Made by a program: the position numbers and the translations under genes. DNA of 43,502 nucleotides from Eubacteriales bacterium (GTDB taxonomy: Bacteria; Bacillota; Clostridia; Oscillospirales; CAG-272), in NCBI GenBank assembly GCA_045129415.1, contig JBGVJM010000050.1, positions 1-43,502 on the forward strand, written 5' to 3'. This document shows, piece by piece, positions 1 to 43,502 of this stretch. Within the stretch, counting starts at the first letter, position 1; every line of letters begins with the position of its first letter. The notes below the pieces were generated by a model. It was not told the DNA's origin. It made no database searches and saw only the letters and a list, made by a program, of their open reading frames with translations.

Positions 1-483
1 GACGTGACTTTCCGAAAGACGCATACTGAACGCTATATCCGTAACGCTCATTGAATACCAATACCTGCGCATAAATATAATACGGGTTCTGGCATCAAGA
101 CCTTCAAGGAAGGAGTTGATCGCCTGCTTCAGAGCCAATTCGTCATCGATGGGCATCTCTCCGTTTGGAACACACTCCCAGTATTCGTCAATGGCGCTTT
201 CAACCTCTGCAACGCGCTTTTGAGCGCTGTCATATCGGTATCGGTCTATCGCGATGTTTCGGGTAATGCGTGCGAGAAAACCTCGTAATTTAGTAGGCTT
301 TTCGGGCGGAATGGCATTCCATGCGCCCATCCAGGTATCGTTCACACATTCTTCGGAGTCTTCACGAGAGCGAAGAATATTGTATGCGACAGTGTAGCAG
401 TATTTGCCGTATTTTGCCTCGGTTTCCCGAATTGCGGCTTCATTGCGATTCCAATATAGCATAACGATTTTTTCGTCTTCCAT
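1..483 (-). CDS. RNA polymerase sigma-70 family (ECF-like) sigma factor. The N-terminus is present and the C-terminus runs off the window edge.
   Basis: I translated the minus strand by hand from the ATG at 483: MEDEKIVMLYWNRNEAAIRETEAKYGKYCYTVAYNILRSREDSEECVNDTWMGAWNAIPPEKP...RTRIIFMRRYWYSMSVTDIAFSMRLSESHV. It has a region-2-like and a region-4 HTH-like segment. A GGAGG SD sits upstream (AAGGAGGTGACTAT-ATG). The frame is open to position 1. Confidence 0.8.
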   Translation of the reverse strand, partial: MEDEKIVMLYWNRNEAAIRETEAKYGKYCYTVAYNILRSREDSEECVNDTWMGAWNAIPPEKPTKLRGFLARITRNIAIDRYRYDSAQKRVAEVESAIDEYWECVPNGEMPIDDELALKQAINSFLEGLDARTRIIFMRRYWYSMSVTDIAFSMRLSESHV

Positions 484-586
484 ATAGTCACCTCCTTACA
501 CAGTTCATAAAGGCCTTTCACCCATATAGTCGTAAATCAAAAGCAAAATCTTACAAATTGAAGAAAAATTTTTACTTTGTGACAAT

Positions 587-615
587 ATTATACCATATTT
601 TCTCTAATATGTAAA
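587..615 (-). promoter_or_regulatory. Putative sigma-A type promoter for the sigma-factor gene (TTTACA-N17-TATAAT with TGn extension)
   Basis: On the minus strand the -35 TTTACA is at 615-610, the spacer is 17 nt, and the -10 TATAAT is at 592-587, preceded by TGG. Confidence 0.45.
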
Positions 616-708
616 ATCAATATAATGTGGGCATGCAAAGCCCTTGTGTTTTTTATTTGTTTGTGCTATAATAGAAACATAAAACGGTGCCCAAACCGGG
701 AGGTAACT

Positions 709-1506
709 ATGCAATTCAAGGATTTTGAAATTATTGATTTTCACACACATCCGTTTTCATGCGAAAAAAATAATATTTGCGCTCACGCCAAAAATTGCGA
801 TATGAGCATAGAACAGACCGTAAAAATGTACGACCGACTCGGCGTTTCTAAGTTTTGTGGCTCGGTATTGACGCTTGCGGCAAAGCGCGAGCAGGGAAAG
901 AGCCAATGGGAGCAAATATTGGAGGACAATCAAACCGCCCTTGAGCTTCAAAGGGCTTACGGTGACCGCTATATTCCCGGTTTTCACGTTCACCCCGACT
1001 ACGTTGACGAGTCTATCGAGGAGATGCACAAAATGGCAGAGGCGGGTATCAAGCTCGTTGGCGAGATATGCCCTTATCTATACGGCTGGAACGACTATTC
1101 CTCGGAAGGCTTTTCGCGTATTCTTGACGAAGCCGAGAAGCTCGGTATGATAGTCAGTATTCACTCTATGGGTGAGGACGAGATGGACAAAATGGTCAAG
1201 GCGCATCCGGGAGCAACAATCGTGGCGGCACACCCGGGCGAATTTGGCTCGTTTATGCGCCATATTGAACGCGCAAAATGGAGCGAGAACTATTATCTCG
1301 ACCTTTCGGGCTACGGACTTTTCCGCCACGGCATGCTGCGCCGCGCTATTGACGAGATGGGCGCTGACCGAATTCTTTTCGGCTCGGATTATCCCACCTG
1401 CAATCCTTCAATGTATATTGGCGGCGTGCTGCTTGACGAGTTGATAAGTGATGAGGAAAAAGAGCTTATCTTCTCGGGAAACGCAAAAAGATTGCTTGGT
1501 ATTTGA
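709..1506 (+). CDS. Amidohydrolase-family metal-dependent hydrolase (TIM-barrel)
   Basis: Taken from ORF 625..1506. I chose the ATG at 709 because GGGAGG lies 5 nt upstream. The N-terminus reads MQFKDFEIIDFHTHPF (HxH metal motif). Later motifs are VAAHPG and FGSDYP. Confidence 0.75.
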   Translation: MQFKDFEIIDFHTHPFSCEKNNICAHAKNCDMSIEQTVKMYDRLGVSKFCGSVLTLAAKREQGKSQWEQILEDNQTALELQRAYGDRYIPGFHVHPDYVDESIEEMHKMAEAGIKLVGEICPYLYGWNDYSSEGFSRILDEAEKLGMIVSIHSMGEDEMDKMVKAHPGATIVAAHPGEFGSFMRHIERAKWSENYYLDLSGYGLFRHGMLRRAIDEMGADRILFGSDYPTCNPSMYIGGVLLDELISDEEKELIFSGNAKRLLGI

Positions 1507-1510
1507 AAAT

Positions 1511-1540
1511 AAAAAAGGGTGCTTTTGCACCCTTTTCTTT
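1511..1540. terminator. Bidirectional intrinsic terminator between convergent genes
   Basis: AAGGGTGC-TTTT-GCACCCTT hairpin (1515-1534), flanked by an A-run on one side and a T-run on the other. Confidence 0.7.
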
Positions 1541-1548
1541 TATGTTGA

Positions 1549-2916
1549 TTATTCTTCTGTGATGTTTCTTGCAACGAAAACGCCGCTTGCGGACGCGTGT
1601 GAAAGCGAGTGCGTTATGCCGCTTCCGTCACCGATAATGTAGAGTCTCTTGTGGCGCGACTCGAGCTTTTCGTTGACCGCAACCTCCATGTTGTAGAACT
1701 TGACCTCAACGCCGTAAAGCAAGGTGTCCTCATTTGCAGTTCCTGGAGCTACGTTGTCAAGCGCATAGATCATCTCAATTATGCCGTCAAGTATTCTCTT
1801 GGGAAGCACAAGGCTGAGGTCTCCGGGAGTTGCCTTGAGGGTAGGAGTAATGAAGGACTCGTCAATGCGGCTCTGGGTTGAACGTCTGCCGCGGATAAGG
1901 TCGCCAAAGCGCTGAACGATAACGCCGCCGCCAAGCATGTTGCTGAGACGGGCGATAGACTCACCGTAACCGTTGGAGTCCTTGAAGGGCTCGGAGAAGT
2001 GCTTTGCAACGAGAAGTGCAAAGTTGGTGTTCTGTGTTTGCTTTGCGGGGTCCTCGTAGCTGTGACCGTTAACGGTGATAATACCGTTGGTATTCTCGTT
2101 AACAACTGCGCCGCGGGGATTCATGCAGAAGGTGCGAACGCGGTCGCCGTAGGTTTCGGTTCTATATACTATCTTGCTCTCGTAAAGCTCGTCGGTGATG
2201 TGTGCGAAAACGTCGGCAGGAAGCTCAACGCGAACGCCGATATCAACGCGCGAGGACTCGGTGGGAATGTCGAGATCGCGACAAACGCTTTCCATCCATT
2301 TGCTTCCGCTTCTACCAACGGAGATGACACACTTTTCGCAGGTGTATTTTCCACCCTTTACCGTTACCTCATAGCCGCCGTCAACGATGGATACCTTGTC
2401 AACGGGAGTGTTGAAGAAGAAGGAAACCTTATCCTTAAGATATGCGTAAATATTTTCAAGCACGACGTAGTTTATATCGGTACCAAGGTGACGCACGGAA
2501 GCGTCAAGCAGGTGAAGGTCGTGCTGGATGCACTGCGTTCTGAAGGACGTTCCCGCGGTGGAGTAGAGCTTAGTGCCTTCGCCGCCGAACTGCATATTGA
2601 TTCCGTCCACGTAGCGCATAAGCTCAAGCGCCGTATCCTTGCCGATATACTCGTGCAGAGTTCCGCCGAAATCGTTGGTTATATTATATTTTCCGTCCGA
2701 AAAAGCGCCTGCGCCGCCAAATCCACTCATGATAGAGCAGGTCTTGCAGTTGATACAGGATTTGATCTTCTTGCCGTCAATGGGACAGCGACGGCGAGCA
2801 AGCTCGTTGCCCGATTCGAATACGGCGACCTTGAGCTCGGGCTTGTTTTTTACAAGCTCGTATGCGGAAAAAATACCGCCTGGGCCCGCGCCGATAATAA
2901 TTACGTCAAAATTCAT
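1549..2916 (-). CDS. FAD/NAD(P)-dependent oxidoreductase (COG2509-like uncharacterized dehydrogenase)
   Basis: Taken from ORF 1549..2949. The ATG at 2916 is preceded by GGGGAGG. The N-terminus MNFDVIIIGAGPGGIFSAYEL is a Rossmann GxGxxG dinucleotide fold. The C-terminus contains IIGDGSG. Confidence 0.8.
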   Translation of the reverse strand: MNFDVIIIGAGPGGIFSAYELVKNKPELKVAVFESGNELARRRCPIDGKKIKSCINCKTCSIMSGFGGAGAFSDGKYNITNDFGGTLHEYIGKDTALELMRYVDGINMQFGGEGTKLYSTAGTSFRTQCIQHDLHLLDASVRHLGTDINYVVLENIYAYLKDKVSFFFNTPVDKVSIVDGGYEVTVKGGKYTCEKCVISVGRSGSKWMESVCRDLDIPTESSRVDIGVRVELPADVFAHITDELYESKIVYRTETYGDRVRTFCMNPRGAVVNENTNGIITVNGHSYEDPAKQTQNTNFALLVAKHFSEPFKDSNGYGESIARLSNMLGGGVIVQRFGDLIRGRRSTQSRIDESFITPTLKATPGDLSLVLPKRILDGIIEMIYALDNVAPGTANEDTLLYGVEVKFYNMEVAVNEKLESRHKRLYIIGDGSGITHSLSHASASGVFVARNITEE

Positions 2917-2954
2917 ATATGATCCTCCCCAAGAGTTCATTTGTGCCACCCCAC

Positions 2955-2983
2955 ATTATACCATAAATTTATGCGTTTGTCAA
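2955..2983 (-). promoter_or_regulatory. Exact consensus sigma-A promoter TTGACA-N17-TATAAT (TGn extended) for the oxidoreductase gene
   Basis: The minus strand reads TTGACAaacgcataaatttatggTATAAT. The -35 is at 2983-2978 and the -10 at 2960-2955. Confidence 0.6.
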
Positions 2984-3099
2984 CGGTGCAAAAAGTTAAA
3001 TTCAACTGATGCTCGGAGCAAAAACTTGACTATAATAAGTAGGAAACCGCGCATTTTCGCGCAAATTTACAAATAATTTGCAAAAAATGTTAAATTTTG

Positions 3100-3128
3100 T
3101 TGAAAAAGAGATTTTAGTGTGATATAAT
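3100..3128 (+). promoter_or_regulatory. Putative promoter TTGAAA-N17-TATAAT (TGn extended)
   Basis: TTGAAA is at 3100-3105, the spacer is 17 nt, and TATAAT is at 3123-3128, preceded by TGA. Confidence 0.5.
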
Positions 3129-3166
3129 TATATCAATGTAAGTTCAATAGTTGAGGAATGGGGAAA

Positions 3167-3748
3167 ATGAAAGAAAAAATTCAAAAGGATTATACCAACA
3201 AGGTAATAACCATCCCGAATATCCTGTCCTTTTTCAGACTATGCCTTATCCCTGTCATAGTCTGGCTTTACTGTGTCAAAAAAGAGTATTTTTGGACTAT
3301 CATCGTGTACGGCTTTTCGAGTCTTACTGACATAGTGGACGGCATAATAGCGAGAAAATTCAATATGATAAGCACCTTCGGTAAGGTGTTTGACCCCGTC
3401 GCCGATAAGCTCACGCAAATGGCGATTATAATTTGCCTGGCTATCCATTTCGGGTGGTACATGCTTATCCCGCTTGCCATATTCGTGGTAAAAGAGGTGG
3501 GAATGAACGTTGTCGGACTCGTTGCCGCAAAAAAGACGGGCAAGATAAAGGGTGCTATGTGGCACGGAAAGCTCAACACCGTTTTGTTCTTCGTGATTAT
3601 GGTGGTACACCTTTTGTGGTACAACATGCCTCCCGTGGTTTCTTATGTTTTTGTGAGCATCAGCGTAACCATGATGCTGATCTCGGCAACGATATATACC
3701 GTTGATTACGTCAACATGTTAAAAGAGGCAAAGAATGCCGAAAAATAA
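3167..3748 (+). CDS. CDP-alcohol phosphatidyltransferase (PgsA-like phosphatidylglycerophosphate synthase family)
   Basis: It carries the CDP-OH transferase signature D-x2-DG-x2-AR-x8-G-x3-D-x3-D in TDIVDGIIARKFNMISTFGKVFDPVADK and is multi-TM. The ORF track starts at 3158. I prefer ATG 3167 on SD spacing, though 3158 remains possible. Confidence 0.8.
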   Translation: MKEKIQKDYTNKVITIPNILSFFRLCLIPVIVWLYCVKKEYFWTIIVYGFSSLTDIVDGIIARKFNMISTFGKVFDPVADKLTQMAIIICLAIHFGWYMLIPLAIFVVKEVGMNVVGLVAAKKTGKIKGAMWHGKLNTVLFFVIMVVHLLWYNMPPVVSYVFVSISVTMMLISATIYTVDYVNMLKEAKNAEK

Positions 3749-3752
3749 AAAA

Positions 3753-3772
3753 AGAGCAACTGCGGTTGCTCT
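3753..3772. terminator. Bidirectional intrinsic terminator
   Basis: AGAGCAAC-TGCG-GTTGCTCT hairpin, flanked by an A-run and a T-run, between convergent genes. Confidence 0.7.
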
Positions 3773-3788
3773 TTTATTTTGTTTTGTT

Positions 3789-4538
3789 TTATTTTGAGAG
3801 AGTGAGTATGGCTTCAAAGCATACCTCGTCACAGCCGTTTCTGGCTTGCACCGTTATGCTTCCGTCTTCGTTCACGGGGCTTCTGTAAACGGTCAGTGTA
3901 TCTCCGAGAACCGCTTCCTTAAGATATGAAAGCGAAAGGGAAGAGACCGTGCTCGGTCTTTCGGTGTCCGTCATTTCCGAAAGAAAATCGCATATCATAT
4001 CGGGATAGTGGGTGTTGTTCATGTGCATGTTGTAATCTATATCGGAATAGACCACGCGCCGCGTACCGACTCTCTCAAGCCGTGTGTCCTTTGTAATGCG
4101 CGCCTTTTTGGGTAGATCATCGGCAGCTATGGGCTCGTCGTAATAAAAATGAGTATGCATAGCGTCGTCGGGGGACGTGCGAACAAGAGCTTTTTGCTCA
4201 ACGTTCACCAGCACCCACGTGCTTGCCGCCCGCGCCACCGTTTTGCCGTTTCTTGATATCTCAAAGTAGCGGTTAAAAATGTAGCCTCGCGCGGGCTTAC
4301 ACCACGTGCGCACCTCTATTTCGTCATAGGCGTGAAGCGGAGCGTCGATGCGCAGAGAAAGCGCGCCGAGAATAAAGCCGAGACCGCGTTCGTCGCGCAG
4401 TTTATCAAGCGGAAGACCGCTTGCCTCACACTGTACGTTTGCCGTTTCCTGCATATATTCAACTATTTTGGAGGGACGCACGTTGCGGTTGGCATCGGTA
4501 TCGTGCCAACGAACCGTGTAATTTTTCGTAAATTTCAT
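3789..4538 (-). CDS. Acyl-ACP thioesterase
   Basis: The sequence MKFTKNYTVRWHDTDANRNVRPSKIVEYMQETANVQ...YSDIDYNMHMNNTHY shows the double hot-dog pattern typical of FatA/B-like bacterial thioesterases. I chose the ATG at 4538. The upstream GTG at 4559 lies inside a hairpin. Confidence 0.8.
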   Translation of the reverse strand: MKFTKNYTVRWHDTDANRNVRPSKIVEYMQETANVQCEASGLPLDKLRDERGLGFILGALSLRIDAPLHAYDEIEVRTWCKPARGYIFNRYFEISRNGKTVARAASTWVLVNVEQKALVRTSPDDAMHTHFYYDEPIAADDLPKKARITKDTRLERVGTRRVVYSDIDYNMHMNNTHYPDMICDFLSEMTDTERPSTVSSLSLSYLKEAVLGDTLTVYRSPVNEDGSITVQARNGCDEVCFEAILTLSK

Positions 4539-4539
4539 A

Positions 4540-4579
4540 TTATTCAAACAACGGGACACTCAAATAGAAGTGTCCCGTT
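4540..4579 (-). terminator. Intrinsic terminator-like hairpin downstream of fba, abutting the thioesterase start codon
   Basis: An 11-bp perfect stem AACGGGACACT / AGTGTCCCGTT (4550-4560 / 4569-4579) is followed on the minus strand by TTGTTTGAATAAT and then the ATG at 4538. Confidence 0.55.
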
Positions 4580-4598
4580 CTCCATATTGGATTTTTTA

Positions 4599-5558
4599 TC
4601 AAAGTGTATTAGCAGAGCCGAGAACGTTAACGATCTTGTGCTTAACCATTTCCTTGACCTCTGCGCGAGCTACGGAGAGGTAGCCTCTGGGGTCAAATAC
4701 GGAGGGCTCGTTTGCGAATACGCGGCGGATACCTGCGGTCATAGCAACGCGGATATCGGAGTCGATGTTGATCTTACAAACTGCCATAGAAGCTGCTTTG
4801 CGGAGCTGCTCCTCGGGGATGCCGACTGCATCGGGCATCTTACCGCCGAGAGAGTTGATCTCGGCAACGAGGTCCTGGGGAACGCTGGATGCACCGTGCA
4901 GAACGATGGGGAAGCCGGGAAGTCTCTTTTCTATCTCCTCAAGAATATCAAAGCGAAGCGGAGGGGGAACGAGAATACCCTTCTCGTTTCTGGTGCACTG
5001 CTTGGGAGTGAACTTGTAAGCTCCGTGAGAGGTACCGATGGAGATAGCGAGGGAATCAACGCCCGTACGGGTAACGAAATCCTCAACCTCCTCGGGACGG
5101 GTGTATGAAGAATGCTCTGCAACAACGTCGTCCTCAACGCCTGCAAGCACACCGAGCTCACCCTCAACAACTACGCCGCGCGCGTGAGCGTACTCGACTA
5201 CCTTCTTGGTGAGAGCAATGTTGTCCTCGTATGCGTGGTGAGAGCCGTCGATCATAACGGAGGTAAAGCCGCCGTCGATACAAGCCTTGCAGATCTCAAA
5301 ATCTGCGCCGTGGTCAAGGTGGAGAGCGAGGTCAACGCCGCTGTCCTTTACTGCCGCGTTAGCGAGAGCGAGAAGGTACTCGTGCTTTGCGTACTTACGT
5401 GCGCCCGCGGATACCTGAAGGATAACGGGGGACTTTGTTTCCTCAGCCGCCTCGGTGATAGCCTGGATTATTTCCATGTTGTTGATGTTGAAAGCACCGA
5501 TAGCGTAGCCGCCTTCGTATGCCTTTTTGAACATTTCCTTTGTTGTTACAAGAGCCAT
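4599..5558 (-). CDS. fba: Class II fructose-1,6-bisphosphate aldolase
   Basis: The 319-aa product reads MALVTTKEMFKKAYEGGYAIGAFNINNME...LHLDHG...HGASS, which are class II FBA/tagatose-bisphosphate aldolase motifs. Confidence 0.93.
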   Translation of the reverse strand: MALVTTKEMFKKAYEGGYAIGAFNINNMEIIQAITEAAEETKSPVILQVSAGARKYAKHEYLLALANAAVKDSGVDLALHLDHGADFEICKACIDGGFTSVMIDGSHHAYEDNIALTKKVVEYAHARGVVVEGELGVLAGVEDDVVAEHSSYTRPEEVEDFVTRTGVDSLAISIGTSHGAYKFTPKQCTRNEKGILVPPPLRFDILEEIEKRLPGFPIVLHGASSVPQDLVAEINSLGGKMPDAVGIPEEQLRKAASMAVCKINIDSDIRVAMTAGIRRVFANEPSVFDPRGYLSVARAEVKEMVKHKIVNVLGSANTL

Positions 5559-5618
5559 TGTTTTTGCCTTTCTTACCGCAAAAAGCGGATTTTTGTCATT
5601 TTTGTTTTACCAACCAAT

Positions 5619-5647
5619 ATTTTAACACATTATGTCCGTAAAATCAA
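5619..5647 (-). promoter_or_regulatory. Putative fba promoter TTGATT-N17-TAAAAT (TGn extended)
   Basis: The minus strand reads TTGATTttacggacataatgtgtTAAAAT. Confidence 0.45.
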
Positions 5648-5700
5648 GGGAATTTTCAAAAAAATAAAGGGTTTTTGTATTGGTTTCCTCTCCCACTCAA

Positions 5701-5735
5701 AGAAAAACCGCACTCTCAAGGGTGAGAATGCGGTT
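5701..5735 (-). terminator. Intrinsic terminator after the GDPD gene
   Basis: A 12-bp stem (5706-5717 / 5724-5735) has one position that pairs as G-U only on the minus-strand RNA. It is followed by a T-run on the minus strand. Confidence 0.6.
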
Positions 5736-5748
5736 GCTTCTTATAAAA

Positions 5749-6579
5749 TTATTTGTCGCGGTCCTCAAAAATGGGGATCTCGCCAAGAGAGTGTGCCTTG
5801 TCAAGCTCAGCCTTGCCGCGCGTTGTCCATACAAACGACGGAGCCTTGTAAAGCTTTGCTGAAAGCTTTACGGGCAACGAATTGCGGTCAAGCTTGTTGT
5901 AAGCGATAAAATCGGGCGTTGCCAGGAAGTTAAGCGCCATAAGGCTGATTATGATATTAAGTGCCGAGTGGCTCTTTTTATCTCTGCAAACGTTGGTGTA
6001 AAGCTGACCTCTGAAGGTGTCGGGAAGATATTTCTTTATCTCCTTTATAAGCAGGGGATTGAAGGATTCAACACAAAATTCGCCTTTGTATTCAAGGAGA
6101 ATATCCGCAACCTTCTTGCAAAGAGATACGTCAAAGCTTTCGCCCTTAAGCTCAACGAGAAGGGGAACTCTGCCGTCCACGAGCTTAAGCACGTCCACAA
6201 AGGTGGGGATGGTCTGATCTGTGCCTGAAAGCGAGATCTTTGTAAGCTCCTGTGCGGTAAGCTCGCAAAGCTTTTTATCAACTCCCGTCACGCGATTGAG
6301 AGTATCGTCATGGAAAACCATAACGACGCCGTCGCGTGACAGCTGAACGTCAAGCTCTATTCCAAAGCCACCTTGGCATGCAAGCTCAAATGCCTGCATG
6401 GAGTTTTCGGGAACGCCGTTTCCGTGGAGACCTCTGTGCGCGTAATCGCGAAGAAGGAAGGAGGAGGGCTTTATTTTCTTGCCGGGGCGCACGAGAAAAA
6501 GCGCGTACACAAGGAAAAGCAGTGCGGCTATGCCGAAAATTATTCCGATTATCAAAAGTATTATTTCAATAGGTCCCAT
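5749..6579 (-). CDS. Membrane-anchored glycerophosphodiester phosphodiesterase (GDPD family)
   Basis: An N-terminal TM (IILLIIGIIFGIAALLFLVYALFLV) is followed by AHRGLHG..PENSMQAF, ELDVQLSRDGVVMVFHDDTLNR and LLVELK. Confidence 0.85.
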   Translation of the reverse strand: MGPIEIILLIIGIIFGIAALLFLVYALFLVRPGKKIKPSSFLLRDYAHRGLHGNGVPENSMQAFELACQGGFGIELDVQLSRDGVVMVFHDDTLNRVTGVDKKLCELTAQELTKISLSGTDQTIPTFVDVLKLVDGRVPLLVELKGESFDVSLCKKVADILLEYKGEFCVESFNPLLIKEIKKYLPDTFRGQLYTNVCRDKKSHSALNIIISLMALNFLATPDFIAYNKLDRNSLPVKLSAKLYKAPSFVWTTRGKAELDKAHSLGEIPIFEDRDK

Positions 6580-6580
6580 A

Positions 6581-8077
6581 TCAATCGTCTACGTCAAGGC
6601 TCTCAAGAGCGCTCTTTTTCTGAACGGGCTTTGCATCTCCGTGCTTAACGAAGAACATGGTTACAAAGGAGAGCGCTACGAATACCGTTCCAAAGGAGAA
6701 GAACATTGATCTCATGCCGAATGCATCGTAAAGAACACCGGAGAGAATGGGAGCAACTATCTGAGCCGCCATGGAAGCAGTGTAATAGTAGCCCGTATAT
6801 TTTCCAACCTCGCCGCCCTTTGCAAGCTCAACGACCATGGGGAAGGAGTTTACGTTTATGGTAGCCCAGCCTATTCCCGCGAGAATAAATACGGGATACA
6901 TAAGTATTTCGGGAGTGTCGAAGTTTATAAAGTTTCCGATAAAGAATGCGGAGGCAAGAAGAATTATACCCGTAAGAATGGTCTTTTTTCTTCCTATCTT
7001 GGATGCTATCATACCAACGGGAATGTAAGCAATGATAGCAGCCGCCTGAGCGATGATAAGTGTGAAGTTGAAGTCAAAGAAGAGGACGTTGGTAGCATAA
7101 ACGGAGTATTTGCTTGTTATGGAGTTATATCCGATGTACCAAAGAGCTACGGAAGCGAGAATGAGAATGAGGGAAGCGAATTCACCCTTTGAAAGCTTTC
7201 TCTTTTCTCCGCTATCCTCAACCACGGGCTCTTCAAGACCGAGACGCTTGGTGTCGTCCTCCATCTCCTGCGCCCACTTGCGCTCTCTTACGGTTGCGAG
7301 GAACACGCAAAGTCCGGTTATCATTATAGCGCAAACAGCAACAACGTATCCCGTATACTGCATGTATTTGTTGCCGGAGGTGTTGAATACCATACCGAGA
7401 ACGAGAACGAGAATACCGCCTGCGGTACCCATAAGGTTGATTATAGCGTTACCCTTGGAGCGAAGGGGCTTTACGGTAACGTCGGGCATGAGTGCAACTG
7501 CGGGGGAACGGAAGGTTGCCATGGAGATAAGAACGAGAAGGAGAACGCCAATGAAGGAGATAACGGGCCAGATGTTGCCGAGTGTTATATTCATGGTGTC
7601 AAGTCTTATCTGCTCTATGGTTGCGTTTATTGCATCAATGGACTGTTGAGCTGCGAGAACTGCAGATTGGTCGCCTGCCTTACCTGCCGCCTGGAGAGCC
7701 GCATTTGCTTCCTTGAGGAGCGCGGCTGCCTCCTGATATCTCTCGGCGATACCTGCGTTAAGAACTGCGCCGAGCTGATAGGTGTCGATAAAGGTGAGAG
7801 AAATAAATGCTATAACTGCCGCAATGGTTCCAACAAATATGAAGGGCGTGCGCTTTCCGAATCTTGTCATAACTTTATCGGAGAGCGCTCCGAAGATGGG
7901 CAGCATAAATACTGCCAATACGTTGTCGATGGACATTACCGCGCCCGAAACGGACTGAGGAAGGCCAAAATGGTTGGTGAGGATAAGCGGGATTATCGCG
8001 TCATAAGCCTGCCAGAAGGCAGAAATGAGAAAGAACGCAAAACCCACAAGTATTGTGCGTTTGTAGTTGAGTTTCAT
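6581..8077 (-). CDS. MFS-type transporter (GPH/SLC45-like) with an Ala/Gln-rich insert
   Basis: The 498-aa product has about 12 hydrophobic segments and the motif GALSDKVMTRFGKRTPF (an MFS loop 2-3 motif). Its stop codon is 1 nt from the GDPD start (TGA-T-ATG). Confidence 0.85.
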   Translation of the reverse strand: MKLNYKRTILVGFAFFLISAFWQAYDAIIPLILTNHFGLPQSVSGAVMSIDNVLAVFMLPIFGALSDKVMTRFGKRTPFIFVGTIAAVIAFISLTFIDTYQLGAVLNAGIAERYQEAAALLKEANAALQAAGKAGDQSAVLAAQQSIDAINATIEQIRLDTMNITLGNIWPVISFIGVLLLVLISMATFRSPAVALMPDVTVKPLRSKGNAIINLMGTAGGILVLVLGMVFNTSGNKYMQYTGYVVAVCAIMITGLCVFLATVRERKWAQEMEDDTKRLGLEEPVVEDSGEKRKLSKGEFASLILILASVALWYIGYNSITSKYSVYATNVLFFDFNFTLIIAQAAAIIAYIPVGMIASKIGRKKTILTGIILLASAFFIGNFINFDTPEILMYPVFILAGIGWATINVNSFPMVVELAKGGEVGKYTGYYYTASMAAQIVAPILSGVLYDAFGMRSMFFSFGTVFVALSFVTMFFVKHGDAKPVQKKSALESLDVDD

Positions 8078-8160
8078 AGAAACATCCTTTCAAATATGTA
8101 TTTGGGTGTCGCTGTTACAAGTATAACACAAAAAAAGGCACTTGTAAAGAAAATTTTTAC

Positions 8161-8181
8161 AAAAAAGCTCCCTTGGGGAGC
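8161..8181 (-). terminator. Intrinsic terminator after mazF
   Basis: GCTCCC-TTG-GGGAGC hairpin (8167-8181) followed on the minus strand by TTTTTT. Confidence 0.65.
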
Positions 8182-8202
8182 GACGTCCTCAAGGGAGGTG
8201 AT

Positions 8203-8568
8203 TTATGCTTGTGCGTTCGGGCCGAGCCCACAGCTTATGGCGATAGCTCCGTTGACCTTGTTCATTGCATCGCCGTCCAGGTGTCCCATCTTTTCCTTGA
8301 GCCTGCGCTTGTCAAGAGTGCGTATCTGCTCAAGCAGAACAACGGAATCCTTGGCAAGACCGACTCCCGTTGCGTTGATATCTATATGAGTCGGAAGCTT
8401 TGCCTTGTCCATTCTTGACGTTATGGCGGCGGCAATGACCGTGGGGCTGTACTTGTTTCCAACGTCGTTTTGAATAATAAGTACGGGGCGCAATCCGCCT
8501 TGCTCGCTGCCGACCACGGGACTGAGATCCGCATAAAAAATATCTCCTCGTTTAATTGTCGGTGTCAT
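8203..8568 (-). CDS. mazF: Type II toxin MazF/EndoA (PemK family endoribonuclease)
   Basis: The 121-aa product [51 protein letters not shown]...LPTHIDI...[17 protein letters not shown] is near-collinear with B. subtilis EndoA (recalled from memory). ATG 8568 is preceded by AGGAAAGGAAAA. The in-frame extension to 8730 in the ORF track looks non-coding. Confidence 0.9.
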
Positions 8569-8700
8569 TTTAGGTTTTCCTTTCCTGTTTTTGCATAGCG
8601 CGATGAGGTGCTGCTTATAGTATTGCCGTCGGCAAGACCTTCTTAAACAAAAAAAGAGACGATGCCTCGGCATTTTTATGAAAAAGCGCCGCCCATTAAT

Positions 8701-8730
8701 ATAATATGAAAATACGACACGTATTGACAA
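8701..8730 (-). promoter_or_regulatory. Possible mazF promoter (TTGTCA-N18-TATTAT)
   Basis: Read on the minus strand. It overlaps back-to-back with a + strand TTGACA. Confidence 0.35.
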
Positions 8731-8751
8731 GCAAAATTAGACGCTCCAACC

Positions 8752-8780
8752 TTGACAAACGGATAAAAAAGGAGTATTAT
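8752..8780 (+). promoter_or_regulatory. Putative promoter of the LtaS-like/YidC-TagF operon (TTGACA-N17-TATTAT)
   Basis: TTGACA is at 8752-8757 and TATTAT at 8775-8780. The predicted TSS near 8787 argues against the GTG 8785 start and for ATG 8827. Confidence 0.5.
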
Positions 8781-8826
8781 TATTGTGTATGAATATATTT
8801 ATCCGATTTTTGAGGAGATCAGTATA

Positions 8827-10698
8827 ATGAGCGCAAAAAACAAGAAAAAAAACAAAAAGCCAAACGCTCGCGCGGCGACGGAGGCGGTTGCCTTCAAGCG
8901 CGATGAGGGAAAGAAATATAAAGCAATAAGAAAGATACCTCTTTCGCTGCTTTTGGCATTTACCGCACCGCTTACGGTGTGCTTTTTCGGCCCGTTTGAA
9001 ACTTATTGCGGAAACATGGATGAATTTTTGTTTTCGCTTGGTGATTTCTTTCCGCTTTGCATAGCTGCAGCTGTGGCTATGGCGGTTGTTGTTTTTTCTG
9101 TGTTGATGATACTTAACGGCAGAGCATACGATATAGCAACCGCCCTTATATCCTGGTGCAGTATTATGACATTTTTGCAAAGGCATTATCTCAACTTTGG
9201 CGTGAATTCGCTCGCGGGAGATGGTGTGGGAGAAGCTGAAGCCCCCATAGTTGCGGTTGTTTTAACATCTCTTCTTTGGGCAGTAACGGGTGTTGCGAGT
9301 GTTTTTGCCGCGATATGGTTTAAGAAAAAGAATATAGCGCACTTCTTTGTATCGTGTGCCGTGGTTCTTGTTGTGATACTTGCAACTCAAGCCATTGGTT
9401 TTGTTTCGCTCTCACTCACAACGGACGTTTACGTTCCGGTTACCGACAGAGCTGACAACGAGTCCGACACGGGCGAGCCGAGCGATGCAAATCAGCCATC
9501 CGTGCTGACATACGCAAACCTTAATAAGCTTTCGGGTAAAAAGAACGTTGTGGTCTTCGTTATCGATAGATTTGACGTGAGATATTTTGAGAGCTTGCAA
9601 AAGACCAACCCTGAGTTTTTGGAGGGTCTTGACGGATTCACTTTCTATAACGATTACACGAGTCTCTATTGTAGAACGTATCCCGCTATTGCGTCCATAC
9701 TTACGGACAGGGATAATAATTTTGACAAAACAAGGCTTGATTACTTCAAAGAAATATACACGGACGGCGGTCCAATGAGAAAGCTTCACGGTGAGAGCTA
9801 CGACGTAAACGTATATACTGAAAAATATTACGCTTATGACGATGCAAATTACATGAAGGATTATGTTGGAAATATTTCGGGCACCGACGGATACGAAATC
9901 GTGGCTGGAGAGTTTTTGTCAATTGATATGCTTAGACTGTCGCTGGGAACCTGTCTCCCGCTTCCTCTTAAGGATGCCGTGGGAAGCCTTAGCACTCCCG
10001 ATTTCAATGAGCATGCCGTTTATTTGTCGGACGAGCCCCTGTATGATGCTGATATGAAAAATGTCTACGATTACATAACCAAGGGTGACTTCAAGAAGAC
10101 AGACAGTGAGGGTCAATTAAGCTTCATACACATATTTGGATGTCATACCCCCGTTGTATATGACGAGGAATGGAACGAGATTCCGAAGGGTGACAAAAAG
10201 CAAAGCGATACCACAATGGCGCTCAGACAAAGTCTGACGATCATATATGAGTACATTGAAGAAATGAAGCGCCTCGGCGTATATGAGGATGCAACAATTG
10301 TTATAACGGGCGACCACCCGGCGGCGCTCAGCGACTCCAAACTTATAGGTGAGGCAGGCAAGAGCGACAACGGAACACGCGTTACAGCTATGTTGTTCAA
10401 AAAGGCCGGAGATGCGGGCACTGCTCTAAAAACGAGCACCGCGCAAATTTCTCAGGACGAGCTTTGGAACACGATATACGAATCCGAGGGATTGATACAT
10501 CTTAAGGATGGGCAATCTTTCTTTGACATCTCCGAGGGAGAGGACAGAGTAAGAAGATATTTGTTTGAAAAAAGCGTTACACTTGAGGATGGCTCAAAGG
10601 CTGATGAAATAGTGGAATATAAGATAACGGGAACTGCCAGAAACAGAGAAAACTGGAAGGTGGAGAAGGTAACCGTTATTGGAAAAATATATAAGTAA
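8827..10698 (+). CDS. LtaS-like / sulfatase-superfamily polytopic membrane protein (phosphoglycerol transferase family)
   Basis: The N-terminal ~200 aa contain several TM segments. The extracytoplasmic alkaline-phosphatase-fold part carries VVVFVIDRFD, HIFGCHTP and VITGDHPA metal-ligand style motifs. ATG 8827 has GAGGAG 9 nt upstream. Confidence 0.75.
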   Translation: MSAKNKKKNKKPNARAATEAVAFKRDEGKKYKAIRKIPLSLLLAFTAPLTVCFFGPFETYCGNMDEFLFSLGDFFPLCIAAAVAMAVVVFSVLMILNGRAYDIATALISWCSIMTFLQRHYLNFGVNSLAGDGVGEAEAPIVAVVLTSLLWAVTGVASVFAAIWFKKKNIAHFFVSCAVVLVVILATQAIGFVSLSLTTDVYVPVTDRADNESDTGEPSDANQPSVLTYANLNKLSGKKNVVVFVIDRFDVRYFESLQKTNPEFLEGLDGFTFYNDYTSLYCRTYPAIASILTDRDNNFDKTRLDYFKEIYTDGGPMRKLHGESYDVNVYTEKYYAYDDANYMKDYVGNISGTDGYEIVAGEFLSIDMLRLSLGTCLPLPLKDAVGSLSTPDFNEHAVYLSDEPLYDADMKNVYDYITKGDFKKTDSEGQLSFIHIFGCHTPVVYDEEWNEIPKGDKKQSDTTMALRQSLTIIYEYIEEMKRLGVYEDATIVITGDHPAALSDSKLIGEAGKSDNGTRVTAMLFKKAGDAGTALKTSTAQISQDELWNTIYESEGLIHLKDGQSFFDISEGEDRVRRYLFEKSVTLEDGSKADEIVEYKITGTARNRENWKVEKVTVIGKIYK

Positions 10699-10716
10699 TA
10701 TCATTTGGAGATCACA

Positions 10717-12789
10717 ATGGATCAGATATTGTATTACATCTGCATTCCCTTAGGAGTGCTTATGAAATGGTGCTGGCAGCTTGTGGGCAATTACGGTATA
10801 GCCATATTGCTTTTCACGCTCGCCACGAAAATAGTTCTTTTGCCCATATCGATATGGATACATAAGAACTCCATACTCATGGTCAAGATACAGCCCGAGA
10901 TGAATATGTTAAAGGTCAAGTATCATAACGACCAGCAAACGCTGTCGCAGGAGCAGGCAAAGCTTTTCAAGAGGGCAAAATACCGCCCGATGCTTACGCT
11001 TGTGCCGCTTGTATTGCAGATAGTCCTTTTGCTTGGAGTGGTTTACATAATCAATAGACCTTTAAGCTATCTTTTCGGAGTTTCCGAGGCGGACATATTG
11101 GCTATGGCGGAGGCAGCGGGCGTGAACATGGAAAGCTCGTCCTTCCAGATAGCCTTGGTAGAGGCGATAAGAAACGGCGCTTACACGCTTCCCGAGGGCT
11201 TTGAGTGGCTTTTGGGCTCGGTAAAGAGCTTTGATACCGCGTTTTTGGGCATGGAGCTTACGCTCGTTCCGTCGGTCGTATGGGGAATATACGCTATAAT
11301 CCCGCTGCTTGCGGCGGCATCCTCTTGGCTGTTGTGCTTTGCGCAAAACAGCTCGAACGTGCTTCAACACGAGCAGGGCAAGGGCAACAAGTACGGAACA
11401 ATGATCTTCTCCGTTTTGCTTTCTTTGTATCTCGGTTGCTTTGTGCCTGCGGGTATTGCGCTTTATTGGATGGCGGGAAATATATTCTCGGTCATTCAGC
11501 TTTTGCTTCTCAATCTCACTATAAGCCCCAAGAAATACGTGGATTACGAGGCACTTGAGGCGAGCCGTGCCGAGCTTGAAAAAATAGAGGCGGCGGAGAA
11601 CACCGAGGAGAAAAAGCGCATAGCAAAAGAGAACAAAAAGCGCGAGACCGAGGACTATAAGAGATTTTTCTCCATAGTCAACAAGCATCTTGTAATATAT
11701 TCCGAAAAGAGCGGATTTTATAAGTATTATAAGGGACTTATAGAGGAGCTTCTCGCGGGCTCGGATATGGTGATACACTACGTTACCAACGACCCGAATG
11801 ACGTGATCTTTGAGGTTGCAAAAAAGCAGCCTCGCATCAAGCCATACTACATAGGACTCAAAAAGACGATATCGCTTATGCTCAAGCTTGAGTGCGATAT
11901 GATAGTTATGACCACGCCCGACCTTGAAAAATATTATCTCAAAAAGTCGCGTATGCAAAATGACATAGAGTACGTTTACGCACCCCACGCGCTGATGAGC
12001 ATGCACATGGGCATGAAGGAAGGCTCGCTTGATGCCTTTGACACCATATTCTGCGCGGGCGAGCATATTAAGCGAGAGGTAAAGGCGACCGAGCGCGTTT
12101 ACGGACTTCCCGAAAAGAACTGTGTTGAATTTGGCTATCCGCTTGTTGACGATCTTATCGTTATGGGACAAGAGGAGAGAAAAACTCACAAGACGGGCGG
12201 CAGACGCGAGATTCTGATTGCGCCCACGTGGAACGAGGATAACATTCTTGATTCCTGCATAGACGACCTCTTGAACGGCTTGCTTTGTGACGAATACCAC
12301 GTCACCGTGCGTCCTCACCCCGAGTACGTAAAGAGATACGGAAACCGTATGGATGCCATAGTCGAGCGCTGGCAGGACAAGATCGGAGAAGGACTCACCT
12401 TTGAGCTTGACTTTTCAAGCAACAAGTCAATTTATTCGTCCGATCTTATGATAACGGACTGGTCGGGAATATCCTTTGAGTTCAGCTTTGCAACCAAGAG
12501 ACCTACGCTGTTCATCAACACGAAGATGAAGGTGTTGAATGAGAATTGGCAAAAGATAGAGTGTGAGCCTATTGAAATAACGCTTCGAAACGAGATAGGA
12601 ATTTCTATTGAAAAGAGCGACGTTTCAAAGATCGGCGACATTGCAAAGGACACGTTCTCGCGCTCGCGCGAATATGAGCAAAAGATAGAGAAGGTGCTTT
12701 ACCGCGCGGTCTATAACGTTGGCGGCTCAAATGCCGTCGGAGCAAAATATATACTCCAAAAGCTTGTGGAAAAGCAGAGAAAGAGGTGA
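10717..12789 (+). CDS. Fusion protein: an N-terminal YidC/Oxa1-family insertase domain joined to a C-terminal CDP-glycerol glycerophosphotransferase (TagB/TagF family) domain
   Basis: The frame is uninterrupted. YidC motifs: YGIAILLFTLATKIVLLPISIW, KIQPEMNMLKVKY, PAGIALYWMAGNIFSVIQ. TagF motifs: ILIAPTWNED, VRPHPEY, SDLMITDWSGISFEFSFATKRPTLFI. ATG 10717 has GGAG 6 nt upstream. The track start at 10705 is TTG. Confidence 0.85.
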   Translation: MDQILYYICIPLGVLMKWCWQLVGNYGIAILLFTLATKIVLLPISIWIHKNSILMVKIQPEMNMLKVKYHNDQQTLSQEQAKLFKRAKYRPMLTLVPLVLQIVLLLGVVYIINRPLSYLFGVSEADILAMAEAAGVNMESSSFQIALVEAIRNGAYTLPEGFEWLLGSVKSFDTAFLGMELTLVPSVVWGIYAIIPLLAAASSWLLCFAQNSSNVLQHEQGKGNKYGTMIFSVLLSLYLGCFVPAGIALYWMAGNIFSVIQLLLLNLTISPKKYVDYEALEASRAELEKIEAAENTEEKKRIAKENKKRETEDYKRFFSIVNKHLVIYSEKSGFYKYYKGLIEELLAGSDMVIHYVTNDPNDVIFEVAKKQPRIKPYYIGLKKTISLMLKLECDMIVMTTPDLEKYYLKKSRMQNDIEYVYAPHALMSMHMGMKEGSLDAFDTIFCAGEHIKREVKATERVYGLPEKNCVEFGYPLVDDLIVMGQEERKTHKTGGRREILIAPTWNEDNILDSCIDDLLNGLLCDEYHVTVRPHPEYVKRYGNRMDAIVERWQDKIGEGLTFELDFSSNKSIYSSDLMITDWSGISFEFSFATKRPTLFINTKMKVLNENWQKIECEPIEITLRNEIGISIEKSDVSKIGDIAKDTFSRSREYEQKIEKVLYRAVYNVGGSNAVGAKYILQKLVEKQRKR

Positions 12790-12796
12790 CGGTGGA

Positions 12797-13054
12797 ATGA
12801 TGATCTTGAATATCGGGCCTACGGCTATGTACATTGACCCAACCGCTATAACCACCTCGCTGGTTTCGGCGAGCAGTATAATCATTGCGCTGGGTGCATC
12901 CGCGAGCGTTTTGCTGGGTAGAGCCACAACGCTCAGTGCGGCGGCAAGCGCGCGTATAACCAAGCTGACGCGCGGATTTGTAAATGCTTTTTGCGTCGTT
13001 GAGAACGGCGGCAAGAGCGTTGAGCAAAATATAACGCTCAAAAAGAAGCGCTGA
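12797..13054 (+). CDS. Hypothetical small (85 aa) Ala/Ser/Thr-rich protein with one hydrophobic segment
   Basis: ATG-ATG at 12797 lies 8 nt after AGAGGTG and 8 nt after the upstream stop. The ORF ends 15 nt before a strong terminator. The composition is odd and I recognised no family. Confidence 0.35.
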   Translation: MMILNIGPTAMYIDPTAITTSLVSASSIIIALGASASVLLGRATTLSAAASARITKLTRGFVNAFCVVENGGKSVEQNITLKKKR

Positions 13055-13068
13055 TAAAGAAAAAACGA

Positions 13069-13091
13069 AAGCCTGCGTAAAACGCAGGCTT
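13069..13091. terminator. Bidirectional intrinsic terminator
   Basis: AAGCCTGCG-TAAAA-CGCAGGCTT hairpin with A and T flanks, between convergent genes. Confidence 0.75.
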
Positions 13092-13099
13092 TTTATTAT

Positions 13100-13381
13100 T
13101 TATTTGCCCTCGGGAGTAACGCCTCTGTGAGGAAACTCGGAAAAATGGGGATCGCCCATTCTGTTTCTCATTCCGTCGGTGATGCCGTCGACAACGGATT
13201 CGGCTCCGTCAACGATAGAGGACTCCGTTTCTTTTGTTTCAGCCTTTGTTTCGGTGGTGGCTGTGCTTCCCGTACCCGTACCGCCACCGTTTCCTGCGGT
13301 GTTAGCGGTGCAGGATGCAAGAGTCAGAGAGCCTACACACATAACAAGGCACAATGCTATTGCGATAATATTCTTTTTCAT
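13100..13381 (-). CDS. Small lipoprotein (93 aa), Gly/Thr-rich linker
   Basis: MKKNIIAIALCLVMCVGSLTLASC contains the lipobox LASC. The ATG at 13381 is preceded by GGAG. Confidence 0.65.
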   Translation of the reverse strand: MKKNIIAIALCLVMCVGSLTLASCTANTAGNGGGTGTGSTATTETKAETKETESSIVDGAESVVDGITDGMRNRMGDPHFSEFPHRGVTPEGK

Positions 13382-13587
13382 AATACGATGCTCCAACGCC
13401 GCAAAGCGGCGATAAACTTTAGATTTCGGACAGGTCGCCAAGCAAATACTCGCTTTTGGCGGCAATTTATCCGCAATATTAGTATGAGCGAACAAAACTC
13501 AAAAAAACACATATTTTAATGCCAACAAAGGTAATAAAAGTAAAAAGATCCAATAAACTGTTATAAAAAGATTTTTCGGAGGCGGAC

Positions 13588-14397
13588 GTGCGGTGTAAGA
13601 TCTTAGCTTTTGTATTGGCGGCAGTCCTTTTGCTCCGCGGCGGTATGCTTGCGGCGCGCGCGGTCGAGGCGGACGGTGCGGTTGCATTGAGCCTTGAGGG
13701 CGAGGGTGATGAAACGGGCATTAAGGTGACCTTGTACTTGTCGTCGGACAATGGAATATGCGGACTTTTTGCCTCATTGTGTTATGATAGCGAGTCCGTA
13801 GTGCTTACGTCGTGCGGAATCGGAGAGGGCGCCGAGTCTCTTGTGCTTTCATACAACGATAATGAAGGCAGGGTTGACGTTTTGTTGGACGGATATGAAA
13901 ATTGCGCGCCCCGCGGCGCGCTGGTAAGCTTTTATTTCACCGCAAAGGATAGCCAAACGAAAAGCTTTGATTTCTCGCTTGAATTGGCGCAAGAGATCAG
14001 TGTCGCTTGTATTTCGGAGGGCGGCGACGTAATAAACGTAACACCCGATGCTTCGGGGTGCGCCACGACCGTCTTTTGCGACGCTCCGTCAAGTCAGGAT
14101 CCACCGTCGACGCTCGTTGGAATACATGCGAAAAGGGAAAACGGGAAAATGAAAATCGTTTTAACGGCAAGAAGCGCACCCTCACTCCTTGCGATAGGTT
14201 TTAAGCTTTTTGTGGTGGATACCGTTACGGCGAGGACACAAACGGTGCTCGTTGTTGCCGTAACCGACGGCGATGCGGTGAATTTGTGCGCCGAGCTTAC
14301 GGATATAAGCGGTGGTGTGTGCGTTATAGTCACCCCCACAATTTACAGCGGACGCACGGTGTCGGAAGGGCAAAAGAGCATATACGTATTTTGGTAA
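13588..14397 (+). CDS. Secreted hypothetical protein, beta-rich, possibly a cohesin-like fold
   Basis: The GTG start lies 5 nt after GGAGG. A signal-peptide-like N-terminus (ILAFVLAAVLLLRGGMLAARA) is present. VTLYLSSDNGICGLFASLCYDSESVVL resembles the cohesin core pattern, but this is only a weak inference. Confidence 0.5.
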   Translation: MRCKILAFVLAAVLLLRGGMLAARAVEADGAVALSLEGEGDETGIKVTLYLSSDNGICGLFASLCYDSESVVLTSCGIGEGAESLVLSYNDNEGRVDVLLDGYENCAPRGALVSFYFTAKDSQTKSFDFSLELAQEISVACISEGGDVINVTPDASGCATTVFCDAPSSQDPPSTLVGIHAKRENGKMKIVLTARSAPSLLAIGFKLFVVDTVTARTQTVLVVAVTDGDAVNLCAELTDISGGVCVIVTPTIYSGRTVSEGQKSIYVFW

Positions 14398-14401
14398 AAA
14401 T

Positions 14402-14429
14402 AAAAGCGCGTGATTTGCACGCGCTTTTT
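14402..14429. terminator. Bidirectional intrinsic terminator
   Basis: GCGCGTG-ATTTG-CACGCGC hairpin with A and T flanks. Confidence 0.75.
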
Positions 14430-14433
14430 GATA

Positions 14434-14649
14434 TTACATCTTGGATTGGATAAACTCCGCAAGCTTTGCGGGAGTGTTGTATACGGGGGAAATATCAACC
14501 TCAATACCTGTGTTGTCCTCAAGCTGAATAATAAGCTCGGCAAGATCAAGGGAGTCAAGACCCATCTGCGCAAATGTCATGTCGGCGGTGTATTCGTCAA
14601 TCTCTCTGTCCTGATACTCGGCTATTATTTCAATTATCTTCTGTTCCAT
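14434..14649 (-). CDS. Stand-alone acyl/peptidyl carrier protein (71 aa)
   Basis: MEQKIIEIIAEY...FAQMGLDSLDLAELIIQLED carries the phosphopantetheine-attachment motif GxDSL. ATG 14649 is preceded by GAGGAG at 7 nt. Confidence 0.8.
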   Translation of the reverse strand: MEQKIIEIIAEYQDREIDEYTADMTFAQMGLDSLDLAELIIQLEDNTGIEVDISPVYNTPAKLAEFIQSKM

Positions 14650-14714
14650 AAAAAGTCTCCTCTGTATGTATGTTTTGCAAAACGGACGGCGCACAACCGT
14701 CATCCTACTGCTTG

Positions 14715-14743
14715 ATTATATCATATTCTTATTGATTTGTCAA
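14715..14743 (-). promoter_or_regulatory. Exact consensus promoter TTGACA-N17-TATAAT (TGn extended) for the carrier-protein gene
   Basis: The minus strand reads TTGACAaatcaataagaatatgaTATAAT. Confidence 0.6.
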
Positions 14744-14758
14744 CATGTATATTGCATT

Positions 14759-14786
14759 AAAAAAGCAGGACGGATACCCGTCCTGC
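14759..14786 (-). terminator. Intrinsic terminator after htrA
   Basis: GCAGGACGG-ATAC-CCGTCCTGC hairpin (14765-14786) followed on the minus strand by TTTTTT. Confidence 0.75.
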
Positions 14787-14795
14787 CTTGTAAAA

Positions 14796-16286
14796 TTACT
14801 GTCCCTCTGCGCCGAGTGTAACGGTAACGGAATGATACTTTCCGTCTCGGTAGAAGGTTATTGCGATCTCGTCGCCGCCGTTGAACTCGTTGATTATGTC
14901 CATAACGGCATAAATATTTGCAACCTCGATGTTGTTTACCTTGGTGATTATGTCGCCCGCCTTGATTTTTGTTGCGGCATCAGCCGTGGGCGAGGTGGCG
15001 CTTACGTAAACTCCCGTTACCGCCGCATAGAAGGTGGTGGTGGGATTCGTTTTCGCATAAGCCTCGGTTACCTCCTGAATAGAGGTCGTTCCGTTCTCGT
15101 AAATGTTTTTGTAGTAAGTCTTGCCCTCAACTCCGACGCCGGTTATACCGATAAGCGGACGGGGAATGGAAATTCCCGAATTTACGTCGTTGGCATGCCC
15201 CTTTTTAATTATGGCCTCGGCATCAATAAGCGCACCGTCCGAGGGAATGGCAAAGCCCATGCCCGCGCTGTCGGAAAGCTTAAGGGTTATGATGCCCACC
15301 ACATGTCCGTGCATGTTGATCAGCGGGCCGCCCGAGTTTCCGGGGTTAACGGAGGCATCGGTCTGCACAACGTGCATTTTCTTTTTGAGAGTACCGTCTT
15401 TATTGTAAAGCTTTATCTCGCGGTCGGGGCAGGAGATTATACCCTGCGTTACGCTCCAGCCGAATTCGTCGCCCTCGGGAGTTCCGACTGCGTAAACTCG
15501 CTCGCCAACGCGACACTCGGAGGATTTTGCAAAGGTGGCGGGACGAAGTCCGGTCTTGTTTATCTTGATGACCGCAATGTCGTCCATCTCCTTGTAGCCG
15601 ATAACGGTCGCTACGTCGGGAGTATCCATTCCGTATCGCCAAACGTATACGGCTTTTGCGTTCTCAATTACGTGATGATTGGTCATAATGTAGCCGTTTC
15701 CGGAAAGGATTATGCCTGTTCCAACGCTTGAGCCGTTGTCAAGCTCGGCTTTTATGATAACTACGGAGTCCATAAACTCCTCGAGCATATCGGAGTCGGT
15801 GGAATACGAGGGCTCTCTGTCGGGAGTTGCCACGGGAATGCGAATAGCACCCGAGCCGCCGAAAAGTCCAAGTGTGCTTGCGATTGCCATAGCGACCAAG
15901 AGGAGAATGGCGGTGGCTGACAAAATTGCGGAAAGAGTTACGGCAAAATTTGAAGCTCCGTGCGGATTTTCCTTCTTTACCTTAACCTTTTTGTCTGTTT
16001 CAACGTCACTTGTCTCCGACTCGTCGGTTGGCTCGGCCTCGCTTGAATCCTCGCTTTCATGTGCTTCGGAATGTTCTTCGGTGGGCTCTCCCTCGGTGGG
16101 CTCTCCCTCGGCGGATTCTTGAGGCTCGGACGTCTCGGAGGTCTCTCCCTCTTCGGCAGTGATGCCCTCGTCGCTCTCCTCGCCCGTATATTTCCAGCCG
16201 AAAGCCTTTATGCTGTCGTCGCCCTCGGCTTTTGGAGCGTTGTTTTGCTCGTTTTCATTATTTATCTTGTTTTCGTTTTCGTTCAT
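14796..16286 (-). CDS. htrA: HtrA/DegP-family serine protease with a PDZ domain, a TM anchor and a long acidic N-terminal tail
   Basis: Trypsin-like motifs are TNHHV, D..A.IK and VNPGNSGGPLIN. The C-terminal PDZ-like segment contains GDIITKVN. ATG 16286 (MNENEN...) is preceded by GAAGGGA. Confidence 0.9.
   Translation of the reverse strand: MNENENKINNENEQNNAPKAEGDDSIKAFGWKYTGEESDEGITAEEGETSETSEPQESAEGEPTEGEPTEEHSEAHESEDSSEAEPTDESETSDVETDKKVKVKKENPHGASNFAVTLSAILSATAILLLVAMAIASTLGLFGGSGAIRIPVATPDREPSYSTDSDMLEEFMDSVVIIKAELDNGSSVGTGIILSGNGYIMTNHHVIENAKAVYVWRYGMDTPDVATVIGYKEMDDIAVIKINKTGLRPATFAKSSECRVGERVYAVGTPEGDEFGWSVTQGIISCPDREIKLYNKDGTLKKKMHVVQTDASVNPGNSGGPLINMHGHVVGIITLKLSDSAGMGFAIPSDGALIDAEAIIKKGHANDVNSGISIPRPLIGITGVGVEGKTYYKNIYENGTTSIQEVTEAYAKTNPTTTFYAAVTGVYVSATSPTADAATKIKAGDIITKVNNIEVANIYAVMDIINEFNGGDEIAITFYRDGKYHSVTVTLGAEGQ
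16081..16110. repeat. Perfect 15-nt tandem duplication inside htrA (encodes GEPTE-GEPTE)
   Basis: GTGGGCTCTCCCTCG appears twice, head to tail and in frame. Confidence 0.85.
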
Positions 16287-16301
16287 AGTATATCCCTTCT
16301 C

Positions 16302-16332
16302 AAAAACACGCCAACTCACAGGAGCTGGCGTG
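16302..16332 (-). terminator. Strong terminator-like hairpin between the response-regulator stop and the htrA SD
   Basis: Minus-strand RNA forms CACGCCAGCTC-CTGT-GAGTTGGCGTG (11 bp, one G-U) followed by TTTTT. It lies 22 nt after the RR stop and 15 nt before the htrA ATG. On the plus strand the same position is an A-C mismatch. Confidence 0.6.
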
Positions 16333-16354
16333 GCTTTTAACCTTAACGTGGATG

Positions 16355-17047
16355 TTAGTCAAGTATTTCAAACTTATAGCCTACGCCCCAAACGGTCTTG
16401 ATCATCCAACGCTCGGAAAGACCGTCCAGCTTTTCGCGCAAGCGCTTGATGTGAACGTCAACCGTGCGGGAGTCGCCGAGATAATCAAAGCCCCAGACCT
16501 TGTCGAGAAGCTGATCTCTGGTAAACACGCGGTTGTAGTTGGATGCCAAGAAGTAGAGCAATTCTAACTCCTTGGGAGGAATGTTTACACTTCTGCCGCG
16601 AAGCTTAAGCTCATATTTCTGCAAGCTAATCTCTATGTTTTCAAATCTGATGACCTCGTCATCTGCGGTAGGAACACCTGCGCGGCAACGACGGAGAACG
16701 GCTTTGATTCTTGCGGAAAGCTCCTTGTTATCTATGGGCTTGACCATATAATCGTCAGCTCCCAGCTCAAGACCGAGCACCTTGTCAAAAACGTCTCCCT
16801 TGGTGCTGACCATTATGATGGGCTTTTGCGAAACCTCGCGGATCTCGCGGCAAACCTGCCAGCCGTCCTTCTTGGGAAGGGTAATATCAAGCACGGTTAT
16901 GTCGGGATCGTACATTTTGAAGAAAATAAGTCCCTCGCTTCCGTCCGATGCAACGCGAACCTCGTACCCCTCGGTTTCAAAATAGCTCTTTATGTTCTCG
17001 GCGAGAACGGGCTCGTCCTCGATGATGAGAATTTTCGTATCCATCAT
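16355..17047 (-). CDS. OmpR/PhoB-family response regulator (receiver plus winged-helix)
   Basis: KILIIEDE, the acceptor Asp in VLDITLPKKDG, MVSTKG and YMVKP are receiver motifs. The C-terminus has ...TVDVHIKRLREKL...TVWGVGYKF. GGGAGG lies 8 nt upstream of the ATG. Confidence 0.9.
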   Translation of the reverse strand: MMDTKILIIEDEPVLAENIKSYFETEGYEVRVASDGSEGLIFFKMYDPDITVLDITLPKKDGWQVCREIREVSQKPIIMVSTKGDVFDKVLGLELGADDYMVKPIDNKELSARIKAVLRRCRAGVPTADDEVIRFENIEISLQKYELKLRGRSVNIPPKELELLYFLASNYNRVFTRDQLLDKVWGFDYLGDSRTVDVHIKRLREKLDGLSERWMIKTVWGVGYKFEILD

Positions 17048-17324
17048 ATTCTTTACCTCCCTTGGTAAAAGTAATGCGATTTTTCGTAATTTTTACTTTA
17101 AATTATCCACGCGAATTTTTTGTGAACACAGCGTTAATTCTTAACGAATTTTGCCTAAAAAATTAACTTTGTTAAATTTATCGTCACAAGTAATCCTAAA
17201 TTAGTTTATCGTGTGTTAATAATTATATCACACAAAATGCGATTTGTATAGTATTTTTGAAATTTTTTTGATAAAATTTTTAACACATTTCACATTATTT
17301 TTATATTGTGTTTAGAAATTGGTC

Positions 17325-17353
17325 TTGAAATAAACACAAATATGTAATATAAT
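17325..17353 (+). promoter_or_regulatory. Putative ychF promoter TTGAAA-N17-TATAAT
   Basis: TTGAAA is at 17325-17330 and TATAAT at 17348-17353. Confidence 0.5.
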
Positions 17354-17411
17354 ATTTGGGATAATGATAAAATGCGAAAAAATCGCGACAAAAAGAGAGA
17401 GGACATATAAA

Positions 17412-18506
17412 ATGAAGCTTGGTATAGTTGGACTTCCCAACGTAGGAAAATCAACACTTTTTAATGCATTGACAAACGCGGGGGCGGAGAGCGCAAACTA
17501 TCCCTTCTGCACAATAGAGCCCAACGTTGGCGTGGTTACCGTTCCCGACAGCCGCCTTGACGTGCTGGCAAAAATGTACGACCCCAAGAAGTACACTCCC
17601 GCCATCATTCAGTTTGTGGACATTGCGGGACTTGTAAAGGGCGCGTCTCAGGGCGAGGGACTCGGAAACAAATTCTTGTCCAATATCCGTGAGTGCGATG
17701 CCATCGTGCACGTTGTTCGTTGCTTTGAGGACGACAATATTATCCACGTGGACGGCTCGGTCGATCCCATGCGCGATCTTGAAACCATAAACATGGAGCT
17801 TATCTTCTCGGACATGGAAATGGTGGAGAGAAGAATAGACAGGACCAAGAAGGCTATGAAGGGCGACAAGACACTCGCATCGGAGCTCGCATTGTTTGAA
17901 AAAATATATGCAACGCTCGAGCAGGGACTTTGCGCCAGAACCATGGACTTAAGCGAGGACGAGCTTGCTTGTCTTTACGATACGCCCCTGCTTACCATGA
18001 AGCCCGTAATTTACGTTGCAAACGTTTCCGAGGATGACGTTGCCGGTGAGCCTACCGAAAACGAGGCTTATATGAAGCTCAAGGCGTTTGCCGAGACCGA
18101 AAAGAGCGGTGTAATTGCCGTTTGCGCGGGTATTGAGGCGGAGATCGCCGAGCTTGAGGGCGACGAAAAGCAGATGTTCCTTGAGGACATGGGAATTGAG
18201 GAGAGCGGTCTTGACAAGCTTATCAAGGCGAGCTATTCCTTGCTCGGACTTATCAGCTATCTTACGGCAGGTCCCGAGGAGGTTCGCGCTTGGACTATAA
18301 CGCGCGGAACAAAGGCTCCTCAGGCGGCAGGAAAGATACACTCGGACTTTGAGCGTGGATTTATTCGCGCCGAGGTCATCGCATTTGACGATCTCGTTTC
18401 TTGCGGTAATATGGTAGCCGCAAAGGAGCAGGGTTTGGTGCGCTCCGAGGGTAAGGAATACGTAATGAAGGACGGAGACATCGTTCTTTTCAGATTTAAC
18501 GTATAA
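17412..18506 (+). CDS. ychF: Redox-regulated ribosome-binding ATPase YchF
   Basis: [21 protein letters not shown]...[11 protein letters not shown]...[10 protein letters not shown] with a C-terminal TGS-like [17 protein letters not shown] 17412 was chosen over the track start at 17364. Confidence 0.95.
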
Positions 18507-18519
18507 AGGACATTTTGCA

Positions 18520-19170
18520 ATGAGAATGAGAAAGAAAAAGCACGGCGAGGAGAGGATAAGAGCCTGCGCCGAGCTACTTATAGAGGATCCTTCCGTATTG
18601 AAGGACGATCCGCAAGCTCCGTTTGCGGACAAGAGCCGAAAGCTGTGTCTTGAAATAGGCTGCGGAAAGGGTAACTTCGCCGTTGGAACGGCGGCAAAGG
18701 ATCACGATTGCAACATTATCGCTATGGAAAGAGCAAGAGACGTTTGCTGTCTTGCGCTTGAAAAGGCGATGGCGCAAAAGGACACAAGACCTGACAATTT
18801 GCGCTTTATAATCGGAGATGCGGACAAGCTTGAGGAATGGTTTCCCTGTGGATGTCTTGATGTTCTTTACCTTAATTTCAGCGATCCTTGGCCCAAGGCA
18901 GGACATGCCAAGAGAAGACTTACGCACAGAAACTATCTTGCAAAGTACAAAAAGCTTCTCAAAGAGGGCGGTCTTTTGATATTCAAGACCGACAACGTAG
19001 GACTTTTTGACTTTTCGCTTGAGGAATTCTCGGAGTTCGGTCTTACGGTTGAGTGGATGACGCGCGACCTGCACAACAGTGAGCGCGCCTGCGGCAACGT
19101 AATGACCGAATACGAAAAGAACTTTTCCGAAAAGGGATTTACCATCAATTCCGCGATAGTAAGGTTTTAA
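18520..19170 (+). CDS. trmB: tRNA (guanine-N7)-methyltransferase
   Basis: LEIGCGKGNF (SAM motif I) and LNFSDPWPK are characteristic TrmB motifs. Confidence 0.9.
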   Translation: MRMRKKKHGEERIRACAELLIEDPSVLKDDPQAPFADKSRKLCLEIGCGKGNFAVGTAAKDHDCNIIAMERARDVCCLALEKAMAQKDTRPDNLRFIIGDADKLEEWFPCGCLDVLYLNFSDPWPKAGHAKRRLTHRNYLAKYKKLLKEGGLLIFKTDNVGLFDFSLEEFSEFGLTVEWMTRDLHNSERACGNVMTEYEKNFSEKGFTINSAIVRF

Positions 19171-19171
19171 T

Positions 19172-20101
19172 ATGAAAAGAAGTGAAAACGATAACCTGCC
19201 GGGCGGCGTGCTTGCCGTACGTAAGGAGCAGGGAATGACCTCGCACGACGTGGTGAATCGCGTGCGCAGGCTATACGATACAAGGCGCGTTGGACACGCG
19301 GGCACGCTTGATCCTCTTGCCGAGGGTGTACTTGTCGTGCTTGTGGGCAGGGCGGCGAAGGCTTGCGAGTACATCTCGTCGGACAAAAAGACCTACCGCG
19401 CAACTTTGCGCCTTGGTCTTACCACCGATACCGAGGACATAACGGGCGAGGTGTTGACCAAAACCGACGAAATTCCGTCTGCCGACAAGGTATATGAGAC
19501 CTGCCGCAATTTTGTTGGACAAATAAAGCAAATACCGCCGATGTATTCGGCATTGAAGGTGGGCGGACAAAAGCTCTATGACCTTGCGCGTCGCGGAGTT
19601 ACCGTTGAGCGCGAGGCGAGGGACGTGACTGTTTACCGTCTTGACTGTCAAGCGGTTGAGGGCATCCAAACCGACTATATTCTGACCGTTACGTGCAGCG
19701 GCGGAACTTATATCCGCACCCTTTGTGCCGATATAGGCGCGGAGCTGGGCTGCGGCGGTGTCATGGCAACGCTTGAACGACTTGAAGCTTGCGGTATATC
19801 CGTTGGCGAATGCCATACGCTTGCCGAGCTTGAAGGAATGAGCGAGGACGAGCGCCAAAATTTGCTTTTACCTACGGAACGCATTTTTGAGGATCTGGAG
19901 AGCGTTTGTCTCCCTGAATTTTTTGAAAAGCTGTTTCGCAGCGGATGTCCTGTATATCAAAAAAAGATAAGGACATCGCAAGCGGTCGGCTCACGTGTGC
20001 GCGTTTGTAATGCCAACGGAGATTTTTTTGCACTCGGTCAGGTGATCGATAGTGAAGAAGGAAGCGCGATAAAGTCAATAAAAACGTTTGAATTAAAATA
20101 A
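19172..20101 (+). CDS. truB: tRNA pseudouridine(55) synthase
   Basis: GMTSHDVV and GHAGTLDPLAEGVL (catalytic Asp motif) are followed by a C-terminal PUA-like segment. The start is 1 nt after the trmB stop. Confidence 0.9.
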   Translation: MKRSENDNLPGGVLAVRKEQGMTSHDVVNRVRRLYDTRRVGHAGTLDPLAEGVLVVLVGRAAKACEYISSDKKTYRATLRLGLTTDTEDITGEVLTKTDEIPSADKVYETCRNFVGQIKQIPPMYSALKVGGQKLYDLARRGVTVEREARDVTVYRLDCQAVEGIQTDYILTVTCSGGTYIRTLCADIGAELGCGGVMATLERLEACGISVGECHTLAELEGMSEDERQNLLLPTERIFEDLESVCLPEFFEKLFRSGCPVYQKKIRTSQAVGSRVRVCNANGDFFALGQVIDSEEGSAIKSIKTFELK

Positions 20102-20107
20102 TGAAAA

Positions 20108-20132
20108 GGGAGAAGTGTTTTGCACTTCTCCC
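20108..20132. terminator. Bidirectional intrinsic terminator
   Basis: GGGAGAAGTG-TTTTG-CACTTCTCCC hairpin between convergent truB and the aspartokinase gene. Confidence 0.75.
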
Positions 20133-20139
20133 AAGCTTT

Positions 20140-21465
20140 TTATTTTACAAATTCATTGTAGATAGCGGCAAGAGCCGTAGTAAAATCCTCGTCGTTTACA
20201 CCGACGACGATGTTCAACTCGCTGGAGCCCTGATCTATCATTTTTACGTTTACTCCCGCATTTGAGATGGCGGTGAATACACGCGCCGCAGTACCGCGCG
20301 CCTTAATCATTCCGCGACCGACTATGGCGATGAGCGCCAAGCCTTCTTCAACGGCGATGCTGTCGGGACGGGTGCGTCTTGCAATGGCGTTTATGACCTT
20401 GTCTCTGTGCTCCATAAATTGCGCGGTGGAAACGAAAACGCTCATGGTGTCGATTCCCGAGGGCAAATGCTCAAAGGAAACGCCGAAATCCTCAAGGGAT
20501 TCAAGTACCTTGCGGCCAAATCCTATCTCGGAGTTCATCATATCCTTTTCAACGGTTATTACCGAAAAGCCCTTCTTTCCCGCGATACCCGTAACCACGT
20601 GCTCGGGATCAAGTCCCGCCGCCTGTGAAACTATCATAGTTCCGCGATCCTCGGGGCGGTTTGTGTTCTTGATGTTTATCGGGATGCCCGCGGTGCGCAC
20701 AGGGAATATCGCATCCTCGTGAAGAACCGTTGCTCCCATATAGGAAAGCTCGCGAAGCTCGCGATAGGTTATCGTATCTATGACCTTGGGATTCTTGACT
20801 ATTCTGGGATCCGCCATCATAAAGCCGGAAACGTCGGTCCAGTTCTCGTAAAGATCCGCCTCGGCGGCACGCGCAACGATAGAGCCCGTAATGTCGGAGC
20901 CTCCGCGTGAGAAGGTTACGACGGTACCGTTGGGGCTTATACCGTAGAAGCCGGGTATGACGGCATATTCGTGATTTTTAAGCTCAAGGGAAAGTGCGTC
21001 GTTTGTCTTTTCCTCGTCAAGCATTCCGTTGTCGCGGAAGAATATAACGTTTTCCGCGTCAATGAAATCAAATCCCAAGAATTTTGCCAGGATGATGCCG
21101 TTGAGGTATTCTCCTCGGCTTGCGGCATAGTCTCTTCCCGAGCTGTGGAGGATGGCGTTTTTGATGTAATCGAATTCTCCCGAAAGATCAAGGGAAATGC
21201 CAAGCTCTGAAATGATGGAATTATATCTTGCTTTTATTTTTTCATAATATGTGTTGATCTCCTCGGCGGAGGCGCGGGAGCGCACCAGCTCGTAAAAGCG
21301 GTAAAGCATATCCGTCACCTTATCGTCATCGGGGAATCTTTTTCCCGGAGCCGAGGGAATAACGTAGCGGCGGTCTTTGTCTGACTTGACTATGGATGCG
21401 ACCTGTCTGAAATGCTCCGCATCCGCCAAGGAAGAGCCGCCGAATTTAACGACCTTAAGACTCAT
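20140..21465 (-). CDS. Aspartate kinase (monofunctional, C-terminal ACT domains)
   Basis: MSLKVVKFGGSSLAD..., SRGGSD, and C-terminal ACT-like repeats (IAIVGRGM...VNVKMIDQGSSELNI). I chose ATG 21465, whereas the track ORF extends to 21567. Confidence 0.9.
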   Translation of the reverse strand: MSLKVVKFGGSSLADAEHFRQVASIVKSDKDRRYVIPSAPGKRFPDDDKVTDMLYRFYELVRSRASAEEINTYYEKIKARYNSIISELGISLDLSGEFDYIKNAILHSSGRDYAASRGEYLNGIILAKFLGFDFIDAENVIFFRDNGMLDEEKTNDALSLELKNHEYAVIPGFYGISPNGTVVTFSRGGSDITGSIVARAAEADLYENWTDVSGFMMADPRIVKNPKVIDTITYRELRELSYMGATVLHEDAIFPVRTAGIPINIKNTNRPEDRGTMIVSQAAGLDPEHVVTGIAGKKGFSVITVEKDMMNSEIGFGRKVLESLEDFGVSFEHLPSGIDTMSVFVSTAQFMEHRDKVINAIARRTRPDSIAVEEGLALIAIVGRGMIKARGTAARVFTAISNAGVNVKMIDQGSSELNIVVGVNDEDFTTALAAIYNEFVK

Positions 21466-21538
21466 ATAATAATATCTCCATTCTTCAATCCTCGGAGCGA
21501 TTTCGCCCCGATGTGTCAAAAAACAACAATATATACAT

Positions 21539-21567
21539 ATTATATGAAAAACAAGCCGACTTGTCAA
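21539..21567 (-). promoter_or_regulatory. Exact consensus promoter TTGACA-N17-TATAAT for aspartokinase
   Basis: The minus strand reads TTGACAagtcggcttgtttttcaTATAAT. The leader to the ATG is about 67 nt and contains a GGGGCG-AAAT-CGCTCC hairpin. Confidence 0.6.
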
Positions 21568-21659
21568 GAGTCAAGACACATAAAAGAGTGTGGCGAAGCC
21601 ACAAAAGAGGGAATGGCACGAGACGAGCCTTAAAGTCGTTTTGACAAAAGAAAAACTCC

Positions 21660-21688
21660 TTGACGAAACGGGGATAATATGTTAGAAT
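21660..21688 (+). promoter_or_regulatory. Putative promoter TTGACG-N17-TAGAAT for the DUF1015 gene
   Basis: Read directly from the plus strand. Confidence 0.45.
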
Positions 21689-21716
21689 AAATTTAATATT
21701 AAAAATGGAGGGCGCA

Positions 21717-22976
21717 ATGAAAGCTTATCTGTATTCCGCGGATATATATCTTCCCGAAAGGGATAAGGTCGACCTTGACAAATGGGCGTGTGTTGCCTGC
21801 GACCAGTATACCAGCGAGCATGAATATTGGAACGGACTTTACGACTACGTAAAGGATGCACCCTCAACGCTGCATCTCATACTTCCCGAGGCGTTTTTAG
21901 ACAAGACCGACGCGCTTGTTCCCAAGATCAACGCACGAATGAGGGAGTATCTTGATATGGGCGCGATCGAGCTTTCCTTGGACGCCATGATATACCTTGA
22001 AAGAGAGCAGGCGGACGGACGCATCCGTCGTGGAATCGTTGGAGCGATCGACCTTGAGGAATATGATTTTCATAAAGGCTCGAAGACTCTTGTCAGAGCG
22101 ACCGAGGGAACGGTGCTTGACCGAATTCCGCCCAGATTGAGAGTGAGAAGAGGTGCGCCCATTGAGCTTCCGCATATAATGATGCTTATTGACGACCCCG
22201 ACTGCACGGTCATAGAGCCGATAGCCAAAAAGTCGGGTGAGTATAAAAAAGCCTACGACCTTGAGCTTATGGGCGGCGGCGGTCACGCGCATGGATATTT
22301 TGTGGACAAGGCAGATGTTGGCGCAATAAATAATGCACTTTCCGTACTTGCAACGTGCGAAGAAATGAATAAAAAATACGGTGTTTCGGCGGAGCCGTTG
22401 CTCTTTGCCATAGGCGACGGAAACCATTCGCTCGCAACGGCAAAGTCGTTGTATGAGGAGATAAAGTCCGAGATGGGCGAGGCGGCGGCAAAAAATCACC
22501 CCGCAAGATACGCGCTTTGCGAGATGGTCAATCTTCACGATGCGGCGCTTGACTTTGAGCCGATATACAGGGTTTTGTTCGGCGTGAATGCCGAAAAATT
22601 TGCTCGCGACCTTAAAAAACACCTTGACGGTCTTTGCGGAGATGCCTCGGCGCAGGAGTTTAAGCTGGTATGGAATGGCGGAGAGACAACGCTTTGCTGT
22701 GAAAATCCATCCGCTCAGCTTGCGGTTGGAACGTTGCAGGACTTTCTTGACGGCTACGTGGCGGAGAACGGAATAGAGATAGATTACGTTCACGGAGAAG
22801 ACAGCGTAAGGGCGCTTTGCCAAAGAGATGACACCGTGGGAATACTTTTTGACGGCATGAGCAAGGATATGCTGTTCAAAACGGTGATCCTTGACGGCGC
22901 ATTGCCGCGAAAGACCTTTTCAATGGGACATGCGCACGACAAAAGATACTATATTGAGTGCAGAAAGATCAAATAA
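21717..22976 (+). CDS. DUF1015-family protein (function unknown)
   Basis: MKAYLYSADIYLPE...WACVACDQYTSE...GDGNHSLATAK matches my recollection of the DUF1015 family pattern. ATG 21717 is preceded by GGAGGG. Confidence 0.75.
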   Translation: MKAYLYSADIYLPERDKVDLDKWACVACDQYTSEHEYWNGLYDYVKDAPSTLHLILPEAFLDKTDALVPKINARMREYLDMGAIELSLDAMIYLEREQADGRIRRGIVGAIDLEEYDFHKGSKTLVRATEGTVLDRIPPRLRVRRGAPIELPHIMMLIDDPDCTVIEPIAKKSGEYKKAYDLELMGGGGHAHGYFVDKADVGAINNALSVLATCEEMNKKYGVSAEPLLFAIGDGNHSLATAKSLYEEIKSEMGEAAAKNHPARYALCEMVNLHDAALDFEPIYRVLFGVNAEKFARDLKKHLDGLCGDASAQEFKLVWNGGETTLCCENPSAQLAVGTLQDFLDGYVAENGIEIDYVHGEDSVRALCQRDDTVGILFDGMSKDMLFKTVILDGALPRKTFSMGHAHDKRYYIECRKIK

Positions 22977-22991
22977 TCGCACGTTTATTGA

Positions 22992-23020
22992 TTGACAACC
23001 GCGCATGTGTTTGATATAAT
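22992..23020 (+). promoter_or_regulatory. Exact consensus promoter TTGACA-N17-TATAAT (TGn extended) for cysS
   Basis: TTGACAaccgcgcatgtgtttgaTATAAT. Confidence 0.6.
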
Positions 23021-23073
23021 GAAAAGTGAGCCCGATTTCGGGCGGACGCGTTTATAATGAAACGGAGATAGAT

Positions 23074-24525
23074 ATGTTACTTTACAATTCCGCAACCAGA
23101 AAAAGAGAAGAATTTGTGCCTCGCGAGGCGGGAAAGGTCAGCATGTACACCTGCGGACCTACCGTTTATCACTATGCGCACATAGGAAATTTGCGCACAT
23201 ATATTATGGAGGACGTGCTTGAAAAGTATTTGTCATACTCGGGCTACGAGGTAAACCGTGTTATGAATATAACCGACGTAGGACACCTGTCCAGCGACGG
23301 TGACACGGGTGAGGACAAGATGCTCAAGGGCGCAAAGAGAGAAAAAAAGACGGTAATGCAGATAGCTCAGTATTACACCGATGCTTTCTTTGCAGATTGC
23401 GCAAAGCTTAATATAAAGACACCCAAAACGGTACAGCCCGCAACAGGATGTATCGCCGAGTTTATCGCACTTGTACAGGGACTTCTTGACAAGGGCTTTG
23501 CATACGAGGCAGGCGACAACGTTTACTTTGACACCTCAAAGCTCAAGGAATATTACGTTTTCCACGACTTTACCGAGGACGATCTTGAGGTCGGCGTTCG
23601 CGAGGGCGTTGAGGGTGACGACAACAAGAAGAACAAGGCGGATTTCGTGCTTTGGTTTACCAAGTCCAAGTTTGACGACCAGGAGCTCAAGTGGGAGTCT
23701 CCCTGGGGCGTAGGATATCCCGGCTGGCACATTGAGTGCTCGGGAATATCCATGAAGTATCTTGGTGAATATCTTGATATTCACTGCGGCGGAATTGACA
23801 ACCAGTTCCCCCATCACACCAACGAGATAGCGCAGTCCGAAGCATATCTTGGACACAAGTGGTGCAATTATTGGTTCCACGTTTATCATCTTAACACCAA
23901 TAGCGGTAAGATGTCAAAGTCGAGCGGCGAGTTTTTGACGGTTTCGTTGCTTGAGAGCCGTGGATATGATCCTTTGGCATACAGATTCTTCTGCTTGCAG
24001 TCTCACTATCGCAAGTCGCTTGTTTTCTCTTATGAAAACCTTGACAACGCGGTAACGTCATATAACAAGCTCGTAGCGCGCATATCACAGCTTGATGAAA
24101 AGGACGGTGCTGTGGACGAGGTAGCCTTTAACGATGGTAAAAAGAAGTTCACCGATGCGCTTGATAACGACCTTAACACCGCGCTTGCGGTTACCGCACT
24201 TTACGATGTGCTGAAATTGAGAACCAACGGCGCTACCAAGCTTGCGCTCATAGCCGACTTTGACCGCGTTTTGTCGGTTGGTCTCATAGAGGCGGCAAGC
24301 AAGGTAAGAGCGGCACGTGCCGAGGAGGAGAAAAAGGCGGCGGCAGCTCCCGAATACGATATGAGCGATCCGCTCGTCGTTGAGGTGCTTGACCTTATCG
24401 AAAAGAGAAAGCAGGCAAAGAAGGAAAAGAACTTTGCCGAGGCGGACCGCATTCGTCAGTATCTCGCTAACAAGGGCGTGACGCTTATTGACGACCGCAC
24501 GGGAACGACCTTTAAGATAGGCTGA
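23074..24525 (+). CDS. cysS: Cysteine--tRNA ligase
   Basis: CGPTVYHYAHIGNLR (HIGH motif), KMSKSSG (KMSKS) and a Cys-tRNA synthetase-type anticodon-binding tail. ATG 23074 is preceded by GGAG at 6 nt. Confidence 0.95.
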   Translation: MLLYNSATRKREEFVPREAGKVSMYTCGPTVYHYAHIGNLRTYIMEDVLEKYLSYSGYEVNRVMNITDVGHLSSDGDTGEDKMLKGAKREKKTVMQIAQYYTDAFFADCAKLNIKTPKTVQPATGCIAEFIALVQGLLDKGFAYEAGDNVYFDTSKLKEYYVFHDFTEDDLEVGVREGVEGDDNKKNKADFVLWFTKSKFDDQELKWESPWGVGYPGWHIECSGISMKYLGEYLDIHCGGIDNQFPHHTNEIAQSEAYLGHKWCNYWFHVYHLNTNSGKMSKSSGEFLTVSLLESRGYDPLAYRFFCLQSHYRKSLVFSYENLDNAVTSYNKLVARISQLDEKDGAVDEVAFNDGKKKFTDALDNDLNTALAVTALYDVLKLRTNGATKLALIADFDRVLSVGLIEAASKVRAARAEEEKKAAAAPEYDMSDPLVVEVLDLIEKRKQAKKEKNFAEADRIRQYLANKGVTLIDDRTGTTFKIG

Positions 24526-24541
24526 CGGATTGGAAGATCGC

Positions 24542-25060
24542 ATGATGTCAAAAATAAAGGAATTATTAAATAAGTATCGCGAGATAGTGATGTATCTCGT
24601 GTTTGGAGTTATGACCACGCTTGTGGGCTGGGCGGTGTATTTCGCCGTGCTTTGGGCGTGGAAGGGAATATTCTCGTTGCCCGTGGACGACACGGCGAGT
24701 GCTACCTATATCGCGGGATATACCGTGGCACAGGTGGTTCAGTGGGTTGCGGCTGTGCTGTTTGCCTTTTTTACAAATCGAAAATGGGTATTTACCGATG
24801 CCGACAAGAGCGTATCGGTGGGTGTTCAGCTGGTAAAGTTTTCGGGCGGACGAGTAATAACCTTTTTTGTGGATTACCTTGTCACCTTGTTTGCGGCGAT
24901 GGGCGCGGCGGCGCTTTTGCCCGCACTTACCAGAGTTGAGCTTTTGGGCAAGGAGTGGAATCTTTGCGAGATCGGAGCCAAGGTGATCGCGGCGATCATC
25001 GTTATCGTGTGCAATTATATCTTCAGCAAGCTGTTCGTATTTACGAGAAAAAAGCAATAA
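24542..25060 (+). CDS. GtrA-family membrane protein
   Basis: About 172 aa with 4 TM segments. F..VG...T....... then FFTNRKWVF and NYIFSKLFVF are typical GtrA-like patterns. Confidence 0.75.
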   Translation: MMSKIKELLNKYREIVMYLVFGVMTTLVGWAVYFAVLWAWKGIFSLPVDDTASATYIAGYTVAQVVQWVAAVLFAFFTNRKWVFTDADKSVSVGVQLVKFSGGRVITFFVDYLVTLFAAMGAAALLPALTRVELLGKEWNLCEIGAKVIAAIIVIVCNYIFSKLFVFTRKKQ

Positions 25061-25070
25061 AAAGTCAAAT

Positions 25071-25111
25071 GTTGCCAAGCCTTGTATCAAAAGGCCTGGC
25101 AACTCTTTTTT
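25071..25111 (+). terminator. Intrinsic terminator after the gtrA-like gene
   Basis: GTTGCCAAGCC...GGCCTGGCAAC stem (one mismatch) followed by TCTTTTTT. Confidence 0.55.
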
Positions 25112-25146
25112 GGTCAAAAAAGGCGAGGAATTCTCGCCTAAAAGTA

Positions 25147-25175
25147 TTGACAAAGGTTGTGAAATATATTAAAAT
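25147..25175 (+). promoter_or_regulatory. Putative promoter TTGACA-N17-TAAAAT for yicC
   Basis: Read directly from the plus strand. Confidence 0.5.
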
Positions 25176-25227
25176 AAATATATATGCGTATATTTTAGAT
25201 AGTAATAAACATATAAGGAATCAAATT

Positions 25228-26112
25228 ATGCTTAGAAGTATGACGGCTTTCGGAAGAGAGCGCAGGACTGTCGGCGGAAAGGATATTACCGTTGAGATAA
25301 AGTCCGTTAACAACCGATATTTTGACTGTCAGGTAAGAATGCCGCACCTTTATGCTCCGCTTGAGCAGAGAATAAAGCAAAGATTGCAGGAAGTGGGAAT
25401 TTCTCGCGGCAAGGTAGACGTTGGAATCTTCGTTGAGTTTGAGGATGACGGCGGCGAGATAACCGTAAACGAAGCTTACGCCGAAAAGTATATAGCGGCT
25501 TTGCGTGAATTGAAGCAGCGCTTTGCGCTTGACGGCGAGATAACCGTTATGCAGGTAGCGCATGATAAGGAAGTTTTCGTCACTAAAAAAGCGGAAGCTG
25601 ATATGGAAGCCGAGTGGGCTGACCTTTGCTCGGTGCTTGACGCAGCGGCGGAAAAATTCATAGAGGCAAGAAGACAAGAGGGCGAGCGCATACAAAACGA
25701 CCTTTCGGCAAAGGTGGAGCATATAAAAGAAGTTGTTTCTGACATCGAACGTCGCTCGGGTGACGATATCGGCGGATATAAAAAGCGTCTTGAGGAAAAG
25801 CTCCGTCAGGCTCTTGCCGATAACAACATAACCATTGACGAAAACCGTATATTGACCGAGTGCGCAATTTATGCGGACCGCGCGGCAATAGACGAGGAGA
25901 TAGTAAGACTCAAGTCGCATTTCGTTGCATTTTATAACTACACGAAGGCGGACGAGCCCGTGGGAAGAAGCCTTGATTTTCTTATTCAGGAAATGAACAG
26001 AGAGGTCAACACCATAGGTTCAAAGTGTCAGAATTCGGGAATTGCTCACCTTGTGGTTGAGTGCAAGACCGAGATCGAAAAGATACGCGAGCAGATCCAG
26101 AATATCGAGTAA
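25228..26112 (+). CDS. yicC: YicC/YloC-family endoribonuclease
   Basis: [10 protein letters not shown]..., SVNNRYFD, and the C-terminal [17 protein letters not shown] motif. Confidence 0.9.
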
Positions 26113-26123
26113 GGAGGCCGAAG

Positions 26124-26384
26124 ATGAGATTTATCAACGTAGGTTACGGAAATTTGATAGCTGCGGATAGAATAATCACGCTCACAAGCCCCGATTCCGC
26201 TCCCATAAAGAGAATGATACAGGACGCAAAGGACGCAGGCCGTGTAATAGACGTCAGCTGCGGACGAAAGACGAGAGCCGTTATCATTACCGACTCGGAT
26301 CACATAATACTGTCCGCGCTTCAGGCGGAAACCATCGCGAACAGACTCGTTGAAGGCGGAGCCGACGACGGGGAAGAAGAATAA
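26124..26384 (+). CDS. remA: RemA/YlzA (DUF370) extracellular-matrix regulator family protein
   Basis: [72 protein letters not shown] lies 6 nt upstream. Confidence 0.9.
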
Positions 26385-26426
26385 TCAACCAAAAGGAAAA
26401 TAACGCATAAGCGTAGGAGGAATAAT

Positions 26427-26792
26427 ATGCTTTATCCAACAATAGGAGAACTTACCAAGGGTGAATTCAACAGATACGAGCTTTCGCTTGCAACCGCAAG
26501 ATGCGCGCGCATCGTTACCGACGAGTATGTAAAGCAGCGCGAGGAAGCCGAAAAGGCGCAGACGGGCAATAAGGAAACCGACAAGCCCATCAACACCTTG
26601 ATAAGCAAGGAGCTTCGTGATGAAAAGGCTGTTAAGACGGCTATAAGACGCATCCACGATGGCGAGTACGAGATAGTGAGACGTCCCGAGGGCTATGTTC
26701 GTCCCAGCGAGAACGTTGAGGAGGACAAGACTGAGGAGCCTATCGACTTCAAGAAAATGTTCGCCGAGGACGACAAGGACGAGGAAAACTGA
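26427..26792 (+). CDS. rpoZ: DNA-directed RNA polymerase subunit omega (extended acidic C-terminus)
   Basis: MLYPTIGELTKGEFNRYELSLATARCARIV is typical of Firmicutes omega. It also sits at the expected syntenic position. Confidence 0.85.
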   Translation: MLYPTIGELTKGEFNRYELSLATARCARIVTDEYVKQREEAEKAQTGNKETDKPINTLISKELRDEKAVKTAIRRIHDGEYEIVRRPEGYVRPSENVEEDKTEEPIDFKKMFAEDDKDEEN

Positions 26793-26898
26793 TAAATAAT
26801 ATTGCTGCGGCGCGGTCCATTTATGATGGGCGGCGCCTATGCGGTTTTATGGCAACGAATTATCAACAATAATGCTTTTATGTAAGGAGGTGCGGCAG

Positions 26899-29403
26899 AT
26901 GAGCGCAGGCGCGGACCAAAAATTTGAATATGCAGCGGTTTATCTGCTGGACAATCCGTATTGCATTGACGTCGAATACGATTATTTTATACCGATCGCG
27001 CTTCGTGATGAGGTGTGTGTGGGATGCTTTGTAACCGTGCCCTTCGGCAGGGGAAACCGCAAGCAGATAGCCGTGGTATCAAGGCTTCATCATTGCCCCG
27101 ATTACGGCGACGTAAAGCCCATTGAAGGCGTGCTTTCGGACAGAGCGCCGCTTGACGTCGAAATATTGGAGCTTTGTGCCTATATGAAGGAGCAATATCT
27201 TTGCACCGTGGGCGAGGCGGTCAGATGTGCCGTGCCCGCATCCGTGCTTGGCAAGCTTTCCGAGTTTTATACGGCGACCGACAAGGCATTGCCCTCGGGC
27301 GGCTCAAGCTTAAGCCCGGCGGACCTTTTCGTGTACGATTTCATAGCGGCGGCAAAGCGCACCTCGGGCGCGGTAAAGGCAAAATTCGGGGAAGGGTCCG
27401 AGAGCTCACTTAAAAAGCTTTGCGACAAGGGATATATAAAGAAAAACGTTGTCGCGAGCGCTTCGGTTCAGGCGGCAGTTGAAAGGTATTATTCGCTTGC
27501 GATCACACGCGATGAGTGTCAACGCATAATTGACGGAGCGCACACCGTAAAGCTGCGCTCACAAAAGCACAAGGCGATACTCGGAGAGCTGATGAACTCG
27601 GACTCGGCGGTCTTTTCGGATGATCTTTGTCTCAAGGCTGAGGCGACCACAACGCAAATAAAGGCACTCGTGGAGAAGGGACTTGTAAGCGAGGAGCAAC
27701 GCCGCGTGTGGCGTGATCCGTATAAGCTTGACGACGGCATCGTTGTGCCTAAATACAAGCTCAATGATGAGCAACAAAACGCGTCGGACAATATAAAGGA
27801 GCTGCTTTGCCGAGGCGAGCCCGCAGCCGCGCTACTGTTCGGAGTAACGGGAAGCGGAAAAACGGGTGTAATAATAAGTGCCATAGACGAGGCTTTGGCC
27901 GGGGGCCGCGGAGTTATAATGCTGCTTCCCGAGATAGCGCTGACGCCCAGAACGATACAAATATTCTCCGCGCTTTACAAGGATACCATCGCGGTGGTGC
28001 ATTCGGGACTTTCCGCGGGAGAACGCGCGGATTCTTATGCAAGAATAAGATCGGGAGCGGCGAGAGTGGTTATAGGAACGCGCTCGGCAGTCTTTTCTCC
28101 CGTTCAGGATCTCGGACTTATAGTTATAGACGAGGAGCATGAATCCACGTACAAGTCGGATACCTCGCCAAAATATCATGCAAGAGATATAGCGCGATTC
28201 AGATGCGCGAAAAACAATGCTGTTTTGTTGCTTTCTTCGGCGACTCCGTCGCTTGAAAGCTATACAAAGGCGAAAGAGGGCAAATACAAGCTGTTAAAGC
28301 TTACCGAGCGCTTCGGACAAGCCACCTTGCCCGAGGTAAAAATATACGACATGCGCCGAGAGGCGGCAAGCTTTGGAAATTTGTCGCCACTTGGAACGAT
28401 GCTCAAGGAGGAGCTTCGCGAGGTTACGGGAAGGGGCGAGCAGGCGGTGCTCTTCCTCAACAGACGCGGATATAACACCAGCGTGGGATGTAAGAGCTGC
28501 GGAGAGACGGTCACGTGTCCCAACTGCTCTATATCGTTGAATTTCCACACGCGCCGCGGCTCGTTTACCGACGGCTTCTTGTTCTGCCACCAGTGCGGAC
28601 ACAAGGAGGCGGTACCGCGCGTATGTGCGTCCTGCGGCTCGGAGCATCTTGTAAAAACGGGCTTCGGAACGCAAAGAATAGAGCAGGAGCTTATGGAGCT
28701 TTTGCCCGACAAGAAAATTCTTCGCATGGATGCCGACAGCACCGCGGAAAAGAACTCGACGAGCGAGATACTTGACAAGTTCAGGCGCGGAGAGGGCGAC
28801 GTGCTTTTGGGAACACAAATGGTAACCAAGGGACACGATTTTCCGAGCGTTACGCTGGTTGGAGTGTTGCTTGCCGATATGTCCATATATATGGACGATT
28901 ATCACGCTAACGAGCGCACCTTTTCAATGCTTACGCAGGTCATAGGAAGAGCCGGACGTGCCGAAAAGAAGGGAGTTGCCGTTATTCAGACGGCTAACCC
29001 CGATAACGACACCATAAGGCTGGCTTGTAAGCAGGATTATGAGTCGTTTTACGAGTCAGAGATAAAATTGCGCCGTCTTTTGGTGTTTCCGCCATATTGT
29101 GATATTGCGCTGATAAACGTGATCTGCGCCGAGGAAAATGTTGCGCTGATGAGCGCGGCGGCGGTACGCGAGGGACTTAATAAGCTGCTCGGAACCGAGT
29201 TTACCGATACGCCGATGGTGGTGTTCGGGCCCTTTGAAGCACCCGTTTACAAGGTCGAGGGCAAATATAGAATGAGAATAGTGGTAAAATGCAAGCTCAA
29301 CAAGAGAAGTAGAGAGCTGTTTTCGAGATTGCTTACCGATTTCGGTCAGAACAACAGAAGCAGAAGCGCTATTTCGATAAACTTCAATCCTACGGGACTG
29401 TAA
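26899..29403 (+). CDS. priA: Primosomal replication-restart helicase PriA
   Basis: GVTGSGKT (Walker A), DEEH, the Cys-rich zinc insert CKSCGETVTCPNCSISLNFH...CHQCGH...CASCGS, and GTQMVTKGHDFP. ATG 26899 is preceded by AAGGAGG. Confidence 0.95.
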   Translation: MSAGADQKFEYAAVYLLDNPYCIDVEYDYFIPIALRDEVCVGCFVTVPFGRGNRKQIAVVSRLHHCPDYGDVKPIEGVLSDRAPLDVEILELCAYMKEQYLCTVGEAVRCAVPASVLGKLSEFYTATDKALPSGGSSLSPADLFVYDFIAAAKRTSGAVKAKFGEGSESSLKKLCDKGYIKKNVVASASVQAAVERYYSLAITRDECQRIIDGAHTVKLRSQKHKAILGELMNSDSAVFSDDLCLKAEATTTQIKALVEKGLVSEEQRRVWRDPYKLDDGIVVPKYKLNDEQQNASDNIKELLCRGEPAAALLFGVTGSGKTGVIISAIDEALAGGRGVIMLLPEIALTPRTIQIFSALYKDTIAVVHSGLSAGERADSYARIRSGAARVVIGTRSAVFSPVQDLGLIVIDEEHESTYKSDTSPKYHARDIARFRCAKNNAVLLLSSATPSLESYTKAKEGKYKLLKLTERFGQATLPEVKIYDMRREAASFGNLSPLGTMLKEELREVTGRGEQAVLFLNRRGYNTSVGCKSCGETVTCPNCSISLNFHTRRGSFTDGFLFCHQCGHKEAVPRVCASCGSEHLVKTGFGTQRIEQELMELLPDKKILRMDADSTAEKNSTSEILDKFRRGEGDVLLGTQMVTKGHDFPSVTLVGVLLADMSIYMDDYHANERTFSMLTQVIGRAGRAEKKGVAVIQTANPDNDTIRLACKQDYESFYESEIKLRRLLVFPPYCDIALINVICAEENVALMSAAAVREGLNKLLGTEFTDTPMVVFGPFEAPVYKVEGKYRMRIVVKCKLNKRSRELFSRLLTDFGQNNRSRSAISINFNPTGL

Positions 29404-29428
29404 TTTACCAAAAAGAAAGGAAACTGCA

Positions 29429-29908
29429 ATGGCAAAGCTTAATATAGTAAAGATCGGGGACGAAACGCTTCGCAAAACGTGCCGTCCCGTTGACAAAATA
29501 ACACCCAGAACACATCAGCTTCTTGACGACATGATAGAGACGATGAGAGATGCCAACGGTGTTGGTCTTGCCGCGCCTCAGGTCGGAATTTTGCGCAGGA
29601 TAGTTGTCATAGAGGTTGAGGAGGGGCAAGTTATCGAGCTTATAAATCCCGAAATAATTTCGCGTTCGGGCACTAATGAGGGGCTTGAGGGCTGTCTTTC
29701 GCTCCCCGGTCAGTGGGGCATAGTTACAAGACCTATGAAGGTAAGGGTGCGCGCGCTCAACCGTCACGGAGAGACCGTGGAATACGAGGGCGAGGACCTT
29801 TTGGCGCGTTGCTTCTGCCACGAGCTTGACCACCTTGATGGCAAGCTTTACCCCGACGTTGCCGACAGAATGCTTACAAAGGACGAGATAGAGGAGCTCA
29901 TGGATTGA
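29429..29908 (+). CDS. def: Peptide deformylase
   Basis: GVGLAAPQVG, EGCLSLPG and HELDHLDG motifs. Confidence 0.95.
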   Translation: MAKLNIVKIGDETLRKTCRPVDKITPRTHQLLDDMIETMRDANGVGLAAPQVGILRRIVVIEVEEGQVIELINPEIISRSGTNEGLEGCLSLPGQWGIVTRPMKVRVRALNRHGETVEYEGEDLLARCFCHELDHLDGKLYPDVADRMLTKDEIEELMD

Positions 29909-29909
29909 T

Positions 29910-30845
29910 ATGAAGGTTTTATTTATGGGAACACCCGATTTCGCCGTTCCCACGCTCAAGGCGTTGGTTGATAGCGGATACGATATCGTGGGAGTTTTAT
30001 CGCAGCCCGACAAGCCGCGCGGCAGAGGACATCACCTTATGCCCACGCCCGTCAAGGCTTATGCTGAGTCTCAGGGACTTTGTGTCTATCAGCCCGCAAC
30101 GCTTCGTGACGAGGCATTCGCATCGCTTTTATCCGACCTTGACCCCGAGGTCATAGTCGTTGTTGCATACGGTAAAATATTGCCCGTATCGGTGATTGAA
30201 TATCCCAAATACGGCTGCGTGAACGTACACGGCTCGTTGCTCCCCGAATACAGAGGAGCCGCGCCCATGCAAAGAGCCATAATTGAGGGTAAGCAAAAGA
30301 CGGGAATTACGACCATGCTCATGGCGGCGGGACTTGATACGGGCGACATGCTGCTCAAGGCAGAGGTTGAGATCGGCGAGGACGATAATTTTGAGGATAT
30401 ACACGATAGGCTTGCGTCGGTCGGCGCGGAGCTGCTCGTAAAAACGCTTGGCGGACTTGAACGCGGAGAAATAACTCCCGAGGTGCAGGACCACAGCCTT
30501 GCGACCTATGCCGCAAAGATAGAAAAGAGCGATTGCGAGCTCGATTTTTCACGCTCGGCAAAGGAGCTGCACGATGTGATAAGAGGTCTTTCGCCCATTC
30601 CGTTGTGCTTCACGCACACACCCGACGGAAAGCTTTTAAAGGTGGTAAAGAGCCGCGTTTTTGACCTTGACGGAGACCATACGGTGCCTGCCGGCACGGT
30701 TATCTACGTCGGCGAGGACATAAAGGTTGCTTGCGGCAAGGGTACGCTTTCACTTTTGACAGTCGTGCCCGAGGGCAAGGGAAAAATGAGCGCGGCGGAC
30801 TTCGTCCGCGGAAGAAAGATCGGCTGTGGCGATATTTTGAAATAA
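29910..30845 (+). CDS. fmt: Methionyl-tRNA formyltransferase
   Basis: MKVLFMGTPDFAVP, NVHGSLLPEYRGAAPMQRAI. The start is 1 nt after the def stop. Confidence 0.95.
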   Translation: MKVLFMGTPDFAVPTLKALVDSGYDIVGVLSQPDKPRGRGHHLMPTPVKAYAESQGLCVYQPATLRDEAFASLLSDLDPEVIVVVAYGKILPVSVIEYPKYGCVNVHGSLLPEYRGAAPMQRAIIEGKQKTGITTMLMAAGLDTGDMLLKAEVEIGEDDNFEDIHDRLASVGAELLVKTLGGLERGEITPEVQDHSLATYAAKIEKSDCELDFSRSAKELHDVIRGLSPIPLCFTHTPDGKLLKVVKSRVFDLDGDHTVPAGTVIYVGEDIKVACGKGTLSLLTVVPEGKGKMSAADFVRGRKIGCGDILK

Positions 30846-30886
30846 AAATCGGATTTTAAGAGAAAATAAGATAGGAGGACGGCTTT

Positions 30887-32209
30887 ATGGGCGCAAGAGA
30901 ATTGGCATACAAAATACTCAAGGATGCCAAAAACGATGCTACGTATTCAAATATTGCAATAGACAACGCGCTTCGTCGCTATGAGCTGTCCGAGGCGGAC
31001 AGAGGATTGCTTACCGTGATCGTTATGGGCGTTACCGAGAGAAGAATAACGCTTGATTACGTAATAGACCGTCTTGCCAAAGATCCCCAAGCGATAGACT
31101 CCGACACGCGCACTCTATTGCGAATCGGAGCTTATCAAATGCTGTTTTTGGACAAGGTGCCCGATTTTGCCGCGATAAACGAAACGGTCGAGATGGCACC
31201 AAGGCGCAGTCGCGGCTTTGTAAACGCGATATTGCGCTCGTTGCAAAGAGCGAGAAAGGGAAAAGGACTTGAAGCCCTGCTTCCTTCAAGAGAGGACGGA
31301 GAGGAGAAATACCTGTCCGTCAAATATTCGATGCCTCAGGCACTGTGCAAAAGATTCACCGAAATATACGGAGTTGAGCGCACCGAGAGGATATTTGAGA
31401 TATTTAACGGCGCGCCTATGCTCATCTTGCGCGTAAACACGCTTAAAATAAGCCGCCGGCAGTATGCGGGCTTGCTTGATGAGCGCGGAATAGCGTATAG
31501 GCTTTCGGAAAATCTTGAAAACGCGATATTGCTGCCGCCCGTAAGCTTTTCGGCATTACCGGGATTTGAAGAGGGATATTTCTTTGTTCAGGACGAGGCA
31601 TCGCAGACCTCTGTTGAAGCACTCGGTGCCCGTGCGGGGGAACGCGTTATAGATTGCTGCGCATGCCCAGGCTCAAAATCCTTCGGTGCGGCGATAAATA
31701 TGCAAAACGAAGGCGAGATATATAGCTTTGACCTTCACAAGAGCAAGCTGTCACTCATAGAAAAGAGCGCCGAGAGGCTTGGCATAAGCATTATCAGTGT
31801 TGCCGAGCGAGACGGACGAAAGCCCGACGAGGCTTTGATCGGCAGTGCCGACCGCGTGCTTTGCGACGTGCCCTGTTCGGGACTTGGCGTGATGGCAAAA
31901 AAGCCCGAGATAAGATACAAGGATTTGGCGGATTTTGTAAGACTCCCCGAAATTCAGTACGATATACTTGAGGGCGGCGCAAAATACGTCAAGGAGGGTG
32001 GTGTGCTGGTCTATTCCACCTGCACGGTGCTTCCCGAGGAAAACGAGCGTAACGTTGAAAAATTTCTCTCGGCACATCCCGAGTTCACACGTGAGGAATT
32101 TTCGGTCGGTGCGAGAAAAAGCACTGACGGAATGCTGTCGCTAGCGCCCGATACCGACGGAACGGACGGATTTTTTATAGCAAAAATGAGACGCGTAGCG
32201 TCAAAATAA
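30887..32209 (+). CDS. rsmB: 16S rRNA (cytosine967-C5)-methyltransferase
   Basis: An N-terminal NusB-like domain, FFVQDEASQ, DCCACPGSKS, DVPCSGLGV and YSTCT motifs. Confidence 0.9.
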   Translation: MGARELAYKILKDAKNDATYSNIAIDNALRRYELSEADRGLLTVIVMGVTERRITLDYVIDRLAKDPQAIDSDTRTLLRIGAYQMLFLDKVPDFAAINETVEMAPRRSRGFVNAILRSLQRARKGKGLEALLPSREDGEEKYLSVKYSMPQALCKRFTEIYGVERTERIFEIFNGAPMLILRVNTLKISRRQYAGLLDERGIAYRLSENLENAILLPPVSFSALPGFEEGYFFVQDEASQTSVEALGARAGERVIDCCACPGSKSFGAAINMQNEGEIYSFDLHKSKLSLIEKSAERLGISIISVAERDGRKPDEALIGSADRVLCDVPCSGLGVMAKKPEIRYKDLADFVRLPEIQYDILEGGAKYVKEGGVLVYSTCTVLPEENERNVEKFLSAHPEFTREEFSVGARKSTDGMLSLAPDTDGTDGFFIAKMRRVASK

Positions 32210-32222
32210 AGAAAGAAAATAT

Positions 32223-33281
32223 ATGGAAAACATTTTATCATACACTCCCGAGGAGCTAAAGGAGCTCATGGCGGAGCTTGGCGAGCCGAGCTATCGTGCA
32301 CAGCAAATATTTACCCAGCTTCATAAGGGAATAACGCTTTGCGAGATGACCAACGTTGGCAAGGTGACAAAGCAAAAGCTTGAAGGCAGGCTTGATTGCT
32401 CTTTGCCGCGTGTCAAGCGCAAGCTTGTGTCAAAAATTGACGGCACAGTTAAATATTTATTTGAGCTTAGTGACGGCAACTGCATAGAGTCGGTTGTAAT
32501 GGAATACAAGCACGGGCATACTATTTGTGTGTCGTCGCAGGTGGGATGCAGAATGGGATGTAAATTCTGCGCGTCCACGCTTGCGGGCAGGGTTCGCGAT
32601 CTTTGTGCGGGAGAGATTTTGGGACAAGTCATCGCGGCACAGCGAGACCTTGGCGTTCGCATCTCCAATATAGTTATGATGGGTATCGGCGAGCCGCTTG
32701 ATAATTACGATAACACAGTCAAATTTCTACACCTCGTCAATCGCGAGGACGGAATAAACATAGGCTATAGACACATTTCGGTGTCCACCTGCGGCATTGT
32801 GCCGAGGATATACGACCTTGCCAAGCTCGATATGCCCATAACACTATCTATCTCCTTGCACTCCTCGCGTGACGAGGACAGAAGCGAGATAATGCCCGTA
32901 AATCGCCGCTGGGGAGTCTCGGAGCTTCTTGCGGCGTGCAAGAGCTATTACGCAAGCACGGGACGAAGAATTTCCTTTGAATATACGCTTATTTCGGGCA
33001 AAAACGATTCTATCGGCGGCGCGGAGCATCTTGCCACAACGCTCAACAGGGCGTTGCGCACCGAGAGGGATACAATGCCTATACACGTCAACCTTATTCC
33101 CGTAAACGAGGTTGAGGAAAGCGGATTTAAGCCCACCGATATGGCGGCGGTAAGAGCCTTTGCGGCAACACTTGAAAAGCGCGGCATCAGAGCAACGGTG
33201 CGCCGTACTCTCGGCTCGGACATAAACGCGTCCTGCGGTCAGCTTCGTCGCGAGGACTCAAAAGAGGAGAGCGACGAGTGA
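32223..33281 (+). CDS. rlmN: 23S rRNA/tRNA (adenine-C2)-methyltransferase, radical SAM
   Basis: YRAQQIF, the CxxxCxxC cluster in GCRMGCKFCAS, GIGEPLDN and the C-terminal CGQL. Confidence 0.95.
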   Translation: MENILSYTPEELKELMAELGEPSYRAQQIFTQLHKGITLCEMTNVGKVTKQKLEGRLDCSLPRVKRKLVSKIDGTVKYLFELSDGNCIESVVMEYKHGHTICVSSQVGCRMGCKFCASTLAGRVRDLCAGEILGQVIAAQRDLGVRISNIVMMGIGEPLDNYDNTVKFLHLVNREDGINIGYRHISVSTCGIVPRIYDLAKLDMPITLSISLHSSRDEDRSEIMPVNRRWGVSELLAACKSYYASTGRRISFEYTLISGKNDSIGGAEHLATTLNRALRTERDTMPIHVNLIPVNEVEESGFKPTDMAAVRAFAATLEKRGIRATVRRTLGSDINASCGQLRREDSKEESDE

Positions 33282-33323
33282 TTGACGCCTGCAAGCACTA
33301 CATAAAAAACTTGAGGTGCTTGC

Positions 33324-34142
33324 GTGAAAAGAAAAGATAAAAAACAAAACAAATCAATAAAAAGACTTGCCATAGTAGCATTGTGCGGCGTAACGCTTGC
33401 GGCGGCACTGGGATTTTGTGTGTTGACGTATTATTTCGCGCCGCGAAGGACGGATACGCAAACGGTTACTGTTCCGCGCCTTATCGGTAAGCTATGGAGC
33501 GACGTCAACGAAGGCGACGGATTCGAAATCATTCCCGAATACGAGTATTCGGACGAGTTGGCACGGGGTAAGATCGCCGCGCAGTCGCCCCCGCCGAACA
33601 GTATCAGAAGGGTCAAAAGCGGCTCAAGGCTTGAAATAAAGGTCACGGTAAGTCTTGGCAAAAAGACAAACAAAATACCCAAGACCACAGGCATGCCGTA
33701 CGTACAGGCGGCGATAAGCCTGCGCGAGATAGGTGCGGACGTTGTCGTAATGCCGATTTTTGATACGGAAGAAAAGGCGGGAACGGTAATTTCAACAGAG
33801 CCGCCCGAGAATGCGGAGATACGTGACGGCGACCGCGTGGTAATGTACGTCGCAAAAGGCAGGGTAAAGGCGTCCGTGAGGGTGCCAAGCCTTGTTGGAA
33901 TGAGTGTGGACGAGGCGTGCATTGAGCTTCTCGGCGTGGGACTCAAGCTTGGAGAAATAAAGGACGAAAGCGGAAACGCCGCACAGTCCGGAAAAATAAC
34001 GGCTCAAAGCTTACGAGAGGGAATTTACGTTAAGAACGGGACACGCATAGATCTTGTCGTTGGCGGCGATGACGGGGAGCAAACGGAAAATAACGGTGAC
34101 CGTGAAGGCGATAAGCCTTGGTGGCACTTTGGACTTTGGTAA
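33324..34142 (+). CDS. Single-pass membrane protein with three PASTA repeats and no kinase domain
   Basis: The GTG start lies 7 nt after GAGG. A 13-aa basic cytoplasmic tail and a TM (LAIVALCGVTLAAALGFCVLTYYF) are followed by three repeats beginning VTVPRLIGK, KIPKTTGMPY and VRVPSLVGMS. The gene occupies the prkC slot between rlmN and rsgA. Confidence 0.75.
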   Translation: MKRKDKKQNKSIKRLAIVALCGVTLAAALGFCVLTYYFAPRRTDTQTVTVPRLIGKLWSDVNEGDGFEIIPEYEYSDELARGKIAAQSPPPNSIRRVKSGSRLEIKVTVSLGKKTNKIPKTTGMPYVQAAISLREIGADVVVMPIFDTEEKAGTVISTEPPENAEIRDGDRVVMYVAKGRVKASVRVPSLVGMSVDEACIELLGVGLKLGEIKDESGNAAQSGKITAQSLREGIYVKNGTRIDLVVGGDDGEQTENNGDREGDKPWWHFGLW

Positions 34143-34152
34143 ACGGAGAGAT

Positions 34153-35073
34153 ATGGACTTGAAGAAAAACGGAAGGATAATGCAAAGCGTAGGCGGACTG
34201 TACACCGTGCGCACGGTTGAGTGCGGCGAGGTACGTGACGTTTATTGTCGCGCAAGGGGCGCGTTCAGACATCAGAATATGCAGCCCTTGGTAGGTGACT
34301 ACGTTACGGTGGACACGTCCATGGGCGAGGGTAACGCGGTGATTGATGCCATAGAGCCAAGAAAAAATTGGCTCATAAGACCGCCCGTTGCCAATATAGA
34401 TTGCGTTTTTGTGGCAATGGCTTCGGCGCATCCCGCGCCAATGCCCGATATGACGGACAAGCTGACGGCTATCCTTGATCACAACGACATAGAGCCTATA
34501 ATCGTAATTGAGAAGTGCGAGCTTGATCGCGAGCGCGCGGCAGAGCTCAAGGAGATATACGAAAGGGTAGGCTACAAGGTGTTCGTGCTTTCCTGCGTTA
34601 CGGGAGAAGGAATTGACGAGATAAGAGCATTTGTGAACGACTATCTTGTGGGTAAGACCGCGGCAATGGCGGGAGCATCGGGCGTTGGAAAATCAACGCT
34701 TATGAATGCTTTGTTCCCAACGCTCAAGCTTGATATGGGCGAGGTCAGCCGCAAGACCGAAAGGGGAAGACACACCACAAGGGCGGTAACGCTCTATTCC
34801 ATAGAAAACGGAATAACCTTTGCCGATACACCCGGCTTTTCCATGCTGGATTTCGAGCGCTTTGACTTTTTCTCACTTGAGGAGCTGCCTATGGCTTTCC
34901 CCGAGATAAATGAGCGCATAGGACAGTGCCGATACACCAAGTGTACGCACACCAAGGAGCAGGGCTGTGCTGTAACCTCGGCAGTGCAAAGCGGCGAAAT
35001 ACCCAAAAGCCGACACGATAGCTACGTGTCGCTTTACGATATACTTAAAACCAAGCACAAGTGGGACAAATGA
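34153..35073 (+). CDS. rsgA: Ribosome small-subunit-dependent GTPase A
   Basis: An OB-fold N-terminus, a circularly permuted GTPase (NKCEL-like IEKCEL, GASGVGKSTLMNAL, DTPGF) and the zinc knuckle CRYTKCTHTKEQGCAV. ATG 34153 was chosen over 34054. Confidence 0.9.
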   Translation: MDLKKNGRIMQSVGGLYTVRTVECGEVRDVYCRARGAFRHQNMQPLVGDYVTVDTSMGEGNAVIDAIEPRKNWLIRPPVANIDCVFVAMASAHPAPMPDMTDKLTAILDHNDIEPIIVIEKCELDRERAAELKEIYERVGYKVFVLSCVTGEGIDEIRAFVNDYLVGKTAAMAGASGVGKSTLMNALFPTLKLDMGEVSRKTERGRHTTRAVTLYSIENGITFADTPGFSMLDFERFDFFSLEELPMAFPEINERIGQCRYTKCTHTKEQGCAVTSAVQSGEIPKSRHDSYVSLYDILKTKHKWDK

Positions 35074-35089
35074 CCACAGGAGAGAGAAT

Positions 35090-35713
35090 ATGAGAGCATT
35101 CGTATTTTGCGGCGGTGAGATATACGCCGATAAGATAACGGAAAAGCCCGAGGCACAGGACTTGGTGATATGTGCGGACGGCGGATATGAAAATGCAAAG
35201 AAAATGGGCGCACATATAAACGTTCTTGTGGGCGATTTTGATTCACTAGGAAATGTTCCCGGAGACGTTGACGAGATAGTCCGCGTGCCCGCAAAAAAGA
35301 ACGAGACGGACGCACAGCTTGCCGTAAATACCGCTATATCGCGCGGCGCGGACGACATAGTCGTCATAGCCAGCACGGACGGTAGATTTGACCACACGCT
35401 ATCGCTCGTTTGCATACTTGAGGACTTATGGGACAAAAAAATACCCGCGCACATAGTCAACGGTCACAATCGCGTGCGCTTTTTGCGCGATAGCGGAGTG
35501 ATACTCGTGCGCGAGGGATATAAATATTTTTCGGTTATAGCTCTTGATAAAAGAGTAAAAAGGGTTACGGTGCAGGGTGGAGAATATCCCTTGGTTAAAA
35601 AGGATATATTGCGCGGCCTCCAATATGCCGTTTCCAACGAGATAGAAAAGAATTGCGCGCTTATCGAGGTGGGGCGCGGCTCGGTGCTTATCATTGAGTC
35701 GAGAGATAAATGA
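35090..35713 (+). CDS. thiN: Thiamine diphosphokinase
   Basis: CADGG, VGDFDS, KNETD and GRFDHTL motifs. Confidence 0.85.
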   Translation: MRAFVFCGGEIYADKITEKPEAQDLVICADGGYENAKKMGAHINVLVGDFDSLGNVPGDVDEIVRVPAKKNETDAQLAVNTAISRGADDIVVIASTDGRFDHTLSLVCILEDLWDKKIPAHIVNGHNRVRFLRDSGVILVREGYKYFSVIALDKRVKRVTVQGGEYPLVKKDILRGLQYAVSNEIEKNCALIEVGRGSVLIIESRDK

Positions 35714-35771
35714 CATTGTTTTGAGGATGGGCATATAATAAAAGTGAATTCTTTATTTGGAGGTCACTTTT

Positions 35772-35867
35772 ATGAAGATCGTAGTAGTACGCTCGCCGTC
35801 CTTGCTCTCTCCCATACTTCGCCGTATATTCGGCATAAAAAAGACGAGAAAAAAGAGAAGCCGATAA
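35772..35867 (+). CDS. spoVM: Stage V sporulation protein M (31-aa amphipathic-helix peptide). It is absent from the ORF track because of the length cutoff.
   Basis: I translated it by hand as MKIVVVRSPSLLSPILRRIFGIKKTRKKRSR. It aligns position for position with B. subtilis SpoVM MKFYTIKLPKFLGGIVRAMLGSFRKD at M1, K2, basic-7, P9, L12, I15, R17 and G21. GGAGG lies 8 nt upstream. It sits immediately after thiN, as in B. subtilis. Confidence 0.7.
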   Translation: MKIVVVRSPSLLSPILRRIFGIKKTRKKRSR

Positions 35868-35911
35868 GGCTTGATGATTTTTAAGGGATACATATTAAAA
35901 GGGATATATAA

Positions 35912-37939
35912 ATGAAGGAAACAAGCAAATTCTTTCCCACAACGAAAGAGGAAATGACCGCGCGCGGCTGGAGTGAAGCGGATTTTGTATACGTGTCGGG
36001 TGATGCCTACGTGGACCATCCCTCCTTTGGCGCGGCAATAATATGCCGCGTGCTTGAGGACATGGGCTTTAAGGTGGCTTTTCTTTCCCAGCCGGACTAC
36101 AAGTCTTGCGAGGACTTCAAGCGCTTTGGCAGGCCACGTCTTGCCTTTCTCGTAAGCGCGGGAAACATTGACTCAATGGTCGCGCATTACACCGCCGCCA
36201 AGAAAAAGCGCACGTACGATTATTATTCGGCGGGCGGTAAGATGGGCAAGCGTCCCGACCGCGCGTGTATAGTTTATTCAAACCGAATTCGCGAGGCTTA
36301 CGGAGACGTTCCGATAATCTTAGGCGGACTTGAGGCATCCTTGCGCCGCTTTGCCCACTACGATTATTGGGATAATAAGGTTCGCCGTTCCATACTCGTG
36401 GACAGCCGCGCCGATATACTGACGTACGGAATGGGAGAAAAGATACTTGCGCGCATAGCCGAGCTTCTGGATCGTGGCATACCCGTAAAAAAGATACGCG
36501 ACGTGCGCGGCACGGTGTATCTTTGTGCCGAGGGTGACAAGGTCAATTATCCGGTAGCGGCAACCTTTGATTACAACGAGCTTAAAACGGATAAGAGAAA
36601 ATATGCCGAGGCGTTCGGCGTGCAGTATAAAAATCAGGATTCCATAAACGGCCGCGCCATTTGCGAGCTTTACGACGGTAAGATGCTGGTGCAAAACCCA
36701 CCTATGCCGCCGCTTGAACGCGAGGAGCTTGACCGAGTCTATGCCTTGCCCTATGCGAGAGCATATCATCCAAGCTATGAGTCCGAGGGCGGAGTTCCTG
36801 CAATTGAAGAGGTCAAATTCTCGGTAACGCACAACAGAGGCTGCTTTGGTGCATGCAATTTTTGTGCTTTGGCGTTCCACCAAGGACGCACCGTGCGCTC
36901 AAGAAGTGAAAAGAGCGTTATAGATGAAGCCAAGATAATTACCGAGATGCCCGACTTTAAGGGATACATACACGACGTTGGCGGACCAACAGCCAACTTC
37001 CGCTATCCGTCCTGCAAAAAGCAGCTGAGTGACGGAGTTTGTCCCTCGCGCAAGTGCTTGGCACCCACGCCTTGTAAAAATATTGAGGTGGACCACACCG
37101 AATATATGCACCTTATAGGTGAGATAGAAAAGCTGCCAAAAGTCAAGAAGGTGTTTATCCGTTCGGGAATAAGATTTGACTATCTTATGCTTGATAAAAA
37201 CGATGCTTTCTTCAGAAAGCTTGTTGCCGACAACGTGTCAGGACAGTTAAAGGTAGCGCCCGAGCACTGTTCTTCGCCCGTGCTTCGCTGTATGGGCAAG
37301 CCCGACTTTACCGTTTATCAGTCCTTCCGCAAGAAGTTCTTTGAAATAACGAAAAGCATCGGCAAGGAGCAGTATCTTGTCCCCTATCTTATGTCCAGTC
37401 ATCCCGGCTCAACGCTTGAGGATGCGATAGAGCTTGCCTTGTGCTTAAAGCGCGACAAATATGCTCCCGAGCAGGTTCAGGACTATTATCCCACACCGGG
37501 AACGGCATCCACGGTTATGTATTATACAGGCATAAATCCGCTTGACATGAAGCCCGTGCACGTGGTGACCGATTATCACGAAAAGCAGCTTCAGCGCGCG
37601 CTTTTGCAGTATAACAGACCCGACAATGCGCCCCTGGTGCGCGAGGCGTTGAGACTTGCGGGCAGGGAAGACCTTATCGGCTACGGCGAAGAGTGCCTCG
37701 TGCGCCCCGAGCAGCACGGACGTGGAGATTATCCCAAAAAATCAAAGCCGCGAGCTAAAAATAATGCCGCGAGAACAAAAGACGGCGACAAAAGGAACGA
37801 CGGCAAGAGGTCCGCGCCTCAAAAAAAGGGCGCAAAGCCTCAGCAAAATGCTAAGGGCGGCAAAAAGAACGTCTCCGCAAGACCTGCGGATGAGGCGAAG
37901 CCCAAATACGCACAAATCAAAAGAAAAAATAAATCTTAA
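35912..37939 (+). CDS. YgiQ-family (UPF0313) radical SAM protein with a Lys-rich C-terminal tail
   Basis: The N-terminus FLPTTKEEM-like FFPTTKEEMTARGW..DFVYVSGDAYVDHPSFG, the radical SAM cluster CFGACNFC, and a basic tail. Confidence 0.9.
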   Translation: MKETSKFFPTTKEEMTARGWSEADFVYVSGDAYVDHPSFGAAIICRVLEDMGFKVAFLSQPDYKSCEDFKRFGRPRLAFLVSAGNIDSMVAHYTAAKKKRTYDYYSAGGKMGKRPDRACIVYSNRIREAYGDVPIILGGLEASLRRFAHYDYWDNKVRRSILVDSRADILTYGMGEKILARIAELLDRGIPVKKIRDVRGTVYLCAEGDKVNYPVAATFDYNELKTDKRKYAEAFGVQYKNQDSINGRAICELYDGKMLVQNPPMPPLEREELDRVYALPYARAYHPSYESEGGVPAIEEVKFSVTHNRGCFGACNFCALAFHQGRTVRSRSEKSVIDEAKIITEMPDFKGYIHDVGGPTANFRYPSCKKQLSDGVCPSRKCLAPTPCKNIEVDHTEYMHLIGEIEKLPKVKKVFIRSGIRFDYLMLDKNDAFFRKLVADNVSGQLKVAPEHCSSPVLRCMGKPDFTVYQSFRKKFFEITKSIGKEQYLVPYLMSSHPGSTLEDAIELALCLKRDKYAPEQVQDYYPTPGTASTVMYYTGINPLDMKPVHVVTDYHEKQLQRALLQYNRPDNAPLVREALRLAGREDLIGYGEECLVRPEQHGRGDYPKKSKPRAKNNAARTKDGDKRNDGKRSAPQKKGAKPQQNAKGGKKNVSARPADEAKPKYAQIKRKNKS

Positions 37940-37963
37940 GTCAAAATACAAAGGAGAAAGATA

Positions 37964-38671
37964 ATGAAGGTTTTAGTTTGGAACGAAAACGTGCATGAAA
38001 AGGAAGATCCCAGAGTATGCGAGCTTTACGAGGGCGGTCTTCACACCTATATCGCAAACTTTTTAAGAAGTGACGACATTGAGGTTGTAACCGCAACTCT
38101 TGACGACGAGGAGTGCGGCATTACCGATGCTCTTCTTGACGAGATCGACGTTATAATCTGGTGGGGACACATGGCTCACCCCCGCGTACCCGACGAGGTA
38201 GTGGATCGCGTTTACCGTCACGTGCTTGGCGGAATGGGCTTTATAGGACTTCACTCTGCGCACCACTCCAAGATATTCAAAAAGCTTATGGGAACGACCT
38301 GCAATCTCAAGTGGAGAGACGGCGCGAGAGAGCGCATCTGGACGATAAAGCCCAATCATCCCATTGCCGAGGGTGTTGATGAGACCTTTGCGCTTGATCC
38401 CGAGGAGATGTACGGCGAGAGATTTGATATTCCCGATCCCGAGGAGACCATATTCCTTGGTTGGTTCAACGGCGGCGAGGTGTTCAGAAGCGGATGCACC
38501 TGGACACGCGGACACGGAAAGATCTTCTATTTCCAGCCCGGCCACGAGACCAACACCTCTTTCCAGAACAAAAACGTTCAGAAGATAATCAAGAACGCAG
38601 TCAAGTGGGCTTGCCCCACAAAGAAGAACGTGGAGATCCCTTGTCCCCACTTCATGGCGCTTGAGCAGTAA
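37964..38671 (+). CDS. ThuA-domain (trehalose-utilisation-like, class I glutamine-amidotransferase fold) protein
   Basis: MKVLVWNENVHE..., VIIWWGHMAH, GLHSAHHSK and YFQPGHET match the ThuA-like pattern. Confidence 0.75.
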   Translation: MKVLVWNENVHEKEDPRVCELYEGGLHTYIANFLRSDDIEVVTATLDDEECGITDALLDEIDVIIWWGHMAHPRVPDEVVDRVYRHVLGGMGFIGLHSAHHSKIFKKLMGTTCNLKWRDGARERIWTIKPNHPIAEGVDETFALDPEEMYGERFDIPDPEETIFLGWFNGGEVFRSGCTWTRGHGKIFYFQPGHETNTSFQNKNVQKIIKNAVKWACPTKKNVEIPCPHFMALEQ

Positions 38672-38672
38672 T

Positions 38673-38707
38673 AAAAAAAGACCGAACCTAGCGGTTCGGT
38701 CTTTTTG
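38673..38707. terminator. Bidirectional intrinsic terminator
   Basis: AGACCGAACC-TAGC-GGTTCGGTCT (10-bp stem) flanked by an A-run and a T-run. Confidence 0.8.
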
Positions 38708-38717
38708 TTTGTTGCAA

Positions 38718-39179
38718 TTATTCCTCGTCGTCAACGATGGAGCCGATCTCGCTGCCGCATGCGGGGCAGAGAAGATTTTCACAGTCCATGTCCTCGTCAA
38801 AGCAAACGGTCTCGCCGCAAGAGGGGCAGATTATCTCGTAATAATCCTCGCAGTCGCAATCCTCGCAGCAGCCGCAAAGCTCGCACTCGTCGCAGTCGCC
38901 ATCGCACTCGCAGTCCTCACAATCGCAATCGCAGTCGCAATCGCAATCACACTCGTCGTCAAGAAGAACCTCCTCAACGTCGCCAAGGTCCTCGTCAAGC
39001 TCCTCGCAGTAATCTGCAAGGTCAGCGATGTCGCACTCGATATCGTCAATTTCCTTTGCCATATCGTCGCAAAGGTCGATAAGCGCCTTGATTATCTTTG
39101 CCTCAGCGCTATCCTTCTTGTCAAACTCAAGACCTTCGCAAAGGCCCTTTATGTAAGCAGTCTTTTCGGTAAGTGTCAT
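38718..39179 (-). CDS. Acidic Cys-rich protein: a helical N-terminal domain, a (Cys-Asp)n tract and a C-terminal CPxCG...CPxCG zinc ribbon
   Basis: The 153-aa product has 25 Cys by my count. The N-terminus is MTLTEKTAYIKGLCEGLEFD. The core is ECDCDCDCDCDCEDCECDGDCDECELCGCCEDCDC. The ribbon is CPSCGETVCF...CPACGSEI. GAGGA lies 7 nt upstream of the ATG. The gene follows efp. Confidence 0.75.
   Translation of the reverse strand: MTLTEKTAYIKGLCEGLEFDKKDSAEAKIIKALIDLCDDMAKEIDDIECDIADLADYCEELDEDLGDVEEVLLDDECDCDCDCDCDCEDCECDGDCDECELCGCCEDCDCEDYYEIICPSCGETVCFDEDMDCENLLCPACGSEIGSIVDDEE
38919..38951. repeat. Hexanucleotide microsatellite (GCAATC/GCAGTC, about 5.5 units) encoding (Cys-Asp)n
   Basis: The plus strand reads aca-atc-gca-atc-gca-gtc-gca-atc-gca-atc-aca, codon-aligned to C77-C87 of the minus-strand ORF. 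Confidence 0.9.
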
Positions 39180-39210
39180 TTTTAAATCCTCACTTTCTTA
39201 ATATAAGACA

Positions 39211-39239
39211 AAACGGGAGAATATATATATCTCCCGTTT
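39211..39239 (-). terminator. Intrinsic terminator after efp
   Basis: AAACGGGAG...(AT loop)...CTCCCGTTT hairpin followed on the minus strand by TTGTCTTAT. Confidence 0.65.
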
Positions 39240-39257
39240 GTGTTTAATGATCGTAAA

Positions 39258-39815
39258 TTATGCGCGGGAGAGATACTCGCCTGTACGAGTGTCTATCTTA
39301 AGAACGTCGCCAACATTGATGAAGAGCGGAACCTTAACGATAGCTCCGGTCTCAAGAGTTGCGGGCTTAAGCGCGTTGGTTGCAGTGTTTCCTGCAAAGC
39401 CGGGATCGGTGTCGGTAACCTCGAGCTCAACGAACGTGGGAGGCTCTACGCCGAATACGTTGCCCTTGTAGGAAATGATCTTGCACATCATCTCTTCCTT
39501 AACGAACTTGAACGCATCGCCAAGCTTATCGGAGTTGAGAGGAAGCATATCGAACGTTTCCATGTCCATGAAGTAGTAAAGATCTCCGTCGTTGTAGGAG
39601 TACTGCATGTCCTTTCTCTCGATGTATGCGTTCTCGAACTTGTCGGTGGGGGAGAAGGACTTCTCGATAACACCACCGGTGATAACGTTCTTAAGCTTCG
39701 TGCGAACGAAAGCTGCACCCTTACCGGGCTTTACGTGCTGGAATTCAACAACCTGAAATACGTTGCCTTCCATTTCAAATGTAATACCGTTCTTAAAATC
39801 GCCGGCTACTACCAT
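39258..39815 (-). CDS. efp: Translation elongation factor P
   Basis: [49 protein letters not shown] lies 9 nt upstream of ATG 39815. Confidence 0.95.
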
Positions 39816-39903
39816 AATCTGATACCTCCAAAAGTATTGTTTTTTCTCGGATCCGACGATCAATAATCACAGGATCCTCGGTCTCTTCATATTTTTACAT
39901 TTA

Positions 39904-39932
39904 ATTATATAATATAATTCGTTTTTTTGCAA
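39904..39932 (-). promoter_or_regulatory. Putative efp promoter TTGCAA-N17-TATAAT
   Basis: The minus strand reads TTGCAAaaaaacgaattatattaTATAAT. Confidence 0.5.
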
Positions 39933-39980
39933 GAGGGGATACGGGGAAAAATGTAAATTTTCTGTTACGAGCCTTAAAAA

Positions 39981-40532
39981 TCACAGCGCGGAGCCGTAAA
40001 GCACGATGTTTCCATCAAGATCAACGACGCGAAGCTCGCCGCGGTCATATATGGCAAGGGTTTTGGGATTGTTCTCCTTTGGCAGGCTTACCGAGCCGGG
40101 ATTTAAACAAATAACTCCGTCTCGCTCCTCAAAGCGCGGAATGTGAGTGTGTCCCGAGAGGAACAGCGAATTCTTTTGAAGGGGAGGAAGATTGTCGGGA
40201 GAAAGCTTGTGACCGTGCGTTAAAAACAGCTGAACGCCCCGTTCACCGTCATATACGACGGCGGTATCGGACATAACGGGGAAGCAAAGCACCATCTGGT
40301 CGACCTCTGCCTCGCAGTTGCCCCTGACGCATATAAGCTTGTCCGAAACCGAGTTGAGCATTTCGATAACTTTTTTGGGTGCGTAAGTGTCGGGGAGATC
40401 GTTGCGCGGGCCGTGATACAAAATATCACCGAGCAGTAAAATTTTATCCGCTTTTTCGCGCTCGGCAAGCTCAAGCACGGCGCGGCAGCCCGCCTCGTCT
40501 CCGTGTATATCCGATGCAATAATAAACTTCAT
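39981..40532 (-). CDS. YfcE/MJ0936-family metallophosphoesterase
   Basis: MKFIIASDIHGD, LLLGDILYHG, VRGNCE, THGH and SGHTH motifs. Confidence 0.85.
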   Translation of the reverse strand: MKFIIASDIHGDEAGCRAVLELAEREKADKILLLGDILYHGPRNDLPDTYAPKKVIEMLNSVSDKLICVRGNCEAEVDQMVLCFPVMSDTAVVYDGERGVQLFLTHGHKLSPDNLPPLQKNSLFLSGHTHIPRFEERDGVICLNPGSVSLPKENNPKTLAIYDRGELRVVDLDGNIVLYGSAL

Positions 40533-40558
40533 TTTCTTTTTCCTTCCTTTTTAGGAGA

Positions 40559-41068
40559 TTATTTCTTTATAAGGATCTTCGTTATTTCAAGGATATACAT
40601 CTTGTGATAGTCCTTTTTGGGATAATTTTTAAGATGCGCGGGATCGTCAAAGCATTCTTCCTTTATATAGTCGGAGTATGCCTTTTTACACACAAGCACC
40701 GCGTCGGATTGCTCTATCATGGGAGCATTGCCATCAAAGGCGACGGAGAGTCCGGATGCTGGTATTTTGTCCATATCTCTGCCCGATTTTGTGCCGCAAA
40801 GCTTTAAGGCATCGCGGTATTGCTCGCCTAAAAAGCAAAGAGTAACCTCGTCGCTTTCCTCAACGAGTCCAAACGTATATCTTTGGGGACGCACGTATAT
40901 GGTGGCAACGTTTTTGTGCCATATCGCGCCGAGTCCTGCCCAGCTTGCCGTCATGGCGTTAGCGCCGCATTCCTTGGTTTTGTCGGGCGCGCATATAAGC
41001 ACCCAATCCTTATCGATCAGCTTAAAGGGAGAGCATACGAATTCGTCTGCGTTTATTTCGTAAAACAC
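40559..41068 (-). CDS. Flavin reductase-like FMN-binding protein
   Basis: NAMTASWAGLGAIWHKNVATIYVRPQRYT is the typical Flavin_Reduct core pattern. Confidence 0.75.
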   Translation of the reverse strand: MFYEINADEFVCSPFKLIDKDWVLICAPDKTKECGANAMTASWAGLGAIWHKNVATIYVRPQRYTFGLVEESDEVTLCFLGEQYRDALKLCGTKSGRDMDKIPASGLSVAFDGNAPMIEQSDAVLVCKKAYSDYIKEECFDDPAHLKNYPKKDYHKMYILEITKILIKK

Positions 41069-41183
41069 CGTGAAATCCTCCTTGTTTTATGTAGGATAAA
41101 GACTATATTAAAATTATAGCATAACTTTTCGTCCTTTTCAATATATGAGATGAAATTTCGGGTGTTACGTGTTTTTATAAAAA

Positions 41184-41205
41184 GGGCCCGGGAAATCCCA
41201 AGCCC
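41184..41205 (-). terminator. Intrinsic terminator after the PPIase lipoprotein gene
   Basis: Minus-strand RNA forms GGGCUUGGG-AUUU-CCCGGGCCC (9 bp with two G-U pairs) followed by TTTTTAT. Confidence 0.65.
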
Positions 41206-41214
41206 ATAATTGTT

Positions 41215-42429
41215 TTATTTGGATTCCGACTTTTTAAAGCTTACGGTACAGCCCTCAATCAAAAGCGAATCGACCTTTACGAATATCGCGGTCTCACGGA
41301 TGGCTAATTCGCCAACCATTTCAACGACCTCTTCCTTTGTGTACTTTTGTCCGTTCGCCTCGGCGTATTTTACGATAGCTTCGACCTCTTTATCGAACTC
41401 CTCACCCGAAATGGTGATATCATTTTTTTGCGCGATATAATAGTATATCATTTTACTCTTTACGGTGTTTTGAGCAAGCTCGGTGAGAGCCTTTTTCCAA
41501 TCCCCACCGCTCTTGAGTCCAAGCATTTGAGTTGCCATTTCCTCAAAGGATATTTTGTAGCCGTATTGAGCATAGTAGTCAACGTTTTCCTGTATTTGCT
41601 TGCAGAAGCTGCCGTACCAATAGTCAACGCTTGCCTGGGGATATGAATTTATCTTTGCGCCCTCGAGCAAAAGCTTGCTCAGCTCGGCGAGCACCTGCTC
41701 GTTCTGCTCGTCCTTTAAGAGCGAGCGGATATAGTCCTCAAATTCACCGAGCACGTCGTCGCCCTCGGGCTTAAAGCCGATAATATCGGTTATCGTCTCC
41801 TTGGTGTATTCGGGAACGTAGGTCTCGTTGGAGATGTATTTGATATAAACGTTAAATACTACGGACTTTCCCGCAAGGTCCTTACTGTGATAGTTTTCGG
41901 GGAAGGTAAGATTGAGCTTTGCGGGGTTTTCCTTGCTCGTTTCGGAGGGGATAACGCCGATAAGTCCGTCCTCGAAGCCGGGGATAAAGCTTCCCGAGCC
42001 GATCTTGAGGGCGTGGGGGGCATTTTTGCCGTCCTCCGCCAGGGTTCCACCATCAAAGGCTACGCCGTCAAGGAGTCCCTGATAGTAGATATAAACGGTG
42101 TCGCCCTTTTGTACGGGGCGGTCGGTTATTTTTACGGGCTGCTTGAACTGCTCAAGAACGCCCTTTATATATTTTTCAACGTTTGCGTCGGTTATCTCGT
42201 ATATATCACTTATGGTGACGGATGCGTTTTTGTAAATTGATTCGTCAAGAGACATGTATTCCTCAAGGTCAAGAGTTGTAAAATCAATATCCTCCTTGAC
42301 AGTTGTTCCGGTTCCGGTTTCAGAACCTGTCTCGTTTTCCTTAGTACCGCAGGATGCAAGGCAACCTATAAGGGTCGCAAGCAATAAAATGCAGCAAATA
42401 AGATATTTGGTAACAGATGCTTTCCTCAT
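41215..42429 (-). CDS. Lipoprotein with an FKBP-type peptidyl-prolyl isomerase domain (trigger-factor-like architecture)
   Basis: The lipobox is in LLLATLIGCLASCG. The FKBP core reads VQKGDTVYIYYQGLLDGVAFDGGT...GSGSFIPGFEDGLIG. ATG 42429 is preceded by AAAGGA. Confidence 0.8.
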   Translation of the reverse strand: MRKASVTKYLICCILLLATLIGCLASCGTKENETGSETGTGTTVKEDIDFTTLDLEEYMSLDESIYKNASVTISDIYEITDANVEKYIKGVLEQFKQPVKITDRPVQKGDTVYIYYQGLLDGVAFDGGTLAEDGKNAPHALKIGSGSFIPGFEDGLIGVIPSETSKENPAKLNLTFPENYHSKDLAGKSVVFNVYIKYISNETYVPEYTKETITDIIGFKPEGDDVLGEFEDYIRSLLKDEQNEQVLAELSKLLLEGAKINSYPQASVDYWYGSFCKQIQENVDYYAQYGYKISFEEMATQMLGLKSGGDWKKALTELAQNTVKSKMIYYYIAQKNDITISGEEFDKEVEAIVKYAEANGQKYTKEEVVEMVGELAIRETAIFVKVDSLLIEGCTVSFKKSESK

Positions 42430-42537
42430 TTTAAATCCTTTCAATATAGTTCTTTTATTAATCCTTGTCTATGATAGCAAGAAGCAAGGAAAAAATCAAG
42501 TACATTTTGAAAACTTTTTATCACAAATGTAACTTTG

Positions 42538-42566
42538 TTGACAAAAGGCATGCGGAATGATATAAT
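42538..42566 (+). promoter_or_regulatory. Exact consensus promoter TTGACA-N17-TATAAT (TGn extended) for birA
   Basis: TTGACAaaaggcatgcggaatgaTATAAT. Confidence 0.6.
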
Positions 42567-42598
42567 GGTCGGGAAGAGTCGTGCAAAGGAGGATGCCC

Positions 42599-43381
42599 AT
42601 GACGGACTTTAATGCTTTTGTGAATATGACCGAGCGGGCGCTCTCCGACCTCGGCGTCAAGGTGGTGGCGTATGATGAGATAGGCTCGACCAATCTTGAA
42701 GCCAAGCGGTACGCCGCGGATGCCGCCGACACAAGTCCTGTGTTATTTTTGGCGCGCAGTCAGTCGGCGGGCAGGGGACGGCTCGGCAGAGATTTTATCT
42801 CTCGCTCCGACCTCGGAATATATATGACGCTGTTGTATTTTACCCACGACGACGTCGGCTCTGCCGTCACCGTCACAACGGCGACTGCCGTTGCCGCGGC
42901 GACCTCGATAGAGGACACGACGGATGAGAGAATAGCGATAAAGTGGGTAAACGACCTGTATTTGAAGGATAAAAAGGTCGCAGGCATACTTGTTGAAGGA
43001 CTTCCTGTAAGCTTGGGGTATGCCGTTGCCGTTGGTATAGGCATAAACGTGGGAGCTAACGAGTTCCCATGTGAGCTTTGCAATATTGCAACGAGCCTTG
43101 GCGAGCTTTGTCCCGAAAAACGCGCCGAGATAGTTATACAAACGTGCAAAAAAATATTGGAGCATGCCAAGGAGCATAAAAACAGGTCATATATGGCGGA
43201 ATACAGGAAAAGATTTATGCTTGACGGGAAAAGCGTCACCCTTTGGCGGGCGGACGAGGAGGCAATGAGCGGTCGCGTGTGCGGTGTCAGTGACGACGGA
43301 GCGCTTTTGATAATGCCCGACGGCGAAAAGGAAATAAAAGCGATATCAAGCGGCGAGGTAACGGTGCGCCTCACCCGATAA
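42599..43381 (+). CDS. birA: Biotin--[acetyl-CoA-carboxylase] ligase, class I (no N-terminal HTH)
   Basis: IGSTN, the GRGRLGR biotin-binding loop, KWVNDLY and KVAGILVE. ATG 42599 lies 6 nt after AAGGAGG. Confidence 0.9.
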   Translation: MTDFNAFVNMTERALSDLGVKVVAYDEIGSTNLEAKRYAADAADTSPVLFLARSQSAGRGRLGRDFISRSDLGIYMTLLYFTHDDVGSAVTVTTATAVAAATSIEDTTDERIAIKWVNDLYLKDKKVAGILVEGLPVSLGYAVAVGIGINVGANEFPCELCNIATSLGELCPEKRAEIVIQTCKKILEHAKEHKNRSYMAEYRKRFMLDGKSVTLWRADEEAMSGRVCGVSDDGALLIMPDGEKEIKAISSGEVTVRLTR

Positions 43382-43383
43382 AG

Positions 43384-43419
43384 AAAACACGGAATTCAAG
43401 ATTGAATTCCGTGTTTTTT
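43384..43419. terminator. Bidirectional intrinsic terminator
   Basis: ACACGGAATTC-AAGATT-GAATTCCGTGT hairpin with an A-run and a T-run on either side. Confidence 0.8.
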
Positions 43420-43420
43420 A

Positions 43421-43502
43421 TTATATTTCATCAAAAAGATTTATTACCTCGCGTCCCGATTTGAGCGCATAGGCTACGGTATACGCCGTACCGCCTCCGT
43501 TG
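43421..43502 (-). CDS. The 3' end of an unidentified CDS that enters from the right window edge
   Basis: The minus frame reads ...NGGGTAYTVAYALKSGREVINLFDEI-stop and ends just before the shared terminator. It is too short to assign. Confidence 0.4.
   Translation of the reverse strand, partial: NGGGTAYTVAYALKSGREVINLFDEI

Follow-up and report, generated by a model that had tools for sequence, protein, structure and literature searches.

The window, by which we mean the entire stretch of 43,502 nucleotides that was analysed, contains three genes that are flanked by a promoter-like site and, at the other end, a terminator-like hairpin (Table 1). They encode an LtaS-like membrane protein, a fusion of a YidC core to a TagF-like phosphotransferase domain, and a small protein termed YIDP. 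The LtaS-like gene and the fusion gene are each preceded by a Shine-Dalgarno sequence, GAGGAG before ATG 8827 and GGAGA 8 nt 5' of ATG 10717, respectively. GDPD and MFS genes are also found near the module in the window.

Table 1. Genes, protein regions and signals of the YidC-TagF operon in the window.
Feature	Position	Strand	Basis
Promoter-like site (TTGACA, 17 nt spacer, TATTAT; 11/12 matches)	8752..8780	+	consensus match only
Gene 1, LtaS/EptA/PbgA-type alkaline-phosphatase-superfamily membrane phosphotransferase-like protein, 623 aa	8827..10698	+	Pfam, AF2, Foldseek
Gene 2, YidC-TagF-like fusion protein, 690 aa	10717..12789	+	ORF, Pfam/NCBIfam matches, conservation, AF2
Gene 2, YidC/Oxa1 core, aa 1-268	10717..11520	+	Pfam, NCBIfam, alignments, hydropathy, AF2
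Gene 2, charged helical linker, aa 269-320	11521..11676	+	AF2: two predicted helices, 277-294 and 297-319
Gene 2, TagF-like GT-B phosphotransferase domain, aa 321-690	11677..12786	+	Pfam, Foldseek, profile vs TarL, hhalign
Gene 3, small single-pass membrane protein ("YIDP"), 85 aa	12797..13054	+	N-terminal MYIDPTAITTS, then TM segment
Bidirectional terminator-like hairpin (12 pairs and T run), just 3' of gene 3	13067..13093	.	consensus match only

The reading frame of the fusion gene begins at 10705 or 10717 and is free of stop codons throughout; translation from the ATG at 10717 gives the 690-residue protein, for which AF2 returned a model with a pLDDT of 88.3 and a pTM of 0.68. A preliminary description of this DNA had claimed that one ORF joins a YidC to a TagF-like part with neither stop nor frameshift between them, and this was borne out. 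Both Pfam domains were found above their curated cut-offs, 60KD_IMP (PF02096) at residues 26-266 with E=4.6e-29 and 101.9 bits (cut-off 35) and Glyphos_transf (PF04464) at residues 349-601 with E=3.4e-14 and 53 bits (cut-off 22.1; profile positions 42-293 of 367), while every motif quoted in that description is present in the ORF. The same architecture is found in all of the best 120 clusters (100% to 61% identity, about 690-704 aa) drawn from NCBI, ENA, JGI and Logan assemblies, and at the 50%-identity level some 45 clusters carry both domains as well. Using a 10-sequence subset of our 26-sequence fusion alignment as query for loci and genomes, residues 1-690 were matched in all of the best 80 species-representative genomes. 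With the architecture thus recurring in over 120 clusters and in no fewer than 80 gut Clostridia MAGs of species level, a frameshift or misassembly artefact is ruled out.

The YidC-TagF fusion is therefore confirmed as a real, conserved gene of uncultured gut Clostridia. Our literature search found no paper describing such a fusion, and its genomic context, the three-gene operon, is new. Public annotation misleads here, since the relatives of the fusion are named 'membrane protein insertase YidC' at NCBI and the label of a YidC insertase has been put wrongly on at least one stand-alone TagF-like relative. The module was found in many uncultured Clostridia of the herbivore and human gut, whose cell envelopes are, to our knowledge, essentially unstudied.

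The YidC part comprises, in this order, an N-terminal amphipathic helix, TM1, a cytoplasmic hairpin, TM2, an extracellular insertion and TM3 to TM5. Hydropathy and the AF2 model, whose helices in this part span residues 26-40, 42-68, 73-87, 91-113, 190-213, 222-242 and 245-268, agree on the five-TM core with a hairpin between TM1 and TM2, whereas the variable insertion between TM2 and TM3 accounts for 64 residues (113-176). In the hydrophilic groove, a lysine had been reported in place of the usual YidC arginine. Alignments to YidC proteins of solved structure place Lys38 (K38, not K39; codon 10828-10830) on R366 of E. coli YidC and R72 of the B. halodurans protein, and the proposed TM5 signature PAGIALYWMAGNIF, which carries the YW..GN motif, aligns to the TM5 motif of solved YidC structures. 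Of the 26 aligned fusions, 23 have K and 3 have R at position 38, and the other groove positions are kept nearly as strictly (Q101 in 25, Q210 in 24, W251 and N255 in 26). TM1 with the groove lysine is the best-conserved segment of the whole fusion at 50% mean identity and exceeds even the enzyme domain, compared to 35% mean pairwise identity for the linker. Judged from this residue conservation, the YidC groove of the fusion is under selection.

Public annotation would imply that the fusion is simply the housekeeping YidC furnished with an accessory domain. Apart from its naming at NCBI, this would agree with a core scoring above the cut-off of the NCBIfam model TIGR03592 (yidC_oxa1_cterm), a cut-off which is, however, barely passed (99.7 versus 84.3 bits). 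The rnpA-yidC-jag context was found neither around the fusion among the window ORFs scanned nor in any of 86 related loci. In one related MAG (L043), moreover, a canonical yidC with jag lies about 8 kb upstream of the fusion on the same contig, the two YidC domains being only about 26% identical, so that the fusion represents a specialised paralogue there. The preliminary description had likened the position of the linker to that of the ribosome-binding tail of YidC2/Oxa1. This canonical copy retains a Lys-rich C-terminal tail, so that linker and enzyme of the fusion take up the place which the tail occupies there. We regard a housekeeping role of the fusion as extremely improbable.

The C-terminal part was assigned by several lines of comparison. 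Foldseek returned TagF (3l7k/3l7l, E about 1e-11) as top matches, then 8qoy, 8a0c and 8va1, with Cps3D and TarL being next after TagF. A profile of the domain matched TarL with E=1.2e-7, and hhalign against canonical TarL/TagF-like proteins, a reference set of genes taken from plasmids, gave a probability of 97.2% and E=4.2e-11 at an identity of 19%. The family features two invariant catalytic histidines, H444/H584 in TagF and H300/H433 in TarL (PMC10901376). In the hhalign alignment, H424 (codon 11986-11988) falls on TarL H300 and H534 (codon 12316-12318) on H433, the latter being placed by the TarL profile as well, and neither varies across 26 fusions and 25 stand-alone relatives. The motifs APTW, RPHP and TDWS align to APTF, KMHP and SDYS. 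A phmmer search of the TagF-like part against the PDB gave no match, and neither did a profile of its N-terminal subdomain. An extra N-terminal domain is described as a mark of TagF-type polymerases (PMC10901376), and the TagF-like domain of the fusion lacks this polymerase-type domain. On sequence grounds, we classify the domain as a divergent TagF-like subfamily. Since it follows TM5 of a complete YidC core, it is predicted to be cytoplasmic, in line with the topology proposed earlier.

TagF-like enzymes associate with the membrane by amphipathic helices (PMC10901376), and the YidC module might accordingly be a mere anchor placing a peripheral TagF-like enzyme near its partner. That stand-alone relatives work without YidC fits this idea, which nevertheless has to account for the conservation, in 24 to 26 of 26 fusions, of groove residues that a plain bilayer anchor would not need, for a TM1 more conserved than the enzyme itself and for the choice of a five-helix insertase fold, a costly anchor. 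We consider it quite unlikely. The suggestion of the preliminary description that the YidC module may be more than an anchor, namely coupled to export, gained support instead, both from the conservation of TM1 with its groove lysine and from gene fusions involving the LtaS-like partner, which are described below.

The preliminary description had further named the enzyme part a poly(glycerol-phosphate) transferase. While the TagF-like domain as such was verified, the gene associations of its relatives point to donors of the LicC/PntC type. Among 51 gut loci with enough downstream sequence, 15-18 encode a PhnS2/PhnU2-like ABC importer of the 2-aminoethylphosphonate (2-AEP) type and a LicC-like cytidylyltransferase in the same operon, the latter matching PDB 1jyk (E=3.2e-28) and the PntC-type 6pd1. 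No kinase gene was found in the one importer/cytidylyltransferase locus whose full gene list was read (L003). Neither the window nor its closest relatives carry importer and cytidylyltransferase genes beside the module. The remaining recurrent neighbours in the gut loci proved to be either housekeeping genes specific to a lineage or artefacts of antisense ORFs.

Of the stand-alone TagF-like relatives sampled, the closest are found in marine methylphosphonate-synthase clusters (PDB 6b9s, E=5.8e-176), where they adjoin nucleotidyltransferases and TM-sulfatases. These marine systems have no YidC-like neighbour, so the chemistry as such does not call for a YidC. BLAST of the LtaS-like protein of the window against the marine TM-sulfatases gave no match; orthology is therefore not claimed, and the two have only superfamily and architecture in common. 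Canonical TagF-like genes, for comparison, adjoin the cytidylyltransferase gene for their own donor (tagD or tarI). Neither tagD/tarI nor tagO, tagA/B or tagGH was detected in the scanned window ORFs or among the recurrent neighbours of the 86 loci. The absence of tagGH, tagD and tagO from the window, which had been stated before, thus holds for the larger ORFs covered by the Pfam scan, several smaller or overlapping ORFs lying outside it.

Given the importer/cytidylyltransferase loci and the relatives in methylphosphonate clusters, the label "poly(glycerol-phosphate) polymerase" is unsupported. Worked out in full, the earlier proposal would have a CDP-glycerol-dependent poly(GroP) polymerase make a lipid-linked polymer, which would leave by way of the YidC groove or next to it and so do without TagGH. 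The PF04464 match, the TagF-like fold with both catalytic histidines, the lack of TagGH-type genes in the scanned ORFs and the nearby GDPD and MFS genes would all be compatible with it. Against this stand the distance to characterised TagF and TarL seen with phmmer and hhalign, the missing polymerase domain, the lack of tagD, tagO, tagA and tagB among the scanned window ORFs and the recurrent neighbours of the 86 loci, and associations that favour LicC/PntC-type donors. A long polyanionic chain would furthermore fit badly in a groove closed on its outer side, and we hold this proposal to be very unlikely.

In 71 of 75 related loci, the LtaS-like gene immediately precedes the fusion and has the same orientation. 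Relatives of the LtaS-like protein are named 'LTA synthase family protein' at NCBI. The protein matches Pfam Sulfatase (PF00884) with E=2.5e-8 and 34 bits (cut-off 25), and its AF2 model (pLDDT 84.5) shows five N-terminal TM helices followed by an AP fold. Foldseek with this model returned sulfatases, PbgA (full length) and LtaS, which supports a superfamily-level assignment, sulfatases and LtaS/PbgA being left unseparated. D247, T284 (codon 9676-9678), H440 and D496-H497 are invariant; in the AF2 model, T284 sits at the start of the helix that follows strand 271-278, and the sulfatase C-x-P-x-R motif is absent. With five TM helices, the protein is predicted to have its N-terminus inside and its catalytic domain outside. 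These topologies were derived from the AF2 helices together with the positive-inside pattern, Kyte-Doolittle TM counts being ambiguous for the long fusions. Directly downstream of the fusion, the YIDP ORF is found in about 80 of 86 loci (78-82). YIDP has no Pfam or NCBIfam match and belongs to no described family; it is predicted to be an N-out, single-span protein without signal peptide, having an acidic residue in its short N-tail.

The link between the partners extends to Rosetta-stone fusions, with the order Sulfatase-YidC-TagF in three clusters (P0124, P0133 and P0150) and the reverse order YidC-TagF-Sulfatase in three others (P0125, P0139 and P0130). P0125 and P0133 are each supported by independent assemblies, whereas P0124 and P0139 are singletons. 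Fusion in both orders is the architecture expected for export-coupled synthesis and supports such a coupling. One further cluster, P0134, joins signal peptidase I to YidC-TagF and hints at a role in protein biogenesis. The YidC domain could accordingly be a dedicated insertase or assembly chaperone for the LtaS-like and YIDP partners, with the TagF-like domain fused for co-assembly and nothing but protein passing the groove. The family is known for inserting proteins, all YidC hallmarks including the groove charge are kept, and the predicted properties of YIDP resemble those of a classic YidC-only substrate. A housekeeping YidC is, however, already present in at least one fusion-bearing genome, and a stoichiometric fusion to an enzyme, sometimes also to the LtaS-like protein, would be odd for an insertase that needs turnover. 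We judge this alternative to be unlikely.

Our best reading of the module is a pathway for decoration with phospho(no)-groups that would span three compartments. We tentatively propose, at somewhat less than even confidence, that the fusion protein forms the centre of a machine organised in this way, which the three genes would encode and which would be dedicated to modifying the envelope. In the cytoplasm, the TagF-like domain would move a phospho(no)-alcohol, activated with CMP or CDP, to a membrane-anchored carrier with release of CMP. The donor in many relatives would probably be CMP-2-aminoethylphosphonate or a similar compound, while CDP-glycerol is possible in the window, and either a lipid or the YIDP protein may serve as carrier. 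Within the membrane, the YidC-derived domain, acting as a specialised unit and not as the housekeeping insertase, would carry the charged head group or tail outward via its hydrophilic groove. Outside, the LtaS/EptA-like enzyme would deliver the group to the final cell-surface acceptor via its putative Thr nucleophile.

A YidC/Oxa1 paralogue may have been recruited beyond general protein insertion, a reading which we regard as conceivable but on balance doubtful. Two versions may be envisaged. Either the groove serves to flip a phospho(no)-head group attached to a lipid, which would be made by the fused TagF-like domain and then be used by the outward-facing LtaS-like enzyme, or it translocates the N-tail of YIDP after modification in the cytoplasm, the peptide then being a dedicated carrier. 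We know of no YidC that moves a non-protein substrate in vivo. In favour of the membrane step, YidC was recently found to scramble glycerophospholipids in vitro (PMC11047089), although this activity is known in vitro and in silico only.

With a YidC groove joined to a phosphotransferase and linked, genetically and at times covalently, to an LtaS-like transferase, the module provides a testable case for an insertase fold that would export an envelope building block. YidC/Oxa1 proteins are regarded as protein insertases, and if either version applied, this would be the first natural Oxa1-family groove serving envelope-polymer or lipid export and would assign a physiological role to a scramblase activity known to date from in vitro work alone. 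In phosphonate and phosphocholine tailoring, the steps beyond nucleotide activation have been called enigmatic (PMC6697681). One candidate for the transferase that is missing after nucleotide activation is the TagF-like subfamily. It also occurs in marine methylphosphonate-synthase clusters, which bear on oceanic methane.

Compared with the YidC2/SpoIIIJ-type YidCs of Firmicutes (PDB 3WO6/3WO7; TIGR03592), the fusion has the five-TM core, the cytoplasmic hairpin, a positively charged residue in the groove of TM1 as well as the YW..GN motif of TM5 in common. It differs in the groove Lys in place of Arg, in its 64-residue extracellular TM2-TM3 insertion, in linker and enzyme replacing the C-terminal tail and in being part of an envelope-enzyme operon instead of a jag/rnpA neighbourhood. 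With the TagF/TarL/TagB CDP-polyol phosphotransferases (PF04464; PDB 3L7K, 8VA1), it shares the GT-B fold, both histidines, the three motifs and, as predicted, the placement at the cytoplasmic face of the membrane. At the profile level, however, the identity is about 19% and solved structures give no direct match; the domain is joined to a YidC core, has no polymerase-type N-terminal domain and comes without tagD/tagO/tagGH, its partners being LicC/PntC-like cytidylyltransferases, 2-AEP-type importers and phosphonate biosynthesis.

LtaS, GacH, EptA, PptA and OpgB are membrane enzymes of the AP superfamily that transfer phospho-alcohols from lipid donors to extracellular acceptors. The LtaS-like partner is predicted to share their five TM helices and extracellular AP-superfamily domain; it has an invariant Thr at the presumed nucleophile position and a putative GDH metal motif, and lacks C-x-P-x-R. 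Its similarity to LtaS and EptA is weak (34 bits in Pfam, with no LtaS or EptA equivalog match), and it is tied genetically, sometimes covalently, to YidC-TagF, a link of which we know no example for LtaS or EptA.

The Lic (LicB/LicA/LicC/LicD) and Pnt (PntC) pathways decorate surfaces with phosphocholine and 2-AEP (PMC6697681). A third of the gut loci likewise encode an importer and a LicC/PntC-like cytidylyltransferase, and the logic would be the same, with import or synthesis followed by CTP activation and transfer to a surface polymer. Differences are that no LicD-type transferase was seen, a role which the TagF-like domain would fill, that the YidC and LtaS-like steps are additional, and that Lic/Pnt-type genes are absent beside the module in the window. 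In GtrB/GtrA/GtrC and CsbB/GtcA/YfhO, three-component systems for modification by way of a lipid carrier, the carrier is first charged by a transferase in the cytoplasm and then flipped by a small membrane protein, after which a second transferase, facing outward, hands on the group. Although the protein families differ throughout, a phospho(no)-alcohol would take the place of the sugar and the likeness is one of analogy, the proposed machine would follow this same three-compartment logic.

The ORF that the preliminary description had read as a fusion of a YidC/Oxa1 insertase to a TagF-type transferase lies on a bacterial chromosomal contig of ~48% GC, which also carries the housekeeping genes ychF, truB, cysS, priA, fmt, rsmB and rlmN. 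A GGAGA Shine-Dalgarno sequence is located 8 nt 5' of its ATG at 10717. Every motif quoted in that description was found in the protein, and profile searches returned both domain families above their cut-offs, with Pfam 60KD_IMP on aa 26-266 (E=4.6e-29, 101.9 bits, cut-off 35) and Glyphos_transf on aa 349-601 (E=3.4e-14, 53 bits, cut-off 22.1), while NCBIfam TIGR03592 scored 99.7 bits (cut-off 84.3). The uninterrupted fusion is no artefact, as both domains occur, at a length of ~690-704 aa, in all of the 120 best protein clusters, which share between 61% and 100% identity with it and stem from NCBI, ENA, JGI and Logan assemblies. When representatives at the 50%-identity level were searched exhaustively, ~45 further clusters containing the two parts came to light, the most distant at 36% identity. 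Scanning one genome per species, we found a relative of the fusion in at least 585 genomes; residues 1-690 were matched in all of the best 80 of these at 52-81% identity, each an uncultured gut MAG of Clostridia, with labels including Oscillospiraceae, Christensenellaceae, Candidatus Scatosoma and Clostridium sp. CAG:448 and hosts including sheep, deer, yak, rabbit, horse and human. NCBI names the fusion proteins plainly "membrane protein insertase YidC", so that public annotation conceals the module under "YidC". A 418-aa antisense ORF rich in Arg, Leu and Lys (11062..12318, -), situated entirely within the fusion gene, is almost certainly not a real gene; in several loci a simple greedy gene caller was led astray by antisense ORFs of this kind.

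Features of the three-gene operon
Feature	Position	Strand	Remarks
Promoter-like site, strong	8752-8780	+	5' of three-gene operon; consensus match
Gene 1	8827..10698	+	623-aa membrane protein, alkaline-phosphatase superfamily; Pfam Sulfatase 34 bits
Fusion ORF (gene 2)	10705/10717..12789	+	no stop inside; 690 aa from ATG 10717
Gene 3	12797..13054	+	85-aa single-span protein; conserved Y-[ILV]-D-P just before TM segment
Terminator-like hairpin	13067-13093	.	3' of three-gene operon; consensus match

The three genes are closely spaced between the promoter-like site and the hairpin. Relatives of gene 1 bear the NCBI name "LTA synthase family protein". Its AF2 model (pLDDT 84.5) shows five N-terminal TM helices followed by the catalytic fold, and since the Lys-rich N-terminus and a KKK loop would lie inside, the catalytic domain is predicted outside, as in LtaS and PbgA. 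D247, T284, H440 and D496-H497 are invariant, T284 at the predicted nucleophile position, and the protein holds no sulfatase CxPxR motif. The gene 3 product, here called YIDP, matched no Pfam or NCBIfam family. Of the 75 loci with an upstream gene, 71 have gene 1 directly before the fusion in the same orientation, and gene 3 directly follows the fusion in ~78-82 of 86; the genes around the module differ between lineages. In some relatives gene 1 is fused to YidC-TagF in both orders, as Sulfatase-YidC-TagF (P0124, P0133, P0150) or YidC-TagF-Sulfatase (P0125, P0139, P0130); P0125 and P0133 were each recovered from independent assemblies, P0124 and P0139 being singletons. These triple fusions are strong evidence that both proteins work as one machine, and they are consistent with an alkaline-phosphatase-superfamily domain outside and a TagF domain inside. 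The YIDP protein exists with two tail variants, RKAKKK followed by HIDENANKEVEEELVI in most lineages (e.g. L003:12168-12386) and a longer tail ending in VVENGGKSVEQNITL in the window's lineage; the E-N-x-x-K-x-V-E core common to both suggests a conserved cytoplasmic contact.

Divergent from the operon are genes for a PemK/MazF-like toxin, a glycerophosphodiester phosphodiesterase (GDPD) and an MFS transporter, and a pgsA-like CDP-alcohol phosphatidyltransferase and an acyl-ACP thioesterase are encoded nearby; this neighbourhood covers 5749..8730 (-) and 3158..3748 (+). Its genes may be relevant to the supply of glycerophosphate or lipids. L001 and L002, two near-identical contigs, show the same arrangement, and in a few further close relatives the toxin gene again lies upstream. 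Just past the operon follow a small putative lipoprotein (13100..13495, -) with the internal lipobox-like signal MKKNIIAIALCLVMCVGSLTLASC and a 269-aa ORF of no Pfam family (13588..14397, +), both conserved in L001 and L002. A GtrA/DPMS-type small membrane protein (PF04138; 24530..25060, +), of a family implicated in lipid-linked sugar flipping, is encoded between cysS and a yicC-like gene.

The AF2 model of the fusion (pLDDT 88.3, pTM 0.68) contains a complete YidC core, comprising the N-terminal amphipathic helix, TM1, cytoplasmic hairpin, TM2, a 64-residue extracellular insertion and TM3-5, after which two linker helices lead to a two-Rossmann GT-B domain. Alignments to solved YidC structures place PAGIALYWMAGNIF on the TM5 motif and Lys38 on E. 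coli R366 and B. halodurans R72, confirming the described Lys at the position of the groove Arg. TM1 is more conserved than any other segment in the 26 diverse fusions compared, with 50% mean pairwise identity against 45-47% for the TagF halves and 26% for the extracellular insert. Position 38 is K in 23 and R in 3 of these; in the groove region Q101 is kept in 25, Q210 in 24 and W251 and N255 in all 26. This conservation argues that the YidC part is no decayed anchor, and it speaks against a merely passive anchoring role of the module. An HMM of the YidC part gave one extra match in the loci examined, a canonical yidC in the rabbit-gut MAG L043, located on the module's own contig and ~8 kb upstream. 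Its product has a PF02096 match, a Lys-rich C-terminal tail and only ~26% identity to the fusion's YidC domain, and jag (Jag_N, KH, R3H) directly follows. The stand-alone yidC beside jag that the preliminary description proposed to look for thus exists in one related MAG, showing the fusion there to be a paralogue, not the housekeeping YidC. As the canonical protein (L043:19-1859) shares the long TM2-TM3 insertion, duplication of the YidC native to this lineage may have given rise to the fusion.

With the enzyme part, Foldseek returned TagF (3l7k, 3l7l) as top match, and next in rank came TarL and two TagF-like enzymes of capsule synthesis, Cps3D and Bcs3; direct sequence search of the PDB gave no match. 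Its family profile reached TarL (E=1.2e-7), and hhalign against canonical TarL/TagF-like proteins taken from plasmids gave 97.2% probability (E=4.2e-11), placing H424 on TarL H300, the catalytic base (PMC10901376), and H534 on H433. Given the fold and these aligned histidines, both invariant in 26 fusions and 25 stand-alone relatives, the domain is very probably an active CMP-releasing phosphotransferase of a divergent subfamily. A true poly(GroP) polymerase is disfavoured, as the fusion's domain is missing the additional N-terminal domain reported in polymerases (PMC10901376). The stand-alone TagF-like protein P0202 (397 aa, JGI/IMG) bears the source name 'YidC/Oxa1 family membrane protein insertase' without a YidC part, a name probably transferred from fusion-protein annotation.

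The described absence of tagGH, tagD and tagO holds for the window ORFs scanned, and none of these families is a recurrent neighbour in related loci. Of the 51 gut loci with 6 kb or more of downstream sequence, 15-18 extend the operon by genes for an ABC importer and a wHTH-nucleotidyltransferase. Among known families, the importer comes closest to PhnS2 (E=1.6e-48) and PhnU2 (E=1.6e-107), putative components of a 2-aminoethylphosphonate transporter, both below equivalog cut-offs. The nucleotidyltransferase matches S. pneumoniae LicC (PDB 1jyk, E=3.2e-28) from end to end, with PntC-type 6pd1 as the next hit. A kinase gene is missing from L003, the single locus for which the complete gene list was inspected. 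The stand-alone proteins most closely related to the TagF-like domain have ~380-400 aa and 31-35% identity (E ~1e-55 to 1e-66). Around one of them, in 80 marine metagenome loci (L086-L165), a nucleotidyltransferase lies at +1 in 37/69 and TM-sulfatases occur in 30/80, along with genes for TPP-enzymes (phosphonopyruvate-decarboxylase-like), Fe-alcohol dehydrogenases and a protein matching methylphosphonate synthase (PDB 6b9s, E=5.8e-176). TauD-like and Asn-synthase-like proteins also accompany the TagF-like gene in such clusters (e.g. L096:4437-5819). The marine protein may represent the uncharacterised transferase that esterifies methylphosphonate onto a macromolecule. Canonical TagF-like genes likewise adjoin the cytidylyltransferase making their donor, tarI or tagD. 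Together, these gut, marine and canonical neighbourhoods suggest that the subfamily transfers CMP/CDP-activated phospho(no)-alcohols, e.g. 2-AEP, methylphosphonate or phosphocholine; the steps after cytidylyl activation were called enigmatic by Rice et al. (PMC6697681). The poly(GroP) label is hence not supported, as the window ORFs scanned yielded no tagD-, tagO- or tagGH-type family and two independent associations point elsewhere. Because importer and cytidylyltransferase genes are not adjacent to the module in the window's lineage, we assign no single donor there, CDP-glycerol being a possible one.

The best-supported reading, which we infer throughout, is a three-compartment pathway whose mechanism is proposed and testable. 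The cytoplasmic TagF-like domain would load a membrane-anchored carrier, the YidC-derived groove would carry the charged group across the membrane, and the outward-facing LtaS/EptA-like enzyme would deliver it through its Thr nucleophile. LtaS, EptA, OpgB, GacH and PptA take the phospho-alcohol from an outer-leaflet lipid donor, which provides a rationale for the YidC step. Glycerophospholipid scrambling has been described for E. coli YidC in vitro and B. subtilis MisCB in silico (PMC11047089). Alternatively, the small YIDP protein could be the carrier. Its N-tail is short and acidic, the kind of segment translocated by YidC. The YidC domain might instead be a dedicated insertase for the operon partners, a protein-biogenesis role hinted at by P0134 (861 aa; 2 cluster members, 4 contigs), a topologically consistent signal peptidase I (Peptidase_S26)-YidC-TagF fusion. 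This protein hints at a tie to protein export, and it could also be a local gene-fusion accident. The marine stand-alone relatives without YidC point against the three-compartment pathway; BLAST found no similarity between gut and marine TM-sulfatases.

Our literature search found no description of this combination of parts, the conserved operon, the triple fusions or the link to phosphonate/LicC-type activation. Each of the parts falls into a known superfamily. Genomic context apart, the fusion shows the sequence and structural features that define YidC and those that define TagF-like enzymes, transferase activity being predicted.
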